Positions 1 through 64,000 of a stretch of 64,000 nucleotides of DNA are shown here, piece by piece. The number at the start of each line of letters is the position of its first letter. Within the stretch, counting starts at the first letter, position 1. The DNA comes from Candidatus Dormiibacterota bacterium (lineage in GTDB: Bacteria > Chloroflexota > Dormibacteria > Aeolococcales > Aeolococcaceae): assembly GCA_963718525.1 (NCBI GenBank), contig OY970355.1:1184001-1248000 (forward strand). The letters are read 5' to 3'. The notes under the pieces are model-generated. The model had not been told where the DNA came from, ran no database searches, and worked only from the letters and a program-made list of their open reading frames with translations. A program made the translations under genes and the position numbers.

Positions 1-1351
1 GAACCTCGATGCCGCGCCGGCCGCTCAACGCCACGCTTTCCCGACCCTCCTCGATCTCGACGCCAAGCTCGGCGGCTGCCGCCGGTGTCAGCGCCACGAC
101 CTCGTAGCTCAGGTGGATCGAGTTGTCCGCCTCTCGCTCGTGGTGCAAGCGTCGCAATGCGCGCTGCACCACTCGCTGCGGATATGCCTGGCGTGCGTCG
201 ATGACGTTGATGACGCGCTGGGCATGCCCGAAGTGCGCGGGAGGATCTCCGGGCTGCGGCTGCGACGTCGTGGTCACCAGGCTCGGGTCATTCTCCCAAT
301 GCGTATAGGAGAAGTCGCGCCCGAGCAACCCGAATTTCCAGAGCTGATAAGCGATATCCTTCGCCGTATACGTGGCGATACCGTCAGATTTGACCAGAAC
401 CTTGGTGTCGTCGTCAGCGTCGTCATCCGCCGTGTCAGCCGGCATCACCCAGCAACCGGCGAGCTTGCCGGTCTCGACGAGGACGATCGCTCCTGCCTCG
501 CGCAGCAGCTCGAAGGCGTGACGCCAGAAACCCAGCGCGATGATGTCGGACTCCCAGGTCAGCAGGTCGTAGGAGATGTCGAACCGGCGCATCGTCGCGA
601 GATGCGCGTTGACGATCCGACGCGCGAGGTCCTTCACGAACGCGGCTGTCTCGTTGCCTCCCAACTCCACCTCGCGCAGCACGGCCTGTCGACGCTCGAG
701 GAGTGCGGTATCGGTCTCGTAGCGAGCGGATACCGCGATGTACACGCGCGAGCAATACTGGTCGAACGGCTCGCCAGGCATCGGTTCGATGCCGAGCTCG
801 CGAATGCCCACGACGACGTCTGCGACCTGAACCCCGGTGTCGTCGATGTAGTTGTTCACCTCGACGCTATGGCCGGTGCGCCGGAGGACGCGGGCGACCG
901 TGTCCCCGATGCACGCGTTACGCAGGTGGCCGATGTGCGCGGCTTTGTTCGGGTTGGTCGCCGTGTGCTCGACGAGCGTCTTCCCGGCGCCGCCGGCGGC
1001 TTCGATAGGCACGTCGACCGTGCCTGCCGTCTCGAGGACCGCAGCCGTCGCGAGCACCGCCTCGGCCCAGGCACGGTCGTCGAGGTGGGCGTTGACGTAG
1101 CCCGGCGGGGTCACCGTCCAGGCACGCACCCGAGGTACGTGCGCGGCTTCGAGGCGGGCGGCGAGCTCCTCGGCGATCGCCAGGGGCGCGCGCCGCAGCA
1201 CGCGGGCCAGCCCCAGCGGCGAAGGCGTCGACCAGTCACCGAACTCCGGGCGGGCCGAGCGCTCGACCACGACCTCGAAGGAGGGATCCACGCCCGAGTC
1301 GTCGAGGGCGCGCCGCACGGCCTGGAGCAGCAGCGTCCTGGTGTCAGCCAT
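1..1351 (-). CDS. argS: Arginine--tRNA ligase (3' end runs off the window)
   Basis: Manual minus-strand translation from ATG 1351 (MADTRTLLLQAVRR...). Contains FGDWST, PGYVN, VEHTATNPNKAAHIGHLRNACIGD (HIGH motif), NYIDDTGVQ and KSDGIATY. Absent from the ORF track because it has no stop in the window. Confidence 0.95.
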   Translation of the reverse strand, partial: MADTRTLLLQAVRRALDDSGVDPSFEVVVERSARPEFGDWSTPSPLGLARVLRRAPLAIAEELAARLEAAHVPRVRAWTVTPPGYVNAHLDDRAWAEAVLATAAVLETAGTVDVPIEAAGGAGKTLVEHTATNPNKAAHIGHLRNACIGDTVARVLRRTGHSVEVNNYIDDTGVQVADVVVGIRELGIEPMPGEPFDQYCSRVYIAVSARYETDTALLERRQAVLREVELGGNETAAFVKDLARRIVNAHLATMRRFDISYDLLTWESDIIALGFWRHAFELLREAGAIVLVETGKLAGCWVMPADTADDDADDDTKVLVKSDGIATYTAKDIAYQLWKFGLLGRDFSYTHWENDPSLVTTTSQPQPGDPPAHFGHAQRVINVIDARQAYPQRVVQRALRRLHHEREADNSIHLSYEVVALTPAAAAELGVEIEEGRESVALSGRRGIEV

Positions 1352-1408
1352 ATCGCGCAAGGGTAACGGGGAGCACGGCTCGGTCCCGACCGGCGACAAT
1401 GCGGCGCC

Positions 1409-2269
1409 GTGGACTCGCGACCATGTGTGATCCCGGCCGCGGGCCTGGGGACGCGCTTTCTCCCTGCCACCAAGGAGCTCCCCAAAGAGTTGCTCCCGGT
1501 CCTCGATCGCCCTGTGATCCAGTGGGCGGTGGAGGAGGCGGTCGCGTCAGGCGTCGACGAGATTGTGCTGGTGCTTGCCGAGGGGAAGGAGGCGCTTGCC
1601 GCTCATTTGCGTCCCGATCCTCCGCTCGAGCGGCTGCTCGAGGAGCGGGGCAAGTTCGCGGAGCTGGAGGCTGTGCGCCGGGCGGGGAATCTCTGCCGGG
1701 TGACGGTGGCCCGTCAGGCGTCCCCTCGCGGCCTCGGTGACGCAGTGCTCTGTGCTGCCGGCGCCGTCGGAGAGAGGACCTTCCTCTGCATGCTCCCTGA
1801 CGACCTCTCCCTGGCGGAACCGCCGATCCTGCGTCAACTCTGGAACGCGCATGAGGAGCTCGGGACGTCCATCCTTGCTCTGATGCGGGTCCCCACGGAT
1901 CAGATTTCAAGATACGGATGCGCCGAGATCGCCGAGTCGCGTGGCAAGCTGCATCGGGTGACGGGTCTTGTCGAGAAGCCACCGGCCGCCGAGGCGAAGA
2001 GCGACCTCGCCGTGATGGGCAGATATGTGCTGACCCCGGCGATCTTCCCTGCGCTTCGCGAGACCGAGCCTGGCGCGCTCGGGGAGATCCAGCTCACGGA
2101 TGCGATCGCGCGCGTGCTCGGGACCGGCGAGGTCTGGGGTGTCGAGTTCGAGGGTGAGCTGCTCGACGTCGGAACGCCCGCCGGCTGGCTGGCCACCAAC
2201 ATGCGCCTGGCGCGCGACCACCCGGAGTTCCGCAGCGCCGTGCTTAGCGTCGCTGGAACAGGGGCTTGA
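1409..2269 (+). CDS. galU: UTP--glucose-1-phosphate uridylyltransferase
   Basis: VIPAAGLGTRFLPATKELPKELLP signature, GLGDAV, VEKP, GRYVL and GEIQLTDAI. Confidence 0.93.
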   Translation: MDSRPCVIPAAGLGTRFLPATKELPKELLPVLDRPVIQWAVEEAVASGVDEIVLVLAEGKEALAAHLRPDPPLERLLEERGKFAELEAVRRAGNLCRVTVARQASPRGLGDAVLCAAGAVGERTFLCMLPDDLSLAEPPILRQLWNAHEELGTSILALMRVPTDQISRYGCAEIAESRGKLHRVTGLVEKPPAAEAKSDLAVMGRYVLTPAIFPALRETEPGALGEIQLTDAIARVLGTGEVWGVEFEGELLDVGTPAGWLATNMRLARDHPEFRSAVLSVAGTGA

Positions 2270-2739
2270 TGGACGCTTTGCGGCGGGAGTGGGGTGCGGT
2301 GACGTTCGTGGTCACGATCCTGGTGGGCGCTATCGCCGTCGCGATCTCACTGGGAGTATCGGCCTCCCACGGGACGCCGGTGGTATCCGCGCCTCCGTGC
2401 CCGACCTATACGCCCTACGTGGTCACGCCGACGCCGGTGCCGACGGCGACGCCCAAGCCCACCGTGAGCGGCAAGCCCACTCCGACGCCGACCGCGACCG
2501 CGACGCCGATCCCGACGCCCACCGCCACCGCGGCCCCGTTCAACCCGCAGCTGCAGGGCTGCCCGACGGCGCCGCTCCCGCCGACCGCGGCGCCGACACC
2601 GACCCCCAAAACCAGCCCGACCGCCGTGGGGGCAACCCCCACGCCGGTGCCGACCGCGACGCCGACGCCGGTTCCCACCATCGCGCCGACCGCAACGCCA
2701 CTACCGACTGGCACGCCGACGCCCACCGCGACAACCTGA
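2266..2739 (+). CDS. Membrane-anchored Pro/Thr-rich surface protein
   Basis: N-terminal hydrophobic helix followed by PT/PA repeats and two Cys. Start overlaps the galU stop. Confidence 0.7.
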   Translation: MMDALRREWGAVTFVVTILVGAIAVAISLGVSASHGTPVVSAPPCPTYTPYVVTPTPVPTATPKPTVSGKPTPTPTATATPIPTPTATAAPFNPQLQGCPTAPLPPTAAPTPTPKTSPTAVGATPTPVPTATPTPVPTIAPTATPLPTGTPTPTATT

Positions 2740-2751
2740 TCGCCGAGCGCG

Positions 2752-3279
2752 TCAGAGGGCGAAGAGCAGCCTGTTGCCGTTCTCGGGAGTGATCGACGAG
2801 CGCTGCAGCTCGATGTCGACCGACGGCGCATGCCCGGTATCGATGACCACGGCGATCCGCTCGGAGAGGCGCAGCCCGCCGATGCGTACGCAGTCGCGGA
2901 GGAAGGTGAACGCCATCGGGCGGACGAGATTCCAGATGTACCCGCGGACGGCCTGGGCGGTGTCCGCCGATTCCAGCAGAGTCTCACCCGCGCGCATGCT
3001 TCGATCCTGGAACGCCAGCACGCAGACCTCGTCGGTCAGCTGTACCGGGGAGGTCCAAGAATACTGGTCGTCAGCAGCGTGCGACCCGACGATCCGATCC
3101 TTGTCGGCGAAGAGTGCCAGGCGCTCCACGAGCAGCTGCATCGGACCGGCCGGCCCTTCGACAAAGAGGGGGATGTCGCGGAGCGGCTCGCTGCGCTCCT
3201 GTGCCGGATAGCGCGCCGAGAATCCAAGATCCTCAATGCCGCTGAAGGGCGCGGGCACCTTGATGACCAGCTCGTCCAT
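2752..3279 (-). CDS. Hypothetical protein (175 aa)
   Basis: ATG start, protein-like composition, fills the gap between flanking genes. No recognisable motif. Confidence 0.7.
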   Translation of the reverse strand: MDELVIKVPAPFSGIEDLGFSARYPAQERSEPLRDIPLFVEGPAGPMQLLVERLALFADKDRIVGSHAADDQYSWTSPVQLTDEVCVLAFQDRSMRAGETLLESADTAQAVRGYIWNLVRPMAFTFLRDCVRIGGLRLSERIAVVIDTGHAPSVDIELQRSSITPENGNRLLFAL

Positions 3280-3396
3280 CAGCGAGCCTCACTCATCAGG
3301 ACTTTCACGTTGCTCATCACGACAACCCTGTGCGCGAATCTACCACAGGCATTGAGCGAATCGAGCGCGTGGAGTGATTGCTACACTCGCGCGACG

Positions 3397-4566
3397 ATGC
3401 CGGCACTCGACGACGTTCGAGTCCTCGACCTGACCAGATTGCTCCCAGGTCCGTTCTGCACCTTGATGCTCGCGGATTTCGGTGCGGACGTCGTCAAGGT
3501 TGAGGACACCACCGGCGGTGACTACATGCGCTGGATGCCGCCGCTCGTCGACGAGTACTCCGCGATGTTCCACCCGCTGAATCGCAACAAGCGTTCGCTG
3601 GCGATCGACCTCAAGCATGCACTCGGGCGTGAGGCGTTTCTCCGCCTCGCCGCCACTGCCGACGTGGTCGTCGAGAGCTTTCGCCCGGGCGTGATGGACC
3701 GTCTCGGACTGGGGTTCGCCACGCTGCACGAGGCCAATCCCAAACTGGTGCTCTGCAGCATTAGCGGTTATGGCCAGGATGGACCGTTTCGTGAGCGTGC
3801 GGGGCACGACCTCAACTATGCGGCCGTGGCCGGTGTGCTCCTGCTCGGTGGCAGTGCCGCTGAGGGTCCGGCGATGCCCGGGCTGCAGGTGGGGGACCTC
3901 GGTGGCGGTGCGCTGGATGCCGCGCTCGCGATCATGGTCGCGCTCCATCACGCAGCTCGCACCGGGCAGGGGCAGCACTGCGACGTCTCGATGGTCGATG
4001 GGCTGATCAGCTGGACCGCGGTGCATGCTTCGCAACTCTTTGCGACGGGGGCGGTGCCGGGGCCGGGCGATGGTCTGCTGACCGGGCGCTTTCCGTGCTA
4101 TCGGATCTATGCCTGCGCCGACGGGTACCTGTCGGTCGGTGCGTTGGAGCCGAAGTTCTGGCGTGAGTTCGTCGAGGTCATCGGCGTCCCCGAGCTCGCC
4201 GACAGTGGCCTCGTCGCAGGCGACGAGGGGCGCCGCGCGATCACCGCAGTCGAGGCGGTGTTGCGCACCAGGACGCGCGCGCAGTGGGAGCTGGCGCTTG
4301 CGGGACATGACGTCTGCGTCGAGCCGGTGCTCGACGTCGGCGAGACCTTCGAGCATCAGCAGGTACGCAGCCGCGCGATGCGTCTCGACGCCGGTGAGGG
4401 GAGACCGACCGCTCAGACGGGCTTCCCCATTCGGCTCATGGGCACGCCGGCCGCCTATCGCCGCGCCGCGCCCGGGTACGGGGAGCACACGGATGAGGTG
4501 CTCGCCGAGGCAGGCCTCGACACTGCGGAGCTTTCGATGCTGCGCGCGTCAGGGGTGATCAGATGA
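3397..4566 (+). CDS. CaiB/BaiF family (class III) CoA-transferase, AMACR-like
   Basis: VLDLTRLLPGPFC..LADFGADVVKVE, NRNKRS, ESFRPGVMDRLGL, ISGYGQDGP, GHDLNY and GEHTDEVL. Start placed at ATG 3397. Confidence 0.92.
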   Translation: MPALDDVRVLDLTRLLPGPFCTLMLADFGADVVKVEDTTGGDYMRWMPPLVDEYSAMFHPLNRNKRSLAIDLKHALGREAFLRLAATADVVVESFRPGVMDRLGLGFATLHEANPKLVLCSISGYGQDGPFRERAGHDLNYAAVAGVLLLGGSAAEGPAMPGLQVGDLGGGALDAALAIMVALHHAARTGQGQHCDVSMVDGLISWTAVHASQLFATGAVPGPGDGLLTGRFPCYRIYACADGYLSVGALEPKFWREFVEVIGVPELADSGLVAGDEGRRAITAVEAVLRTRTRAQWELALAGHDVCVEPVLDVGETFEHQQVRSRAMRLDAGEGRPTAQTGFPIRLMGTPAAYRRAAPGYGEHTDEVLAEAGLDTAELSMLRASGVIR

Positions 4567-5216
4567 GCCAGGCCGGCGACGTGGCACAGGGCCCGCGCCA
4601 CGCTCCCCGGAGCACCCGGAGCGCGCAGACCCGCGAGCGCATTGTCGCCGCCGCCATCGAGGTGTTCGCCCGCTCCGGCTTTCACGGCGCGAAGGTCGCC
4701 GACATCGCCGAGCAGGCGGGCATCGCGTACGGGCTTGTCTACCACTACTTTCACAACAAGGAGGACATCCTCGCGGCGATCTTCACGGAGCGCTGGGCGG
4801 AATACGTCACCTATCTCCACGACGTGGCGAGCATGGAGATCGGCTTCCGTGAACAGATGCGACGCCTCGTGCACTTCTGGGTCGAGGTCTATCGGCGCGA
4901 GCCCGGCCTGATGACCGTGATGATCAACGAGGTGACGCGCTCCTACGAGTTCCTCGAGTCCCACGACATCGGCACCGTGATGGCGGCCTTCGATGTCATC
5001 GAGCAGATCATCCGCAGCGCACGCGACCGCGGCGAGGTGGCCGCCGGCGTCGATCCTCAGCTCGCGAGCTACGTGGTCTTCGGCGCCGCCGAGATGGTCC
5101 TGAGCGGCTATGTCATCGGCACGCTGCGTCGTGACGATGCTGCGGCATTCAGCGCCGACGAGGCGCAGATGCTCGAGGTGCTCCTCGACGGTCTCGCGCC
5201 GCGCTCGTCTACCTGA
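4563..5216 (+). CDS. TetR/AcrR family transcriptional regulator
   Basis: N-terminal HTH IVAAAIEVFARSGF...IAEQAGIAYGLVYHYFHNKEDIL. ATGA overlap with the upstream gene. Confidence 0.92.
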   Translation: MSQAGDVAQGPRHAPRSTRSAQTRERIVAAAIEVFARSGFHGAKVADIAEQAGIAYGLVYHYFHNKEDILAAIFTERWAEYVTYLHDVASMEIGFREQMRRLVHFWVEVYRREPGLMTVMINEVTRSYEFLESHDIGTVMAAFDVIEQIIRSARDRGEVAAGVDPQLASYVVFGAAEMVLSGYVIGTLRRDDAAAFSADEAQMLEVLLDGLAPRSST

Positions 5217-5802
5217 CGGTGGCATCCCACCAGAGGTTGACGGCGCGAGACGTCGCATCAAAACCGCCACCGTTGTCGATGACCCACGTTGCTCTGAGCC
5301 GCTTCTCGTCGATGGGAAGCTGTGCCGCGAGCCGCTGCAACGCGGCAGTCTCGTCGAGGCCGTTGCGCTCGCGCAGCCGTAGGAGCTGCACCTCGCGCGG
5401 TGCGTAGACGAGCAGGACTCCTTCGAACATCGCTTCACGCTCGTTCTCGAAAAGCAGCGGCATGTCGACGGCGACCAGTGGCGCCGGGCCTGCCAGCGCG
5501 GCTGCAACACGCTCCTGAGTCAATTCGAAGATCCGCGGATGCGTGATCTGCTCGAGGTCGCGGCGTGCCGACGGATCCGCGAACACGACGTGACCCAGGC
5601 GTGCGCGGTCGAGCGTGCCGTCGGCCTGGATCATGTCCCCGCCAAATCGCGCGGCCACCTCGTCCAGGGTGGCCTCACCGGGGCGCACCGCCTCACGGGC
5701 AAGCTCGTCGGCGTCGACCACGACAGCCCCGCGCTGCTCGAGCATCCGGTCGACCGTGCTCTTGCCGGTCGCGATTCCCCCGGTGATGCCGATCAGGCGC
5801 AT
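5209..5802 (-). CDS. coaE: Dephospho-CoA kinase
   Basis: MRLIGITGGIATGKSTV (P-loop), VDAD, LDRARLG..VF, LEQITHP and DMPLLFE. Confidence 0.93.
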   Translation of the reverse strand: MRLIGITGGIATGKSTVDRMLEQRGAVVVDADELAREAVRPGEATLDEVAARFGGDMIQADGTLDRARLGHVVFADPSARRDLEQITHPRIFELTQERVAAALAGPAPLVAVDMPLLFENEREAMFEGVLLVYAPREVQLLRLRERNGLDETAALQRLAAQLPIDEKRLRATWVIDNGGGFDATSRAVNLWWDATVR

Positions 5803-5843
5803 GGTCGTGGACCGTACTCCTGCAGGGCCGCCGACAGCAGCGA

Positions 5844-7445
5844 TCAGCCAGGCACCGGCGTGGCACACGAATCTCCGGACGCCCACGACGCGTCGCCGTC
5901 GACGTACAGGAGCATACCGTGGTCATCAGCGACCAGCGTCCACCCCGGTGTCGCGGCGAGCTCGTCGGTGAGCGCGCCTTTGGTGTACAGCACCGCCGTG
6001 GTGCCGCTCGACGTCAGCAATTGCAACGCCGTCGGTGTCGTCCTGGCACCGGCGGCGATGCGCAGGTACTCGTCGAACACCGCAGTCCCGAGCGAGATCG
6101 ATTCCCCGTATTCGTACACCGATGCGTGCGGCCAGATGCGGTAGATCACGTAGCCGCCGGTCCCATATGCGGTGAACACGCGCTGGGTCGTCGGGCTTCT
6201 CGCGAGCAGCGATGTCGCGCATGCGGGATACGCGGCGGCGATCCCGTGGGGCGTGGCACTCTGTGCCACCCGCACGCCAACGACACCGACACCGAACACG
6301 CCGACCGCGATGAGCGCGATGCCCATCGCCGGCAGGTTCCTTCCCGCTCGCACCGTTTGACGCCGAGGTGCGCGCTGCGCGGCTAACGATCGCACCACTC
6401 CGGCGGTCATCGCGATCCACGGCGGGATCATCACCGCGACGCAGATCGCCGTGTTGCGAACCGACGTGAGCGCGAGTCCGGCACCGACCACCGCAAGCGC
6501 GACGTCGCGAAGCTCGAAGTTGCCTCGCAGTGACCGGCGAGCGAGGACCGTGATCGTGAGCGCGGCAAAGGTGACCAGCAGCGCAAGCAGCACCCACATC
6601 GCCGGGTCGGCGAAGTTCGGAGACTGCCACTCGATGATGCCCTTCTGACGCTCCGCCGCCCCCGTGGTGGCGGCGAACAGGAAGAGTTTCGGCCCGTACG
6701 GGTTGACGCATGCTGCGAGCACCGAGACACCGACGGCGCTGGCGAGGCCGGTGATGCGCCGCCGGGGAGCGACCGCGCCGATCGACCAGCGACGCTTGAC
6801 CGCCTCGACCACGACGACGATCACCAGGAAGCCGATTCCCGCGATGAACCCGGCGTGCAGGTTCGCCCAGAGGAGGAACAGCGGCGGCAGCAACCAACGC
6901 CGCCGCCCGCCAACCCGCAGGTACGATTCGGCGATCAGCAGCGTCCAGCAGACAAACGCGAACGTGAAGACCTGGGGACGGGTGCCGAGCACAGGTTCTG
7001 CGACACGAGCCCCGAGCGCGACCCCGATGGCGAGAACCACCGGCCCGGCGCCGCGCAACCGGCCTCGCAGCACGGTGGCGATCATGGCGCTCCAGGCAAC
7101 GAGAGCCATCAGCACGGTCACCGCAACGAGCCCGCCCACAGCGGCGAGCGCCGCGAAGATCGTCTCGGACAGCCATTCGTGCGCCACCAGCGGATTGCCG
7201 AACGCCGTGTACGCGAACAGCTCCCCGGCGGGGACCTGATGGTGGGCGATGATCCAGTCGCCGAGGCGGATGTGCCACCAGACATCCGGGTCGCTCAAGG
7301 CGTCCAGACCGACCGCGCCCGTGAGGATCAGCACTGCGCCGAGCAGCGCTCGGCGTGGATCGGACAGCCAGGCGAGCGGACCGCGGCGAACCGGGGGTGC
7401 CCCAGGCGGGAGAGGCGGCGGAGCAACTCGGGTCAGCGTTGCCAT
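5844..7445 (-). CDS. Polytopic membrane protein, possibly GT-C-like glycosyltransferase
   Basis: More than 10 hydrophobic segments with DPDVWWHIRLG in the first loop, HEWL, RPQ, WANLHAGF, NPYG and IIEW motifs. The GT-C role is an inference. Confidence 0.65.
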   Translation of the reverse strand: MATLTRVAPPPLPPGAPPVRRGPLAWLSDPRRALLGAVLILTGAVGLDALSDPDVWWHIRLGDWIIAHHQVPAGELFAYTAFGNPLVAHEWLSETIFAALAAVGGLVAVTVLMALVAWSAMIATVLRGRLRGAGPVVLAIGVALGARVAEPVLGTRPQVFTFAFVCWTLLIAESYLRVGGRRRWLLPPLFLLWANLHAGFIAGIGFLVIVVVVEAVKRRWSIGAVAPRRRITGLASAVGVSVLAACVNPYGPKLFLFAATTGAAERQKGIIEWQSPNFADPAMWVLLALLVTFAALTITVLARRSLRGNFELRDVALAVVGAGLALTSVRNTAICVAVMIPPWIAMTAGVVRSLAAQRAPRRQTVRAGRNLPAMGIALIAVGVFGVGVVGVRVAQSATPHGIAAAYPACATSLLARSPTTQRVFTAYGTGGYVIYRIWPHASVYEYGESISLGTAVFDEYLRIAAGARTTPTALQLLTSSGTTAVLYTKGALTDELAATPGWTLVADDHGMLLYVDGDASWASGDSCATPVPG

Positions 7446-7522
7446 GCGAGCGCAGCGTAGGTGTCGCGCGCTCGCGTACACCGATCGCGGCCGGCTGGCG
7501 ACAGATTCGTATACTCCACGCG

Positions 7523-8032
7523 ATGTCCACCGAGACGCGGTCTCCCAAGCGCCGGCAGACGTCGGCGAGCACGAGCACGCGTCACGCGCCCGCCCCGGCT
7601 GCGAGTTACTCAGGTCATACGATCTCGTGGCGCCACTGCCTGCTCGGGCTGCTTGTCGGAGAGATCGCCCTGCTGGTGCTCAGCAACCTCGAACTCATCG
7701 CCACCAATGCGGCGTTCGGCTCCTCGGGCAGCATCGATGGTGGCGTGGTCGGCGTTTCGACGCTCCTTGCGGTCATCGCCGGCGGCTGGCTCGCGGCGAA
7801 GCTGGCCGGCCGTGCCGGTCTGTATCAGGGGATCGTGGTCGCGATCGGCTTCATTGCCGTCGGCGCGATCTACACCTTCTTCCAGGAGTCGTCGATCATC
7901 GCGTCATCGCTCGCGACCAACAGCCATCACCTGATCGATCTCGGGCCGATGGACCTGGGCAACCTGTTCAGCGGCGATCTGCTCGCGCTGTTCGGCGGCT
8001 CGGTGGGCGGCCTTCTGTCAGGAAAACGATAG
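7523..8032 (+). CDS. Small membrane protein (about 4 TM, Gly-rich)
   Basis: ATG 7523 (MSTETRSPK), four hydrophobic helices, C-terminal GGSVGG. Confidence 0.7.
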   Translation: MSTETRSPKRRQTSASTSTRHAPAPAASYSGHTISWRHCLLGLLVGEIALLVLSNLELIATNAAFGSSGSIDGGVVGVSTLLAVIAGGWLAAKLAGRAGLYQGIVVAIGFIAVGAIYTFFQESSIIASSLATNSHHLIDLGPMDLGNLFSGDLLALFGGSVGGLLSGKR

Positions 8033-8076
8033 ATCACACGCCCCGCACACCGTGGCCGCATCAGACAGGCCCCGGG

Positions 8077-8376
8077 TCAGACTCCTACGGCTCCCGCCTG
8101 CGCAGGCTGACCCGAAATCGGGACCTCGCGATAGGACTGGCCGATGAGATCAACCCGGCCCAGCGATTGGGCGAACTCGAGGCACGCGGCGCGCGTGAAT
8201 CGGAGGTGCTTTCCGGGCGTATGCCAGGCGCGCAAATGACCCTGAGCGACGGCGCGACGTAGCGTCGAACGGGACACACCGCAGAGTGCCGCCGCTTCGC
8301 CAGTTGTGAGGATCTCTTCCTCGCGCTCTGCCAATTCCTCCTCCTCCAGACCGTCAGCGTAGAGAGACCCGGACAC
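8077..8376 (-). CDS. Excisionase-like/BldC-like MerR-type HTH DNA-binding protein
   Basis: ILTTGEAAALCGVSRSTLRRAVAQGHLRAWHTPGKHLRF matches the HTH_17/BldC pattern. Start is uncertain (GTG 8376). Confidence 0.8.
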   Translation of the reverse strand: MSGSLYADGLEEEELAEREEEILTTGEAAALCGVSRSTLRRAVAQGHLRAWHTPGKHLRFTRAACLEFAQSLGRVDLIGQSYREVPISGQPAQAGAVGV

Positions 8377-8522
8377 GGATCCCAAGGTGCAGTTATACAA
8401 CGCTTTGGATGCGACGTGTGGGTCATCCCGTTGAGTGATGCTGGGACCGTAGCGACCGAACGTATACTCCAGGCGAGGCTACCTGATGCACCAGCCCGGT
8501 TGAGAAGGCGCGAGGATCACCA

Positions 8523-9479
8523 ATGAACGTCGATGTCCAGGCAATGGCTCGGCGTCTGCAGGAGAGCCTGGGAACGGTCATCGTTGGGAAGGAAGCGGAG
8601 ATCGAACTCTGCATCGTCGGGCTTCTGTGCCGCGGTCACCTTCTCATCGAGGACGTCCCGGGCACCGGCAAGACGCTCCTCGCCAAAGCTCTCGCCCGCA
8701 GCAGCGGGTGCAGCTTCGAGCGGGTCCAATTCACGCCCGACCTGCTCCCGGGCGACGTGACCGGCGTCAGCGTCTACAACCCTCAGGCGCAGACCTTCGA
8801 ATTCCGGAAAGGGCCGATCTTCGCCCAGGTCCTGCTCGCGGACGAGATCAATAGAGCCACGCCGAAAACCCAATCGGCGCTGCTCGAGGCAATGGAGGAG
8901 TGGCAGGTGACCGTGGATGGCACCAGCCATCCGTTGCCGGACCCGTTCATGGTGCTGGCGACCCAGAACCCGATCGAACTGGGCGGCACCTTCCCGCTCC
9001 CGGAGGCGCAGGTCGACCGATTCCTGCTCAAGCTGCGCCTCGGTTACCTGCCTGCAGATGAGGAGGTGGCGATGCTCGACCGCTTCCAATCGGGAAGCCC
9101 CCTCGGGTCGCTCGAGCCGGTCACCGACGCGGCGGAGATCAAGGCCGCCCAGGCGGTCTGCAGGGACATCTACTGCGACGCGTCGCTCAAGGAATACTGC
9201 GTGCGCATCGTCCGGCGGACCCGCGACCATCGCGACGTGTCGCTCGGATCGTCGCCACGTGGCACGCTGGGGTTGCTCCACGCTGGACAGGCTCGAGCTG
9301 CGCTCGCCGGACGTGACTTCGTGCTGCCGGACGACATCAAGGACATCGCCGCGAACGTGCTCGAACACCGGGTCATGCTCCGTCCGAATGCGGAGCTGCG
9401 GGGCCTCACCGCCTCAGCCGTGCTCGAGGAGGTGCTGGCGACGGAGTCGGTGCCGATGACGGGCCGGCGTCTGGCGTGA
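8523..9479 (+). CDS. moxR: MoxR family AAA+ ATPase
   Basis: HLLIEDVPGTGKT, RVQFTPDLLPGD, LADEINRATPKTQSALLEAMEE and ATQNPIE..GTFPLPEAQ.DRF. Confidence 0.95.
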   Translation: MNVDVQAMARRLQESLGTVIVGKEAEIELCIVGLLCRGHLLIEDVPGTGKTLLAKALARSSGCSFERVQFTPDLLPGDVTGVSVYNPQAQTFEFRKGPIFAQVLLADEINRATPKTQSALLEAMEEWQVTVDGTSHPLPDPFMVLATQNPIELGGTFPLPEAQVDRFLLKLRLGYLPADEEVAMLDRFQSGSPLGSLEPVTDAAEIKAAQAVCRDIYCDASLKEYCVRIVRRTRDHRDVSLGSSPRGTLGLLHAGQARAALAGRDFVLPDDIKDIAANVLEHRVMLRPNAELRGLTASAVLEEVLATESVPMTGRRLA

Positions 9480-9492
9480 CCGGCATCGCGGC

Positions 9493-10704
9493 GTGCGCCC
9501 GGAGCGCGCCGTGAACGCGCGCGTGCCGCTGATCGCCTGTGTGGCGGTGCTCGCGTTCTTTGCCGGGATCACCGGCGTCCGTCTTGCGTACACGTTGGCG
9601 TATGTGCTCGTTCTGCTCCTCGCCGTCGCCTATATCTGGTCGCGGCTGCTGGCGCGCAAGCTCCGCGTCATCCGGGAGTCGCCGCAGGGATCGTTCATGA
9701 TGGGCGAGCCGTTCGAGGAGACCTTCACCGTCAAGAACGAGAGCGGCCTGCGGCTTCCCTACTGCGAGGTGCGTGACGGCACCAAGCTTCCCGGCTACGC
9801 GCCGGGAAGGGCGTTCGCGCTCGCTGCCGGGGGCAGCGTCACCTGGACTGCGCGGGGAATGTTCAACCTACGCGGCGTTCACCGTTTCGGCCCGCTCGAA
9901 GCGCGGCTTGGCGATCCCTTTGGTTTGTTCCCGCGGCGCATTCGCGTGGCTCCGGAGAATGAGGTCATCGTCTATCCGGCGATTCACGCGCTGCTGCACA
10001 ACGTGCCGCAGTGGAGCGGCAACGGTGTCGCCGAGGCGCATCGAGGCCAGCCGGTGGACGTGCCGCCGGACGTGTCCACCATCCGCGATTACGCTCCCAC
10101 CGACGGCCTGAGCAGGATCCACTGGGCGTCGACGGCGCGGACCGGCCGGTTGATCAGCCGCACATTCGACACGGGGCAGAGCGCCGACCTGCTCATCGTC
10201 CTCGACCTGCAGCGCGGGATTCATGCGGGTTCGGGCATCGAGTCGTCCGTCGAGTACGCGATCTCCGCGTGTGCCTCGGTGGTGCACGGTGCGATCCGGC
10301 GTGGCCAGGCGGTCGGGCTCGTCACCAACTCACGCGGTGGCACCAGCTTTGGAGCCGGCCGTGGTGAGGTACAGCGGCTGCGCCTCCTCGACTTTCTCGC
10401 ACTCGCGACCGACGACGGTGTCCGCGGCCTCGATGAAACCATCAAACGGCATGGCGATGGCTGGCGCGGGCGGGGCGGCATGGTCGTGATCACACCCAAC
10501 CGTTCGAGCGACTGGGTCGAAGCGCTGGTAGACAGCGCGACCCGCGGCCAGCGCCACCTCTGCATCTTCATCGAGCCGACGTCGTTCGGGGCAAAGGGAC
10601 AGGCGTTGCGCATCCCCGCTGCCTGGCGCCTCGCCCTCGACTGGTGGGTGATCCGTCGCGGTGACGTGCTCGGATCGGGCGAGCGCACCTCGGCCACCGG
10701 CTGA
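9493..10704 (+). CDS. DUF58 domain-containing protein
   Basis: N-terminal TM pair, DPFGLF and IRDYAPTDGLSRIHWASTAR. Canonical position after moxR. Start may be GTG 9511. Confidence 0.88.
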   Translation: MRPERAVNARVPLIACVAVLAFFAGITGVRLAYTLAYVLVLLLAVAYIWSRLLARKLRVIRESPQGSFMMGEPFEETFTVKNESGLRLPYCEVRDGTKLPGYAPGRAFALAAGGSVTWTARGMFNLRGVHRFGPLEARLGDPFGLFPRRIRVAPENEVIVYPAIHALLHNVPQWSGNGVAEAHRGQPVDVPPDVSTIRDYAPTDGLSRIHWASTARTGRLISRTFDTGQSADLLIVLDLQRGIHAGSGIESSVEYAISACASVVHGAIRRGQAVGLVTNSRGGTSFGAGRGEVQRLRLLDFLALATDDGVRGLDETIKRHGDGWRGRGGMVVITPNRSSDWVEALVDSATRGQRHLCIFIEPTSFGAKGQALRIPAAWRLALDWWVIRRGDVLGSGERTSATG

Positions 10705-10708
10705 CCGC

Positions 10709-13021
10709 ATGGACGCCTACGTCGACCGCACCATCCAACTTCGCGAGAGCGCACGCGAACGAGCCCCCGGCAGGAATTACAGCTTCGAGATTGCGGCAGT
10801 CCTCTGCGTCGCATTGATCGCCGCGACTGCGTGGGCGGTGCTCGCCGCGAACTGGGTCCATGGTGGGGGCGGCTCGATCGTGGTTGCGGTCACAGCGGTG
10901 ATCGAGGCGGCCCTGCTCGCGCAGGCCCGAGCCCCGCGCATCGCTGCGGCGATAGCCGCGCCGTTCCTCGGGCTCGCCGCGATCGTGCCCACGACGCTGG
11001 CGGCGATGCCCGCGGTCCCGGGCCAGACCGTCGGTGCCATCGCTGGGCACTACCTGCAGGCGCTGTTCACCGGTCTCAGCTCGACCCAGGACTGGGACTT
11101 CACCGTCGGGTTGTGCGCGATCCTCTTTCTCTGCGGCTACTGGCTCGGTTGGATGGTGCTCCGCGAGCATCGGGGCGTGCTTGCAGTCATTCCTGTGTTC
11201 TCTGTTCTTGCCACAAATGTCGTCAACGCGCAGGACCCCGACCCGATTGCGCTGCCAGAGACAATCGCCGTCGTGCTCGCGCTCGGCGTGGTCGCGGCGG
11301 CTTACCTGGGATCGCTCGGCGACCGCTGGGCTGCTTCGCGAATCACCGCGCTCGACGGTCTCGGCTGGCGATTCGGCACCAGCGCAGCAGGCGTGGCGGT
11401 GGTGCTGACGATCGTTGCGCTCGTTCTCCCACCCGTGTCGACCACGGACATCTCCACAAAGCTGTTCCCCAAGGGTGTCGGCTTCGGCTCGAGCGGCAAG
11501 GGCGCCGGTCGCACAATCGTCGGAGGCGCTGACACCATCGGCTTCAATCCTTCGGTGACCCTGGGTGGGGCGCTGGTCAGCCACCCACAGCTCGCAATGA
11601 CGTACGTGGTCAACACCAACGCGGCCGTCTACATCAGGGTCGCGGACGACACCCTGTTCGATAGAGGAACCTGGAATCCGGAGAGCGGAGAGAACACGGA
11701 CGCGGGTTCCACCTGGAACGCGATCCAGTATCCACAGGGGCTGCTGCCCCGAGATCTCAATCCTGCCGACGGCGGCATCGGCAGCAACGAGGCGACGGTC
11801 GCGGCAACGCTCACCCTGCAGCCGAACGCGACCGGGCAGCTGCCACTCGCACCCTTCACCGGGGAGCCGGCCTCGAGCAATCTCCCCGGCATCGCATACG
11901 GCACCACCACCGCAGCCGGCACGAGCAGTCTGCTCACCGTCGACCAGGTGGTGCTCGACCAGGACATCGTTGCCGGCACCACGATCCAGACGAACGCATA
12001 CATCTCGACCGCAACCGAGGCGCAACTCCGCGCAGCGGGCATCAACTACCCGAGCTGGACCCGCCAGTTCACGGCGATGAACGACGACGCCAGCAAGGGT
12101 GTCGAGACGATTCGCACGCTTGCCCAGCAATGGACGGTCGGCGCGAGCGATCCCTACGACAAAGCGCTGGCGATCGAGCAGCAGCTGCGCAACCCCGCGC
12201 TCTTCCAGTACACGCTGAATCCGCCGCAGGATCCCAACCTCAGCGTCTGGCCGGTCGTTTACTTCCTGACCACGAGCCACAAGGGCTATTGCCAGTACTT
12301 CGCCTCAGCGATGGGGTCGATGCTCCGCAGTCTCGGGATCCCCACGAAACTCGTGAGCGGCTACGGCCCCGGGACGGCACGCGCGCAGAGCGGGCGTGCC
12401 GGCGAGCGTCAGGAAGAGGTGACCACGAGCGACGCACACAGCTGGGTCGAGGCCTACTTCCCGGGCTACGGCTGGATCCCCTTCGAGCCGACACCTCCCT
12501 CGTCTCTGGGTGACTATCAGCCGTTCCCGCGCGGCACCCAGGCGGCCACCAGCAGCACCCCGCCGCCGGTGCCGACCGCGAAGCCGGTGCCGACCGTCAA
12601 GCCCGGCAACGCTGTTGGCAGCAACCCGCAGGTGACGCCGACGGCCAAGACCCCAGGCACGGTGCCCATGACGGTGGTGATCTCACTTGCGGTGCTCGGT
12701 GGCGTTGTCGTGCTGATCGCCGCAGCACTCCTCTGGATGCTGCTCCCGCGCTCGCTGGCGGGGGCATGGCGACGGGTCGAGACGCTCGGCCTCATCGCGG
12801 GGGTGGACCGCCGAAAAGCCGAGACGCACCGGGCATTTGCGGCGCGGCTCGCCCGGGCTCGACCGCAGGCCGGGTCCGCGCTGGGCGAGCTCGCCACCGT
12901 CACCGCGCGGGCTGAGTTCAGCGAGGCCGGCGCCTCGGGACCGGAGCGGTCGCAGGCGCTGCGGACCTGGCGCAGGGCGCTGCTTCAGGCTACGTTGCGG
13001 CCGAGGCGATCTCCAGGCTGA
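10709..13021 (+). CDS. Membrane-bound transglutaminase-like protein (TgpA-type)
   Basis: About 7 N-terminal TM helices, catalytic motifs GYCQYFA, AHSWVEAYF and WIPFEPT, a Pro/Thr linker, then a C-terminal TM and cytoplasmic tail. Confidence 0.9.
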   Translation: MDAYVDRTIQLRESARERAPGRNYSFEIAAVLCVALIAATAWAVLAANWVHGGGGSIVVAVTAVIEAALLAQARAPRIAAAIAAPFLGLAAIVPTTLAAMPAVPGQTVGAIAGHYLQALFTGLSSTQDWDFTVGLCAILFLCGYWLGWMVLREHRGVLAVIPVFSVLATNVVNAQDPDPIALPETIAVVLALGVVAAAYLGSLGDRWAASRITALDGLGWRFGTSAAGVAVVLTIVALVLPPVSTTDISTKLFPKGVGFGSSGKGAGRTIVGGADTIGFNPSVTLGGALVSHPQLAMTYVVNTNAAVYIRVADDTLFDRGTWNPESGENTDAGSTWNAIQYPQGLLPRDLNPADGGIGSNEATVAATLTLQPNATGQLPLAPFTGEPASSNLPGIAYGTTTAAGTSSLLTVDQVVLDQDIVAGTTIQTNAYISTATEAQLRAAGINYPSWTRQFTAMNDDASKGVETIRTLAQQWTVGASDPYDKALAIEQQLRNPALFQYTLNPPQDPNLSVWPVVYFLTTSHKGYCQYFASAMGSMLRSLGIPTKLVSGYGPGTARAQSGRAGERQEEVTTSDAHSWVEAYFPGYGWIPFEPTPPSSLGDYQPFPRGTQAATSSTPPPVPTAKPVPTVKPGNAVGSNPQVTPTAKTPGTVPMTVVISLAVLGGVVVLIAAALLWMLLPRSLAGAWRRVETLGLIAGVDRRKAETHRAFAARLARARPQAGSALGELATVTARAEFSEAGASGPERSQALRTWRRALLQATLRPRRSPG

Positions 13022-13724
13022 GCATGTCGTGAGCGATGAGCGCGCCCTCGAGGTGGCGACGTTCGCTCAGGTGGCTGAGGAGAAAGCGCGTGTCCGGGTT
13101 CTCGGCCATCAGGCTCGCGACCTCGTCACGCCAGAGGTGACCACCCGCGGCCGGGCCGTCCCATCCCGTGCACTCGCAGACGTAGAGGTCGCATCCTGCG
13201 ATCGATCGACGGAGCCCGGCGCACAGCTCGCTGTCGCCTGAGAAGCCGACCGAGGCGCTGCCCGCGGTGATCCGGTACGCGAGCGACGGGCCGGTGCTGT
13301 GCACGACCGCATGGCTCTGCACCCGGTAACCCGCAACCTCGACGTCGCTGCCGTCCTGCAGCACCAGATATTCCGGGGCGACATTGGTGTCGACCTCGCG
13401 GCGGACGTGCGAGCCGTACCCATCGCCGAGCAGGCGCGCCACGTACTCCCTGGTCCCGACGGGTCCGCCGATGACGAGCGTGCCGGGAGGCGCCGTGTCG
13501 GCGAGGGCGCGCGCGCCGAGCAGGGTCGGCAGCGAGAAGCTGTGATCCGCGTGGAAATGCGTCAGCAGCACCAGGCTGATCGCGTGGATTGACGCCCCGG
13601 CGCGGCGAACCAGGGCTGGGACCGGCGCGCCACAGTCGACCAGTACGCGTCGATCGACGAGATACCCTGCATTGCAGCCACAGCCGCTGAAGGCGCTCCC
13701 ACTGCCGAGGACGGTGACATGCAC
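12990..13724 (-). CDS. MBL-fold metallo-hydrolase (RNase Z/BN-like)
   Basis: VTVLGSGS, LVDCG, THFHADH, FSGDS, CECT and LSH. Start placed at GTG 13724. Confidence 0.85.
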   Translation of the reverse strand: MHVTVLGSGSAFSGCGCNAGYLVDRRVLVDCGAPVPALVRRAGASIHAISLVLLTHFHADHSFSLPTLLGARALADTAPPGTLVIGGPVGTREYVARLLGDGYGSHVRREVDTNVAPEYLVLQDGSDVEVAGYRVQSHAVVHSTGPSLAYRITAGSASVGFSGDSELCAGLRRSIAGCDLYVCECTGWDGPAAGGHLWRDEVASLMAENPDTRFLLSHLSERRHLEGALIAHDMLSLEIASAAT

Positions 13725-13767
13725 AGGCGGAAGATTAGACGGCGAAGCGCATGGGTAGAAAATCACC

Positions 13768-16407
<2,640 letters not shown>

Positions 16408-17308
16408 CGGCCGTCGCGCCCCGAGCCGGCGCGGCCCTCGCGGCGAGCACCGAGCCGCAGAGGATCAGCACGAACCCGACGGCGATGGCGCCGGTGAGCC
16501 GTTCGTGCAGCAGGAGGACACCGAGCGTCACCGCAACCGCGGGGTTCACATACGTGATCACGGTTGACCGAACCGGACCAATCTCGCGGATGAGTGCGAA
16601 GAAGAGCAGAAAGGCGAGTGCCGTGCAGACGACGCCGAGCGTGATCACCGCGGCGATCGCCTGGCCCGACGGCCACGCGTGCGGGGCCTGGATGATCGCC
16701 GCCGGCGCATAGGCGATCGCGGCGAGCAGCAGCGAGCTCGCGATCACCCCGAGCGCGGGAAGGTCACTCAGCTTCCTGCTGATGATGTACGGACCGACGG
16801 CGTAGCAGATCGCGACCACGAGCACCTCGGCGATGGCGCCGAACGTGGACGAGGACACATCGAAGCCGACGAGCACGCCCACCCCCACCAGCCCGATGCA
16901 GAGGCCCAGGATCCGGCGCCAACCGTGCCGCTCTCCGCTGCGGGTCAGCAGGCCGATGCCGACGCCGATGAGCGGCACGGTCGACACCAGGAGGCCTGAC
17001 AGCGAACTCGAGATGCGCAGCTCGGCATCGGAGAGGAGCACCCACGGGATCCCCATCTCGATGACGGTGTAGGCGGCGATCCAACCCCAACGTCCGAGGA
17101 GGGGACGGACCTTGACGCAACTCAACGCGATCGGGACGAGCAGCAGGGCGCCGAGCGCGAGCCGGATGAACACGAGGTCCACCGGCCCAAGGCCCTCGAG
17201 CGCAACCTTGATCAGCAGATAGGGGATGCCCCAGATCACGCACATGGCAATGAAGAGCGCCAGCCCGCGTCTGCTCACCGCGAGATCTTCTACGCTGTGC
17301 GGCTCCAC

Positions 17309-18031
17309 ATGCCACAACCCGTCTCGAACCGCGCCCCGAGCCCTCTGCTGCTCACGATCTCATCGCTCTTCGTGGCGACGCTCGTCGCGTCCAACATCCT
17401 CGCTGTCAAGATCGCCAGCGTCGGACCGTTCTCCGTGCCGGCGGCGATCGTGATCTTCCCGCTCGCGTATCTCTTCGGGGATGTGCTCACCGAGGTGTGG
17501 GGATACCGGGTCGCGCGCATGGTGATATGGACGGGGTTCCTCGCCAACATCATCGTGGTGCTCTTCATCGCCGCAGCGATCGCCATCCCCGCGGATCCGC
17601 ATTACACCGACCAAGCCGCGTACGCGCGCCTACTCGGCGAGAGCCCGCGCCTCGTCGCGGCGTCGCTCACCGCCTACCTGCTCGGCGAGTTTCTCAACGC
17701 CTTCGTCCTGGCTCGGTTGAAGATCGCGACCAGGGGCCGCTTCCTCTGGACACGAACCATCGGCTCAACTGTCATTGGTCAGGGAGTGGACAGCGCCGTG
17801 TTCATCTCACTGGCGTTTGCGGGAATCCAGCCATGGTCGGTGCTGCTCATCATCATTCGCGATGTCTGGGTCGTGAAGGTGCTCTACGAGGTGATCGCGA
17901 CGCCGTTCACGTACGCGCTCGTCACCACGCTCAAACGCATCGAGGGAGTGGATACCTACGACCGTGAGACGAAGTTCGCACCCATCCCGCTCGCCGCGCT
18001 GCGCGCGCGTGTGCGCGGCGCACAGCCATGA
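17309..18031 (+). CDS. yhhQ: Queuosine precursor transporter (YhhQ/COG1738, VUT family)
   Basis: SNILAVK, FPLAYLFGDVLTEVWG, ASLTAYLLGE and RTIGSTVIGQGVDS. Coupled to queF by an ATGA overlap. Confidence 0.9.
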   Translation: MPQPVSNRAPSPLLLTISSLFVATLVASNILAVKIASVGPFSVPAAIVIFPLAYLFGDVLTEVWGYRVARMVIWTGFLANIIVVLFIAAAIAIPADPHYTDQAAYARLLGESPRLVAASLTAYLLGEFLNAFVLARLKIATRGRFLWTRTIGSTVIGQGVDSAVFISLAFAGIQPWSVLLIIIRDVWVVKVLYEVIATPFTYALVTTLKRIEGVDTYDRETKFAPIPLAALRARVRGAQP

Positions 18032-18480
18032 GCGAGGAGCTGTATGGGGCGCGCGCGATCCGAGAGGCGAAACTCGAGGCATTCGACAACCGCACCCCGG
18101 ATCGCGACTACACCGTCCAGTTCACCGTTCCGGAGTTCACGTGTCTCTGCCCCATTTCAGGGTTCCCCGACTTCGCAACCCTGCACATCCGCTACGTCCC
18201 GGGTCCCCGCTGCGTGGAACTGAAATCGCTGAAGCTGTACATCAACGGCTACCGCAACCAGCACGTCTACCACGAGGACGTCGTCAACATCGTCCTGAAT
18301 GACCTCGTCGGCCTGCTCCACCCCCGCTACTGCGAAGTCGTCGGAGACTTCAACGTCCGCGGCAACATCAAAACCATCGTTCGAGCCAGCCACCGCGAGG
18401 AATCGTGGAACGGCAATGTCAACTCGTGGTGGCCGCCGTCGGCGATGCCGACTCTCACCGAACCGAGCGACCGGCCGTAG
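18028..18480 (+). CDS. queF: NADPH-dependent preQ0 reductase (short type I QueF)
   Basis: PEFTCLCPISGFPDFA (catalytic Cys/Asp), VELKSLKLY, HEDVVN and FNVRGNI. Confidence 0.95.
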   Translation: MSEELYGARAIREAKLEAFDNRTPDRDYTVQFTVPEFTCLCPISGFPDFATLHIRYVPGPRCVELKSLKLYINGYRNQHVYHEDVVNIVLNDLVGLLHPRYCEVVGDFNVRGNIKTIVRASHREESWNGNVNSWWPPSAMPTLTEPSDRP

Positions 18481-18500
18481 AGCGCGCCCGGCCCCGCGCA

Positions 18501-18601
18501 GCAGAGGTGGCGGTGACACGCCGGCTCGCGGCGAATCTCGCAGCAAGCGACAGCGATGCGAACGCTGAGCAAGCGAGCCGGTGTGTCGCCACCACCTCTG
18601 C
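18501..18601. repeat. 29-bp imperfect inverted repeat enclosing two short hairpins
   Basis: 18501-18529 GCAGAGGTGGCGGTGACACGCCGGCTCGC is the reverse complement of 18573-18601 at 26 of 29 positions. Confidence 0.9.
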
Positions 18602-18793
18602 CGACCCGCGAAGCCCAGCTTAGCGACGTTGCCGGTCGCTAGATTCGGGCTGAGGTAGGCACACGACGGCCGTCGCCACATATGTCGCCTGCAGTACCCC
18701 GTTCCCAAGAAATCCGGGGCATACTGCACGCCAGGTCACGGCGATGCGCCGATACAGCAGTCGTTCTTCTCCACATCTCAGCACCCGAACTTA

Positions 18794-19531
18794 ATGGCCA
18801 CACACACATTTCCCGCAGGCTGGTCGCTTCTCGCCACGCGTCCGCGCGAGGAGCTCCACCAGGCGCTGCTGACCAGCACCTCTGAGCGCTCGTTCAGTGA
18901 CGTCCCGGTCGATTGGTGGGATCGAGCTGTGGAGGTCTGGCGTCCAACGTCGATCGTTCGCCTCCTCGGTGGCGTCTGGGACGTCCGCCGAGACGTCGAG
19001 GTTCTGGTTCCCGACGGTGGCGGGACCTCGCAGGCCCGCGCGAGCATCGCCGACGTTCGTCTCTCCCGCCTTCTGACCGCGGGCATCTCTCGATACTGGG
19101 TGGCCAGATATCAGCGGGATCTCGTCCTGCAGCTTGCGGAGCGGGCCGGGGCCTTGGGCGGTGATCCGGACCCACTGAGACGTCTCTCGGCGCGCATCCG
19201 CCCTCAGGAGGCCCTCGGCTTTGACGTCTGGGCAACGGCGTACCTCACCGGAGCGCCGGATGGCATCGAGTACGCCCCGGAGATGGTCCCGATGCCCGAT
19301 GACAACGGCTGGGAGCCCGCAGCCAATGGCGACCCGCCGGCGATCATTCACGCCGCGGTTCGAGTCCTGGCTGCTGACCTGCTCCGGCTGGACTCGGCAC
19401 TGGACGAGGCAGGCGCCTCGGCCGGCGAACGTGCCGGGCACCCGCTGGTCAACGCGATCACGTCACTCCTGCTGAGGGCCCCGGCGACGCCGATGGTCAG
19501 CCCAGCGGGATCCAACTCTCGCCTGGCCTGA
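18794..19531 (+). CDS. Hypothetical protein (245 aa)
   Basis: ATG start, Trp-rich globular composition, no recognised motif. Overlaps the convergent gene by 35 bp. Confidence 0.65.
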   Translation: MATHTFPAGWSLLATRPREELHQALLTSTSERSFSDVPVDWWDRAVEVWRPTSIVRLLGGVWDVRRDVEVLVPDGGGTSQARASIADVRLSRLLTAGISRYWVARYQRDLVLQLAERAGALGGDPDPLRRLSARIRPQEALGFDVWATAYLTGAPDGIEYAPEMVPMPDDNGWEPAANGDPPAIIHAAVRVLAADLLRLDSALDEAGASAGERAGHPLVNAITSLLLRAPATPMVSPAGSNSRLA

Positions 19532-20807
19532 GCAGCACTCGCACCGCTGCGTCGTCGCGGGATTCCGCGCCGATCCGGAGCCAGAGCCGGTCACCGTCGA
19601 CCTCGAATCCGTCAGCACACGGCGCCAGGACGGCGACCGCCTGGGGGTCGATGGCGCCGACACCGTCGAACTCGGGGATGTGCTTGGCGATTCCGAACGC
19701 CGTCTGAAGTTCGGCCATCCGTCGGGTCCAGGCGGCGATCGGTACTCGGGGCATGGGTTCGCCGAGCAGAGTCGCGAGCAGCAGCGCCAGGCCGCCGATC
19801 GTGGAGCGCGCAGGTTCATCGATGTGCTCCGAGAGTGCGCGCTCGTGGAGCAGGCCGGCGACAACCTCGCGCGCCCGGACCGCCGCGTCGTCCGGCGGCA
19901 CGGACACCCACAGTCCGCGCCGCCCGGCGCGTGCGGTGAGGCCGGCGTCGACGACGATGCTCCCCGGTGACGCTTCGGCCGCCACCTGGAGCTTCGCGAG
20001 CTGCAACTCGGCGGCGATCACGCTTCCCGGGGCGAGCCGGGTCTCCTCGTCCCAGGAGCGCGTTGCTCGGGACACGCGACCCTCGCGGATTGCCCCAAGT
20101 GGGAGCGCCAGGCGCCGGATACCCAGCTCCAGGGTCGCGGCGCGACTGCCGTCACCGATTGGCCTGGGCGGATAGACGGTGCCGCCGATGGCGTCTGCCG
20201 CAACGCGCGCGAAACCGAGACCCCAGCGGTCGCGGCCGGCTCGGCGACGCGCCGTCGCAATTCGAGGCGCCGGACCGGCGTGCCGCCAGACAACCCGAAA
20301 CGTCGTGCGATCGACCTCGAGGCGGACCGCAGTCGCCGCGTCGTGACGCTCGGCATTGACCGCGAGCTGCACCAGCACCAGCGCTGCCACCTCGGGGCCG
20401 AGCACCGGCCGGGCCGTTCCGGCGATCGCATCGACAGTCAGCGCAGTCCGCGCGGTGATGCCCGCACGGGCAAGGTCGAGGACGTCTTCCGTTGTTCCCC
20501 AGCCGCCCGGCTCCCGGCCGGCCACCAAACGCAGTGACCCTCCGAGCATTCGGACGCGCTGTGCCTGGGTGCCGCGCAACCCCGCTGCCGCCGCGTCGAT
20601 GGCATCGAGCAGTCTGCTCAGAAGGGCATCGCAGTGCGCAGACGCGGGCTGAGTGCGAACCACAAGACGCATGCTTCGTACGGGGTAGGAGACCGCGCCG
20701 GGGCCGTATCCATCCCACTCAGGAGTTCTGGCGACCACCGTTCCAGAAGCGTCGACGAGGGCAGCGGCAAGCGGGAGCTCGGCGATCTCGGCCAGGCTGA
20801 GATTCAC
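19497..20807 (-). CDS. Degenerate histidine-kinase-like protein (PAS-like start, HATPase remnants)
   Basis: N-box-like VLVQLAVNAERH and G2-box-like WGLGFARVAADAIGGTV. No DxGxG G1 box and no H-box. GTGA overlap with the response regulator. Confidence 0.6.
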   Translation of the reverse strand: MNLSLAEIAELPLAAALVDASGTVVARTPEWDGYGPGAVSYPVRSMRLVVRTQPASAHCDALLSRLLDAIDAAAAGLRGTQAQRVRMLGGSLRLVAGREPGGWGTTEDVLDLARAGITARTALTVDAIAGTARPVLGPEVAALVLVQLAVNAERHDAATAVRLEVDRTTFRVVWRHAGPAPRIATARRRAGRDRWGLGFARVAADAIGGTVYPPRPIGDGSRAATLELGIRRLALPLGAIREGRVSRATRSWDEETRLAPGSVIAAELQLAKLQVAAEASPGSIVVDAGLTARAGRRGLWVSVPPDDAAVRAREVVAGLLHERALSEHIDEPARSTIGGLALLLATLLGEPMPRVPIAAWTRRMAELQTAFGIAKHIPEFDGVGAIDPQAVAVLAPCADGFEVDGDRLWLRIGAESRDDAAVRVLLRPGESWIPLG

Positions 20808-21472
20808 GACTTGCTGGCGGGTGCAGCGTGCTCAGTCGTGGTCACGCTGAGCCGGTACTTGCGATTGCCGTGGCTCACGAGCCGAACTGCGGAGCCGCGG
20901 GTCTGCAGCCATTCGCCGAAGCGGCGAACCGCCTTGGTGGCGGTGTCCGAATGAAAGGTGACGATGTCCGGGTGGTGCACCACCAGGCGGATTGCCTCGC
21001 GGTGGTGGTGTTGTGCCAGCGTCGGAAGATGCACGACAACCGTCCCGTCGTGGATTCGCAGGTCGCCGACGGTGCGGTCGAGCATCCTGTCGATGCGCTC
21101 GAGCAGTGACGCGTCGCCGTCACGCTTGTCGTGCAGCAGGGCCCGCGGGTGCGATCGCTGAATCTGGCTGCGCACGTTGAACGCGTCGATGTTCTGTGAA
21201 TACACGATGACGGGGCACTCTCGAAGCTCCCGTGCGAGCCGTGAAAGCACGTCGCCGCTGCTCGCGCTCCGGTCCGGTGCCTTCCCGAGATCCCAATCGA
21301 TGATCGCGAGCACAGGCCTGCTCGAGTATCGGTTGTGCTCGAGGAGCGAGAGCGCGCGAGACGCACTCCGCGCACCGAGCGGATGGAACCGCTTGCGGGT
21401 GAAATGACCCTGCAGCTCCTCGAGGGTTTCTGCGTCGTCCTCGAGGATCAGCACCTCCGGATTCGCTCTCAT
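20804..21472 (-). CDS. Response regulator (receiver domain plus atypical C-terminal domain)
   Basis: VLILEDD acidic pocket, AIIDWDL phospho-Asp, VIVYS and HDK conserved Lys. Confidence 0.8.
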   Translation of the reverse strand: MRANPEVLILEDDAETLEELQGHFTRKRFHPLGARSASRALSLLEHNRYSSRPVLAIIDWDLGKAPDRSASSGDVLSRLARELRECPVIVYSQNIDAFNVRSQIQRSHPRALLHDKRDGDASLLERIDRMLDRTVGDLRIHDGTVVVHLPTLAQHHHREAIRLVVHHPDIVTFHSDTATKAVRRFGEWLQTRGSAVRLVSHGNRKYRLSVTTTEHAAPASKS

Positions 21473-22050
21473 CGCGCGGCAGCAACCGGAGACCGCACCA
21501 GTCTCGTGCTCTGGTTGGTGTCACGTCTGGCCTCCCATCCGACGTGGTACTGCGCGAGCGCACTGGCGGCCGAGCGGAACGTGCGTGTCGGGAGCGCAAA
21601 TCCGGCCGGGTACGCTGCGACCAGCGACTCGAGCGCCGCTCCCCGCAGCAGGGTCCCGTCCTCGAGCTCGACGCCGTTTCCCGGCGCGAGCCGCATGCCG
21701 CCGACAGTCGCAACGCATGCTCGGCCGACCGCGTCGAGCAGCGCCGCCGGACGGTCGAAGACGCGAGCGTGTCCGGGCAGCCCTGTCGGGGCTGCGCCGA
21801 ACCAGTAGGTGAGCACAGGACGATCGCGCAGCACCGCAGCGAGCGCGGGCGACAACGAGACAGCGCTGCCCACCACCATCCATGGCCAGGGAAGACAGCT
21901 GGCAGCGATCGCACCGGCATCTTCGGAGCGCGCGTCGCGCACGACGGCCATGCCCGGGGACACGGCGTCGCGAACCGCGACTGCGAGCTCACCGTCCACG
22001 GTCACCACGAGGATCGCTCGGCTCCGATCCGGGACGCGAACGCCAAGCAT
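21469..22050 (-). CDS. Hypothetical protein, pseudo-receiver-like
   Basis: AILVVTVDGELAVAVRDAV resembles receiver beta1-alpha1. Stop overlaps the RR start (ATGA). Start is uncertain (ATG 22050, or up to 22221). Confidence 0.55.
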   Translation of the reverse strand: MLGVRVPDRSRAILVVTVDGELAVAVRDAVSPGMAVVRDARSEDAGAIAASCLPWPWMVVGSAVSLSPALAAVLRDRPVLTYWFGAAPTGLPGHARVFDRPAALLDAVGRACVATVGGMRLAPGNGVELEDGTLLRGAALESLVAAYPAGFALPTRTFRSAASALAQYHVGWEARRDTNQSTRLVRSPVAAAR

Positions 22051-22268
22051 GCATTGAGCGTTGGTGACCACCACGACACGTCCCTCCCTGCCGCGCATCG
22101 CGAGAGAACGGAAAGGTCCGTGCCCGCGGGCGGCCTCAGCCAGTGTAGGGGTGACGGGGGTGGGACGGGCCGGACAGGCGGACACGGACACCGTGTAACC
22201 ATCGGGGGCCGAGCCGGACATCGCGCGGACAGACAAGGCGGGCCGAGACGTGGCAGACTGAGCGCGGT

Positions 22269-23537
22269 ATGTCCACCTCAGACGCCGGGGAGCCAGCCGC
22301 CGATTCGGTCCGGCTGGCACTGGGCGAGATCCTGCATCGCCCGCTCATCGACAGTGCTGGGGGCCGGCTCGGCCGGGTGGATGACGTCATCGCTCGTTTC
22401 GCCGAGGGCGGCTACCCGCCTATAACCGGTCTGGTCGGGCGCATTGCAGGGCGGAAGCTGTTCATCCCTCGCGACCGCATCGCCTCGATGAAGCCAGGGA
22501 GCGTGCAGCTGGCGGGCGAGGATCTCAACCTCGCCCATTTCGAACGGCGCCAGGGTGAGGTCCTGCTCGGTGAGGACGTTCTCGGCCGGCGCCTCATCAG
22601 CGTCGACGCCGGCAGGCTGGTCGTGGCCCACGACATCGTCCTCCGGCAGGAGGGTTCGAGGTGGGTCGTCGCAGGTGTCGATACCCGGCCCCGCGGTTGG
22701 CGCGGACGCCTCCTGGGCGGGGGAGGCGACAGCCGGGGATTCGTGGACTGGGCCGCGGTTGAACCGTTCGTCGGGCACGTGCCGTCGTCACGGCTGCTGA
22801 TGCCATTGCGCCGTCTGCGCCGTCTGCACCCCGCGCAGATCGCCGACCTCGTCGAGGCGGCATCGCATGACGAAGGTGAGGAGATCATCTCGGCCGTGCA
22901 CGGAGACCCGGAGTTGGAAGCCGACGTCTTTGAAGAGCTCAACACCGAGCACCAGGTGGAATTCCTCCGCGACAAGTCGGATGCCGAAGCTGCAGCCGTG
23001 CTGGCCGAGATGGGACCGGATGATGCCGCCGACCTGGTCACCGAGCTCGATCAACCGCGACGGGCGCCGATCCTGTCGTTGCTCCCACCGTCGCAGCAGG
23101 CGAAGGTTCGCGCGCTGCTCAGCTATGGGCAGAGCAGCGCAGGCGGGCTGATGAGCCCGGACTTCGTGTCGGTCGGGCCTGACGCAACCGTCGCGGATGC
23201 GCTGGCTGCAGTGTGCACCGCCGACGTCCTCCCCCAGGTCGTCGCCGATGTCTTCATCCTCGACGACGGACGTCTCGCCGGATCGGTGCCGCTCATCGAG
23301 TTGCTTCGCGCCGACGGCGCCCAACGGATCTCGGATCTCGTCGAGCACAGCAACGCGTCGGTGCACGTCGACGATGACTTTCCCGAGGTCGCCCGGCGCA
23401 TGGCCGACTTCAACCTCACGGTCGTCGCGGTCCTCGACGATGAGAACCGGGTGATCGGGGTCATCACCGTCGACGACGTGCTTGAGGCCATGCTGCCCAA
23501 CTCATGGCGGCGACGAGCCGAGGCGGACGGCGACTGA
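22269..23537 (+). CDS. PRC-barrel + MgtE N-terminal + CBS-pair protein (soluble, no MgtE membrane domain)
   Basis: LGRVDDV PRC-like repeats, LHPAQIADLVE, MGPDDAADL, SAGGLMSPDFV and IGVITVDDV. No TM region. Confidence 0.88.
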   Translation: MSTSDAGEPAADSVRLALGEILHRPLIDSAGGRLGRVDDVIARFAEGGYPPITGLVGRIAGRKLFIPRDRIASMKPGSVQLAGEDLNLAHFERRQGEVLLGEDVLGRRLISVDAGRLVVAHDIVLRQEGSRWVVAGVDTRPRGWRGRLLGGGGDSRGFVDWAAVEPFVGHVPSSRLLMPLRRLRRLHPAQIADLVEAASHDEGEEIISAVHGDPELEADVFEELNTEHQVEFLRDKSDAEAAAVLAEMGPDDAADLVTELDQPRRAPILSLLPPSQQAKVRALLSYGQSSAGGLMSPDFVSVGPDATVADALAAVCTADVLPQVVADVFILDDGRLAGSVPLIELLRADGAQRISDLVEHSNASVHVDDDFPEVARRMADFNLTVVAVLDDENRVIGVITVDDVLEAMLPNSWRRRAEADGD

Positions 23538-23566
23538 ACCTCGGGCCATCGGTCCAGGTGCGGTTG

Positions 23567-23746
23567 TACACTTCATATACGGCAACCGTGTTTTTGGAGT
23601 GGATTCACCAGCACATGGACGGCGGCGAGAGTCCCCAGTCCCGGCAACTCACGGACCGGCCCGCAGCGAGGTAGCGAACCAGTCGTGACCTCCTGAGCGG
23701 AAAGGCCCGCTCAGTCTTGCCGTCATCGACGGTGGGAGGTCCGACT
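23567..23746 (+). promoter_or_regulatory. Candidate structured 5' leader with RBS-sequestering stem
   Basis: TACACT -10-like hexamer at 23567. 23681-23693 AGTCG(T)GACCTCC pairs with 23735-23746 GGAGGTCCGACT, which covers the SD and the first base of the TTG start. Confidence 0.55.
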
Positions 23747-25392
23747 TGGCGAAGGAGAAGGCTCGCAAGGCTGACGCCAGCGTGGCGCGCGGCAATACAG
23801 CGGTCCTTGATGCCGCACACCTCGGAGACATCCGCGGCGCGTTCGGCACCATTCCCGAGCACGAGACCAACGCGCCGCGCACATGGCGGCGTCGCCTCCT
23901 TGCGCTCGCGGTGATCATGGGTCCCGGCCTCATCGTGATGGTCGGCGACAACGACGCCGGAGGCGTCTCGACGTACGCGCAGGCCGGGCAGAACTATGGG
24001 ACGACCCTGCTCTGGACCCTGGTGTTCCTCATCCCGGTGCTCATCGTCAACCAGGAGATGGTGGTGCGCCTCGGCGCTGTCACCGGAGTCGGACACGGCC
24101 GGCTGATCTTCGAGCGTTTCGGCCGTTTCTGGGGCTGGTTTGCGGTTGGGGATCTGTTCATCCTCAACTTCCTCACCATAGCGACGGAGTTCATCGGAAT
24201 CTCGCTCGGCGCCGCGTACTTCGGGGTGTCGCCTTACCTTGCGGTGCCGCTCGCGGGGCTGCTGCTCATCGGGATCACCGTCACCGGTCGTTTCGAGACC
24301 TGGGAACGCCTGATGTTCGTGATCCTCTTCGGCAACCTGCTGATCATCCCGCTGGTGATCCTCAGCCATCCCAACGTGGGTCACGTTGTCCACGACCTTG
24401 TGATCCCGGGAATGAAAGGTGGTCTGACGTCGAACGGCGTGCTGCTCATCATCGCCATCGTCGGTACCACCGTCGCGCCCTGGCAGCTGTTCTTCCAGCA
24501 ATCCAATGTCGTCGACAAGCGCATCACGCCGCGATGGATCCCATACGAGCGAGCCGACACCGTGATCGGCGCGTTCGTCGTCGTCATCGGCGCGACGGCG
24601 ATCATGGTGACAACGGCCTTCGCGTTCCAGAACACTCCGCTCGCGGGACATTTCGTCGACGCGGGAACGGTTGCGACCGGCATCGCGTCGCGCCTCGGAT
24701 CAGCGGCCGGAGCGCTGTTCGCGATCCTGCTCATCGACGCATCGATCATCGGCGCAAGTGCTGTAACGCTCGCGACCTCGTATGCGTTCGGCGATACCTT
24801 CGGTATCAGGCACTCGCTGCACCGCCCGTGGCGGGAGGCCAAGCCCTTCTACGCGTCCTACACCGTGCTGGTGGTCCTTGCGGCTGGGCTCACACTCACC
24901 CCGAACGCCCCGCTTGGGCTCATCACCACTGCGGTGCAGGCACTCGCCGGTGTGCTGCTTCCGAGCGCGAGCCTCTTCTTGCTGCTCCTGTGCAATGACC
25001 GTGACGTGCTCGGACCGTGGGTGAACCGCACGTGGTTGAACATCGTCGCGACCCTGATTCTCGGAATGCTGGTGATGCTGTCGCTCATCCTGGTCATCAC
25101 CACCGTGTTCTCGTCGGCGAACGTTCCGCTGCTGCTGGCCGTGCTTTCGGGCGTGATGCTGGCGGGGCTGGTGGAAGTCACCGTGTTCACGACCCGCGTA
25201 GGGCGCGCCAGCCGGACGGACACGCTGTCGCGCGAGGACCGCGAGACGTGGCGCATGCCACCGCTGGCACTGTTGACGCGACCCGAGCCGTCGCGGAGCC
25301 GGCTCGTCGCGCTGTACTCAATGCGCGGCTATCTCGTGGTCGCGGTGCTGCTCCTCCTCGTCAAAGCGGTGCAGTTGGGTACTGGGCACTAG
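23746..25392 (+). CDS. NRAMP-related divalent metal transporter (NrmT-like, probably Mg2+/Mn2+)
   Basis: MGPGLIVMVGDNDAGGVSTYAQAG (TM1), QEMVVRLG and VGTTVAPWQLFFQQS (TM6, without the MntH MPH motif). SD GGAGG precedes the TTG start. Confidence 0.88.
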   Translation: MAKEKARKADASVARGNTAVLDAAHLGDIRGAFGTIPEHETNAPRTWRRRLLALAVIMGPGLIVMVGDNDAGGVSTYAQAGQNYGTTLLWTLVFLIPVLIVNQEMVVRLGAVTGVGHGRLIFERFGRFWGWFAVGDLFILNFLTIATEFIGISLGAAYFGVSPYLAVPLAGLLLIGITVTGRFETWERLMFVILFGNLLIIPLVILSHPNVGHVVHDLVIPGMKGGLTSNGVLLIIAIVGTTVAPWQLFFQQSNVVDKRITPRWIPYERADTVIGAFVVVIGATAIMVTTAFAFQNTPLAGHFVDAGTVATGIASRLGSAAGALFAILLIDASIIGASAVTLATSYAFGDTFGIRHSLHRPWREAKPFYASYTVLVVLAAGLTLTPNAPLGLITTAVQALAGVLLPSASLFLLLLCNDRDVLGPWVNRTWLNIVATLILGMLVMLSLILVITTVFSSANVPLLLAVLSGVMLAGLVEVTVFTTRVGRASRTDTLSREDRETWRMPPLALLTRPEPSRSRLVALYSMRGYLVVAVLLLLVKAVQLGTGH

Positions 25393-26131
25393 CCGCGATC
25401 GGCACCCGATTGAACGGCGTGACGCAGGGGCGGCCGGGCGCATGCTCGTACACAACACGATCAGTCCCGGCGATCACCATCGACGCCGACACCGTCCCGT
25501 ATATGTCGCCATGGATGCATGCGGCATCAGCCGGCGAATCGCTCGCCGACGTGTGATCGCGGAGGATGGCGCGCAGCCCGTTCAGCGTCGCCTCGGCATC
25601 GTTGCCCGGGGTCAGGGCTCGGTCCATCGCCTCTCGAAGCATGGCGACCTTCGCACTGCGGACGTCATCGACATCGCGCGTCGTCAGCACATGGAGTCCC
25701 GGATCGAGGTCGACCACGCGGACCGGACCGGAGTCGTCGACGTGGGCCGCGACGGCTCGCTCGGCGCTGAGCCAGAGCACGTTGACCGGGTTGTATCGAC
25801 CTGGACCCAGGCCGGCGAGGCGGCTGGGAACGTCGTCGGGGTCCCTCGTGAGCATCGCGACCGGGATCTCGCCCCTGGATCGGCGCGAGGGATCGGGCGC
25901 CCCAGGCGCGCCCTCACCAGGGTGCCTGTTGGTGACCGCGCAGACGCTGCCACCGGCGCCGACCGCGAGCCATGTCCCACCGGCCGTCAGGTCCCGGCCA
26001 CCAAGGATCAGCGGGCTCTCCGACAGCACCCCCGGCGGAGCACTAGGACGGGCGATCAGCTCATCTCGATTCGCCGCAAGCACGATCGGCGTCCCCGGGT
26101 GGCACCGCCAGGCCAGGAGGATCGTGCACAC
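25361..26131 (-). CDS. NRDE/TANGO2 family protein
   Basis: N-terminal (M)CTI, AANRDE, GRDL..GGTWL, VTNR, SRGEI and YGTVS. Confidence 0.9.
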   Translation of the reverse strand: MCTILLAWRCHPGTPIVLAANRDELIARPSAPPGVLSESPLILGGRDLTAGGTWLAVGAGGSVCAVTNRHPGEGAPGAPDPSRRSRGEIPVAMLTRDPDDVPSRLAGLGPGRYNPVNVLWLSAERAVAAHVDDSGPVRVVDLDPGLHVLTTRDVDDVRSAKVAMLREAMDRALTPGNDAEATLNGLRAILRDHTSASDSPADAACIHGDIYGTVSASMVIAGTDRVVYEHAPGRPCVTPFNRVPIAASAQYPTAPL

Positions 26132-26257
26132 CGGTCGAATCGTATGCGGACACGCAACTCTGTTGTGAACTCTGTAAACGCGACCTCGCGACGCCGTGAC
26201 GACCCGCCGACTTCCAACTCGTCGGGGCGGTATTAAGACCAAAGTTGGAACACGTCA

Positions 26258-27022
26258 ATGAATGCAAACGTCATCAGCCGGCTGACGACCCGGGGGCGTG
26301 CGAGAAGCCTCGCCGCCATCGCGCTGCTTCCGGGCGCCTTCGCACTCATGCTGGCAGGGGCTTCAAGTGCGGCTGCGGCCGGCAACCCCACGCCGGCGCC
26401 ATCGCCCACGGCGACGACATTGTCGGCACAGTCCCCGAGCGTCTGTCACCACGGAACCAGGCCGGACGGTTCGTGCTGCCCGAGACGGCAACCCTGCACG
26501 TCCCCGTCGCCCAGCCCAACACCGTCGCCCACCCCAACACCGTCGCCCACGGCTACCCCCACTGCAACTCCGAGCCCAACCGGTGCCGGCAAGAACGGCG
26601 GCAACGGGAATGGAGGGGGCGGCTCGACGCCCACGCCGGCGCCGACTGCCACCCCAGCCCCAACCGGCACTCCGGCGCCGACCTCCAAGCCGGCGACGAC
26701 CCCGGCAACATCTGGCGGCAGCCACTCCGACGGTGACGGTACCTCCGGGAGCGGGGCCACGGGCGGCTCCCAAGCCACCCGGGCTCAGGCGCCAGCCGAT
26801 CCCACGCCGTTTGCGCCGCTTGCCAGCACGGTGACCGTGGCGACGTCCGGGCAGAGCCTCGACGCGGCCCGGATCCCGCCGGTTGAGGCGCTCACCCCGC
26901 TGAGCGGGCTCGAGTTCGGCAACGGCCTGAACCTCGGACCGCTCCTGCCCCTCATCGACCTGATCGGGATCGGCCTGCTCGTCTACCTGGTCCGTACTCG
27001 CTGGCTCGCGCCCGAAGCCTGA
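26258..27022 (+). CDS. Secreted Pro/Thr-rich surface protein with C-terminal membrane anchor
   Basis: Signal-peptide-like N-terminus, 4-Cys mini-domain, PT repeats, C-terminal hydrophobic helix followed by RTR. Confidence 0.7.
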   Translation: MNANVISRLTTRGRARSLAAIALLPGAFALMLAGASSAAAAGNPTPAPSPTATTLSAQSPSVCHHGTRPDGSCCPRRQPCTSPSPSPTPSPTPTPSPTATPTATPSPTGAGKNGGNGNGGGGSTPTPAPTATPAPTGTPAPTSKPATTPATSGGSHSDGDGTSGSGATGGSQATRAQAPADPTPFAPLASTVTVATSGQSLDAARIPPVEALTPLSGLEFGNGLNLGPLLPLIDLIGIGLLVYLVRTRWLAPEA

Positions 27023-27777
27023 CCGACAGCGACGGGCCCGGCGCCTTGGCCGATCCCCTCGAGCCCCTGATCGATGGCCGCCGCGGTCACTGCAGCTGCA
27101 CGACGTGCCGCCTCTGCGAGCGGGGTGCCGCGCGCGAGCTCGGCGGCAAGCGTCGCCGAGTGCGTGCAGCCCGTACCGTGCGTCGCTGTCCCGCCCACCC
27201 AGACGACGGGGATCTCGAGGTACTCGATGCCGTCGAACAGGAGGTCTGAGCCTTCGCCCTCACCGCCGGTGATCACCACGGCGCGGGCGCCTCGAGCAAC
27301 GATTCGCGCGGCCAGCGCCCGGCGATCGCCGTCGCCGCCGGCCAGAACCCGAGCCTCCGCGAGATTCGGGGTCACCACGGTGGCGAGCGGCAGCAGCGAC
27401 TCGATCAGCACCTCAACCGCCTCGGGGTCGAGGAGCGACGCCCCGATGCTGGCTCGGATGACGGGGTCGACGACGAGCGGGGTCGGATGGCGTCCGAGGA
27501 ACTCGGCGACCGTGACGATGACATCCGCCGAGAGCAGGGCGCCGGTCTTTACGGCGTCGACGCCGATGTCGTCATACACGGCCTGGAGTTGCGCCGCGAT
27601 CACCCAGGTTGGCAGCGCGTAGGTCGCAACGATCTCTCGGGTGTTCTGTGCGGTGACACCGACAATCGCGGTCATCCCGTGACAGCCGGCGGCTGCAAAG
27701 GCCTTCAGGTCCGCCTGGATCCCGGCGCCACCGCCTGAATCCGAGGTGGCGATCGACAGGCAACGCGGTGGTGTCAC
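26983..27777 (-). CDS. thiD: Hydroxymethylpyrimidine/phosphomethylpyrimidine kinase
   Basis: [38 protein letters not shown] and THGTGCT. Confidence 0.93.
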
Positions 27778-27808
27778 CCGCCCATCGTAGATGGAGCCGG
27801 CTGCCGGC

Positions 27809-29662
27809 TCAGCCCGCGGCCTGGCGTGCGGGCTCGGGGATGCGCGCGATCACCGGTGTCCGAGCGGTCTCGTCGAAGACCACGAAGCGGTTCTTGCCCT
27901 GACGCTTGGCGAGATACATTGCCATGTCGGCTCGGCGCATCAATTCCTCGGGTTCCGGAGCGTCGGCGGCATCCTCCACGACCGCAACGCCCACGCTCGC
28001 CCCGATCGTCACCATGGCGTCGCCCATGGGAATCGGCCGATGGAGAGTGTCGATGATGCGTTGGGCGACCACGGCCGCGTCGCTGAAATGGCGCATGCCG
28101 TCGAGGAGCATGCCGAACTCGTCGCCGCCGATGCGCGCGGCCAGGTCGAGCTTGCGGACCTGGACGCGGAGCCGCGCCGCGACGGCGCTGAGCACCCGAT
28201 CGCCGACGGCGTGCCCGAAGTTGTCGTTGATCTCCTTGAAGCCATCGAGGTCGATGAACATCACCGCGATCGGGCGCTGCGAGCTCGCCATTTGGGACAG
28301 CGACGTCGCGACCGTCTCGATGAAGAGCGACCGGTTCGCGATCTGGGTGAGCGGGTCGTAGAAAGCGCGGCGCGCGAGCTCAGCCTTCTCGACGGACATC
28401 GCCCTGATCGCCTCGGCGAGCTGACCGTTTTCGAGGGCGACGCTGATCAGACCGGCGACCGTGGTGAGCAGGCTCTCTTCGTGGGCTCCGAGCTTGACCC
28501 CACGTGCGGGATTGAGCAGCAGCAGCATGCCCTGGGGGCCCTCGAGTCCGCGGAGCACGACAACCGTGCCGGCTGTCGCAGCCCGTTCGGCGAGCGCAAG
28601 GCCGAGCGACTGGTCCCTCGCTAACGAACCGCTCAGGATGGCGGTGGAGCGCAGCTCGTTGAGCAGCTCCTGCTCGGCGAACGTCAGCTCGGATGTGGTC
28701 GCCTGGGCGCGCTCGTCATCGCCGCTCGAGTTGAAACGCACCGCCGGGCCGCGCACCTCAGGGATGACCACGAGCTCGGCGCGCTCAACGCCGAACATCT
28801 TCGTGATGCCGTTCAACAGCTCGTCGGCACGCTCGCTGACCTGACGAGCCGAGTGCAGGATCTCCGTGGTGCGATACAGGAACTCATTGCGGTCGGCGCG
28901 GCGATGACTTTCGCCGGCGGCGATCTGCCCTGCGAGCACGAGGAGCACGGGCGGAACCAGTGCAAATGCGAGCACCGGCTGGACCGTCAGGATCAGCACC
29001 GCCACGATCCCGAGCGACGCGTTCGTCGTGGTCGCGATCACCTGGAACAGATAGGCCCGCATCACCTCGCCGGCATTGAATCGGCCCTGGGCGATCGTGG
29101 TCCCGACGTTGAGCGCAATCGGATACACGAGCCACCCGGCGGCGATCATCGCCGCGGCGAACGCGACGATGCTGTGCACCGCGAGTGGCTGGTTGGCGAC
29201 CGGTCCCACCGCGTTGAAGACGAGGACGGCGACGCCGATGTAGACGACGTCCAGGGCGGCGTTGGCGAAATCCTTGACCCAGCGGATTCGCCGCTCCCGC
29301 GTCCAGCTGGCGAGCAGCACGCCGGCGACGTAGCAGCCGAGCAGCTGGTGCGGGTCGATGAGGAACAGGCCCATCGCAACGGGGATCTCCGTCAGCGAGA
29401 GCGTCGAGACCTCCCGATGGACGCGCACTCGGACGAACAGCAGGCTGGTCACATAGCACGTGGCCAGCTCAGCCCACCATGGAATCGCGCTCAGGGTCGT
29501 GATGCGCTGGACGTCGCGCAGCGGCAGCATCCACAGCGCAGCGCCGATGAGCCCGAGGCCGATCGAGAAGACGACAAGGCGTCGGGGACCGTTGAGGCGG
29601 CCGAAATGGGCGCGCGCTCGTGCGACGAGAACCGGTGGATGCGCCACCGTCATCTCGCTCAT
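27809..29662 (-). CDS. Membrane sensor diguanylate cyclase (multi-TM + GAF-like + GGDEF)
   Basis: YDPLTQIANR, FIDLDGFKEIND.FGH..GD, intact GGDEF, RKLD I-site five residues upstream and ADMAMY.AK. Confidence 0.93.
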   Translation of the reverse strand: MSEMTVAHPPVLVARARAHFGRLNGPRRLVVFSIGLGLIGAALWMLPLRDVQRITTLSAIPWWAELATCYVTSLLFVRVRVHREVSTLSLTEIPVAMGLFLIDPHQLLGCYVAGVLLASWTRERRIRWVKDFANAALDVVYIGVAVLVFNAVGPVANQPLAVHSIVAFAAAMIAAGWLVYPIALNVGTTIAQGRFNAGEVMRAYLFQVIATTTNASLGIVAVLILTVQPVLAFALVPPVLLVLAGQIAAGESHRRADRNEFLYRTTEILHSARQVSERADELLNGITKMFGVERAELVVIPEVRGPAVRFNSSGDDERAQATTSELTFAEQELLNELRSTAILSGSLARDQSLGLALAERAATAGTVVVLRGLEGPQGMLLLLNPARGVKLGAHEESLLTTVAGLISVALENGQLAEAIRAMSVEKAELARRAFYDPLTQIANRSLFIETVATSLSQMASSQRPIAVMFIDLDGFKEINDNFGHAVGDRVLSAVAARLRVQVRKLDLAARIGGDEFGMLLDGMRHFSDAAVVAQRIIDTLHRPIPMGDAMVTIGASVGVAVVEDAADAPEPEELMRRADMAMYLAKRQGKNRFVVFDETARTPVIARIPEPARQAAG

Positions 29663-29878
29663 GTCACGTCACGACGCGGCTGTCCCCTGAACACTGTGCT
29701 GACCTCCTGTCACGTCCGCGATCAGCCCCCCATGACCGGCCGCTCGATTGTGTCGCGGCATCGCACCGCGGCCGTCCACGGGAGCGTCACAGCGTGGTAA
29801 CGAGACCGGAACAGCGCTGTCAGACCTGAATTGCCCATTGGCCGCGATCTGTCCCGTGCCGCGCCATAGCCTCGTGAC

Positions 29879-30355
29879 ATGACAATCACAGACGACCGTA
29901 CCCCGGTCCCCGCACCCAGCGCCGCGCCGCCATCCTACGTTCGCCGGCACCCGATACTCACGGCGTTCGGCGTGCTCTCCGGGCTCTCATTGTTCTCGGC
30001 GCTCTGGCCGGTGAGTGCAGTGGTGGTCGCCGTCGCGGTGGCGGGCCATGCGACCGGATTGGATCGCACGGCGCTGCGTCTCGTCGAGCGGCTCGCCACT
30101 CGAATCAGCGAGTCGGCATACCACCGCGATCACCCCGAACCGGCTCCCGCCCCACCTGTGCCGACGGCACCGGAGCCGGCTGCGCCTGCACCTTCAGCCC
30201 CTCGACGCGAGGCGCACACGCCAGCGGCGCCGTCACCGCAGCTGCGCCGGGGTCGTCATGCACAGACGCCCGCTGCACACCGACCGGTCAGGACCCGACG
30301 CCCCGCGACTCCCGAGCGCCACGCCGGCTCGAGGATGGACGGGCTCGGACTCTGA
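29879..30355 (+). CDS. Hypothetical membrane protein with Pro-rich tail
   Basis: Two short hydrophobic segments followed by a Pro/Ala/Arg-rich low-complexity C-terminus. Confidence 0.55.
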   Translation: MTITDDRTPVPAPSAAPPSYVRRHPILTAFGVLSGLSLFSALWPVSAVVVAVAVAGHATGLDRTALRLVERLATRISESAYHRDHPEPAPAPPVPTAPEPAAPAPSAPRREAHTPAAPSPQLRRGRHAQTPAAHRPVRTRRPATPERHAGSRMDGLGL

Positions 30356-30367
30356 CCCGCGAATGAC

Positions 30368-31801
30368 TCACCCGAGACGGGCGCGCGCCGCACGCAGCCG
30401 TTGCAGCGTCGTGTCCTTTCCCAGAAACGCCATAGCCTCGATGACCGGCAATCCAGCGGGTGAGCCCAGGATGGCGATATACAGCACGCGGAAGGCGTCG
30501 CGAGGCTTGACGCCCGACCTCTCGGCCGCTCCGCGAAGCCGCTCGAGCATCGCGTCGTGGTTCTCGAGCAACCCCTCCTCGACGACCTCGATGCAGGCAT
30601 CGATCATCGCCATCGCGGTGGTGCGATCGATCTTCTTCGGAGGGAACTCGGCGGTCGGATCGATGCTGACCTCGCCGAGCAGCGGCGCGCAGAGTTGTGT
30701 CGCGTCGGCGAGGGTCACCATCCGATCGCGGAGCAGCGGCACCAACGCGCGTCGGGTCTCCTTGCTCGTACCAGGAAGGTGATACTCGAGCGCCTCGATC
30801 AGCTCGTCGACGCTCATGCGACGGATGTGGATTCCATTCAGGTCGTCGAGTCGCTTCGGGTCGAAGATGGCCGGCGCGGCGTTGACGCGGTCGAGGGTGA
30901 ACCGCTCGACCAACTCGTCGAGCGTGAACACCTCCTGTCCGTCGCCTGATGACCAGCCGAGGAGTGCGATCGTGTTGACGATCGCCGCGGGCAGGTAGCC
31001 GAGCTCGCCGTACTCGAGGACGTTGCGGGCCCCGCGACGCTTGCTGAGCTTTTGATGATCCGGCCCGAGCACCGCGGGAACGTGCGCGAATCGCGGGGCA
31101 TCCCAGCCGAACGCCGCATACAGCGCCAGGTGTTTCGGCGTCGATGGGATCCATTCGTCGGAGCGGATCACGTGGGTGATCTCCATGAGGTGATCGTCGA
31201 CGACGACGGCGAGGTGATACGTCGGAAACCCGTCGGACTTGAGCAGGACCTGGTCGTCGATGTCGGCGTTCTCGAAGCTCACGTGGCCGCGGACCAGGTC
31301 ATCCCACGCGGTGGTGCCATCCGGCATCCGGAGTCGCACCACGGCGGCCATCCCGTTGGCTCGCTCCAGCGCCACCTCCGCCTGCCGCGTGAGGCACCGG
31401 CGGTCGTAACGGGTCGCCTCCGAGCGTGCGCGTTGCGCGTCGCGCATGGCGGCGAGGCGTACCGGCGTGCACGTGCACCAGTAGGCGTGGCCGTTTTCGA
31501 CGAGCCTGTCCGCGTGCTCGCGGTACGTGGCGATCCGCAGCGACTGGATGTACGGGGCGTGCGGACCTTCGACCTCGGGTCCCTCATCCCAGGTGAGCCC
31601 CAGCCAGCTGAGGGTCTCGAGGATGAGCGCCTCGGTCCCGGGGATGTAGCGTTCCTGGTCGGTATCCTCGATCCGCAGGATGAAGTTGCCGCCGTCGTGC
31701 CGGGCGGCGAGCCACGCGAACAGGGCCGTGCGAACAGACCCGAAATGCAACGCGCCGGTTGGTGATGGCGCGAAACGGGTGCGAACCCGCGCGTCCGGCA
31801 C
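30368..31801 (-). CDS. gltX: Glutamate--tRNA ligase
   Basis: RTRFAPSPTGALHFGS, LRIEDTD, PYIQS.R, GFPTYHLAVVVDDHLM.ITHVIR and KLSKR, with a full anticodon-binding domain. Confidence 0.96.
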   Translation of the reverse strand: MPDARVRTRFAPSPTGALHFGSVRTALFAWLAARHDGGNFILRIEDTDQERYIPGTEALILETLSWLGLTWDEGPEVEGPHAPYIQSLRIATYREHADRLVENGHAYWCTCTPVRLAAMRDAQRARSEATRYDRRCLTRQAEVALERANGMAAVVRLRMPDGTTAWDDLVRGHVSFENADIDDQVLLKSDGFPTYHLAVVVDDHLMEITHVIRSDEWIPSTPKHLALYAAFGWDAPRFAHVPAVLGPDHQKLSKRRGARNVLEYGELGYLPAAIVNTIALLGWSSGDGQEVFTLDELVERFTLDRVNAAPAIFDPKRLDDLNGIHIRRMSVDELIEALEYHLPGTSKETRRALVPLLRDRMVTLADATQLCAPLLGEVSIDPTAEFPPKKIDRTTAMAMIDACIEVVEEGLLENHDAMLERLRGAAERSGVKPRDAFRVLYIAILGSPAGLPVIEAMAFLGKDTTLQRLRAARARLG

Positions 31802-31811
31802 TAGGACAAGC

Positions 31812-32270
31812 TCAGTGCGGCGCGAAGAGCACGAGCGTCAGGATCGTCCATGCGAGCAACCCGACGATGAGCATCGGCGCGTCGAGGTTCGAGACCACCA
31901 CCGACATCACTCGCGGCGATCCCCCGCCGCTCGGCGAGGTGGCGGCGTCACCGACTCGGACAACCCCGGGCGGCTTGCCGACGTCGGCCATCCCCCAGGG
32001 CGGAGGTGGCGCGAGTGGCGTGCCCCGAGGTGTGATGTGCACCTCCTCGTCCTGACGGCGCAGCTTTTCCTCGTACAGGATGCCGGCGATCAGGAACGTC
32101 CCAAGACCGCCCGTCGCCACGCCCATCGCAATCAGGATGATGCCGAGCGCGGTGTTGAGGTAATCGTTGTAGACGTGGCCGCCGAGCAGGTCGAGAATCC
32201 CCCCGACAATCAGCGCGAGCGCAACCAGGCCGAAGCCCACCGTCTTGCCGACAATCTCCCGGATTGGCAT
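31812..32270 (-). CDS. Hypothetical membrane protein (3 TM)
   Basis: Two N-terminal and one C-terminal hydrophobic helices separated by a Pro-rich loop. Lies 10 bp upstream of gltX. Confidence 0.65.
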   Translation of the reverse strand: MPIREIVGKTVGFGLVALALIVGGILDLLGGHVYNDYLNTALGIILIAMGVATGGLGTFLIAGILYEEKLRRQDEEVHITPRGTPLAPPPPWGMADVGKPPGVVRVGDAATSPSGGGSPRVMSVVVSNLDAPMLIVGLLAWTILTLVLFAPH

Positions 32271-32348
32271 GCCGGGAGTATACCGGCGTGCTGAGTTCGA
32301 TTCGCGGCGGGTGTCGTGCCACCGCTCGAACCTAAGATTGGCGGTCGC

Positions 32349-32420
32349 GCCCGCATCGTCTAGCGGTCAGGACACCACCCTTTCAAGGTGGTAACCGGGG
32401 TTCGACTCCCCGTGCGGGTA
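32349..32420 (+). tRNA. tRNA-Glu (TTC), CCA not encoded
   Basis: Acceptor GCCCGCA/TGCGGGT plus A73, anticodon arm CCACC-CTTTCAA-GGTGG, T-arm CGGGG-TTCGACT-CCCCG. Confidence 0.95.
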
Positions 32421-32437
32421 CGCTGATCGCGCCAACG

Positions 32438-32917
32438 TCACTCGAGCTCGGTTGTTTCGGGCATCGAGATGTGGGGGCGGATGGCCGCGAGGAGCTCTCG
32501 CGCTCGCGCGAGTGCGTCGACGCCGATCACCGCACCGTGCGCATCCGCCCATGCCCTTTGCTTCGAGGCAATCCTCGCCAGCACCGATGTCCCTCGCGAA
32601 GTCAACGCTAGCAACTTGGCACGTCGATGATGGGGATTGGCCTGATACGCCGCCAGACCGTCGTCCACGAGCACGTCCGCGATGCGCTGGACCGGCTGAC
32701 GTGCCATGCCGCGCCGGCGGGCGATGTCAGAGACCGTTGCAGGCTCGTCCGCGATTGCTTCGAGGATGACCCATCGCGCCAGGGATTGATCGCCTTCCCG
32801 GGCAAGTGCCTCGCCGGCGGCGGTGACGAAATGGCCGAAACCGCCGACCTCCACGACGAACGACGTGAAGGCATCGCCGGCAGGCGTCCGCGCTCCGCGT
32901 TCCGGGTGAGTTGACAT
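32438..32917 (-). CDS. MarR family transcriptional regulator
   Basis: ARWVIL, TVSDIARRRGMARQPVQRIAD.L..DGL and NPHHRRAKL..LT. Confidence 0.88.
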   Translation of the reverse strand: MSTHPERGARTPAGDAFTSFVVEVGGFGHFVTAAGEALAREGDQSLARWVILEAIADEPATVSDIARRRGMARQPVQRIADVLVDDGLAAYQANPHHRRAKLLALTSRGTSVLARIASKQRAWADAHGAVIGVDALARARELLAAIRPHISMPETTELE

Positions 32918-32961
32918 CACAGTGTCAATCGCCTAGAATTCAGCATGACATCATGATGTCA
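32911..32961 (+). promoter_or_regulatory. Sigma70-type promoter with two TGACA-N6-TGTCA operators
   Basis: TTGACA (32911), 17-bp spacer, TAGAAT (32934). Palindromes TTGACATCACAGTGTCAA (32911-32928) and perfect TGACATCATGATGTCA (32946-32961). Confidence 0.8.
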
Positions 32962-33011
32962 AACCTGGAGCGAGTTCGCAAGACAACAGGGGTTGTGCAG
33001 GAGGTTTCGCG

Positions 33012-34196
33012 ATGACTGACGAGGCTGTTGCCGGCGCCACCAACCCCGATCCGATCGAGTCGTTCCACATCGACGTGCCGGACTCGGAGCTCGAGGATCT
33101 GCGCTTGCGCCTCGAGCAAACTCGGTGGCCCGACGAGCTTCCCGGAACCGGCTGGGACTACGGTGTGCCGCTCGACTACGTCCGCGAGCTTGTCGACTAC
33201 TGGCGCAGCGGCTACGACTGGCGTGCCCAGGAGGCCGGCCTCAATGCCTTCGAGCAGGGGCGCACGAGCATCGACGGCCAGCAGTTGCACTTCCTGCACG
33301 TCCGCTCGCCCGAGACCAATGCGCTCCCGCTGCTCATGATCCATGGATGGCCCGGTTCCATCGCCGAGTTCCTCGAAGTCATCGGCCCGCTCACCGACCC
33401 CGTGGCGCACGGCGGCAACCCGTCCGACGCCTTTCACCTCGTGGTGCCCTCGCTGCCGGGGTTCGGCTTCTCCGGTCCCACAATGGACCGCGGGTGGAAC
33501 AGCGGCCGCACCGCCGCCGCCTTCGCCGAGCTGATGCGCCGCCTCGGGTACGACCGCTACGGGGCGCAGGGTGGCGATCTCGGCGCGCTCGTCGCGCCCG
33601 AGCTCGGTCATGTCGACGCCGATCATGTGGTCGGAATCCACGTCAATGCCGCGACCGTCGGTTTCATTCCCTTCGGCGACCTCGATGCGAGCGAACTCGC
33701 GACGCTGACGGAGGTCGAACGGGAACGTGTCGAGCAGATCAAGCAATTTCTCTCGCCGGCCGGGAGCGCGTACTTTCAGGTTCAGGGGACCAGGCCACAG
33801 GTGATCGGCTTCGCGCTCACGGACTCGCCAGTCGGGCAGCTGACCTGGGCGCTCGACCGGATGGCCGCATGGACACAGGGACCGATCGCTGAGGCGCTGA
33901 CGCGCGACCAGATTCTCACCAACGTGATGGTGTACTGGACGACGAGAACAGCGACGTCTGCGGCGCGCATGTACTACGAGAACATGCACGCACCCATGTC
34001 GTGGGGGCGCGCGCCGTCACCGACACCGGTCGGCGTCGCGGCATTCGCCGAAGATGTCTCGATCCGGCGATACGCGGAGCGTGGCCACAACATCACGCAC
34101 TGGAGTGACTTCGAGCGCGGCGGGCATTTCGCCGCGATGGAGGCACCGGATCTGCTCATCGGCGACGTCCGTGAGTTCTTTCGTGGGCTGCGGTGA
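33012..34196 (+). CDS. Epoxide hydrolase (microsomal/EHN type)
   Basis: EHN N-terminus, HGWPGS, PSLPGFGFS, QGGDLG (nucleophile Asp), DSPVG and GGHFAAME. Confidence 0.93.
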   Translation: MTDEAVAGATNPDPIESFHIDVPDSELEDLRLRLEQTRWPDELPGTGWDYGVPLDYVRELVDYWRSGYDWRAQEAGLNAFEQGRTSIDGQQLHFLHVRSPETNALPLLMIHGWPGSIAEFLEVIGPLTDPVAHGGNPSDAFHLVVPSLPGFGFSGPTMDRGWNSGRTAAAFAELMRRLGYDRYGAQGGDLGALVAPELGHVDADHVVGIHVNAATVGFIPFGDLDASELATLTEVERERVEQIKQFLSPAGSAYFQVQGTRPQVIGFALTDSPVGQLTWALDRMAAWTQGPIAEALTRDQILTNVMVYWTTRTATSAARMYYENMHAPMSWGRAPSPTPVGVAAFAEDVSIRRYAERGHNITHWSDFERGGHFAAMEAPDLLIGDVREFFRGLR

Positions 34197-34217
34197 GCGG
34201 CCACGGCTCGGATGCCG

Positions 34218-35744
34218 CTAGCTGCCGGCGGCGTCGGTGCCAGTCCGCAGCGGCGGCCCATCGACCGCGCAGTGGAAGGGTTCCTCCACCGATCGCCGCT
34301 TCGCTCCCGGGCGCTGGGCGTTCCGGATGGTGGCGGCGGCGAGCAGGCCGCCCGCCGCGCAGATCACCGACGCGATGAACGCCGCGTGCTGAAAGCCGGT
34401 CTCGAACACCGCAGGGTGGAGGTAGCTGTCGCCGGTGATGCCGGCGACAGCAGGGAGCAGCGCGACCGCGAGCAGGCTGCCCGTGCGGGCCACGGTGTTG
34501 TTGACCGCGGACGCGAGACCGCTTCGTTCCGCTGGCGCGGAGGACATCGCGGTTGCGGTGAGCGGCGCGACCGTGATCGCGAGCCCGAGACCGAACACCA
34601 GCACGGCCGGCAGCACCTCCACGAGGTAGTTGCCACCGGCGTTGATCCGTGCAAAGAGGGCGAGCCCCGCGGCGACGACGAGCGGTCCGGCCGACATCTG
34701 CAGGCGCGGTCCGATCCGTGCGGAGAGTGCGCCCGACCGCGATGAGAGCGCGAACATCATGAACGTGATCGGCAGCAGTGACGCGCCTGCGGCGGTGGGC
34801 CCGTAGTGCGATACCTGCTGGAGTTCGATGGGCAACAGGAAGAACATTCCCCCGAGCATCCCGTAGATCAGCAGCGTGACCGCGTTGGTGGCGCTGAACT
34901 GGCGGGACTTGAAGATGTCAAGCGGAACAATCGGCGCGCGCACGCGCAACTCGACGACCACGAACGCGACGGCGGCGACGGCTCCGATGAGGAGAGCACC
35001 GAGAACAACGTTGGACCCCCAGTTGCCGCTTGACCCCTGGATGAGCCCGTACGAGATGCCGACGAGCGCCAGCACGGTGAGCACGCTCCCGGCGAAGTCG
35101 ATGTCGCCGGTGGCGTTCGGATCCCGCGACTCTGGGACATGGCGCATCGCGATGAAGATCACGGCGACGGCTATCGGCAGGTTGATCAGGAAGATCAGGC
35201 GCCACGACACCGCGGTGATCAAAAACCCGCCGACGAACGGTCCCAGTGCGGTGGCAACACCGCCGAGCCCGGACCAGGCGCCGATGGCGCGGCCGCGGTC
35301 CTCCTTCACAAACGACGCCTCGAGGATGGCGAGGCTTCCCGGCGTGAGCAGCGCGCCGCCGATACCCTGCAGGCCTCGTGCCGCGATCAGCAGGCCGATG
35401 TTGGGTGCGATCGCGCAGATCAGCGAAGCGATCGCGAACCACGTCACCCCGATGACGAAGATGCGCCTGCGCCCGTAGCGATCGGTCAGCGCGCCGGCGA
35501 GCAGGATGAGGCCGGCGACCGTGAGCAGGTATCCGGCAGACACCCACTGCAAGCCGGAGATCTGAGCGTGGAATTCCTTGCCGATCGCCGGCTGCGCGAT
35601 GCCGACGACGGTGGCGTCGAGCTGCGCCATCGCGCTGCCGAGCACCGTCGCGGTGAGCACCCACCGCCCGCGGGCCGTGGCCAGATGGAGGCCGTCGGAG
35701 ACTGGTGCGGTCCCGGCTCCCGGTGAGGGTCCCGCTTTAGTCAC
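34218..35744 (-). CDS. MFS efflux transporter (DHA2 type, 14 TM)
   Basis: LDATVV, GALTDRYGRRR motif A, ARGLQGIGGALL.P and WRLIFLINLP. GTG start overlaps the upstream stop. Confidence 0.92.
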   Translation of the reverse strand: MTKAGPSPGAGTAPVSDGLHLATARGRWVLTATVLGSAMAQLDATVVGIAQPAIGKEFHAQISGLQWVSAGYLLTVAGLILLAGALTDRYGRRRIFVIGVTWFAIASLICAIAPNIGLLIAARGLQGIGGALLTPGSLAILEASFVKEDRGRAIGAWSGLGGVATALGPFVGGFLITAVSWRLIFLINLPIAVAVIFIAMRHVPESRDPNATGDIDFAGSVLTVLALVGISYGLIQGSSGNWGSNVVLGALLIGAVAAVAFVVVELRVRAPIVPLDIFKSRQFSATNAVTLLIYGMLGGMFFLLPIELQQVSHYGPTAAGASLLPITFMMFALSSRSGALSARIGPRLQMSAGPLVVAAGLALFARINAGGNYLVEVLPAVLVFGLGLAITVAPLTATAMSSAPAERSGLASAVNNTVARTGSLLAVALLPAVAGITGDSYLHPAVFETGFQHAAFIASVICAAGGLLAAATIRNAQRPGAKRRSVEEPFHCAVDGPPLRTGTDAAGS

Positions 35745-36393
35745 CCCATTCGACGTCGCCGAAGAAGCCCGCGGGTTTAGGGTGACGCTGATACGCGGCG
35801 ACACCGCTCCGACTGGCGGCGATCGTGGTGGTCGTCCCGTGGCCCGGGAGCACGACCGTTTCCGCCGGCAATGGCAGCAACTTGGAAGTGATGCTCGCCA
35901 TGATGGTTTCGAGGTCGCCGCGCGCGCTGGTCTTGCCCGGGCCACCGGCAAAGAGCGTGTCGCCGGAGATCACGGCCCTGCCGATGCGCAGCGAGATGCT
36001 GCCCGGCGTGTGCCCCGGAGTGTGGATTACGGCGATCCGAACGTTGCCGACGGGAACCTCTGCGCCGTCGTCGAGGCGACCGTCGATGCGCTCCTCTGGA
36101 ATCCTGATCTCGCTGCTCCCGACCAGGACCGGCGCCCCCGTTGCGGCGCGGACGGCGTCGTACGTCATCCAGTGATCTGGGTGCCAGTGGGTGGCGATGA
36201 CTGTCTGCACGCCGCCCTCGGCGGCAACGGCTTCGAGCAACGGCCCCTCATCCAGGGGCATGTCGACGAGCGCCGCCGCCCCGGCGCTGACGTCGCGCAC
36301 CACGTACGCGTTGTTCCCGTACGGGCCCATCGGCCCGATCTTGACGATGCGGATATCACCGTCCTCGAAGGTGGTGATCTCAGCGCCGGCCAC
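35737..36393 (-). CDS. MBL-fold metallo-hydrolase (glyoxalase II-like)
   Basis: THWHPDH, HTPGHTPGS, SGDTLF and VLPGHG..TTI. Confidence 0.9.
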   Translation of the reverse strand: MAGAEITTFEDGDIRIVKIGPMGPYGNNAYVVRDVSAGAAALVDMPLDEGPLLEAVAAEGGVQTVIATHWHPDHWMTYDAVRAATGAPVLVGSSEIRIPEERIDGRLDDGAEVPVGNVRIAVIHTPGHTPGSISLRIGRAVISGDTLFAGGPGKTSARGDLETIMASITSKLLPLPAETVVLPGHGTTTTIAASRSGVAAYQRHPKPAGFFGDVEWGD

Positions 36394-37030
36394 TCGCCAC
36401 CGTCTTCGCGGGCCGCTTCTTCGCTGCGGGCGATGGCTTGGCGTCGCCTTGCACCGCCGCCTCGGCTCGCAACTTCGCCTTGAAAGCGCGCTTCTGCGCC
36501 TGGTAGTGCTCGCGCTCCGCCACCGTCCGCACGTCTGCGAGGGTCGGCCAATCGGGAGCGACCTTCTCCCATCCCTCGAGCCGCACGCCGAGGTGCTTGG
36601 CGACGACGCCGACCATCACCCGCGCTTTGGCGGTGCCGAATCCGGGCAGCGCCGCGAACCGCCGCAGCAGATCCTTCGCGTCCTTGGCTTCAGTCCAGAT
36701 CCTGGTTGGATCTCCACCGTAGTCCGTGGCGATGATCTGGCAGAGCGTGTACACGCGTCGCGCCATGCTGACGGGAAAGCGATGCAGCGCCGGCGGGGTC
36801 TGGAACGCCTGCTCGACCTTGGAGGGGTCCATGCGCGCGACCTCGGCCGGGTCGATGGTGCCGAGTCGCTCCCGCATGCGCAGTGGACCCTGGAACGCCC
36901 ACTCGATCGGCACCTGCTGATCGAGGCAGAACCCAATAAGGAGCGCGGTGGGATCCTCACTGACAAGTCGATCCGCCGCGGGGTCGCCGGTCCACGCGAG
37001 TCGAAGGGTGGTCGCTGCCGTCTTGGCCAC
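36380..37030 (-). CDS. HhH-GPD superfamily base-excision repair-like protein
   Basis: ALLIG..LDQQVP.EWAF.GP, PALHRFP.SMA and LPGFG..KA. Start placed at GTG 37030. Confidence 0.85.
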   Translation of the reverse strand: MAKTAATTLRLAWTGDPAADRLVSEDPTALLIGFCLDQQVPIEWAFQGPLRMRERLGTIDPAEVARMDPSKVEQAFQTPPALHRFPVSMARRVYTLCQIIATDYGGDPTRIWTEAKDAKDLLRRFAALPGFGTAKARVMVGVVAKHLGVRLEGWEKVAPDWPTLADVRTVAEREHYQAQKRAFKAKLRAEAAVQGDAKPSPAAKKRPAKTVASGRR

Positions 37031-37097
37031 GGCGTGTACGGTAGCGCGCCGCGGTTCGGAACTGAGGGACAAGCGCGCGACTGCGTACACTCGGCGC

Positions 37098-37391
37098 ATG
37101 TCGTGGCTCGGGCGTCTTTTGGGGTCGAAGCCACCGGCTGCGCCGCTGAACAGCGTCGTCGTCGCGAGCGATCTCGTCCAGCCCCTGACCGCAGGTGGCG
37201 CCGGCCTCTCCACCGCGGTGGACACGGCGCTCCGAGCCTATCTGGAGGCGCAGGCCAAGGCGCTCGCCGCCGGCGAGCCTGAGCGCATTCCATTCTGGCT
37301 GCGGCGCGACGTGGATCAGGCCGGTGACCTCGAGGACGAGCTTCGCGATCGTGTCATCCAGCGGCGCGCGGCAGAGGACGAGGCACCCTGA
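37098..37391 (+). CDS. Hypothetical protein (97 aa)
   Basis: ATG start MSWLGRLLG, helical composition, immediately upstream of the ADH gene. Confidence 0.55.
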   Translation: MSWLGRLLGSKPPAAPLNSVVVASDLVQPLTAGGAGLSTAVDTALRAYLEAQAKALAAGEPERIPFWLRRDVDQAGDLEDELRDRVIQRRAAEDEAP

Positions 37392-37416
37392 CCCGCGCTC
37401 GCCGGGGAGGCTGAGG

Positions 37417-38460
37417 GTGCGAGCGCTCGTGTTCACGGACTTCGGCGCCATCGAGATTGCAGACGTGCCGAAACCGGGCCTCGAGGAGCCCGGTGATGCG
37501 TTGGTCCGTGTCACCAGAACCGCAATCTGCGGCAGCGACCTGCACGTGCTGCATGGACGGATTCCCGGAATGACCGCGGGCGGCGTTCTCGGGCATGAGT
37601 TCGTCGGTGTCGTCGAGGCCGTGGACGGCCTCGTGACCCGTGTCAGGGAGGGCGATCGAGTTGTCGGCTCGTTCACGATTCCCTGCGGCAGTTGCTGGTA
37701 CTGCGCGCGGCGGTTGTTCAGCCGGTGCCCGGATCAGCGCGTCTTCGGATACGGCTCGTTCTTCGGCGACGTCGCCGGCGCCCAGGCGGACTACGTTCGG
37801 GTGCCGAATGCCGACCTCGTCCTGCACGGCATTGACAACTCGATGAGCGACGAGCAGGCGCTGTTCGTCGGTGACATCTTCACCACCGGGTACGACTGCG
37901 CGAGTGAAGCGCGAATCGAACCGGGAGACGTCGTCACAGTGGTCGGATGCGGACCCGTCGGCCTCATGGCGATCCTCGGGTCACGTCGCTTCGAGCCCTC
38001 GACGATCTATGCCGTCGACACGGTGTCGCATCGCCTGGAAATGGCACAGACCCTCGGCGCGGTGCCCGTCGACGCGAACGACGTCCACGTCCCGAGCTTC
38101 GTCCAGGATCGCACCGGGGGCCGCGGCGCCGACGCCGTCCTGGAGTGTGTCGGGCTCGTTCCCGCGCTGCTCGACTGCCTCGACATCGCGCGAGCCGGCG
38201 GACGGATCAGCGTGATCGGTGTGCACAGCGACCAGGAGCTAGCGCTGCCACTCAACATCACATTCATCAAAGCCATCGACCTGAAGTTCTGCGGCACCGC
38301 CAACATCATCGGCAGATGGGACGACGCCATGGCGATGGTGACGAGCGGCGTCGCGCACCCTGACGCAATCATCTCGCACCGGCTGCGACTGGAGGACGCG
38401 GTGCTGGGCTACGAGTTGTTCGAGCGGCGCGAGGCGCTGAAGGTCGTGCTCACCCCGTAG
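37417..38460 (+). CDS. Zn-dependent alcohol/formaldehyde dehydrogenase family protein
   Basis: ICGSDLH, GHE, structural Zn site CGSCWYC...C, DIFTTG and GCGPVG. Confidence 0.92.
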   Translation: MRALVFTDFGAIEIADVPKPGLEEPGDALVRVTRTAICGSDLHVLHGRIPGMTAGGVLGHEFVGVVEAVDGLVTRVREGDRVVGSFTIPCGSCWYCARRLFSRCPDQRVFGYGSFFGDVAGAQADYVRVPNADLVLHGIDNSMSDEQALFVGDIFTTGYDCASEARIEPGDVVTVVGCGPVGLMAILGSRRFEPSTIYAVDTVSHRLEMAQTLGAVPVDANDVHVPSFVQDRTGGRGADAVLECVGLVPALLDCLDIARAGGRISVIGVHSDQELALPLNITFIKAIDLKFCGTANIIGRWDDAMAMVTSGVAHPDAIISHRLRLEDAVLGYELFERREALKVVLTP

Positions 38461-38480
38461 GGACGGCGTTTCGCGCTTTG

Positions 38481-38542
38481 TGGTGCCATTCTGGCCCAGG
38501 ATGGCTTGACATGGCATCAACTGTGGTGTCATAGTGGCGTCA
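38481..38542 (+). promoter_or_regulatory. Promoter with four TGGYRYCA boxes; probable leaderless transcript
   Basis: TTGACA at 38506, 18-bp spacer, CATAGT at 38530, ATG 6 bp later. Boxes TGGTGCCA (38481), TGGCATCA (38512), TGGTGTCA (38524) and TGGCGTCA (38535). Confidence 0.7.
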
Positions 38543-39072
38543 TGGATCTACGCCCCTTCGTCGACAGCATTCATCAACAGCTCGCCGATGCGGCCGACGC
38601 CGGCGGAGACGAGGCACGCGCCCTCGCCGAACGCCTTGCGGCGCCGCTCGACGCTGCCATCCGTCTGGCACTACAGGACGCGCTGGCAGCGGCAGCGGCC
38701 GAGATCACCTCCGAGCTCGCACCCGGATCCGTCGAACTCCGTCTCCGGGGACGCAATCCGGAATTCGTCGTCACGCCGCCGCCGGCGGAATCGGCTGCCG
38801 GCGACTTCGCCGGCACGCGCTATGACGGCGCGACATCTCCGGGACCGTTCGGCTCCGAGGACGTCGAGGACGGTGGGATGTCGCGCATCAATCTGCGCAT
38901 GCCCGAGCACCTCAAAGCACGGGTCGAGCGGGCCGCAAGCAGCGAGGGAGTCTCGGTGAACAGCTGGCTGGTTCGAGCCGCAGGTTCGGCGCTTGATCGA
39001 GTCGAATCGGGTCGCCGCCGCGATGGGCGCGCCGCCCCGGGACCAGGACGCTTCACGGGCTGGGTTCGCTAG
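38542..39072 (+). CDS. Ribbon-helix-helix (HicB-C-terminal-like) regulatory protein
   Basis: RINLRMPEHLKARVERAA..EGVSVNSWLVRA RHH, AAAEITSELAPGSVELRLRGR and C-terminal FTGWVR. Confidence 0.8.
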   Translation: MDLRPFVDSIHQQLADAADAGGDEARALAERLAAPLDAAIRLALQDALAAAAAEITSELAPGSVELRLRGRNPEFVVTPPPAESAAGDFAGTRYDGATSPGPFGSEDVEDGGMSRINLRMPEHLKARVERAASSEGVSVNSWLVRAAGSALDRVESGRRRDGRAAPGPGRFTGWVR

Positions 39073-39098
39073 CCCGTCCATATCAGAGGAGAGACTTC

Positions 39099-39977
39099 AT
39101 GCCCACTTTTGCAACCCCCGCCCCGATCATCGTCACCCTCGACATCGGCGTCGGCGACATCCGGATCACCGCGAGTAATCGGGCCGAGACCACAGTCGAG
39201 GTCCGACCAACCAACCCCGCGAAGCAGGCCGATGTGGCCGCTGCCGGGCAGACCCGAGTCGAGTTCTCCGACGGGCACCTCCAGATCAGGGGACCGAAGG
39301 GCTGGCGGCGCTACTCGCCGATCGGGCCCAAGGAATCGATCGATGTGCAGATCGAGCTTCCCGAGGGCTCGCAGCTTCGCGGGGAGGCCGGTATTGCCGC
39401 GTTGCACGGCGCCGGCACGCTCGGCGAATGCAAGTACACAACGGGCGTCGGCGACATTCAGCTCGATCGGACGGGTCCTGCACACCTCAGCACCGGGGTC
39501 GGCGACGTCTCGCTCGATCGCGCAAGTGGCCGCGCCCAGATCAGCTCCGGATCCGGCACCGTTCGAATCGGCACCGTGGACGGGACCGCGGACGTCAAAG
39601 GCGCCAATGGCGACACCTGGATCGGCGACGTCTCGCAAGACCTCAGGATCGTCTCCGCCAATGGGTCGATCTCCGTCGGCCATGCGCACGCAACCGTCGT
39701 CGCCAAGACCGCGAATGGGGACATTCGCATCGGCGACGTCGAGAGCGGGACAGTCGTCGCCAACACCGCGCTTGGCAAGGTCGAGATCGGGATTGGGCCC
39801 GGCGTCGCCGCATGGCTGGATCTCGACACGCATTTCGGCAAGGTGCACAACGAACTCGACGCGGCGGGGCCACCAAAGCCAGGCGAGCGAGCCGTCGACG
39901 TCCGCGCCCGCACGTCCTTCGGCGACATCACCGTGCACCGCGCCGTGACGGTCGGGACTGAGGCGGGCGTGGGATGA
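39099..39977 (+). CDS. DUF4097 family beta-strand repeat protein
   Basis: MPTFATPAPI start and repeated T..GD(I/V) units ending in RTSFGDI. Confidence 0.88.
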   Translation: MPTFATPAPIIVTLDIGVGDIRITASNRAETTVEVRPTNPAKQADVAAAGQTRVEFSDGHLQIRGPKGWRRYSPIGPKESIDVQIELPEGSQLRGEAGIAALHGAGTLGECKYTTGVGDIQLDRTGPAHLSTGVGDVSLDRASGRAQISSGSGTVRIGTVDGTADVKGANGDTWIGDVSQDLRIVSANGSISVGHAHATVVAKTANGDIRIGDVESGTVVANTALGKVEIGIGPGVAAWLDLDTHFGKVHNELDAAGPPKPGERAVDVRARTSFGDITVHRAVTVGTEAGVG

Positions 39978-40933
39978 ACGCCATCAACCGTGCACCGGCG
40001 GTCCAGGTCGCCGGACTGCGCAAGGCATTCGGGAGCAAGGTGGTCCTTGAAGGCATCGACCTCGAGATCGCCGAAGGGTCGGTGTTCGCGCTGCTCGGCC
40101 CGAACGGCGCCGGCAAGACCACCACCGTCCAGATCCTCTCGACACTCATCCGCGCCGACGCCGGCGTGATGCGCGTCGGAGGCTTCGATGTCAGCGCTGA
40201 TCCCGACAAGGTTCGGCGGGCAATCGGCGTCACCGGGCAGTTCTCTGCCGTGGATTACATGCTGAGCGGCAGGGAAAACCTGCTGCTCATGGCGAACCTG
40301 AATCACCTGGACCGGCAGAGCGGGCGCCGGCAAGTCGACGAGTTGCTCGACCGGTTCGACCTGGTCGAGGCAGCCGGACAGATGGCGCTCAAGTACTCCG
40401 GAGGCATGCGGCGCCGCCTTGATCTCGCCATGACCCTGCTCGGCGATCCGCGGATCATCTTTCTCGACGAGCCGACGACCGGCCTCGATCCGCGGAGCCG
40501 CCACACGATGTGGCAGATCACGCGTGAGCTCGTGGCCGGGGGTGTCACCATCCTGCTCACCACCCAGAACCTGGAGGAGGCGGACCAGCTCGCCGACCGC
40601 ATCGCCGTCCTCGACAAGGGTCATCTGGTTGCCGAAGGCACGCCCGACGAGCTCAAGCAGCGCATCCCGGGTGGCCGGGTGCTGCTGCACTTTCGTGATG
40701 CCGGCGCGCGGACCAGCGCCGCGGCGCTGCTGGGACATGCATCGGTCGCCGACGAAGCGCTCGTCCTCGAGATTCCGACGGACGGCACGCCGGAGTCGCT
40801 CCGAGCCCTCCTTGATCGGCTTGACGGGGCCGCGTTGGAAGTCGAGCGAGTGAGCGTGCAGACACCGGACCTCGACGACGTGTTCTTCGCGCTCACGGGC
40901 GCACCCCATCAATCAGCAGAGGCAACGAGATGA
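39974..40933 (+). CDS. ABC transporter ATP-binding protein (DrrA-like)
   Basis: GPNGAGKTT, YSGGMRRRLDLA and FLDEPTTGLDP. Confidence 0.95.
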   Translation: MNAINRAPAVQVAGLRKAFGSKVVLEGIDLEIAEGSVFALLGPNGAGKTTTVQILSTLIRADAGVMRVGGFDVSADPDKVRRAIGVTGQFSAVDYMLSGRENLLLMANLNHLDRQSGRRQVDELLDRFDLVEAAGQMALKYSGGMRRRLDLAMTLLGDPRIIFLDEPTTGLDPRSRHTMWQITRELVAGGVTILLTTQNLEEADQLADRIAVLDKGHLVAEGTPDELKQRIPGGRVLLHFRDAGARTSAAALLGHASVADEALVLEIPTDGTPESLRALLDRLDGAALEVERVSVQTPDLDDVFFALTGAPHQSAEATR

Positions 40934-41721
40934 GCACTCCGGCATATGCGCTGCGCGATTCGACAACCATGCTGCGACGCGACCTGCGTCACGCCGTGCG
41001 GTATCCGCTCCTGTCGGTCAGCGGTTTGCTGGTGCCGGTGTTTCTCCTGCTGCTGTTCGTGGGGGTTTTTGGCAACACGCTGCTGGCAGGGCTCGGCGCG
41101 GCTGCACCTGCCGGAGGCCACTACATCGACTTTCTCGCTCCCGGCATCCTCGTCATGACCGTAGGCGCCAGTGCAGCGGCGACCGCGATCAACGTCTGCA
41201 TCGACATGAACGAGGGAATCGTCGCCCGCTTTCGCACCATGGCCATCAGCCGGACCTCGGTTCTGACCGGCCAGGTGCTCGGAAGCCTGATCAGAACCAT
41301 GATCAGCGGCGTCCTCGTCGTCGCCGTTGCGATCGGCCTCGGTTTCCGGCCGACCGCCGCACCGCTCGAGTGGGTTGGTGCCGCCGCCCTGTTCTCACTC
41401 CTGATCCTCGCGCTCACCTGGCTGGCCATCGCCATCGGCCTACAGGCAAAGACGCCTGCCGGCGCGAACAGCCTGTCCCTGATCCCGCAGTTCCTCCCGT
41501 TCATCAGCAGCGCGTTCGTGCCGACGGCCTCGATGCCCGCGGGAGTGCGGTGGTTCGCCGAGAATCAGCCGTTCACCCCCATCATCAATGCGATTCGAGG
41601 GCTGCTCACCGGCACGCCGATCGGCAACGCCGCTGTCATTGCGGTGGCGTGGTGCGTGGGACTGATGCTCGTCGGCTACGTGGTGTCGCGTGCCCGGTAC
41701 GACCGCTATGTGACGCGGTAG
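40930..41721 (+). CDS. ABC-2 type transporter permease (DrrB-like)
   Basis: Six TM helices, YIDFLAPGI, GIVARFRTM, SSAFVP..SMP and NQP.T. Confidence 0.92.
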   Translation: MSTPAYALRDSTTMLRRDLRHAVRYPLLSVSGLLVPVFLLLLFVGVFGNTLLAGLGAAAPAGGHYIDFLAPGILVMTVGASAAATAINVCIDMNEGIVARFRTMAISRTSVLTGQVLGSLIRTMISGVLVVAVAIGLGFRPTAAPLEWVGAAALFSLLILALTWLAIAIGLQAKTPAGANSLSLIPQFLPFISSAFVPTASMPAGVRWFAENQPFTPIINAIRGLLTGTPIGNAAVIAVAWCVGLMLVGYVVSRARYDRYVTR

Positions 41722-41756
41722 CCTGCACCCAATTTCGATATGCAAGGAGAGTGGAC

Positions 41757-42278
41757 GTGGCTGGTGATCAGGCAAGCGAAGCCGACGACGAGATGCTCCG
41801 GGACTTTCTCCGCGGCCAGCGCGAATCGGTGCTGGCGATCGTCGACGGGCTCGACGAGGAGGCGTGGCACCGCTCCGTCGTGCCCACGGGCTGGACGCCG
41901 GCCGGACTGCTCGAGCATCTGGGCGGCGCCGAGTGGCACTGGTTCCAGGGCGTCGTGGCGGGCAAGGAGCCGGAGCTGCCAGGCGACCTCGCCGAGGATC
42001 AGCCGCCGTACGACCCCATGACCGTGGTGTTCACAACCGACGCGCCCTCGGCGGAGGTCGTCACGTTCTACCGCGACCAGTGCGTGCAGTCCGAGGCGGT
42101 GCTGGCGGCAACGCCATTGTCGGCGCGGCCGTTGGGTAAGCACGGGCTTGGCGAATTCGAACCACCGAATGTTCGTTGGGTCGTGTTGCATATGATCGAG
42201 GAGACTTCGCGGCATGCCGGGCATCTGGACATCGCGAGGGAGCTGCTCGACGGCAGGACCCGTCTGGGTGGCCGCTGA
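41757..42278 (+). CDS. DinB/DUF664 family protein
   Basis: QRESVL, GLLEHL...E.HWF and RWVVLHMIEETSRHAGHLDI.RE..DG. SD AAGGAG lies upstream. Confidence 0.88.
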   Translation: MAGDQASEADDEMLRDFLRGQRESVLAIVDGLDEEAWHRSVVPTGWTPAGLLEHLGGAEWHWFQGVVAGKEPELPGDLAEDQPPYDPMTVVFTTDAPSAEVVTFYRDQCVQSEAVLAATPLSARPLGKHGLGEFEPPNVRWVVLHMIEETSRHAGHLDIARELLDGRTRLGGR

Positions 42279-42314
42279 CGTGCCCAACGTCCTTATTTGT
42301 GAATGAATTTGGCG

Positions 42315-42390
42315 TGGTCCCAGGGGATGGAGTCGAACCATCGGTACACGGTTTTACAGACCGCTGCCTTGACCACTTGGCTACCCTGGG
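42315..42390 (-). tRNA. tRNA-Tyr (GTA), 76 nt, C1:G72, short variable loop, CCA encoded
   Basis: Minus strand reads CCCAGGG TA GCCAAGTGGTCAAGGC A GCGGT-CTGTAAA-ACCGT GTACC GATGG-TTCGACT-CCATC CCCTGGG A CCA. Confidence 0.92.
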
Positions 42391-42543
42391 ACGTAGGATT
42401 CGGATGAGCGCTGCGCAATACCCCGGTAGACCCCGGCCTGCGCGCTTGGGATCCTGCGCCGGCATTGCCTGCCAATAGTAGCCAGGACTATTGTTCGTGC
42501 GATGCAGCGGACGGCTTTGAGCAGCGGCCCATCGAATTCGGCG

Positions 42544-44844
42544 ATGGAAACCGCCGGCCGGCACGACAAGAGCAAGGCCGTCAGAGCTCTGATGGGCCGC
42601 GGCCGGTTCATCGATGACATCCATCTTCCGGAAGAGCAGCACTGTTGCTTCCTGCGAAGTCCCGTGGCCAGGGGGAGGATTGTTGGTGTTGCACCTCCGC
42701 GGAGCGCGATTTCGGGAGTCACCTTTTTCACTGCCGCCACCTTCGGCGGGGATCTGTGGATGCCGCGCGGTCTGTACCGCTTCCCTGATCAAGTCGAAAT
42801 CCCGTTCCCCGCTCTTGCCGACGAGAGAGTTGCGTTCGTCGGGCAGCCTATCGCCGCGGTGCTCGCCTCCAGCCGTGCGCTGGCAGAAGATGCGATCGAA
42901 CAGGTGACTCTTGATATTGAGGAAGAGCGGCCAACCGTTCGTGCCCCATCTCCGGATGACGTGTTCGGATCAGTCCTTCCCATTGCGACACACGATGGAC
43001 CTGTCCAGGGCGTGCTGACTGCGAACTACGGCATGTTTGTAGCGAGGGAGTTTGGCGTCGGTGTGGTCAATGCGGACATCACCCTGGGCCGCGCCGCCGC
43101 CATGCCCATCGAGACCCGAGGCGTGCTCGCGGTCTTCGACGAACTCGAGGAATGCCTGACCGTGTGGCTGCCGACGCAGCTACCCAGTCTTGCGCGCACG
43201 TGGATCGCCGAGGCGCTGGGGATGCGGACATCCAATGTGCGCGTGATCGTCCCGGACGTGGGGGGATCGTTCGGATCGAAGTGGCATCTGTACCCCGAGG
43301 ACCTGGCTGTTGCGGCGATGGCCCGGGCGACTGGCAAGCCCGTGAGGTGGATCGAAGACCGTTACGAGCATTTCGTATCGACAGTCCATGCCCGCGAGCA
43401 GCGAACCATCATCTCCCTTGACTCCGACGACCAGGGGTGTCTTCGTGGAATCCGAAGCCGCGCGGTCGCTGATCAGGGCGCGTACTTCCATACGGCCGGC
43501 CCCGCGCCGTCTGCCAACTCGGTGTTTCTCGCGTCCGGCCCCTACCGAGTGCCGGTTGTGGACGCCGCTGTTGCGGTGTCCATCACCAACAAGACACCAT
43601 ATGGAGCCTACCGAGGCTTCGGTCAGGAGGCGGCCATCTTCGCGCTGGAACGCGGGATCGACCTTCTCGCTCGGGACCTCGGTGTCGATCCCGTCGCTCT
43701 GCGGCGCCGCAACCTCCTCAGACCCGACGAGCTTCCGTACAAGACTCCGACTCGCCAGGTCCTGGACTCGGGCGACTATGTACGGTGTTTGGACGTGGCA
43801 GCGGAACGAATCGGGTACGAACGCACAAGACCACGACCTCCCTTTCGGGGCGTGGGGATTGCGTTCTACGTCGAGAACACGGGCCTGGCCTCATCCAAGC
43901 AGGCTGCGAAAGCCGGGTGGACGACGCCGACTTTCGAAAGAGTCCGGCTCTGGCTCGAGCCCGATGGAGGCGTCGTGGTCGAATCCTGCCTCGTCGAAAT
44001 GGGTCAAGGCGTCGAGAGAACCCTTGCCCTGATCGCTGCAGCTCCACTGGGCGTCGACCCATCAATGATCGACGTACGGCTTGGAGATACGAGGAGTGGA
44101 GCGTTCAGCGCCTTCGGCACAGCCGCGAGCCGAGGCGTTGTCAGCGGTGGCGCAGCGGTCGAAACAGCCGCAGAACGGCTGCGGGACGAGGTCCTTCGCG
44201 CCGCGTCGATGCTCCTTGACGTGCCTGTGGACGCACTCACTCTCGCCGACGGCAGAGTCGTGGTGGAAGGTGATGCGAGTCGAAGCATCAGCCTATCGGA
44301 GGTCGCGCGCGCCTACTACGGCGTGCGGTCGACTGACCTCAGAGGGGTGGAGCTCGATGTGACGGTGACCTTCGAGTTGAAGGCACCGTCGTTTGGATAC
44401 GGCGCGCATGCTGCAGAAGTCGCCATCGACCCCGACACCGGGTTGGTGTCGATCGAGCGATATGTGGTGGTGCACGACTGCGGCGAGATGGTGGATCCGG
44501 CCGGCGTGGAAGGCCAGATCAGCGGTGGAACGGCACAGGGCATCGGTCAGGCGTTGATGGAGAGCTTGACGTACGACTCGAATGGCCAGCCCGGCGTTGT
44601 CTCTTTCATGGACTATCTGCTTCCCACGAGCGGCGAGTGTCCCAACATCGAGTTCTGCCACTTTTCCACCCCGTCTCCCTTCACGAAATCCGGGCGCCGC
44701 GGCATTGGAGAGTCGGGATGCGTCGGTGCTCCAGCCACGATCGTCGCTGCAGTCCAGGATGCCCTGCCACCGAACGCGCCATTTCTCACCGCGCTGCCAC
44801 TCCACCCCGCGCAGTTGCTCGCCATCATCAAAGAGTTCGGGTAA
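42544..44844 (+). CDS. Xanthine dehydrogenase family molybdopterin-binding (large) subunit
   Basis: GRGRFIDDI, RSPVARG.I, PDVGGSFGSK, GAYRGFG, EMGQG, TAASRG, VEGQISGG..QGIG and GIGESG. Start could be 42502. Confidence 0.92.
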   Translation: METAGRHDKSKAVRALMGRGRFIDDIHLPEEQHCCFLRSPVARGRIVGVAPPRSAISGVTFFTAATFGGDLWMPRGLYRFPDQVEIPFPALADERVAFVGQPIAAVLASSRALAEDAIEQVTLDIEEERPTVRAPSPDDVFGSVLPIATHDGPVQGVLTANYGMFVAREFGVGVVNADITLGRAAAMPIETRGVLAVFDELEECLTVWLPTQLPSLARTWIAEALGMRTSNVRVIVPDVGGSFGSKWHLYPEDLAVAAMARATGKPVRWIEDRYEHFVSTVHAREQRTIISLDSDDQGCLRGIRSRAVADQGAYFHTAGPAPSANSVFLASGPYRVPVVDAAVAVSITNKTPYGAYRGFGQEAAIFALERGIDLLARDLGVDPVALRRRNLLRPDELPYKTPTRQVLDSGDYVRCLDVAAERIGYERTRPRPPFRGVGIAFYVENTGLASSKQAAKAGWTTPTFERVRLWLEPDGGVVVESCLVEMGQGVERTLALIAAAPLGVDPSMIDVRLGDTRSGAFSAFGTAASRGVVSGGAAVETAAERLRDEVLRAASMLLDVPVDALTLADGRVVVEGDASRSISLSEVARAYYGVRSTDLRGVELDVTVTFELKAPSFGYGAHAAEVAIDPDTGLVSIERYVVVHDCGEMVDPAGVEGQISGGTAQGIGQALMESLTYDSNGQPGVVSFMDYLLPTSGECPNIEFCHFSTPSPFTKSGRRGIGESGCVGAPATIVAAVQDALPPNAPFLTALPLHPAQLLAIIKEFG

Positions 44845-44894
44845 TTGGGGCCATATTGAGCGCGGACATCGTGACTTCGGCGACAAAGCCGTCA

Positions 44895-45893
44895 ATGACG
44901 TCGCCGGAAGTGGTCGACAGCCACAGGCACTTGTGGCCGAGCGCCGACGTCCTTCCGCACGCTTTTGGCAGCTCACTCGCCAAGTACTTCGCATCCGCGG
45001 CGCGTGAATTGGGCCATGATGTCCGATGGCCAGCCTTCCGGGACGAGCTCGAGCGCCTCTGGGTCGATCCTGATGGAAGGCGAACCATTGACTCCATGGA
45101 CGACGCGGGCATATCGCGTTCGATACTGCTGGTCGGAGGGTTCCGCTTCGACGTGGATGACCCGACCGATACCTTCCAAGCCACCAACCAGCAGCTCGTC
45201 GAGCTGGCATCGCGATACCGCGGTCGGTTCACCGTGTTTTGCGGCACCCATCCCAGCTGTCGCGACGCTTCGGACAGACTCGCATCATGGCTGGACGCAG
45301 ACGGCGTGGTAGGAGGCGTCAAACTCGATCCGCTGGCCGGTAGGTACGAGATTGATGAGGATCGCATGATGCCGATCTACAGGGTGATCGCAGATCGGGG
45401 GCGACCGATCGTGATGCACTTGGGACCGCGGCCGGAGGATCCTGTCAGTGCATTTGCGAGGCCGGCTCGCCTCGCCAATGTGCTCACAGCGTTCCCGGAC
45501 CTCGCCGTTGTTGCTGCTCACGCGGGATTCGCCTGGTGGCGCGAGCTCGTCGACATGGCCGCGCTGCCGAATCTTCTGTGCGACGTGTCGGGCTTTCAGT
45601 GGACGGCGTCTGTCACTCCGATGAAGTTCGCGGTCATCCTCCGCCGCCTGATCGACGCCTTTGGCGAACGCCGGGTGCTCTTCGGAACGGACAGTCCCAC
45701 ATTCGACTATTTCATGCGGCCGGCGGAGTGGGTTGCGTTCCTGCGAGGTCTGCCGACGCGCGCAGACCTGCCGGTGCAATTCAGCGAAACTGAAGTCGAG
45801 GCGATCCTTCGATCGGGCAGGATCCTGCTCGGCGAGCACAACAACGATGACCATCTGGATGCAACTCCGCAACCACGCGAGAACGCGGAATGA
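44895..45893 (+). CDS. Amidohydrolase_2 family metal-dependent hydrolase/decarboxylase
   Basis: VDSHRH, MDDAGI, GVKL.P, MHLG, AHAG and LFGTDSP. Confidence 0.85.
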   Translation: MTSPEVVDSHRHLWPSADVLPHAFGSSLAKYFASAARELGHDVRWPAFRDELERLWVDPDGRRTIDSMDDAGISRSILLVGGFRFDVDDPTDTFQATNQQLVELASRYRGRFTVFCGTHPSCRDASDRLASWLDADGVVGGVKLDPLAGRYEIDEDRMMPIYRVIADRGRPIVMHLGPRPEDPVSAFARPARLANVLTAFPDLAVVAAHAGFAWWRELVDMAALPNLLCDVSGFQWTASVTPMKFAVILRRLIDAFGERRVLFGTDSPTFDYFMRPAEWVAFLRGLPTRADLPVQFSETEVEAILRSGRILLGEHNNDDHLDATPQPRENAE

Positions 45894-46300
45894 CTCGGCG
45901 AGTTGCCAACCCAAGCTGGCCGCGTTTTGAGCGAGTCACATACAGCGCAGCGGTCCTCGCGGGCGAGACGTGGATTCTTTCCGGAATCGGGAGCACGAGT
46001 CCGGATGGCGAGCTGCTGCATCCGTCAGACCTCGTCGAGCAGACGCGTCAGATCTACGCGAATGCCGCCGAGATCCTGCGTGCCGCCGGGACCGCGATGG
46101 AGTTGGTGGTGAAGACCGTCGACTACATCGTGCCCGAGGCGATTGACGACTACCACCTCACTCGGCACGTGCGGCGTGAGTTCTTCTCTCCGCCATATCC
46201 CGCCGCGACGGGAGTCGTCGTACACAGCCTGCTGCGAAAGGGGATGCTCATCGAGGTTGAGTTCTGGGCCACGGCGCAGGAAGGCGAGGCTCATACATAG
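45890..46300 (+). CDS. Rid (YjgF/UK114) family protein
   Basis: YSAAV.AG....SG, EQTRQ, VVKT and PAAT...V..L....LIEVE. Confidence 0.85.
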   Translation: MTRRVANPSWPRFERVTYSAAVLAGETWILSGIGSTSPDGELLHPSDLVEQTRQIYANAAEILRAAGTAMELVVKTVDYIVPEAIDDYHLTRHVRREFFSPPYPAATGVVVHSLLRKGMLIEVEFWATAQEGEAHT

Positions 46301-46333
46301 CCCAACAGCTGAAATCAACGACAGCTTGAGGGG

Positions 46334-47350
46334 TTAGGAGCTGATGCTCTCGGCCAACGTGCGCAGATTCTTTGGCGTGATGCTCTTGCTGAACAGCGGG
46401 CCAACGTACACCCGGTCCGCAAAATGGCCATAACGTTCCTTGATCCGCTCGCCGACTGAATCGTACCGGCCGATGACAGCGAAGGTGTCAAGCATCTCGT
46501 CAGTGATGTGTTCGGCGAGATGATCCCATTGCCCCGATAGCGACAGATCGTGCAGCACGTCCGAGACCTCGCCCCATCCTTCCATCTCGAGAGGCTTCCG
46601 ATAGGTGCGGGTGGACGAGTAGAAGGCGATCCGATATCTGACGAGTTCTCGGATCTGGCGCACTTCGTCATCGGTCTCTCCTACGCCGATGTAAGCGCCC
46701 CCGGTGATCACGATGTCAGAGCGACCTCGATTGCTTTTCGCCAATCCTCTGTCCAAAGCAGGAAGAATCACCTCGTCGGTGAATCGCTTGGTCACGGGTT
46801 CGGCGATGATCAGTCCATCGCTCAACTCTCCGGCCAGCTCACACATACCCTCGTTCAGACCGCCCGTATGAATTCTTGGTCCCGGCACACTCAGAGGTCC
46901 CGGATCAAAGTCCGGGGTCATGAGGTTGACCTTGTAGAACTTGCCGTCGAAGTCGAGGGGTTCACCTGTTTGCCACCGAGCCCACAACGCTCGAAGAACG
47001 CCGATGTACTCCTGCATACGTGGCTTCGGCGGAAACCATTCCATTCCGAAGCGGCGCTCAATGTGTCCTTTCACCTGCGTCCCCAGGCCGAGCTCGAACC
47101 TGCCGCCTGACATGTCCTGCAGATGCCACGCCTCGTAGGCTGCAACCGTTGGACTCCTGGGAAAAGCGATCAGGAGCGAGGTGACAATTCGCGCGTGGGT
47201 TGTCTTCCCGAGGGCCACGCAGGCCGCCAAGTCGGGCGGGCTCTTCATTTCATTGAAGGCGATCCCCGGAAGGTGAGCCTGCTCCACAAGCTCGCACAGT
47301 TCGCCCACTTCCGACAAGTGGTTGGGCCTTGCTTCCAGCCACAACTCCAC
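46334..47350 (-). CDS. LLM-class, probably F420-dependent, oxidoreductase (TIGR03617-like)
   Basis: IAFPRSP...AY.AW.LQ..SGGRF.LGLGTQVKGHIERRFG and IAFYSSTRTY. SD AAGGAGG lies upstream. Confidence 0.88.
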   Translation of the reverse strand: MELWLEARPNHLSEVGELCELVEQAHLPGIAFNEMKSPPDLAACVALGKTTHARIVTSLLIAFPRSPTVAAYEAWHLQDMSGGRFELGLGTQVKGHIERRFGMEWFPPKPRMQEYIGVLRALWARWQTGEPLDFDGKFYKVNLMTPDFDPGPLSVPGPRIHTGGLNEGMCELAGELSDGLIIAEPVTKRFTDEVILPALDRGLAKSNRGRSDIVITGGAYIGVGETDDEVRQIRELVRYRIAFYSSTRTYRKPLEMEGWGEVSDVLHDLSLSGQWDHLAEHITDEMLDTFAVIGRYDSVGERIKERYGHFADRVYVGPLFSKSITPKNLRTLAESISS

Positions 47351-47593
47351 CTTGATCAGCCTCCTTGGCCGCCCCGTTCACACAGGACGCACACGATTTC
47401 TCTACCGTTCGCGGCGCGCGCGAACTGCTCCTGCAATAGCTGCCCGTACCCTACAGCCGTGCGCTTGCGTGTGTCAATCGGAGCGGCTCCGTGAGCGCGT
47501 TGTGTGCAATGCAGGTCGACGCTTGTCCACGGGTCGCGCCGAGTGGCACCATGTGAACAGGGTCGACGTGTTAGACGAGTCCAAGGAGACGCC

Positions 47594-47776
47594 ATGCCGC
47601 TGATCACAGCCAAGTTCTACGAGGGAAGACTGAACGCTCAGACCGAGCCCAAGCTGGTGGAGGCGTTGACCGATGCCCTCGTGTCCGTCTTCGGCCCGGA
47701 GATTCGGGAGCAGACGTGGGTCGTCCTGGAAGAGACTCCGCGGCGGCGATGGGGTGTTGGCGGTCGTACATCCTGA
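47594..47776 (+). CDS. 4-oxalocrotonate tautomerase family protein
   Basis: Pro1 after Met, Arg11, 60 aa, C-terminal WGVGG, SD AAGGAG. Confidence 0.88.
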   Translation: MPLITAKFYEGRLNAQTEPKLVEALTDALVSVFGPEIREQTWVVLEETPRRRWGVGGRTS

Positions 47777-47837
47777 GCACTCGAGTGCGCCGAGGCCCTG
47801 CGCTGGACGACTCAGGGTCATTCCGCGTCCGAATGGT

Positions 47838-49088
47838 TCAGATCTGACCGAGCAGTTCTTTGGGCGCCTCGATGTTCGCCCGAACGAAGCCGAGAAACTC
47901 GGCGGCTTCGCGTCCGTCGCAAACCCGGTGATCGTAGGCCAACGACAGGGTTACCACCGGTCGCGCGACGACTGACCCTGCAACGACCCAGGCGCGGTCC
48001 ATGATGCGACCAATACCGAGGATCGCCGCCTCCGGGTAGTTGATGATCGGCGTGGAGCCGTCGACGTTGAAGTTGCCGTAATTGTTCAGTGTGAAGGTCC
48101 CCCCGGTCAGCTGGCGCACGTTGAGGACACCGGTACGGGCACGCTCGACCGTGTCCGTCAGCTGCGTGCAGAGCTCCTCAGTCGTGAGCAGCTGCGCGTC
48201 GCGGACGACCGGCACGAGAAGGCCGTGCGAGGAGGCGACGGCGACACCGAGGTGAACACTCTCGTGCGGGACAATCGTGCCACTGTCGCCGTCGTAGCGT
48301 GCGTTCAGCAATGGGAACCTGGTAAGGCCGAGCACACAGATCCGGCCCAGTAATCCGAGCAGCGTGATGCTCGGATGAGTCGCGCCGGCGCTGAGTGCTG
48401 TCTTGGCCGCCAGCAATCCCGAGGCATCGACGTCCACCCAAACCGTGACATCCGGGATCTCGCGTCTGGATTGGATGAGCTTCGCAACGGCGGGCTTCGG
48501 TGGCATCGCCCCGCGCGCCGTCGTGTCTGCTGCGGGCAACGGCGGTCTCGTAGTTGCTGCTGCCGCGGCCTCGACGTCGCTGCGAAGGATCAGTCCATTC
48601 GGACCGCTTCCGGCAACGGTCGATAGCTTGATGCCGAGGTCACGCGCCAAGCGCCGGACGACAGGCGAGACGACGGCCGGTCCCGCCCCGCTGACAACCG
48701 CTGCCCCGAGCGGGTCTCGGTCTTTCCTCTCGTCGAATCGGCGCCGAGGGCGGGGGCCGTCGGACGGTGCCGACGCGGGCCCGAAGCCCACCAGTACGTC
48801 GGGGTGCGTTTCGGTTGGCATATCGTCAAGCGCATCTTCCATGGTCGTCACGAAGGACAGAAGCGCCGCGCCGACAGCCACCACGTCGCCGGGCTGCCAG
48901 TGCAGCGTCGCAATGGTGCCGGCGCGCGGACTCGGCAACTCAACGACAGCCTTGCTGGTCTCGACCTCGACGACTGGCTGATCGATTGCCACAGTGTCGC
49001 CCTCGTGAACAAGCCAGCGAACGATTCCCGCCTCAGCGAGCCCCTCGCCGAGGTCGGGGAGCAAGAATGTCTCCATCGCGCCGGTCAC
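47838..49088 (-). CDS. 2-oxoacid dehydrogenase E2 (dihydrolipoamide acyltransferase)
   Basis: LPDLGEGL, lipoyl VETSKA, E3-binding SP.VRRLA..LGI.L..V.GSGP.G and catalytic DHRVCDG. Confidence 0.93.
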   Translation of the reverse strand: MTGAMETFLLPDLGEGLAEAGIVRWLVHEGDTVAIDQPVVEVETSKAVVELPSPRAGTIATLHWQPGDVVAVGAALLSFVTTMEDALDDMPTETHPDVLVGFGPASAPSDGPRPRRRFDERKDRDPLGAAVVSGAGPAVVSPVVRRLARDLGIKLSTVAGSGPNGLILRSDVEAAAAATTRPPLPAADTTARGAMPPKPAVAKLIQSRREIPDVTVWVDVDASGLLAAKTALSAGATHPSITLLGLLGRICVLGLTRFPLLNARYDGDSGTIVPHESVHLGVAVASSHGLLVPVVRDAQLLTTEELCTQLTDTVERARTGVLNVRQLTGGTFTLNNYGNFNVDGSTPIINYPEAAILGIGRIMDRAWVVAGSVVARPVVTLSLAYDHRVCDGREAAEFLGFVRANIEAPKELLGQI

Positions 49089-50071
49089 TGAGTCTCGTCG
49101 GTGAGTGACTCGGCAACGGCGGCGAGAATCCGATCCACGCTGGGTAGGTAATAGTGCTCCATCCGGGCGGGGGGGTACGGGATGTCGAAGCCGGTAACAC
49201 GGACGACGGGTGCGTGAAGGTAATAGAAGCAGTCCCGCTGAATGGCTGCCACCAGTTCAGCGCCGTACCCGCCAGAGACCGGTGCCTCGTGCACGACCAC
49301 CGCCCGCCCGGTGCGCCGCACGCTGGAGACAAGAGTCTCCGTGTCCAGCGGCGAAAGCGTGCGGAGGTCGACGACCTCCAACTGCCAACCCTCCGCCTGC
49401 GCGGCGTCCGCTGCCTCGAGCGCCGTTGCAACGGTTGGCCCGTAAGCGATGACCGTCGCGGTCCCGCCTTCGCGGAGGATGCGAGCCTGGCCGATGTCGT
49501 GCGAAGACCCGCGTTGCAGCTCGACCTCGGCCTTGCTCCAGTACTGTCGCTTCGGCTCGAAGAACACGACCGGGTCGGGATCGTCGATCGCCGCTCGCAG
49601 CAACGCGTACGCGTCTTCGACGGTACCAGGCGTCACGACCTTCAGCCCCGGAGTGTGTACGTAATACGCCTCAGATGACTCTGAATGATGCTCGACCGAG
49701 CCGATACCGCCGCCGTAGGGTACCCGGATAACCATCGGCAGTCCGACCCGACCTCGGGTTCGGTTTCGCATCTTGGCGACATGGGAGATGATCTGCTCGA
49801 GAGCTGGGTACGCGAACGCGTCGAACTGCAGCTCGACGACGGGACGGAATCCGTACATCGCCATGCCGACCGCCGTGCCCACGATTCCAGCCTCCGCAAG
49901 GGGAGTGTCGAAGCAGCGCTCAGAACCGAACTCAGCGGTGAGGCCGTCGGTAATTCGAAAGACGCCACCGAGGGGTCCCACATCCTCGCCGAAGACAAGG
50001 ACGTTCGGGTCCTCACGTAACGCGTCTCGGAGCGCCGCATTGAGGGCGCCGGCCATCGTCATGGTGGTCAT
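49085..50071 (-). CDS. 2-oxoacid dehydrogenase E1 beta subunit
   Basis: GEDVG..GGVFR.T.GL, DTPLAEAGI.G, EHHSES, FFEPK and VVDLRTL.PLD. Confidence 0.95.
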   Translation of the reverse strand: MTTMTMAGALNAALRDALREDPNVLVFGEDVGPLGGVFRITDGLTAEFGSERCFDTPLAEAGIVGTAVGMAMYGFRPVVELQFDAFAYPALEQIISHVAKMRNRTRGRVGLPMVIRVPYGGGIGSVEHHSESSEAYYVHTPGLKVVTPGTVEDAYALLRAAIDDPDPVVFFEPKRQYWSKAEVELQRGSSHDIGQARILREGGTATVIAYGPTVATALEAADAAQAEGWQLEVVDLRTLSPLDTETLVSSVRRTGRAVVVHEAPVSGGYGAELVAAIQRDCFYYLHAPVVRVTGFDIPYPPARMEHYYLPSVDRILAAVAESLTDETQ

Positions 50072-50073
50072 CG

Positions 50074-51150
50074 TCAGTCGCCCGTCGCACGCAGTTCGTC
50101 GAGCAGCTGTGCGCGCTGGCGCAGCAGTGGACGTGTTGGGCTCGCGTAGACGTGCTCGAACAGCTCGGCTGGATCGAGGGACGGCTCCTGCTGCATCCGC
50201 TCGCGCACCTCGCCGGCGAGGGCTTCGGCCTCGACCATCAACTCGTCGTGCAGTCCATCGTTGAGCAGTCCGGCGCCCCGCAGGTACGTTTCGAGTCGCT
50301 TGACCGGGTCCAGGCGTCGCCACGAGTCCACCTCTTCGTCGGACCGATATCGGGAGGCGTCATCAGTATTCGTGTGGGGCTCGATGCGGTAGGTGATCGC
50401 TTCGACGACACTCGGTCCCTGCCCTTGACGGGCGGCAGCCAGCGCGGCCGCCAATACCGCATGCACGGCCGTGATGTCGTTGCCGTCCACCGTGTGCCCA
50501 TCCATGCCGTATCCACGCGCCCGCTCCGAGAGCGACGTCGCATGCGTCTGCCTGGAAACCGGCACGCTGATGGCGTAGCCGTTGTTCTGGATGAAGAACA
50601 CGACCGGAGCCTGAAAGACGCCTGCAAAGTTGAAGGCCTCGTGAGTGTCGCCTTCGCTCGTCGCGCCGTCGCCGAGGAGAACGATCACCGCGAGGGCGTC
50701 GCCCTTGAGCCTGGCCGCATACGCGAGGCCAACCGCGTGGGGGATATGCGTGGCGAGCGGGCTGCACTGCGGGGCGACCCGGGTCGCATAGGGATCGTAT
50801 CCGGTGTGCCAGAAGCCGCGGGTGTAGCTGAGCACCTCGACTGGGTCAACACCGCGCGCAAATACCGCCACAGAATCGCGGTACGTCGGGAACAGCCAGT
50901 CCTCTGCCTGCAACGCCATTGCCGCACCGACCTGGCAGGCTTCCTGGCCGCGTGACGCAGCATAGACGGCGAGGCGTCTCTGCCGCGCGAGGATGGTCGC
51001 CTGCTCGTCGAAGCGGCGCCCCAGAAGCATCTTGCGGTACATCGCCAGCATGAGGTCGCCGGAGGGCAATCGTGCCTCGTTCACTGCGCGCCCGTGCTCG
51101 TCGATCAACTGGATGAGGCTCCGTTCCGGCGCCTGCGCGATCACGACCAT
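50074..51150 (-). CDS. 2-oxoacid dehydrogenase E1 alpha subunit (PDH/BCKDH type)
   Basis: GQEA, FPTYR, ThDP motif GDGATSEGD...NN.YAIS and TYR..PHT..DD..RYR. Confidence 0.94.
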   Translation of the reverse strand: MVVIAQAPERSLIQLIDEHGRAVNEARLPSGDLMLAMYRKMLLGRRFDEQATILARQRRLAVYAASRGQEACQVGAAMALQAEDWLFPTYRDSVAVFARGVDPVEVLSYTRGFWHTGYDPYATRVAPQCSPLATHIPHAVGLAYAARLKGDALAVIVLLGDGATSEGDTHEAFNFAGVFQAPVVFFIQNNGYAISVPVSRQTHATSLSERARGYGMDGHTVDGNDITAVHAVLAAALAAARQGQGPSVVEAITYRIEPHTNTDDASRYRSDEEVDSWRRLDPVKRLETYLRGAGLLNDGLHDELMVEAEALAGEVRERMQQEPSLDPAELFEHVYASPTRPLLRQRAQLLDELRATGD

Positions 51151-51285
51151 CTTGCGTCCACCCCTACAGGACTTGACGACGACTGTGCTGCACAAGTGTG
51201 TGAGCGTCGAGGGATTTTATCGCGCGGCTCTGTGGCGTCGCAGGTCGACTGTCCATGTCGACGCCTCCCGATACGGAGGGAATCT

Positions 51286-51777
51286 TCACTGCGGACTCGG
51301 AGGAGATGCCGACCAGGCCTCCAAGACAGCAGCGACAATGTTTTGGTACCCGGTACACCGGCAGAGATTGCCCGACAACAGTTCCCGAACAGCCTTCTCG
51401 TCGGGGTAGTTGGACGGGTCAACGCCCTCCAGCGTCATCAGGATTCCGGCTGTACAGAACCCGCACTGAACCGCGCGGTGCTGCTCGAACGATCGCTGCA
51501 TGTGGTTCAGCCCCGTGGCTGGTGTGATGCCTTCGATGGTGGTGATCTCTGCACCGTCGGCCTGGACGGCGAGCATGATGCAGGACCGGACTGACGCACC
51601 ATCCACCAGGATCGTGCACGCTCCACAGACTCCCTGCTCGCATCCCACGTGCGTGCCGGTCAAGCCCAGGTCTTCACGAAGGAAGTCGCTGAGCAGCCGG
51701 CGAGCTGCCACGGCGCATCGGATGCGCTCTCGGTTCACAACGACCTCGATCTCCAGCGTCTCGAGCGGCTCCCTCAC
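51286..51777 (-). CDS. (2Fe-2S)-binding small subunit of molybdenum hydroxylase (CoxS-like)
   Basis: GCEQGVCGACT...SC, QCGFCT and NLCRCTGY. GTGA overlap with the FAD subunit. Confidence 0.93.
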   Translation of the reverse strand: MREPLETLEIEVVVNRERIRCAVAARRLLSDFLREDLGLTGTHVGCEQGVCGACTILVDGASVRSCIMLAVQADGAEITTIEGITPATGLNHMQRSFEQHRAVQCGFCTAGILMTLEGVDPSNYPDEKAVRELLSGNLCRCTGYQNIVAAVLEAWSASPPSPQ

Positions 51778-52643
51778 CGATCCCACGGTGCGGCCACCTC
51801 CGACAACGCTCGCGAAACCAAGACCGCGAGCATCTCCTTCCTGTATTCGGCGGTCGCGTGCAGATCGGTGAAGGTCGTGACTTGACGGGCCGCCGCGACA
51901 CCCGCTTCGAGGAACGTCTCCCGCGTGCACGGCGCACCCGTGATCACGACTTCGGCCTCGGACAGCCGCATGGGTTCGCCACTCACGCCGATCGCCGCGA
52001 GGCGGGCCTCGGAAATGGTCCTGGCGTCCGAGCCGACGCGGACCAGCGCAGCCACGCCCGCCAATGCGAAGTCACCGGCGCGCCGGGCCAGTTCAAGAAA
52101 CGTCGTCCGGCTTCCGGCGACATTGTGGAAGCGGATCTCGGTCAGTACCTCGTCCGGGTTCGCCGCTGTGGTGAACGGCCCACGGAAGAAGTCTGAGGCG
52201 TGGACGATGCGGTCAGCTCTGGAGTTGCGAAGGACCATCTCTGCATCCAATATCAGGGCCACAGCCGGCAGTTCGGCGGCCGGAGCCGCGTGGGCGAGGC
52301 TTCCACCGATGGTTCCGCGGTTCCTGATCTGCAGATGCCCGACGTGGCGAAGGGCCTGCACAACCAGTGGTGTCGTTGCCGAGACTTCGTGAGATTGCTT
52401 CGCCGAGGTCTGGCGCACCATCGCTCCAGCGATCAGAGTCCCCCCGTCGACCGTCAGGGAGTCCATGCCGCTCACGGCGCTGAGATCGATCAGCACCGAC
52501 GGTCGAATCAGCCGAAAGTTGAGCATCGGCATGAGGCTCTGGCCGCCCGCGAGCAACTTGGCCTCGTCGCCGTGCTGTGCTAGGAGTGTGAGCACGTCGC
52601 TGAGGTCGTCTGGACGTGCGTACTTGAGGGGCGGTGGTTTCAT
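51774..52643 (-). CDS. FAD-binding medium subunit of molybdenum hydroxylase (CoxM-like)
   Basis: LAGGQSLMP.LN.R, QIRNRGTIGGS.AHA.PAAE and DLHAT.EYR. Confidence 0.93.
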   Translation of the reverse strand: MKPPPLKYARPDDLSDVLTLLAQHGDEAKLLAGGQSLMPMLNFRLIRPSVLIDLSAVSGMDSLTVDGGTLIAGAMVRQTSAKQSHEVSATTPLVVQALRHVGHLQIRNRGTIGGSLAHAAPAAELPAVALILDAEMVLRNSRADRIVHASDFFRGPFTTAANPDEVLTEIRFHNVAGSRTTFLELARRAGDFALAGVAALVRVGSDARTISEARLAAIGVSGEPMRLSEAEVVITGAPCTRETFLEAGVAAARQVTTFTDLHATAEYRKEMLAVLVSRALSEVAAPWDR

Positions 52644-52670
52644 CGTGGTCTCAGCGGCGAACGAGGGGGT

Positions 52671-53069
52671 TCAATCAGCCGCTACAAACTGTATCTCGAT
52701 GAGGAAGTCCGGATCCACCAACTGACTGACGACCACCAGGACGGTCGGAGGAAACTTGCCCTCCGGATAGAGGTCCTTGTATACGGCCGCGCGCACTCGG
52801 TAGTACTCGGCGATGTCCTCCTTCCGAACCAGGTACGTGGTCATGTGGACAATGTTCGAGTACGAGAGACCTTCGCCCTTGAGAGCCTCACCCATCTCGG
52901 CATAGGCTGCAAGCATCTGACGCTCGAGGTCACCTTTCCCGATGACCTTTCCATCCGTGTCCATCGCGGTCACCCCGGCGAAGAAAGCAAGATTGCCGGC
53001 GCGCGCCACGTGGGAGTAAAGACCAATCGGGGTGGGCAGCGTTTCGAGAAGCTTGTACTCGACCGTCAC
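52671..53069 (-). CDS. Rid family protein
   Basis: PIGLYSHVARAGNLAFFAG and FPPTVL..V.QL.DP..LIEIQ. SD GAGGAG. Confidence 0.88.
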   Translation of the reverse strand: MTVEYKLLETLPTPIGLYSHVARAGNLAFFAGVTAMDTDGKVIGKGDLERQMLAAYAEMGEALKGEGLSYSNIVHMTTYLVRKEDIAEYYRVRAAVYKDLYPEGKFPPTVLVVVSQLVDPDFLIEIQFVAAD

Positions 53070-53161
53070 CGTTGTCTCCTCAGTGGTGGCTCATCGGCTA
53101 ACAGTGGGCGCCAGTCTAACCAGTGGCCCGGCACGGCTCAGCCTCCACGCCTCAGCAGATC

Positions 53162-54043
53162 TCAGGTCGAGCTGTTTCGTTGCGAACGGAACATGAGTTG
53201 AGCGCCACATGCCGCGCCGGGCGAGACCATCGCACCGCCGTCGCCCGAGCTCAGGGCTCCGGAACGTGCCATGGCGAGCGTCAGGTCCGGCACGTTCAGA
53301 TCAATCTGAAACAACCCCTCACCTTCCCGCTGGAGAGCATGCAGAGCCGACCCGGCACCAGCCGGTTGCAGGAGATCGACATAGAAGTCTCCCAGGCGGA
53401 GTCTCGTGCGCCACGCACCCACAGACGGTTCTTCCACCAATTGCTCCTCGACGGTCAGCCCGAGCCCATGAACGTAGAGCTGCAGCGCTGCAGGAAGATC
53501 TCGAAGCACAACACCAACTCCAGCAACGCCCGAGGCGCCGTTGGGATGATGCGTTGACCCGTCGAGCATGAGACGCTCGGCCGTGGGTGTCTCCCACTCA
53601 ATGAAGAAGGGCCACGGACGTCGCCAGGCGGTGCCAGAGGGCACGAACAGGCGCCAGCTCAGGCGCTGGCCATCGGGCAGCGCGCGCTCCATGGAAAATG
53701 GCCCGAGTCCAGCCGGTAGGGCCGGGCTCCACGTCGAGGCGAGAGCATCGAGATCATCAGCGGCCATCGCGAATCCGACTCCCCCGCCAGAATGTGCGTC
53801 AAGGTACCTGATGAGATCCAGCAAGTTCCCGCCCGCGGCCCTCCCCAGGTCCTCATCATGAACGCTGATCAGTTCCAGGTAGTCAACACCAAATCGAATG
53901 ATCGCGTTCTCAGTGCCTCTTCCCTTGTGGCGGCCGCCGGCGACGCAATGGAACCCGAGACTTCTGTAGGCCTCGACTGCCTCGTTGAGGTCTCGGACAG
54001 CGATCACCGCGTGATCAAATCTGCTGACCCGCGCCTCAATCAT
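53162..54043 (-). CDS. VOC (glyoxalase-like) family protein
   Basis: FDHAVIAV.DL..A..Y..LGF....GG.H...GT.N, YLELI and PFFIEW. Confidence 0.88.
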   Translation of the reverse strand: MIEARVSRFDHAVIAVRDLNEAVEAYRSLGFHCVAGGRHKGRGTENAIIRFGVDYLELISVHDEDLGRAAGGNLLDLIRYLDAHSGGGVGFAMAADDLDALASTWSPALPAGLGPFSMERALPDGQRLSWRLFVPSGTAWRRPWPFFIEWETPTAERLMLDGSTHHPNGASGVAGVGVVLRDLPAALQLYVHGLGLTVEEQLVEEPSVGAWRTRLRLGDFYVDLLQPAGAGSALHALQREGEGLFQIDLNVPDLTLAMARSGALSSGDGGAMVSPGAACGAQLMFRSQRNSST

Positions 54044-54314
54044 TCGACACGTGCGCGCGCCTTCGGTTCGCTGACCGCGACATTGCCGCCGCGCATTTCC
54101 ACACGAGGAGGGGTTGCATTGTCTCGTGCCTCAACTGGTCAACGGTTGACTGTCGACCGCATTCGAGAATACCATGCGGTGGTGGTCTGCCTGCCTCACT
54201 CCGGCCTCGGACCGCAATTGGTTCGGTGCTTCCATCTCATGCAACAGCTGAGCATGAGCACTCTCAGGCGACGGTCTCCCTTGCGGGTCGGCCAAATCCT
54301 AACAAACGAACCCT

Positions 54315-55013
54315 GTGATTAAGGTCTCTTCGAGCGGTCCGATTGCGTTCGCCGGTCTGAGCCAGGAGGTTGCGCGTCGCCTCCGCGAGCAAATCCTGTC
54401 GGGGCAACTGGGTGATGGCGCCCGGATCGTCGAGCGCGACGTTGCTCAGGACATGGGTCTCAGCCGAGGGCCGATACGCGACGCGCTTCGTCAGCTGGAG
54501 CATGAGGGACTGATCACCTGGCTCCCTCGACGAGGTGCGCGGGTCGCGTCCATCACACGCGACGACGCCGAGGAGTTCTTCGCCCTTCGGGCTGCTGTGG
54601 AACCCGTGGCGGCCGAGTTCTTTCTCAAGCGCAAGGCTCCGGATATGTTCGTGCCGTTCGACGACTGTCTCGAGCGACTCCAGCGAGCCGCTGATGCGGA
54701 GGACTGGCCCGAGGCTACGCGGGTACATATGGAGTTTCACAGCCTCGTGTACACGCTCTGCGGGCGCCGACGCCTCGAGCGTGTATGGGAGTCGTTGAGC
54801 GTGCCGGTGCTTCAGACTTTCAGGCTCCACCGACCGCTCGTCGACACGATTGGAGACTTGCCGCGAATGCACGCTGTGATCCTGGATGCGATGAAGCAAG
54901 GACCCCTGGCGACGGCCAAGAAAGTGGTCCGGCAACACGCCCTTGAATACGAGGATGACGTTCTGAAGGCCCTTTCGGCGCCCTTTGCGCTCCGGGAATC
55001 CGACGCCGGTTGA
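54315..55013 (+). CDS. GntR family regulator (FCD domain)
   Basis: LREQILSGQL..G.RIVE..VA..MG.SRGPIRDAL..LE.EGL, followed by an FCD-like C-terminus with FH and H residues. Confidence 0.92.
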   Translation: MIKVSSSGPIAFAGLSQEVARRLREQILSGQLGDGARIVERDVAQDMGLSRGPIRDALRQLEHEGLITWLPRRGARVASITRDDAEEFFALRAAVEPVAAEFFLKRKAPDMFVPFDDCLERLQRAADAEDWPEATRVHMEFHSLVYTLCGRRRLERVWESLSVPVLQTFRLHRPLVDTIGDLPRMHAVILDAMKQGPLATAKKVVRQHALEYEDDVLKALSAPFALRESDAG

Positions 55014-55059
55014 CCTGTTTGGTCAACCATTGACACTTGACCACCAACATTCATAGAAT
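55009..55059 (+). promoter_or_regulatory. Sigma70-type promoter with overlapping inverted repeats (candidate GntR operator)
   Basis: TTGACA at 55030, 18-bp spacer, TAGAAT at 55054. GTTGACC-N5-GGTCAAC (55009-55027) and TGGTCAACCA (55020-55029). Confidence 0.65.
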
Positions 55060-55109
55060 GGCGCGGCCCGGCATCATCCAGCCAGGGGCAGGGGAGCCTT
55101 GGAGAGCAA

Positions 55110-56222
55110 ATGCACGTTCTCAAGGAATCGAAGGAGGCAGACCGCACACGAATGACAGGCTCTGAAACCGACGGACACGGATCGCCTCAGGGCGTAACGC
55201 GGCCGACCCGCGTCGTCGTGTGGTCGGACCAGCTTGCGACGCCCGACCTGCTGGGGCCGTTCGCCGGACCCGCACCGGGCCTCCCCGAGGATCGCTCCGG
55301 GGCCAGCTACGTCTTCGCCAACACTGACGAGCAGCTTCAGTCGGCGATCCAAGACGCGGATGTCGTGTTCGGATGGAACTACTTCACCAATCCGAAGATG
55401 CTGCAACGGGCGCTTCCGTTCGCGAACCATCTGGGCTGGGTGCAGGCTGCTGGAGTAGGCATTGAGCGGCTGCTCTTCCCAGAGCTGATCAACAGCGACG
55501 TCATCCTCACCAATGGCGCAGGAGTGTACGAGCAGAATATCGCCGAGTATGCGGTGATGCTCATGCTGCTCTTCGCCAAAGACGTCGTCCAGACTGTTCA
55601 TGATCAGCAGGCACATCGCTGGGAGTTCCGGGGCCCGAAAAACGATACGTTGCAGGGCCGTGAGCTTGTGGTCGTCGGCGTCGGGGGAATCGGCCGTGCG
55701 ATCGCTCGCCAGGGCCGGACGTTCGGAATGAAGACAATCGGCGTCGCACGCAGCGGTCGTGATGGCGATGCGGATTTCGACATCATCCATCCGATATCCG
55801 AACTGCTCCGGGTCTTGCCAACTGCCGATTACGTCGTGCTGATCGTCCCTTCGACGCCGGACACCAACGGCATGATGGGAGAGGAGGCCTTCGGGCTGAT
55901 GAAGCCCTCGGCGCGGCTCATCAATCTCGGTCGCGGTGAGCTCGTGGTTGAGGCCGCGCTGATGGCCGCATTACGCAATGGTGAGATCGCCGGCGCTGCG
56001 CTGGATGTGTTCTGGAAGGAACCTCTGCCCAAGGACCACCCGCTCTGGGACATGCCGAATGTCATCATCTCTCCTCACATCGCCGGAGACGTGGCGACCA
56101 CACCGGAACAGTTCGTCGAGCTCTTTCTCAACAATCTGTCGCGCTGGCAGTCCGGCCGGCAGCTGGTGAACGTCGTCGACAAGCGGCTGGGATTCGCACC
56201 GCTGTCGGCGTCGGCGGTTTGA
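55110..56222 (+). CDS. D-2-hydroxyacid dehydrogenase
   Basis: GVGGIG, NLGRG (Arg), DVF..EPL (Glu) and SPHIAG (His). Start may be 55152. Confidence 0.9.
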   Translation: MHVLKESKEADRTRMTGSETDGHGSPQGVTRPTRVVVWSDQLATPDLLGPFAGPAPGLPEDRSGASYVFANTDEQLQSAIQDADVVFGWNYFTNPKMLQRALPFANHLGWVQAAGVGIERLLFPELINSDVILTNGAGVYEQNIAEYAVMLMLLFAKDVVQTVHDQQAHRWEFRGPKNDTLQGRELVVVGVGGIGRAIARQGRTFGMKTIGVARSGRDGDADFDIIHPISELLRVLPTADYVVLIVPSTPDTNGMMGEEAFGLMKPSARLINLGRGELVVEAALMAALRNGEIAGAALDVFWKEPLPKDHPLWDMPNVIISPHIAGDVATTPEQFVELFLNNLSRWQSGRQLVNVVDKRLGFAPLSASAV

Positions 56223-56230
56223 GAGCAGAT

Positions 56231-57205
56231 ATGGCAGAGCTCAGATTCGTCATGGCGGAGGGGACGGCCCCAAACCTCGACATCGAGAAGGAATTCCTCA
56301 AGGGGCAGGACGTCGACATCCGCATCACCCCTCTCGACACGGCTGACGCGGTCGGTCGTGAAACCGTGGACGCAGACGCTGTCATCGTCGGCACCGAGCC
56401 CATGTCGCGTCCATTTATCGAGCGCTTCGGTCCCAAGGTCAAGATCATCGGTCGTGCAGGCATCGGCCTCGACGCGATAGACATGGATGCGGCACGCGAG
56501 CACGGGGTTGCGGTCTTCCATACACCTGATTACGCCACTGAGGAAGTGGCCACCCATGCCCTTGCGCTGATACTGGCGCTGAATCGAAGGATCGTCGAGG
56601 GTGATGCGGTCGCGCGGTCGAATTGGCCGGCGTATGAAAGTCTGCTTCCGGTCAAGCCCCTCAGCGATCAGGTGGTGGGGATCGTTGGACTCGGCCGCAT
56701 TGGTCGAGCGGTCATCGAGCGACTTGTGCCCTTTCGCCCGACGATTATCGGGTTCGACCCGTTCGTGGACTCGCCGGTGCCCGGTGTCGAGCGAGCAGGC
56801 TCGTTGGACGACGTGCTGACGCGATCTGACATCGTGACGCTCCATCTGCCGGTAACCCCCGAGACGGTGAAGGTGATCGGTCGGCGCGAGATCGGACTGC
56901 TGCGGCCGGGCGCCTTGCTCATCAATGTCTCTCGCGGGCGCCTGATCGATGAAGAGGCCCTTGTCGAGGCGCTCGCCGACGACCGCATCCGCGCAGGACT
57001 GGACGTTGTGACTACGGAGCCACCCCCGCGGGACGCACCGATCCTGACGGCCCCAAACGCCTTGCTCTCCCCGCACTTTGCGTGGTACTCAGATTCGTCT
57101 CAACGGCGCGTGCGCACGGAAACGCTGGCTGGTGTCTTGAACTACCTGCGTGACGAACCTCTTCAGACGGGCCAACTCGTGGTCGACCCACGCGTCTCCG
57201 CGTAG
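56231..57205 (+). CDS. D-2-hydroxyacid dehydrogenase (CtBP-like)
   Basis: R.GIG.D.ID, PDY.TEEVA.H, GLGRIG, NVSRG, LDV..EP and SPHFAWYS. Confidence 0.9.
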   Translation: MAELRFVMAEGTAPNLDIEKEFLKGQDVDIRITPLDTADAVGRETVDADAVIVGTEPMSRPFIERFGPKVKIIGRAGIGLDAIDMDAAREHGVAVFHTPDYATEEVATHALALILALNRRIVEGDAVARSNWPAYESLLPVKPLSDQVVGIVGLGRIGRAVIERLVPFRPTIIGFDPFVDSPVPGVERAGSLDDVLTRSDIVTLHLPVTPETVKVIGRREIGLLRPGALLINVSRGRLIDEEALVEALADDRIRAGLDVVTTEPPPRDAPILTAPNALLSPHFAWYSDSSQRRVRTETLAGVLNYLRDEPLQTGQLVVDPRVSA

Positions 57206-57273
57206 CGCGCGTCAGTGGTGGGATTGGGCGCGAAGTTGATGTCTGGTATTGATCTGAATATTGGAGACGTTGA

Positions 57274-58155
57274 ATGAGACTTGCGACTGCCTTGGTGAAT
57301 GGCCAGACTCGGTTGTTCCTCGAAACGCCGGCAGGCATGCTTGACGTAGCACAACGTGTGCCTGAAGCCGCCGGCGTGTCTGACGTGGGAGCGCTGTTAC
57401 GAGCCGGAAGCCACGCCATGGCCGCAGTACGATCGCTGGAGGCCGGCAACACGTCCGGAGAAACGCTCAGCGCGGGCGATCTGGAGTGGGCGCCGCCGAT
57501 CACCAATCCTTCGAAGATCATCTGCATTGGTCTGAATTACCGTGCTCATGCTGCCGAGGGCGGCGACCCGCTGCCCACGCGTCCGATCATCTTCGCAAAG
57601 TTCTCAAACACCCTGATCGCTTGCGGCCAGAGCGTTGCTCACCCCCACATCTCTGAGAGTCTCGATTATGAGGGTGAGTTGGGCGTGGTGATAGGCCAGC
57701 GGGTCACCAACGTGGCCGTCGAGAACGCATCATCTGCGGTCGCCGGTTATGTCGTCGCGAATGACGTGACAGCCCGTGACATCCAGTCGGGCGACCCCGC
57801 GTCTCAGTGGGTGCGCGGGAAATCATTGGATACCTTCGCCCCGATGGGACCCTACTTCACCACGGCCGATGCGGTCGCCGATTGGCGATTGTTGCGCCTC
57901 CAGACCTGGGTCAATGGCGAGTCGAGACAGGATGAATTGTGCGGTGACATGATTTTCGGCGTTGAGGAGCTGATCTCGTTCGTCAGCCAGGACCTCACCC
58001 TCGAGCCCGGCGACGTCATTCTGACCGGCACACCCTCGGGCGTCGGAGCTGGTTTCACACCGCCCCGTTGGTTGCATCCGGGGGATACCGTCGAGGTTGA
58101 AATCTCCGGACTGGGAAGATTGACGTCCCCGGTCACAACGGCGCAGGGGGCGTGA
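57274..58155 (+). CDS. Fumarylacetoacetate hydrolase family protein
   Basis: KIICIGLNY.AHA.E, DYEGEL, NDVTARD, KS.DTF.P.GP and GDVILTGTP.GVG. Confidence 0.93.
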   Translation: MRLATALVNGQTRLFLETPAGMLDVAQRVPEAAGVSDVGALLRAGSHAMAAVRSLEAGNTSGETLSAGDLEWAPPITNPSKIICIGLNYRAHAAEGGDPLPTRPIIFAKFSNTLIACGQSVAHPHISESLDYEGELGVVIGQRVTNVAVENASSAVAGYVVANDVTARDIQSGDPASQWVRGKSLDTFAPMGPYFTTADAVADWRLLRLQTWVNGESRQDELCGDMIFGVEELISFVSQDLTLEPGDVILTGTPSGVGAGFTPPRWLHPGDTVEVEISGLGRLTSPVTTAQGA

Positions 58156-58162
58156 GGCAAGG

Positions 58163-58564
58163 ATGACCGTCACGTACCGGAATCTGTCCACGCTTCCGCC
58201 TCCGATTGGCCTGTACTCGCACGTGGCCCGCGCCGGCAACCTGGCATTCTTCGCCGGCATGGCCGCCATCGACGCGGACGGAACGATCATCGGCAAGGAC
58301 GACCTCGAGACGCAGATGCGCGCGATGTACACGGAGATGGGTGAAGCTCTGAAGGCCGAAGGCTTGACCTACTCGAATGTCGTGCAGATGACCACATATC
58401 TCGTGCGTGAGCAGGACATCGCTGAGTTCTATCGAGTTCGAGAGCTTGTCTATCAGGAGCTCTATCCGGATGGGAAGTTCCCGCCGAATGCCTTGCTGAT
58501 TGTCAGCCGGTTAGTCGATCCAGACCTCCTGATCGAACTGCAGATTACGGCAGCGGGCGACTGA
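58163..58564 (+). CDS. Rid family protein
   Basis: PIGLYSHVARAGNLAFFAG and FPPNAL..V..L.DP.LLIELQ. Close paralog of 52671-53069. Confidence 0.88.
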   Translation: MTVTYRNLSTLPPPIGLYSHVARAGNLAFFAGMAAIDADGTIIGKDDLETQMRAMYTEMGEALKAEGLTYSNVVQMTTYLVREQDIAEFYRVRELVYQELYPDGKFPPNALLIVSRLVDPDLLIELQITAAGD

Positions 58565-58593
58565 TCGAGCCACGTCGGGCAATATCACGATTG

Positions 58594-59970
58594 TCATATG
58601 TCAGGGTGGCGCCCGCTCCACTCGGTCGACGATTCATACGCGTGTGCTGCCCGCAAGACATCTCGGTCACCGAGCGGAGGACCCGCAAACTGCAGGCCAA
58701 TCGGCAGTTGATGACTCCCGAAACCGCAGGTGATGGAGATGGCCGGCCCGCCGGACAGGTTGAACAGCGATGTGAAGAGTGCTGATGGCGGGACCTTGAG
58801 AACACGGTCGACGGGTCGGGGATGATCAGGTATCCGCTCCGCGACATAGCCGATCGTGGGAAGCATGAGAACATCGACCGATCGGAAACACGCGTCCAAT
58901 CGCCGCGCGATTTCGCGGCGAGCTCGCTGCGCCTGAAGGTAGGTCGTTGCGCTCAGCAGAGCGCCGGCCTTCAGAAGGAGCCTGAATTCGCGACCGTAGA
59001 GTTCGGGTTTGGTGCGAAGGTCATTGAGGTGATATGCGGCGGCTTCGGGTAGCGTGATCAGATAGAACGCGGCGGTTGCCGCCGTCAGGCTCACTCCGAT
59101 GTCCACTCCTGTGACCTCCGCGCTCAGGCTCCGCATATGTGACGCTGCGGCGTCGAATGAGGCCAGTATTTCCGGGTCGCAGCGATCCTGGAAAAATGTC
59201 CACGGAATTCCGATTCGCATGCCCGCAACACCTGGTGGGCTTGTGCCCTCGTCGACGTACGGGCGACCTGAGCACGCTTCGAGCATCATCGACGCATCCT
59301 CGACAGTGCGAGTCAACGGTCCAACGTGATCCAGGCTCCAGGAGAGTGGGAAGACCCCTTGCCGGCTGATCCGACCGTAGGTCGGCTTCAGGCCAACCAC
59401 CCCGCACAGGCTGGCCGGCATCCGGATCGAGCCGCCGGTATCCGTACCTACAGCGCCATACGCCATTCCGGCTGCCACCGCAACTCCGGGTCCAGAGCTG
59501 GAACCACCCGGGGTGAGACTGGGTGACCATGGATTGCGCGGCGGTGGATAGGGTCCTTCGAGACTCGGGCCACCGAGCGCGAACTCGCTGGTGGCCAGTT
59601 TCCCAACGATGATGGCGCCGGCACTCTTCAGCCGGTGCACGACCGCCGCATCATGATCGGCGACGTACTCACGCCGTAGCTCCGACCCCGCCGTTGTCGG
59701 TCCCGAAGCGACGATATCCTTGATGGCGATCGGGACGCCGTGAAGTGGTCCCCGGTAGTCGCCCTTGACCATCTGCTGCTCAGCTTCCGTCGCATCCTTC
59801 ATGGCCTGTGCTTCGAAAATTGCGTAATAGGCGGAGAGACGGGGATTGATGAGTCGCACCCGCTCGAGAATCGCAGCGGTGACCTCAACCGGAGAAACCT
59901 CGGCCGCTCGAATCTTTGCTGCCACCTCGGTGATTGACAGGTAATGCAGCTCTGATCGAACCCCGCTCAC
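58594..59970 (-). CDS. Amidase signature family enzyme (GatA/AtzE-like)
   Basis: GVPIAIKD (Lys), GGSSSG (cis-Ser), GTDTGGSIR (Ser) and GLKPTYGR. Confidence 0.92.
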   Translation of the reverse strand: MSGVRSELHYLSITEVAAKIRAAEVSPVEVTAAILERVRLINPRLSAYYAIFEAQAMKDATEAEQQMVKGDYRGPLHGVPIAIKDIVASGPTTAGSELRREYVADHDAAVVHRLKSAGAIIVGKLATSEFALGGPSLEGPYPPPRNPWSPSLTPGGSSSGPGVAVAAGMAYGAVGTDTGGSIRMPASLCGVVGLKPTYGRISRQGVFPLSWSLDHVGPLTRTVEDASMMLEACSGRPYVDEGTSPPGVAGMRIGIPWTFFQDRCDPEILASFDAAASHMRSLSAEVTGVDIGVSLTAATAAFYLITLPEAAAYHLNDLRTKPELYGREFRLLLKAGALLSATTYLQAQRARREIARRLDACFRSVDVLMLPTIGYVAERIPDHPRPVDRVLKVPPSALFTSLFNLSGGPAISITCGFGSHQLPIGLQFAGPPLGDRDVLRAAHAYESSTEWSGRHPDI

Positions 59971-60152
59971 GGCGAGTCCTCTGGTGCGATGAACGCCGGT
60001 TCGGTCGTGTCGGTCAACATCAGCTCGAGGACGCGCTCGAGATCGAGCAGCGTCTCGTACGCTCGGGTCAACTCCGCCAGTTCATCGCTCGGCAGGGGAA
60101 CAGCACGCCCAGTCAGACCTTGGATCACTGCCGCCTCGAGCGCATTTCGCAT
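59967..60152 (-). CDS. Small (61 aa) GatC/AtzG-like amidase partner
   Basis: MRNALEAAV...LPSDELAELTRAYETL...TEPAF. Stop overlaps the amidase start (GTGA). Size, position and the EP motif fit this class. Confidence 0.55.
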   Translation of the reverse strand: MRNALEAAVIQGLTGRAVPLPSDELAELTRAYETLLDLERVLELMLTDTTEPAFIAPEDSP

Positions 60153-60393
60153 TTGTCCCAAGTATGTGCACAACCGGAGCGGGTCAGCACAGAGTGATTG
60201 ACAGGCCGTCCGCTCGGTGGGACACTTGTCACCGCCCCCGTGCGATGACTTATATTGCATATCTGCCCTTGCGCGCCGACGGCATCTCGTGTCCCCTGGG
60301 GTGCGGATTGCGTCAATTCCACGAAGGATTTCCAACCCAAGTAGCACCGCTGTCGCTCTCGGAACCGATGGATTTGGCTCGCACGGACGCCCG

Positions 60394-61587
60394 GTGAGCG
60401 CGGAGCGAAGCCAGGGGCGTGAGGGGTTCGGATCTGAAGAGATCTTCGCGACTGCAGTGACCTATCTTCCCGGTGGAAATACGAGGTCGACGCTGGCTGT
60501 TTCGCCGCATCCGCCGTATGCGTCTCGCGGGCACGGTTACCTGGTCGTCGACGCCGACGGGCGCGAGGTCATCGATCTCCAAGCAAATATGTCGGCACTG
60601 GTGCATGGTCACGCCCACCCTGCGATCGTCGGCACGATCAAGGCAGCGGTTGAGGACGGTGCGTCATTCGGGTTGCCCACAGCGACGGAGGTCGAGCTGG
60701 CGCGCCACCTTGTCGACCGGATACAGGCCCTTGAGCTCGTTCGGTTCACCAACTCGGGAACGGAAGCTGTGATGACAGTGCTGCGCGTGGCTCGAGCCCA
60801 CACTGGACGCGATTCGATACTGAGGTTCGCCGGCTGCTACCACGGGACGTATGACGCGGTGCTCGCCGACGGCTCTGCGGGCGTGCCCGCAGCAGTGCGG
60901 GACACGGTGATCACCGTCCCTTACGGCGACATTGTTGGATTTGAGAAGGCGATCCGAAAGCATGCGTCGCGTCTTGCCGCGGTGATCATCGATCTCATGC
61001 CGAATCGCTTGGGTTTGAAGCCCGTCTCGATGGAGTTCGCGCGAGCGGTGCGCGCTCTCACTCGCGAACTCGATGTGCTCTTGATCGTCGACGAGGTGAT
61101 CACCTTCCGCTTGGAATATGGCGGTCTCCATGTGAGCTATGACCTGGACCCCGATCTCATAACCCTCGGCAAGGTGATCGGAGGTGGACTTCCGATCGGG
61201 GCCTTTGGAGGGCGGCGCGCGATCATGGAGATGTTCGACCCTCGAATGCTTCATCCCCTCGAGCAGGGCGGAACCTTCACCGCGAACCCGCTCGTCATGC
61301 GGGCCGGTCTCACGACGCTCGAGCTCCTCACGAGGAACGAGATCGATAGGATCAACCGACTTGGTGACATGCTCCGGATGCGTCTCACCGAACTCGGGTA
61401 CGAGGTTAACGGCCGAGGGTCGCTCTCGTGTGTGATGAGCGATGACCCGACCGGGCTGTGGTGGAAGTTGTACCGAGCCGGGATCCTCATCGGACGAAGT
61501 GGAATGATGTGCATGGCCACGGTGATGACCGAGGCGACAGTGGATGAGATTGCTCGGCGCTTCGAAAGCGTTGCCGAGCAGGGCTAG
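60394..61587 (+). CDS. Class III PLP aminotransferase (GSA-aminomutase-like)
   Basis: LPGGNTR, GHAHP, RFTNSGTEA.M, YHG, DEVITFR, LGKVIGGGLP.GAFGG and GTF..NP. Confidence 0.88.
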   Translation: MSAERSQGREGFGSEEIFATAVTYLPGGNTRSTLAVSPHPPYASRGHGYLVVDADGREVIDLQANMSALVHGHAHPAIVGTIKAAVEDGASFGLPTATEVELARHLVDRIQALELVRFTNSGTEAVMTVLRVARAHTGRDSILRFAGCYHGTYDAVLADGSAGVPAAVRDTVITVPYGDIVGFEKAIRKHASRLAAVIIDLMPNRLGLKPVSMEFARAVRALTRELDVLLIVDEVITFRLEYGGLHVSYDLDPDLITLGKVIGGGLPIGAFGGRRAIMEMFDPRMLHPLEQGGTFTANPLVMRAGLTTLELLTRNEIDRINRLGDMLRMRLTELGYEVNGRGSLSCVMSDDPTGLWWKLYRAGILIGRSGMMCMATVMTEATVDEIARRFESVAEQG

Positions 61588-61588
61588 C

Positions 61589-62569
61589 GTGGGTCCTCTG
61601 GTCGCTGTGGCACGGGTGGACACGCCGCCACCGGGCCTCCCTGAACACACGTCTGGCGCCCGTTACCAATTTGCACGCAATGAAGAGGAGCTGCGTGAAG
61701 CCCTCAAGGAAGCCGAGATCATGTTTGCCTGGAACTTTGCAACGGGTTTCGGGGACCCGGCGATCTTCAGGAACACGTTTGCCGACGCGACCAACCTGCG
61801 CTGGATCCACACCGCGGGGGTCGGCGTCGAACGGTTGCTCTTCCCAGAGCTCGTCGCCAGCTCGGTGATTGTCACGAATAGCGGTGGCGTGTACGAGCAG
61901 AGCATGGCCGAATACGCCGTGATGCTGATGCTGCAGATGGCCAAGGATGCCGTTCGCACCTGGGAAGACCAGCGGGAGCACCGATGGAACTTCAGGCGGG
62001 TCGATACGCTCGAAGGGCGCGTGCTCCTGGTCGTCGGCGCCGGCCCGATCGGCCGGTCGATTGCTCGCCTGGCCCAAGCCCTCAGGATGGAGGTGATTGG
62101 GGTGGCGCGGACCCGACGTGACCACGACCCCGACTTCGGAGTTGTCCATCCATCCAGTGACCTGCTCGATATTGTCGGCATGGCAGACTACGTCCTGCTA
62201 GTAGCGCCGCTGGTCGCGGCAACCACGGGGCTCATCGACCGGAATGTGTTCAACCGGATGAAACGAACGGCGCGGCTCATCAACTTGGGTCGCGGCCCTT
62301 TGATCGATGAAGACGCATTCCTGGAGGCCATGCGCGAGGGACGGATTGCGGGCGCAGCCCTGGATGTCTACTGGGACGAGCCGCTACCGGCGGGGCACCC
62401 CGTTTGGGACTTGTCCAACGTTATCGTGTCTCCGCACATGGCCGGTGATGTGACTGACACACATGAACGGTTCGTTGACGGTTTCATGAAGAATCTGGAG
62501 CGGTGGATGACCGGCTCCTCGCTCCTGCACGTCATCGACAAGTCGCTCGGTTACGTTTCATCGGCTTGA
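61589..62569 (+). CDS. D-2-hydroxyacid dehydrogenase
   Basis: GAGPIG, NLGRG, DVY..EPL and SPHMAG. Close paralog of 55110-56222. Confidence 0.9.
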   Translation: MGPLVAVARVDTPPPGLPEHTSGARYQFARNEEELREALKEAEIMFAWNFATGFGDPAIFRNTFADATNLRWIHTAGVGVERLLFPELVASSVIVTNSGGVYEQSMAEYAVMLMLQMAKDAVRTWEDQREHRWNFRRVDTLEGRVLLVVGAGPIGRSIARLAQALRMEVIGVARTRRDHDPDFGVVHPSSDLLDIVGMADYVLLVAPLVAATTGLIDRNVFNRMKRTARLINLGRGPLIDEDAFLEAMREGRIAGAALDVYWDEPLPAGHPVWDLSNVIVSPHMAGDVTDTHERFVDGFMKNLERWMTGSSLLHVIDKSLGYVSSA

Positions 62570-62741
62570 GCCATGTCAGGTCGACTCGATGAACAGCGCA
62601 ATCCATCGAGCGAGGCTAATCCGTTATGGCGCCGTGGTATTCTTATGGAGCTTGCGGGTCTGATTGTCCGCGGGAGTTTGCAGCCGCACTGATACGCCAA
62701 GACCGATACCCGCTGGGTCTTGCAATCACCGAGGAACAGCA

Positions 62742-63680
62742 TTGAGATTTGTTCGCTACATGTCCGAGGTGGGTCCGAGCTTCGGCGTTCTCGACGACGG
62801 CGAGGCGGTCACACCGCTTTACTCTCTCTTCGAGGAGGCGCTTGCGAGCAGGCCGGCGCTCGGCATCTCGCGAGAGTTCATCCAGTTGGCGCTCGATGAT
62901 GCAAGGGTTTTCCTTGCGTCGCTCGACATCATCCGCGCTGCCATCGACGAGGCGCGTGACGTGGTGGACAGCGTTCCTGTCGAGGCCGACAAGCTCAGTG
63001 ACCTGTCCGTGCTGCCGTTCGTGGATGCTCCCGAGAAGGTCCTCGGGGTCAGTTACAACTACCGCACATTCAAGAAGCAGGAGGGGATCGAAGACACCCC
63101 GATCCCACAGGTCTTTCCGAAAACGCCGAGCAGCATCCTCGGGGCACGCGTGCCTGTTCGCGTGCCGTCCGCCATCACCCATGTGGACTTTGAGGCTGAA
63201 GTAGGGGTGATCATCGGGAGCACGGCGCGTCGGGTCGGTTTGGACCAGGCTGCCAGGTGCATCGCAGGTTACACCGCCCTGAACGAGATGACAGCCAAGA
63301 TCCTTCCGCGACCCAAGATGGACCTTGAGACCATTCAGCTGAGGCTCAAGGGTATTGACAACTTCTGTCCGATGGGTCCCGTGGTCGTAACGGCGGACGA
63401 ATGGGAGGCCATGGGCACAGACATCCATGTCAATTGCAAGGTCAACGACGAAGTACGCCAGCACTATCCCGCGTATGACTGGGTCCATTCGCCAGCCGAG
63501 GTGATCGCATTCCTCTCGGGATTCATGACCCTGCGCCCAGGTGACGTGCTGAGCATGGGCACGTCGTCCGGGGTGGGAATTGCAGACATTCCTCCGCGGC
63601 TCCTGAACGATCGCGACGTGGTCGAGGTGTGGATTGACGGTATCCCAGGAACCAATAACGTCGTCCGGTTCAACCCATGA
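62742..63680 (+). CDS. Fumarylacetoacetate hydrolase family protein (divergent)
   Basis: PEKVLGV.YNY, FPK, DFEAEV, K.IDNFCP.GP and PGDV..MGT..GVG. TTG start after GAGGA. Confidence 0.85.
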   Translation: MRFVRYMSEVGPSFGVLDDGEAVTPLYSLFEEALASRPALGISREFIQLALDDARVFLASLDIIRAAIDEARDVVDSVPVEADKLSDLSVLPFVDAPEKVLGVSYNYRTFKKQEGIEDTPIPQVFPKTPSSILGARVPVRVPSAITHVDFEAEVGVIIGSTARRVGLDQAARCIAGYTALNEMTAKILPRPKMDLETIQLRLKGIDNFCPMGPVVVTADEWEAMGTDIHVNCKVNDEVRQHYPAYDWVHSPAEVIAFLSGFMTLRPGDVLSMGTSSGVGIADIPPRLLNDRDVVEVWIDGIPGTNNVVRFNP

Positions 63681-64000
63681 CAGACCCCTCGCAAGCGGAT
63701 CGGAAGTCACCGCCCGTCGGCGTTCTCTTGCTCGAGAGCACGTACATGGACCTGCCCGGTGGCATGGGACGTGCTGACAGCTTCGACTTTCCTGTGGTGC
63801 AGCAACTCGTCCCTGGTGCCCAAACCGAAGTCATCGCGAGCTCTCGGTTCGCCGGACTTGAGGATGGGTATGTGGCCGCGGCTCGGACGCTACGGGACGC
63901 GGGCGTGAGCATGATCACGGCGAATTGCGGGTTCAGCGTGGCATTTCAGGATTCGGTGGCCAGCGCCGTCGAGCTTCCCACGATGCTGTCCAGTCTGATG
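63677..64000 (+). CDS. Asp/Glu/hydantoin racemase superfamily-like protein (partial, runs off the window)
   Basis: Manual translation MTDPSQADRKSPPVGVLLLE...PG.MG...SFDFPV...AAARTL...G...ITANCGF...Q...A.AV..P...SSL. ATGA overlap with the FAH gene. Confidence 0.65.
   Translation, partial: MTDPSQADRKSPPVGVLLLESTYMDLPGGMGRADSFDFPVVQQLVPGAQTEVIASSRFAGLEDGYVAAARTLRDAGVSMITANCGFSVAFQDSVASAVELPTMLSSLM

What the first reader, a model, noticed from the sequence alone, without database searches (positions are those of the whole stretch)
42315..42390. Bacterial tRNA-Tyr with archaeal/eukaryotic identity (C1:G72, A73, no long variable arm)
Seen: a clean 76-nt cloverleaf with a GTA anticodon, acceptor stem CCCAGGG/CCCTGGG, discriminator A, encoded CCA and a 5-nt variable loop (GTACC). 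Established: canonical bacterial tRNA-Tyr has G1:C72 and a long class II variable arm read by bacterial TyrRS. C1:G72 with a short loop is the archaeal/eukaryotic identity set, and it is why the M. jannaschii pair is orthogonal in E. coli. Such tRNAs have been described in only limited bacterial lineages, e.g. some CPR. Inference: this organism either replaced its Tyr system with an archaeal-type TyrRS/tRNA pair or carries a second, orthogonal Tyr pair. Either could be a lineage marker and a source of new orthogonal pairs.
Basis: partly seen in the sequence, partly recalled or inferred. Interest (0 to 1): 0.85.

Follow-up and report, generated by a model that had tools for sequence, protein, structure and literature searches.

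The report
Archaeal-type tyrosine tRNA in a soil bacterium
This soil bacterium (Dormibacteria) has swapped its normal bacterial tyrosine tRNA and charging enzyme for an archaeal-style pair, a replacement so far described in print only for the tiny CPR bacteria.

Summary
Window 42315-42390, minus strand, encodes a 76-nt tRNA-Tyr(GUA) with C1:G72, A73, a 5-nt variable loop and an encoded CCA.

It is the only tRNA-Tyr gene in the single-contig 3.34-Mb genome. The only TyrRS gene lies 754 kb away. It is archaeal-type: NF006330 scores 395 bits against a cut-off of 220, the best solved relative is 2cyc (E 1e-119), and it has no extra C-terminal domain. So the native pair was replaced; this is not a second orthogonal pair.

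The organism is a Dormibacteria bacterium. In a 41-genome sample of its family:
- 34 genomes have the archaeal-type TyrRS and 6 the bacterial type. None has both.
- The short C1 tRNA-Tyr occurs in those 34 plus one genome where neither TyrRS was found.
- The canonical G1:C72 long-arm tRNA-Tyr occurs in 5 of the 6 bacterial-type genomes.

No genome in the other four families of the class (0 of 117) has the archaeal type.

In many genera, and in other bacterial lineages, the tRNA gene sits directly upstream of the TyrRS gene, which suggests a transferable two-gene unit.

Mukai et al. 2017 described the same phenomenon in CPR bacteria. I found no report for Dormibacteria or Chloroflexota. Verdict: a new member of a known kind, of moderate interest.

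The parts
42315..42390 (-). tRNA-Tyr(GUA), class I, C1:G72, A73, 5-nt variable loop, encoded CCA. It is the only tRNA-Tyr gene of the genome (genome coordinates C1:1226315-1226390).
   Evidence: ARAGORN; Rfam RF00005 at 67.2 bits; fold. It is the only hit of the tRNA-Tyr pattern in the own genome and the only full blastn hit of itself. Its partner gene lies outside the window: archaeal-type TyrRS, 375 aa, genome C1:1980771-1981898, minus strand (= L001:2491-3618:-).

Best explanation
This is the sole, working tyrosine tRNA of a Dormibacteria bacterium whose tyrosine-charging system follows the archaeal/eukaryal identity rule. The genome's only TyrRS is an archaeal-type enzyme that lacks the bacterial C-terminal domain which binds the long variable arm. 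I infer that it selects this tRNA through C1:G72, A73 and the GUA anticodon. The native bacterial pair (bacterial-type TyrRS plus G1:C72 long-arm tRNA-Tyr) still exists in sister genera of the same family and has been lost here. I infer that the new pair entered the family once as a two-gene unit, with the tRNA gene directly upstream of the TyrRS gene, from another organism that carried an archaeal-derived pair. In the window's own genus the two genes have since been separated by about 754 kb. Shown: the gene content, the complementary distribution, the adjacency, and the single clade of the enzyme. Inferred: charging specificity, direction and donor of the transfer, and the order of events.
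For: (1) Sole genes. ARAGORN on the one-contig 3,336,189-bp genome finds 47 tRNAs plus a tmRNA, and one tRNA-Tyr. PF00579 finds 2 genes: a bacterial TrpRS (TIGR00233, 302.7 bits) and a TyrRS that scores 395.1 bits on NF006330 (cut-off 220) but only 88 bits on bacterial tyrS TIGR00234 (cut-off 113.8). NF006330 passes its cut-off in 4 of 4 archaeal and 0 of 10 bacterial control genomes.
(2) Enzyme. The best solved relative is 2cyc_A (E 1.2e-119), followed by other archaeal and eukaryal TyrRS chains. Pfam and NCBIfam matches cover residues 33-351 and 1-363 of 375, leaving no extra C-terminal domain. H46-L-G-T, K251-M-S-K-S and R191-K192 within GMDQRK are conserved; H46, G48, R191, K192 and KMSKS are invariant in 81 of 81 aligned sequences.
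(3) Co-distribution in the 41-genome family sample. The archaeal-type TyrRS (E<=1e-40) is in 34 genomes and bacterial tyrS (E<=1e-40) in 6; no genome has both, and one (G428, 85% complete) has neither. The short C1 tRNA-Tyr is in 35 genomes (33 by pattern; G339 and G427 by DNA), namely the 34 plus G428. The long-arm tRNA-Tyr is in 5 of the 6 bacterial-tyrS genomes; G418, 84% complete, has none found. G224 and G083 tRNA-Tyr are 84-85 nt with G1:C72, A73 and a long variable arm.
(4) Polarity. NF006330 passes its cut-off in 0 of 117 genomes of the four other families of the class, and in 12 of 301 genomes of the phylum sample, all 12 in the own family.
(5) Single clade. The 48 Dormibacteria-clade TyrRS rows form one side of a branch, support 99/95.
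(6) Cassette. The tRNA lies within about 350 bp upstream of the TyrRS gene in 14 of the 34 family genomes (coordinates) and within 3 kb upstream in 23 of 80 public loci.
(7) TAC/TAT codons of the own TyrRS gene fall on columns that are Tyr in 81/81 (four columns), 79/81 and 60/81 rows, so the codons mean Tyr.
(8) Contigs of 4 RNA-library runs from 4 studies hold exactly 42314-42391, with 0-1 differences. This is weak: contigs of an RNA library may contain DNA.
Against: No aminoacylation or expression experiment exists. The RNA-library contigs carry 9-255 nt of flanks unlike the window, so they come from relatives and do not prove transcription. The genome scores only 88.88% complete by marker genes, although it is a single contig. 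Two family genomes (G425, G423) also carry a second, canonical-looking long-arm tRNA-Tyr without a bacterial tyrS. The G425 contig has 0.60 GC and no tblastx similarity to the own genome, so bin contamination is likely but not shown; these genomes could instead be transitional. The trees are unrooted and hold no outgroup, so neither the direction of transfer nor the donor is shown. I did not build a species tree of the family, so a single gain followed by inheritance rests on the enzyme tree and on the outgroup families.
Confidence: 0.88

Rival explanations
1. The tRNA belongs to a second, orthogonal Tyr pair that coexists with a normal bacterial pair.
For: In CPR bacteria some genomes carry two kinds of tRNA-Tyr or two Trp pairs (Mukai et al. 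2017, Results). G425 and G423 in this family show an extra long-arm tRNA-Tyr.
Against: The own genome is one contig with one tRNA-Tyr, one TyrRS, no TIGR00234 match at E<=1e-40 and no relic of a long-arm tRNA-Tyr. None of the 41 family genomes has both TyrRS types.
Confidence: 0.02
2. The enzyme came from archaea, but the tRNA is a converted bacterial tRNA: first pair flipped, long arm lost. On this view it is not an imported archaeal tRNA and only looks archaeal.
For: Mukai et al. 2017 report that many CPR tRNA-Tyr with C1-G72 keep a V-arm and conclude that these derive from bacterial tRNA-Tyr. One public locus (L075) has an 84-nt C1 tRNA-Tyr with a long arm upstream of the archaeal-type TyrRS. 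The window's tRNA has A37 and an encoded CCA. Its positions 7-41 are 88.6% identical to the genome's own tRNA-Cys. None of the 11 archaeal loci has a tRNA-Tyr next to its TyrRS.
Against: The one clean DPANN tRNA-Tyr I recovered (L136) also starts with C1 and has a short variable loop (GUAU), close to the GUAUC or GUACC of the family's tRNAs. The family's tRNA shares no obvious stretch with the sister genera's own long-arm tRNA-Tyr beyond generic tRNA positions. With one archaeal comparator the test has no power.
Confidence: 0.4
3. Artefact: the window is archaeal, or the tRNA/TyrRS are contamination or a mis-assembly in a metagenome bin.
For: The closest records are all metagenome-assembled genomes, and a few carry odd taxonomic labels (Saccharimonadales, Binatia, Actinomycetes).
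Against: The genome has a tmRNA, a bacterial TrpRS and a bacterial tRNA set. Both genes lie on one 3.34-Mb contig. The bacterial TrpRS next to the TyrRS gene has Dormibacteria MAGs as its closest relatives, at 75-88% identity. The pair recurs in 34-35 of 41 family genomes.
Confidence: 0.01

Closest known systems
Archaeal tRNA-Tyr identity in CPR bacteria (Mukai, Reynolds, Crnkovic, Soll 2017, Life 7:8, PMC5370408; abstract, Results and figure legends read)
   Same: Both are bacteria that carry an archaea/eukarya-type TyrRS together with a tRNA-Tyr bearing C1-G72. In both, the enzyme is related to DPANN archaeal TyrRS, and lateral transfer is inferred.
   Different: The paper names Parcubacteria, Microgenomates, Dojkabacteria and Katanobacteria. 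A search of its text for 'Chloroflex', 'AD3' and 'Dormibacter' gave 0 occurrences. Many CPR tRNAs keep the V-arm; here it is gone. Here the host is a 3.3-Mb soil bacterium outside CPR, and sister genera in the same family still keep the bacterial pair. The paper reports an operon for the tRNA-Trp/TrpRS-A pair; I saw no statement of one for the Tyr pair. Its supplements could not be opened and may list more taxa.
Methanocaldococcus jannaschii TyrRS/tRNA-Tyr, the standard orthogonal pair for E. coli
   Same: Same enzyme family: NF006330 passes its cut-off in the M. jannaschii control genome, and M. jannaschii TyrRS chains match at E 1e-45. Same identity set of C1-G72 and A73 (Tsunoda et al. 2007, PMC1934993, passages read; Giege and Eriani 2023, PMC9976931, passages read).
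   Different: The window's enzyme is 375 aa. It is far closer to the 375-aa chain 2cyc_A (403 bits) than to the 306-aa M. jannaschii chain 1j1u_A (160 bits). It works natively inside a bacterium, beside tRNA-Pro genes that also have C1:G72 and A73.
Engineered E. coli whose TyrRS/tRNA-Tyr was replaced by the archaeal pair (PMC2887954; only the search listing with title and start of abstract seen)
   Same: A bacterium living on an archaeal tyrosine pair in place of its own. This family appears to be the natural counterpart.
   Different: That case is a laboratory construct. This one is a natural replacement inherited across at least 18 genera of the family sample.
Canonical bacterial tRNA-Tyr / bacterial TyrRS (TIGR00234)
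   Same: Same anticodon (GUA), same discriminator (A73), same job.
   Different: The first pair is inverted, there is no long variable arm, and the enzyme lacks the C-terminal arm-binding domain. The sister genera G224 and G083 show the canonical form.

Membership tests
Archaeal/eukaryal tRNA-Tyr identity set | C1:G72 first base pair | tested here: met
   The sequence reads C1...G72, with acceptor stem CCCAGGG/CCCUGGG. The feature is named as defining in PMC1934993 and PMC9976931.
Archaeal/eukaryal tRNA-Tyr identity set | A73 discriminator and GUA anticodon | tested here: met
   A73 precedes the CCA, and the anticodon is gta at position 34.
Archaeal/eukaryal tRNA-Tyr identity set | Class I shape (short variable region, no long arm) | tested here: met
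   76 nt with a 5-nt variable loop GUACC. The sister genera's tRNA-Tyr are 84-85 nt with a stem-loop arm.
Archaeal-type TyrRS (NCBIfam NF006330) | Score above the curated cut-off of the equivalog model | tested here: met
   395.1 bits against a cut-off of 220. Bacterial tyrS TIGR00234 scores 88 bits, below its cut-off of 113.8.
Archaeal-type TyrRS (NCBIfam NF006330) | No C-terminal S4-like domain (the bacterial domain that binds the long variable arm) | tested here: met
   The protein is 375 aa. PF00579 covers residues 33-351 and NF006330 covers 1-363, and no other Pfam family matches. The sister genera's bacterial enzymes run about 100 aa past the PF00579 match and match TIGR00234 to profile positions 400-404 of 406.
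Archaeal-type TyrRS (NCBIfam NF006330) | Class I signature motifs (HIGH-like and KMSKS) | tested here: met
   HLGT is at residues 46-49 and KMSKS at 251-255. H46, G48 and KMSKS are invariant in 81 of 81 aligned sequences.
Archaeal-type TyrRS (NCBIfam NF006330) | Residues that read C1-G72 (Arg174, Lys175, Arg132 in the M. jannaschii enzyme, PMC1934993) | tested here: inconclusive
   An invariant R191-K192 (81/81) and invariant R145 and R148 exist.
Archaeal-type TyrRS (NCBIfam NF006330) | Charges C1:G72 tRNA-Tyr and rejects G1:C72 tRNA-Tyr | not testable with these tools
   Only indirect evidence: enzyme type and tRNA type co-occur without exception where both were found in the 41-genome sample.
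Canonical bacterial tRNA-Tyr (class II) | G1:C72 and a long variable arm | tested here: not met
   The tRNA has C1:G72 and a 5-nt variable loop.
Bacteria with archaeal Tyr identity as described by Mukai et al. 2017 | Bacterial host with an archaea/eukarya-type TyrRS plus a C1-G72 tRNA-Tyr | tested here: met
   The host is bacterial by its tmRNA and bacterial TrpRS.
Bacteria with archaeal Tyr identity as described by Mukai et al. 2017 | Host belongs to the Candidate Phyla Radiation | tested here: not met
   The closest records for both TyrRS and TrpRS are labelled Candidatus Dormibacteria/Dormibacterota, followed by Chloroflexi. The genome is 3.34 Mb.

The most novel reading that the evidence does not exclude
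A self-contained two-gene unit, tRNA-Tyr(C1:G72) directly upstream of an archaeal-type TyrRS, moves between bacterial phyla and can overwrite the recipient's own tyrosine identity rule. It is seen in Dormibacteria, Anaerolineae/Aggregatilineales, a Peribacteria bin and others. Within one Dormibacteria family the swap is caught at genus resolution, with sister genera on either side. That would make the family a natural system for asking how a cell survives a change of tRNA identity, and whether a two-pair intermediate exists.
Probability: 0.55. Interest if true: 0.7.

Novelty: new member of a known kind. Interest (0 to 1): 0.55.

Why it matters
The first base pair of tRNA-Tyr is the textbook example of an identity rule that separates bacteria from archaea and eukaryotes. 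It is also why archaeal Tyr pairs are orthogonal in E. coli.

A free-living, non-CPR soil lineage that has switched rule, with close relatives that have not, gives three things:
- A clean lineage marker.
- A natural experiment on how an essential tRNA/synthetase pair is replaced. Candidates for the transitional state can be searched for.
- A set of mesophilic, bacterium-adapted archaeal-type pairs that already work with bacterial elongation factors, ribosomes and modification enzymes. These may be useful starting points for genetic-code expansion.

The cell's tRNA-Pro genes share C1:G72 and A73 with the new tRNA-Tyr. How ProRS and TyrRS keep them apart is therefore a concrete, testable question.

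Tried and rejected
- First tRNA-Tyr pattern (CTGTAAA...): 0 of 5 sister genomes matched. Their tRNA-Tyr has G37 (CUGUAGA), and the minimum gap of 15 also excluded class I tRNAs. I replaced it with a wider pattern and located the sister tRNAs through RF00005.
- Archaeal tRNA-Tyr comparators. The pattern gave one clean gene (L136) in 5 DPANN genomes, and 9 of 41 genomes had any match, mostly chance-like, in a phylum sample around it. I therefore did not carry out the test of archaeal versus bacterial origin of the tRNA.
- The search for homologous proteins listed only close relatives (63-89% identity). It gave no outgroup and was not used for the tree.
- Script: my longest-ORF picker returned antisense ORFs of the sister tyrS loci, so that tblastn result is discarded. 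The correct frames were read.
- I did not pursue synteny of the former tyrS locus.
- Relic of a long-arm tRNA-Tyr beside the own tRNA-Thr(GGU): only the tRNA-Thr aligns. blastn-short with the sister long-arm tRNA gave only 14-25-nt fragments at E of 0.012 or more.
- T-box leaders: none at gathering score in 13 loci covering both TyrRS types.
- Promoter consensus near the tRNA: 0 sites.
- RNA evidence. All four runs laid are contigs of RNA libraries. They cover the tRNA only, with flanks unlike the window. This shows presence in such libraries, not transcription, and says nothing about the uncovered flanks.
- Literature. Searches found no paper that links Dormibacteria or Chloroflexota to an archaeal-type TyrRS or a C1-G72 tRNA-Tyr. 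The library lacks most subscription journals, and supplements are closed.

Full report
**The observation**

ARAGORN finds two tRNA genes in the window. One is tRNA-Tyr (gta) at 42315-42390 on the minus strand. Rfam's tRNA model matches 42318-42390, minus strand, at 67.2 bits against a gathering score of 29.

The RNA reads:
- acceptor stem CCCAGGG/CCCUGGG, so C1:G72
- discriminator A73 and an encoded CCA
- a 3-bp D stem, and anticodon stem GCGGU/ACCGU
- anticodon loop CUGUAAA (GUA anticodon, A37)
- a 5-nt variable loop GUACC and T arm GAUGG-UUCGACU-CCAUC

**Whose genome it is**

The window lies in a single-contig genome of 3,336,189 bp with 66.3% GC. The genome has a tmRNA, a tRNA-SeC and a bacterial TrpRS. 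The closest public records for its TyrRS (96-64% identity) and, independently, for its bacterial TrpRS (88-75%) are metagenome-assembled genomes labelled Candidatus Dormibacteria/Dormibacterota. Chloroflexi follow. It is therefore a bacterium outside the CPR.

**Replacement, not addition**

ARAGORN on the whole genome gives 47 tRNA genes and only this one for tyrosine. A pattern that finds both classes of tRNA-Tyr hits the own genome once, at this gene. blastn finds no second copy and no relic of the sister genera's long-arm tRNA-Tyr.

The class Ic synthetase domain PF00579 occurs twice, in two convergent neighbouring genes:
- A 338-aa bacterial TrpRS (TIGR00233, 302.7 bits).
- A 375-aa TyrRS at genome 1980771-1981898. 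It scores 395.1 bits on NF006330 (cut-off 220) and 88 bits on bacterial tyrS TIGR00234 (cut-off 113.8).

NF006330 passes its cut-off in the 4 archaeal but none of the 10 bacterial control genomes. The best solved relative is chain 2cyc_A (E 1.2e-119, aligned over residues 5-360). It is followed by other archaeal and eukaryal TyrRS chains, with M. jannaschii TyrRS at E 1e-45. Domain matches run to residue 351-363 of 375, so there is no added C-terminal domain.

TAC and TAT codons in this gene sit on columns that are tyrosine in 81 of 81 aligned homologues at four positions, and in 79 and 60 of 81 at two more. The codons therefore still mean tyrosine, and this tRNA must read them.

**Distribution**

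In an evenly drawn 301-genome sample of the phylum, NF006330 passes its cut-off in 12 genomes, all in the window's own family.

In a 151-genome sample of the class, counts without the own genome are:

| Family | Genomes with archaeal-type TyrRS |
|---|---|
| own family | 29 of 33 |
| other four families | 0/15, 0/43, 0/48, 0/11 |

In a 41-genome sample of the family:
- 34 genomes have the archaeal-type enzyme at E<=1e-40. Of these, 33 pass the cut-off and one is a fragment at a contig end.
- 6 genomes have bacterial tyrS, in genera g3, g8, g174 and g195.
- No genome has both. One (G428, 85% complete) shows neither.
- The short C1 tRNA-Tyr is found in 35 genomes: 33 by pattern and G339 and G427 by DNA search. 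These are the 34 plus G428.
- The long-arm form is found in 5 of the 6 bacterial-tyrS genomes. The sixth, G418, is 84% complete.

I extracted the tRNA-Tyr of G224 and G083. They are 84-85 nt with G1:C72, A73 and a stem-loop variable arm, and they sit beside tRNA-Thr(GGU). Their TyrRS extends about 100 aa beyond the catalytic domain match and fills the TIGR00234 profile to positions 400-404 of 406.

Enzyme type and tRNA type therefore switch together, inside one family.

**A two-gene unit**

Comparing the coordinates, the tRNA gene lies within about 350 bp upstream of the TyrRS gene, on the same strand, in 14 of the 34 family genomes. It lies within 1.5 kb in two more.

Among 80 public loci centred on relatives of the enzyme, 23 have a C1 tRNA-Tyr within 3 kb upstream of the TyrRS gene:
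- 18 in the Dormibacteria clade
- 3 in an Anaerolineae/Aggregatilineales clade
- one Peribacteria bin
- one unclassified bacterium whose C1 tRNA still has a long arm

None of the 11 archaeal loci has an adjacent tRNA-Tyr.

In the window's own subclade (22 loci plus the own gene) the two genes are unlinked; here they are 754 kb apart.

Five other Chloroflexota genomes with this enzyme, two of them complete chromosomes, each have a C1/A73 short-loop tRNA-Tyr elsewhere. None has a bacterial tyrS above the cut-off.

**Tree**

An IQ-TREE analysis of the own protein plus the 80 locus proteins puts the 48 Dormibacteria-clade rows on one side of a branch, with support 99/95. The 11 DPANN archaeal rows plus one 4-kb "bacterium" contig sit on one side of another branch, support 99/89 (quick version). 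The other Chloroflexota form three further clades.

The tree has no outgroup. One entry into the family is supported, but donor and direction are not. The direction from archaea into bacteria is inferred only from the family's general distribution.

**How it should work**

Published structures show that archaeal and eukaryal TyrRS read C1-G72 with conserved Arg/Lys residues. The inverted first pair is the probable cause of the lack of cross-charging with bacterial pairs (PMC1934993, passages read; PMC9976931).

The window's enzyme keeps an R-K pair that is invariant in all 81 sequences, in the motif GMDQRK. It also keeps invariant arginines at 145 and 148, HLGT and KMSKS. That these are the same residues as in the M. 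jannaschii enzyme is my recall, not a test.

A consequence can be read directly from the genome. All three tRNA-Pro genes also have C1:G72 and A73. Discrimination between Tyr and Pro must therefore rest on pairs 2:71 and 3:70 and on the anticodon. This is inference.

**Expression**

Contigs of four RNA-library runs from four studies contain exactly 42314-42391, with 0, 0, 0 and 1 differences. Their flanks are unlike the window, so they come from relatives with the same tRNA. Such contigs can contain DNA, so the evidence is weak. The argument for function is that this is the only tRNA-Tyr gene in the genome.

**What is known**

Mukai et al. [quoted passage not shown] They traced the enzyme to DPANN archaea and noted that many of those tRNAs keep the V-arm. 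Their text does not mention Chloroflexi, AD3 or Dormibacteria.

Seven full-text searches found no paper that links these lineages to the feature. Supplements were closed and subscription journals are mostly absent from the library.

An engineered E. coli living on an archaeal Tyr pair exists; I saw only its listing (PMC2887954).

**Open points**

- Whether the tRNA was imported or is a converted bacterial tRNA.
- Whether the extra long-arm tRNA-Tyr in G425 and G423 is contamination. The G425 contig has 0.60 GC and no similarity to the own genome.
- The donor of the pair.
- The species-tree position of the four bacterial-type genera.

**Verdict**

This is a new lineage for a known phenomenon. 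What is added is a within-family boundary and a tRNA-synthetase gene unit.

The counts include genomes flagged as unpublished: G272 and G173, plus G227, G145 and G038 only. No claim depends on them alone.

Noticed in passing
window 38461-42314: In six relatives (G427, G428, G424, G342, G381, G119) the gene homologous to window 38001-38461 lies within about 100 bp of the 3' end of tRNA-Tyr. In the window, a block of about 3.85 kb sits between them. It holds a 188-aa ORF, a 292-aa ORF, an ABC transporter ATPase and permease, and a DinB-like ORF. This looks like an insertion next to the tRNA. No integrase or repeat of the tRNA end was seen.
   Followed up: partly
window 42001-64000: GC falls from about 0.66-0.70 before the tRNA to about 0.61-0.65 from 42 kb to the end of the window; the genome mean is 0.663. 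The first genes there look like ordinary metabolism: a molybdopterin oxidoreductase large subunit, an amidohydrolase, an F420-type oxidoreductase and 2-oxoacid dehydrogenase E2/E1. These names come from reading the translations, not from a family search.
   Followed up: no
L093 / L098 (G224, G083) versus window 42315-42390: The sister genera's native long-arm tRNA-Tyr has G37 (loop CUGUAGA). The acquired short tRNA-Tyr has A37 with A36-A38 (loop CUGUAAA). From recalled knowledge of typical bacterial (A37) and archaeal (G37) tRNA-Tyr, I would have expected the opposite. The one DPANN tRNA-Tyr recovered (L136) has G37.
   Followed up: no
genome C1:1979751-1981898 (L001:1471-3618): The bacterial TrpRS gene and the archaeal-type TyrRS gene are convergent neighbours whose ends are 3 bp apart. 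The same TrpRS-TyrRS neighbourhood appears in related records: contigs CAVVJH010000006.1, CAVYGR010000003.1, CAVWEG010000004.1 and DATDID010000007.1 are hit at overlapping ranges by both queries.
   Followed up: partly
own genome, three tRNA-Pro genes (C1:1301776-1301851, 2177129-2177203, 2799279-2799353): All three tRNA-Pro have C1:G72 and A73, the same acceptor-end features as the new tRNA-Tyr. Separation of Pro and Tyr identity in this cell cannot rest on those positions.
   Followed up: no
L152 (G427:C2:550668-550709) and L149/L150: G427 carries a truncated copy of the 5' 42 nt of tRNA-Tyr about 13 kb from the full gene. The full genes of G339 and G427 have one extra base in the T loop (TTCGAACT). 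G296 and G333 (same genus as the window) each show two copies near contig ends.
   Followed up: no
own genome C1:2672873-2672946 (tRNA-Cys): Positions 7-41 of tRNA-Tyr are 88.6% identical to the genome's tRNA-Cys(GCA), covering the same D arm and a similar anticodon arm. The two tRNA-Gln share the same D-arm type. This may be chance or may bear on the tRNA's origin.
   Followed up: no
L108 (G425:C38) and G423:C146: Two family bins that have the archaeal pair also hold a canonical long-arm G1 tRNA-Tyr (loop CUGUAAA) without any bacterial tyrS. The G425 contig has 0.60 GC and no tblastx match to the own genome. It is either bin contamination or a leftover of a two-pair state.
   Followed up: partly
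own genome C1:206148-206246 and C1:2729774-2729868: ARAGORN lists a doubtful 99-nt 'tRNA-Ser(cga)' beginning TCAGGTG, in addition to a normal tRNA-Ser(cga). It also lists a tRNA-SeC, so the organism probably uses selenocysteine.
   Followed up: no
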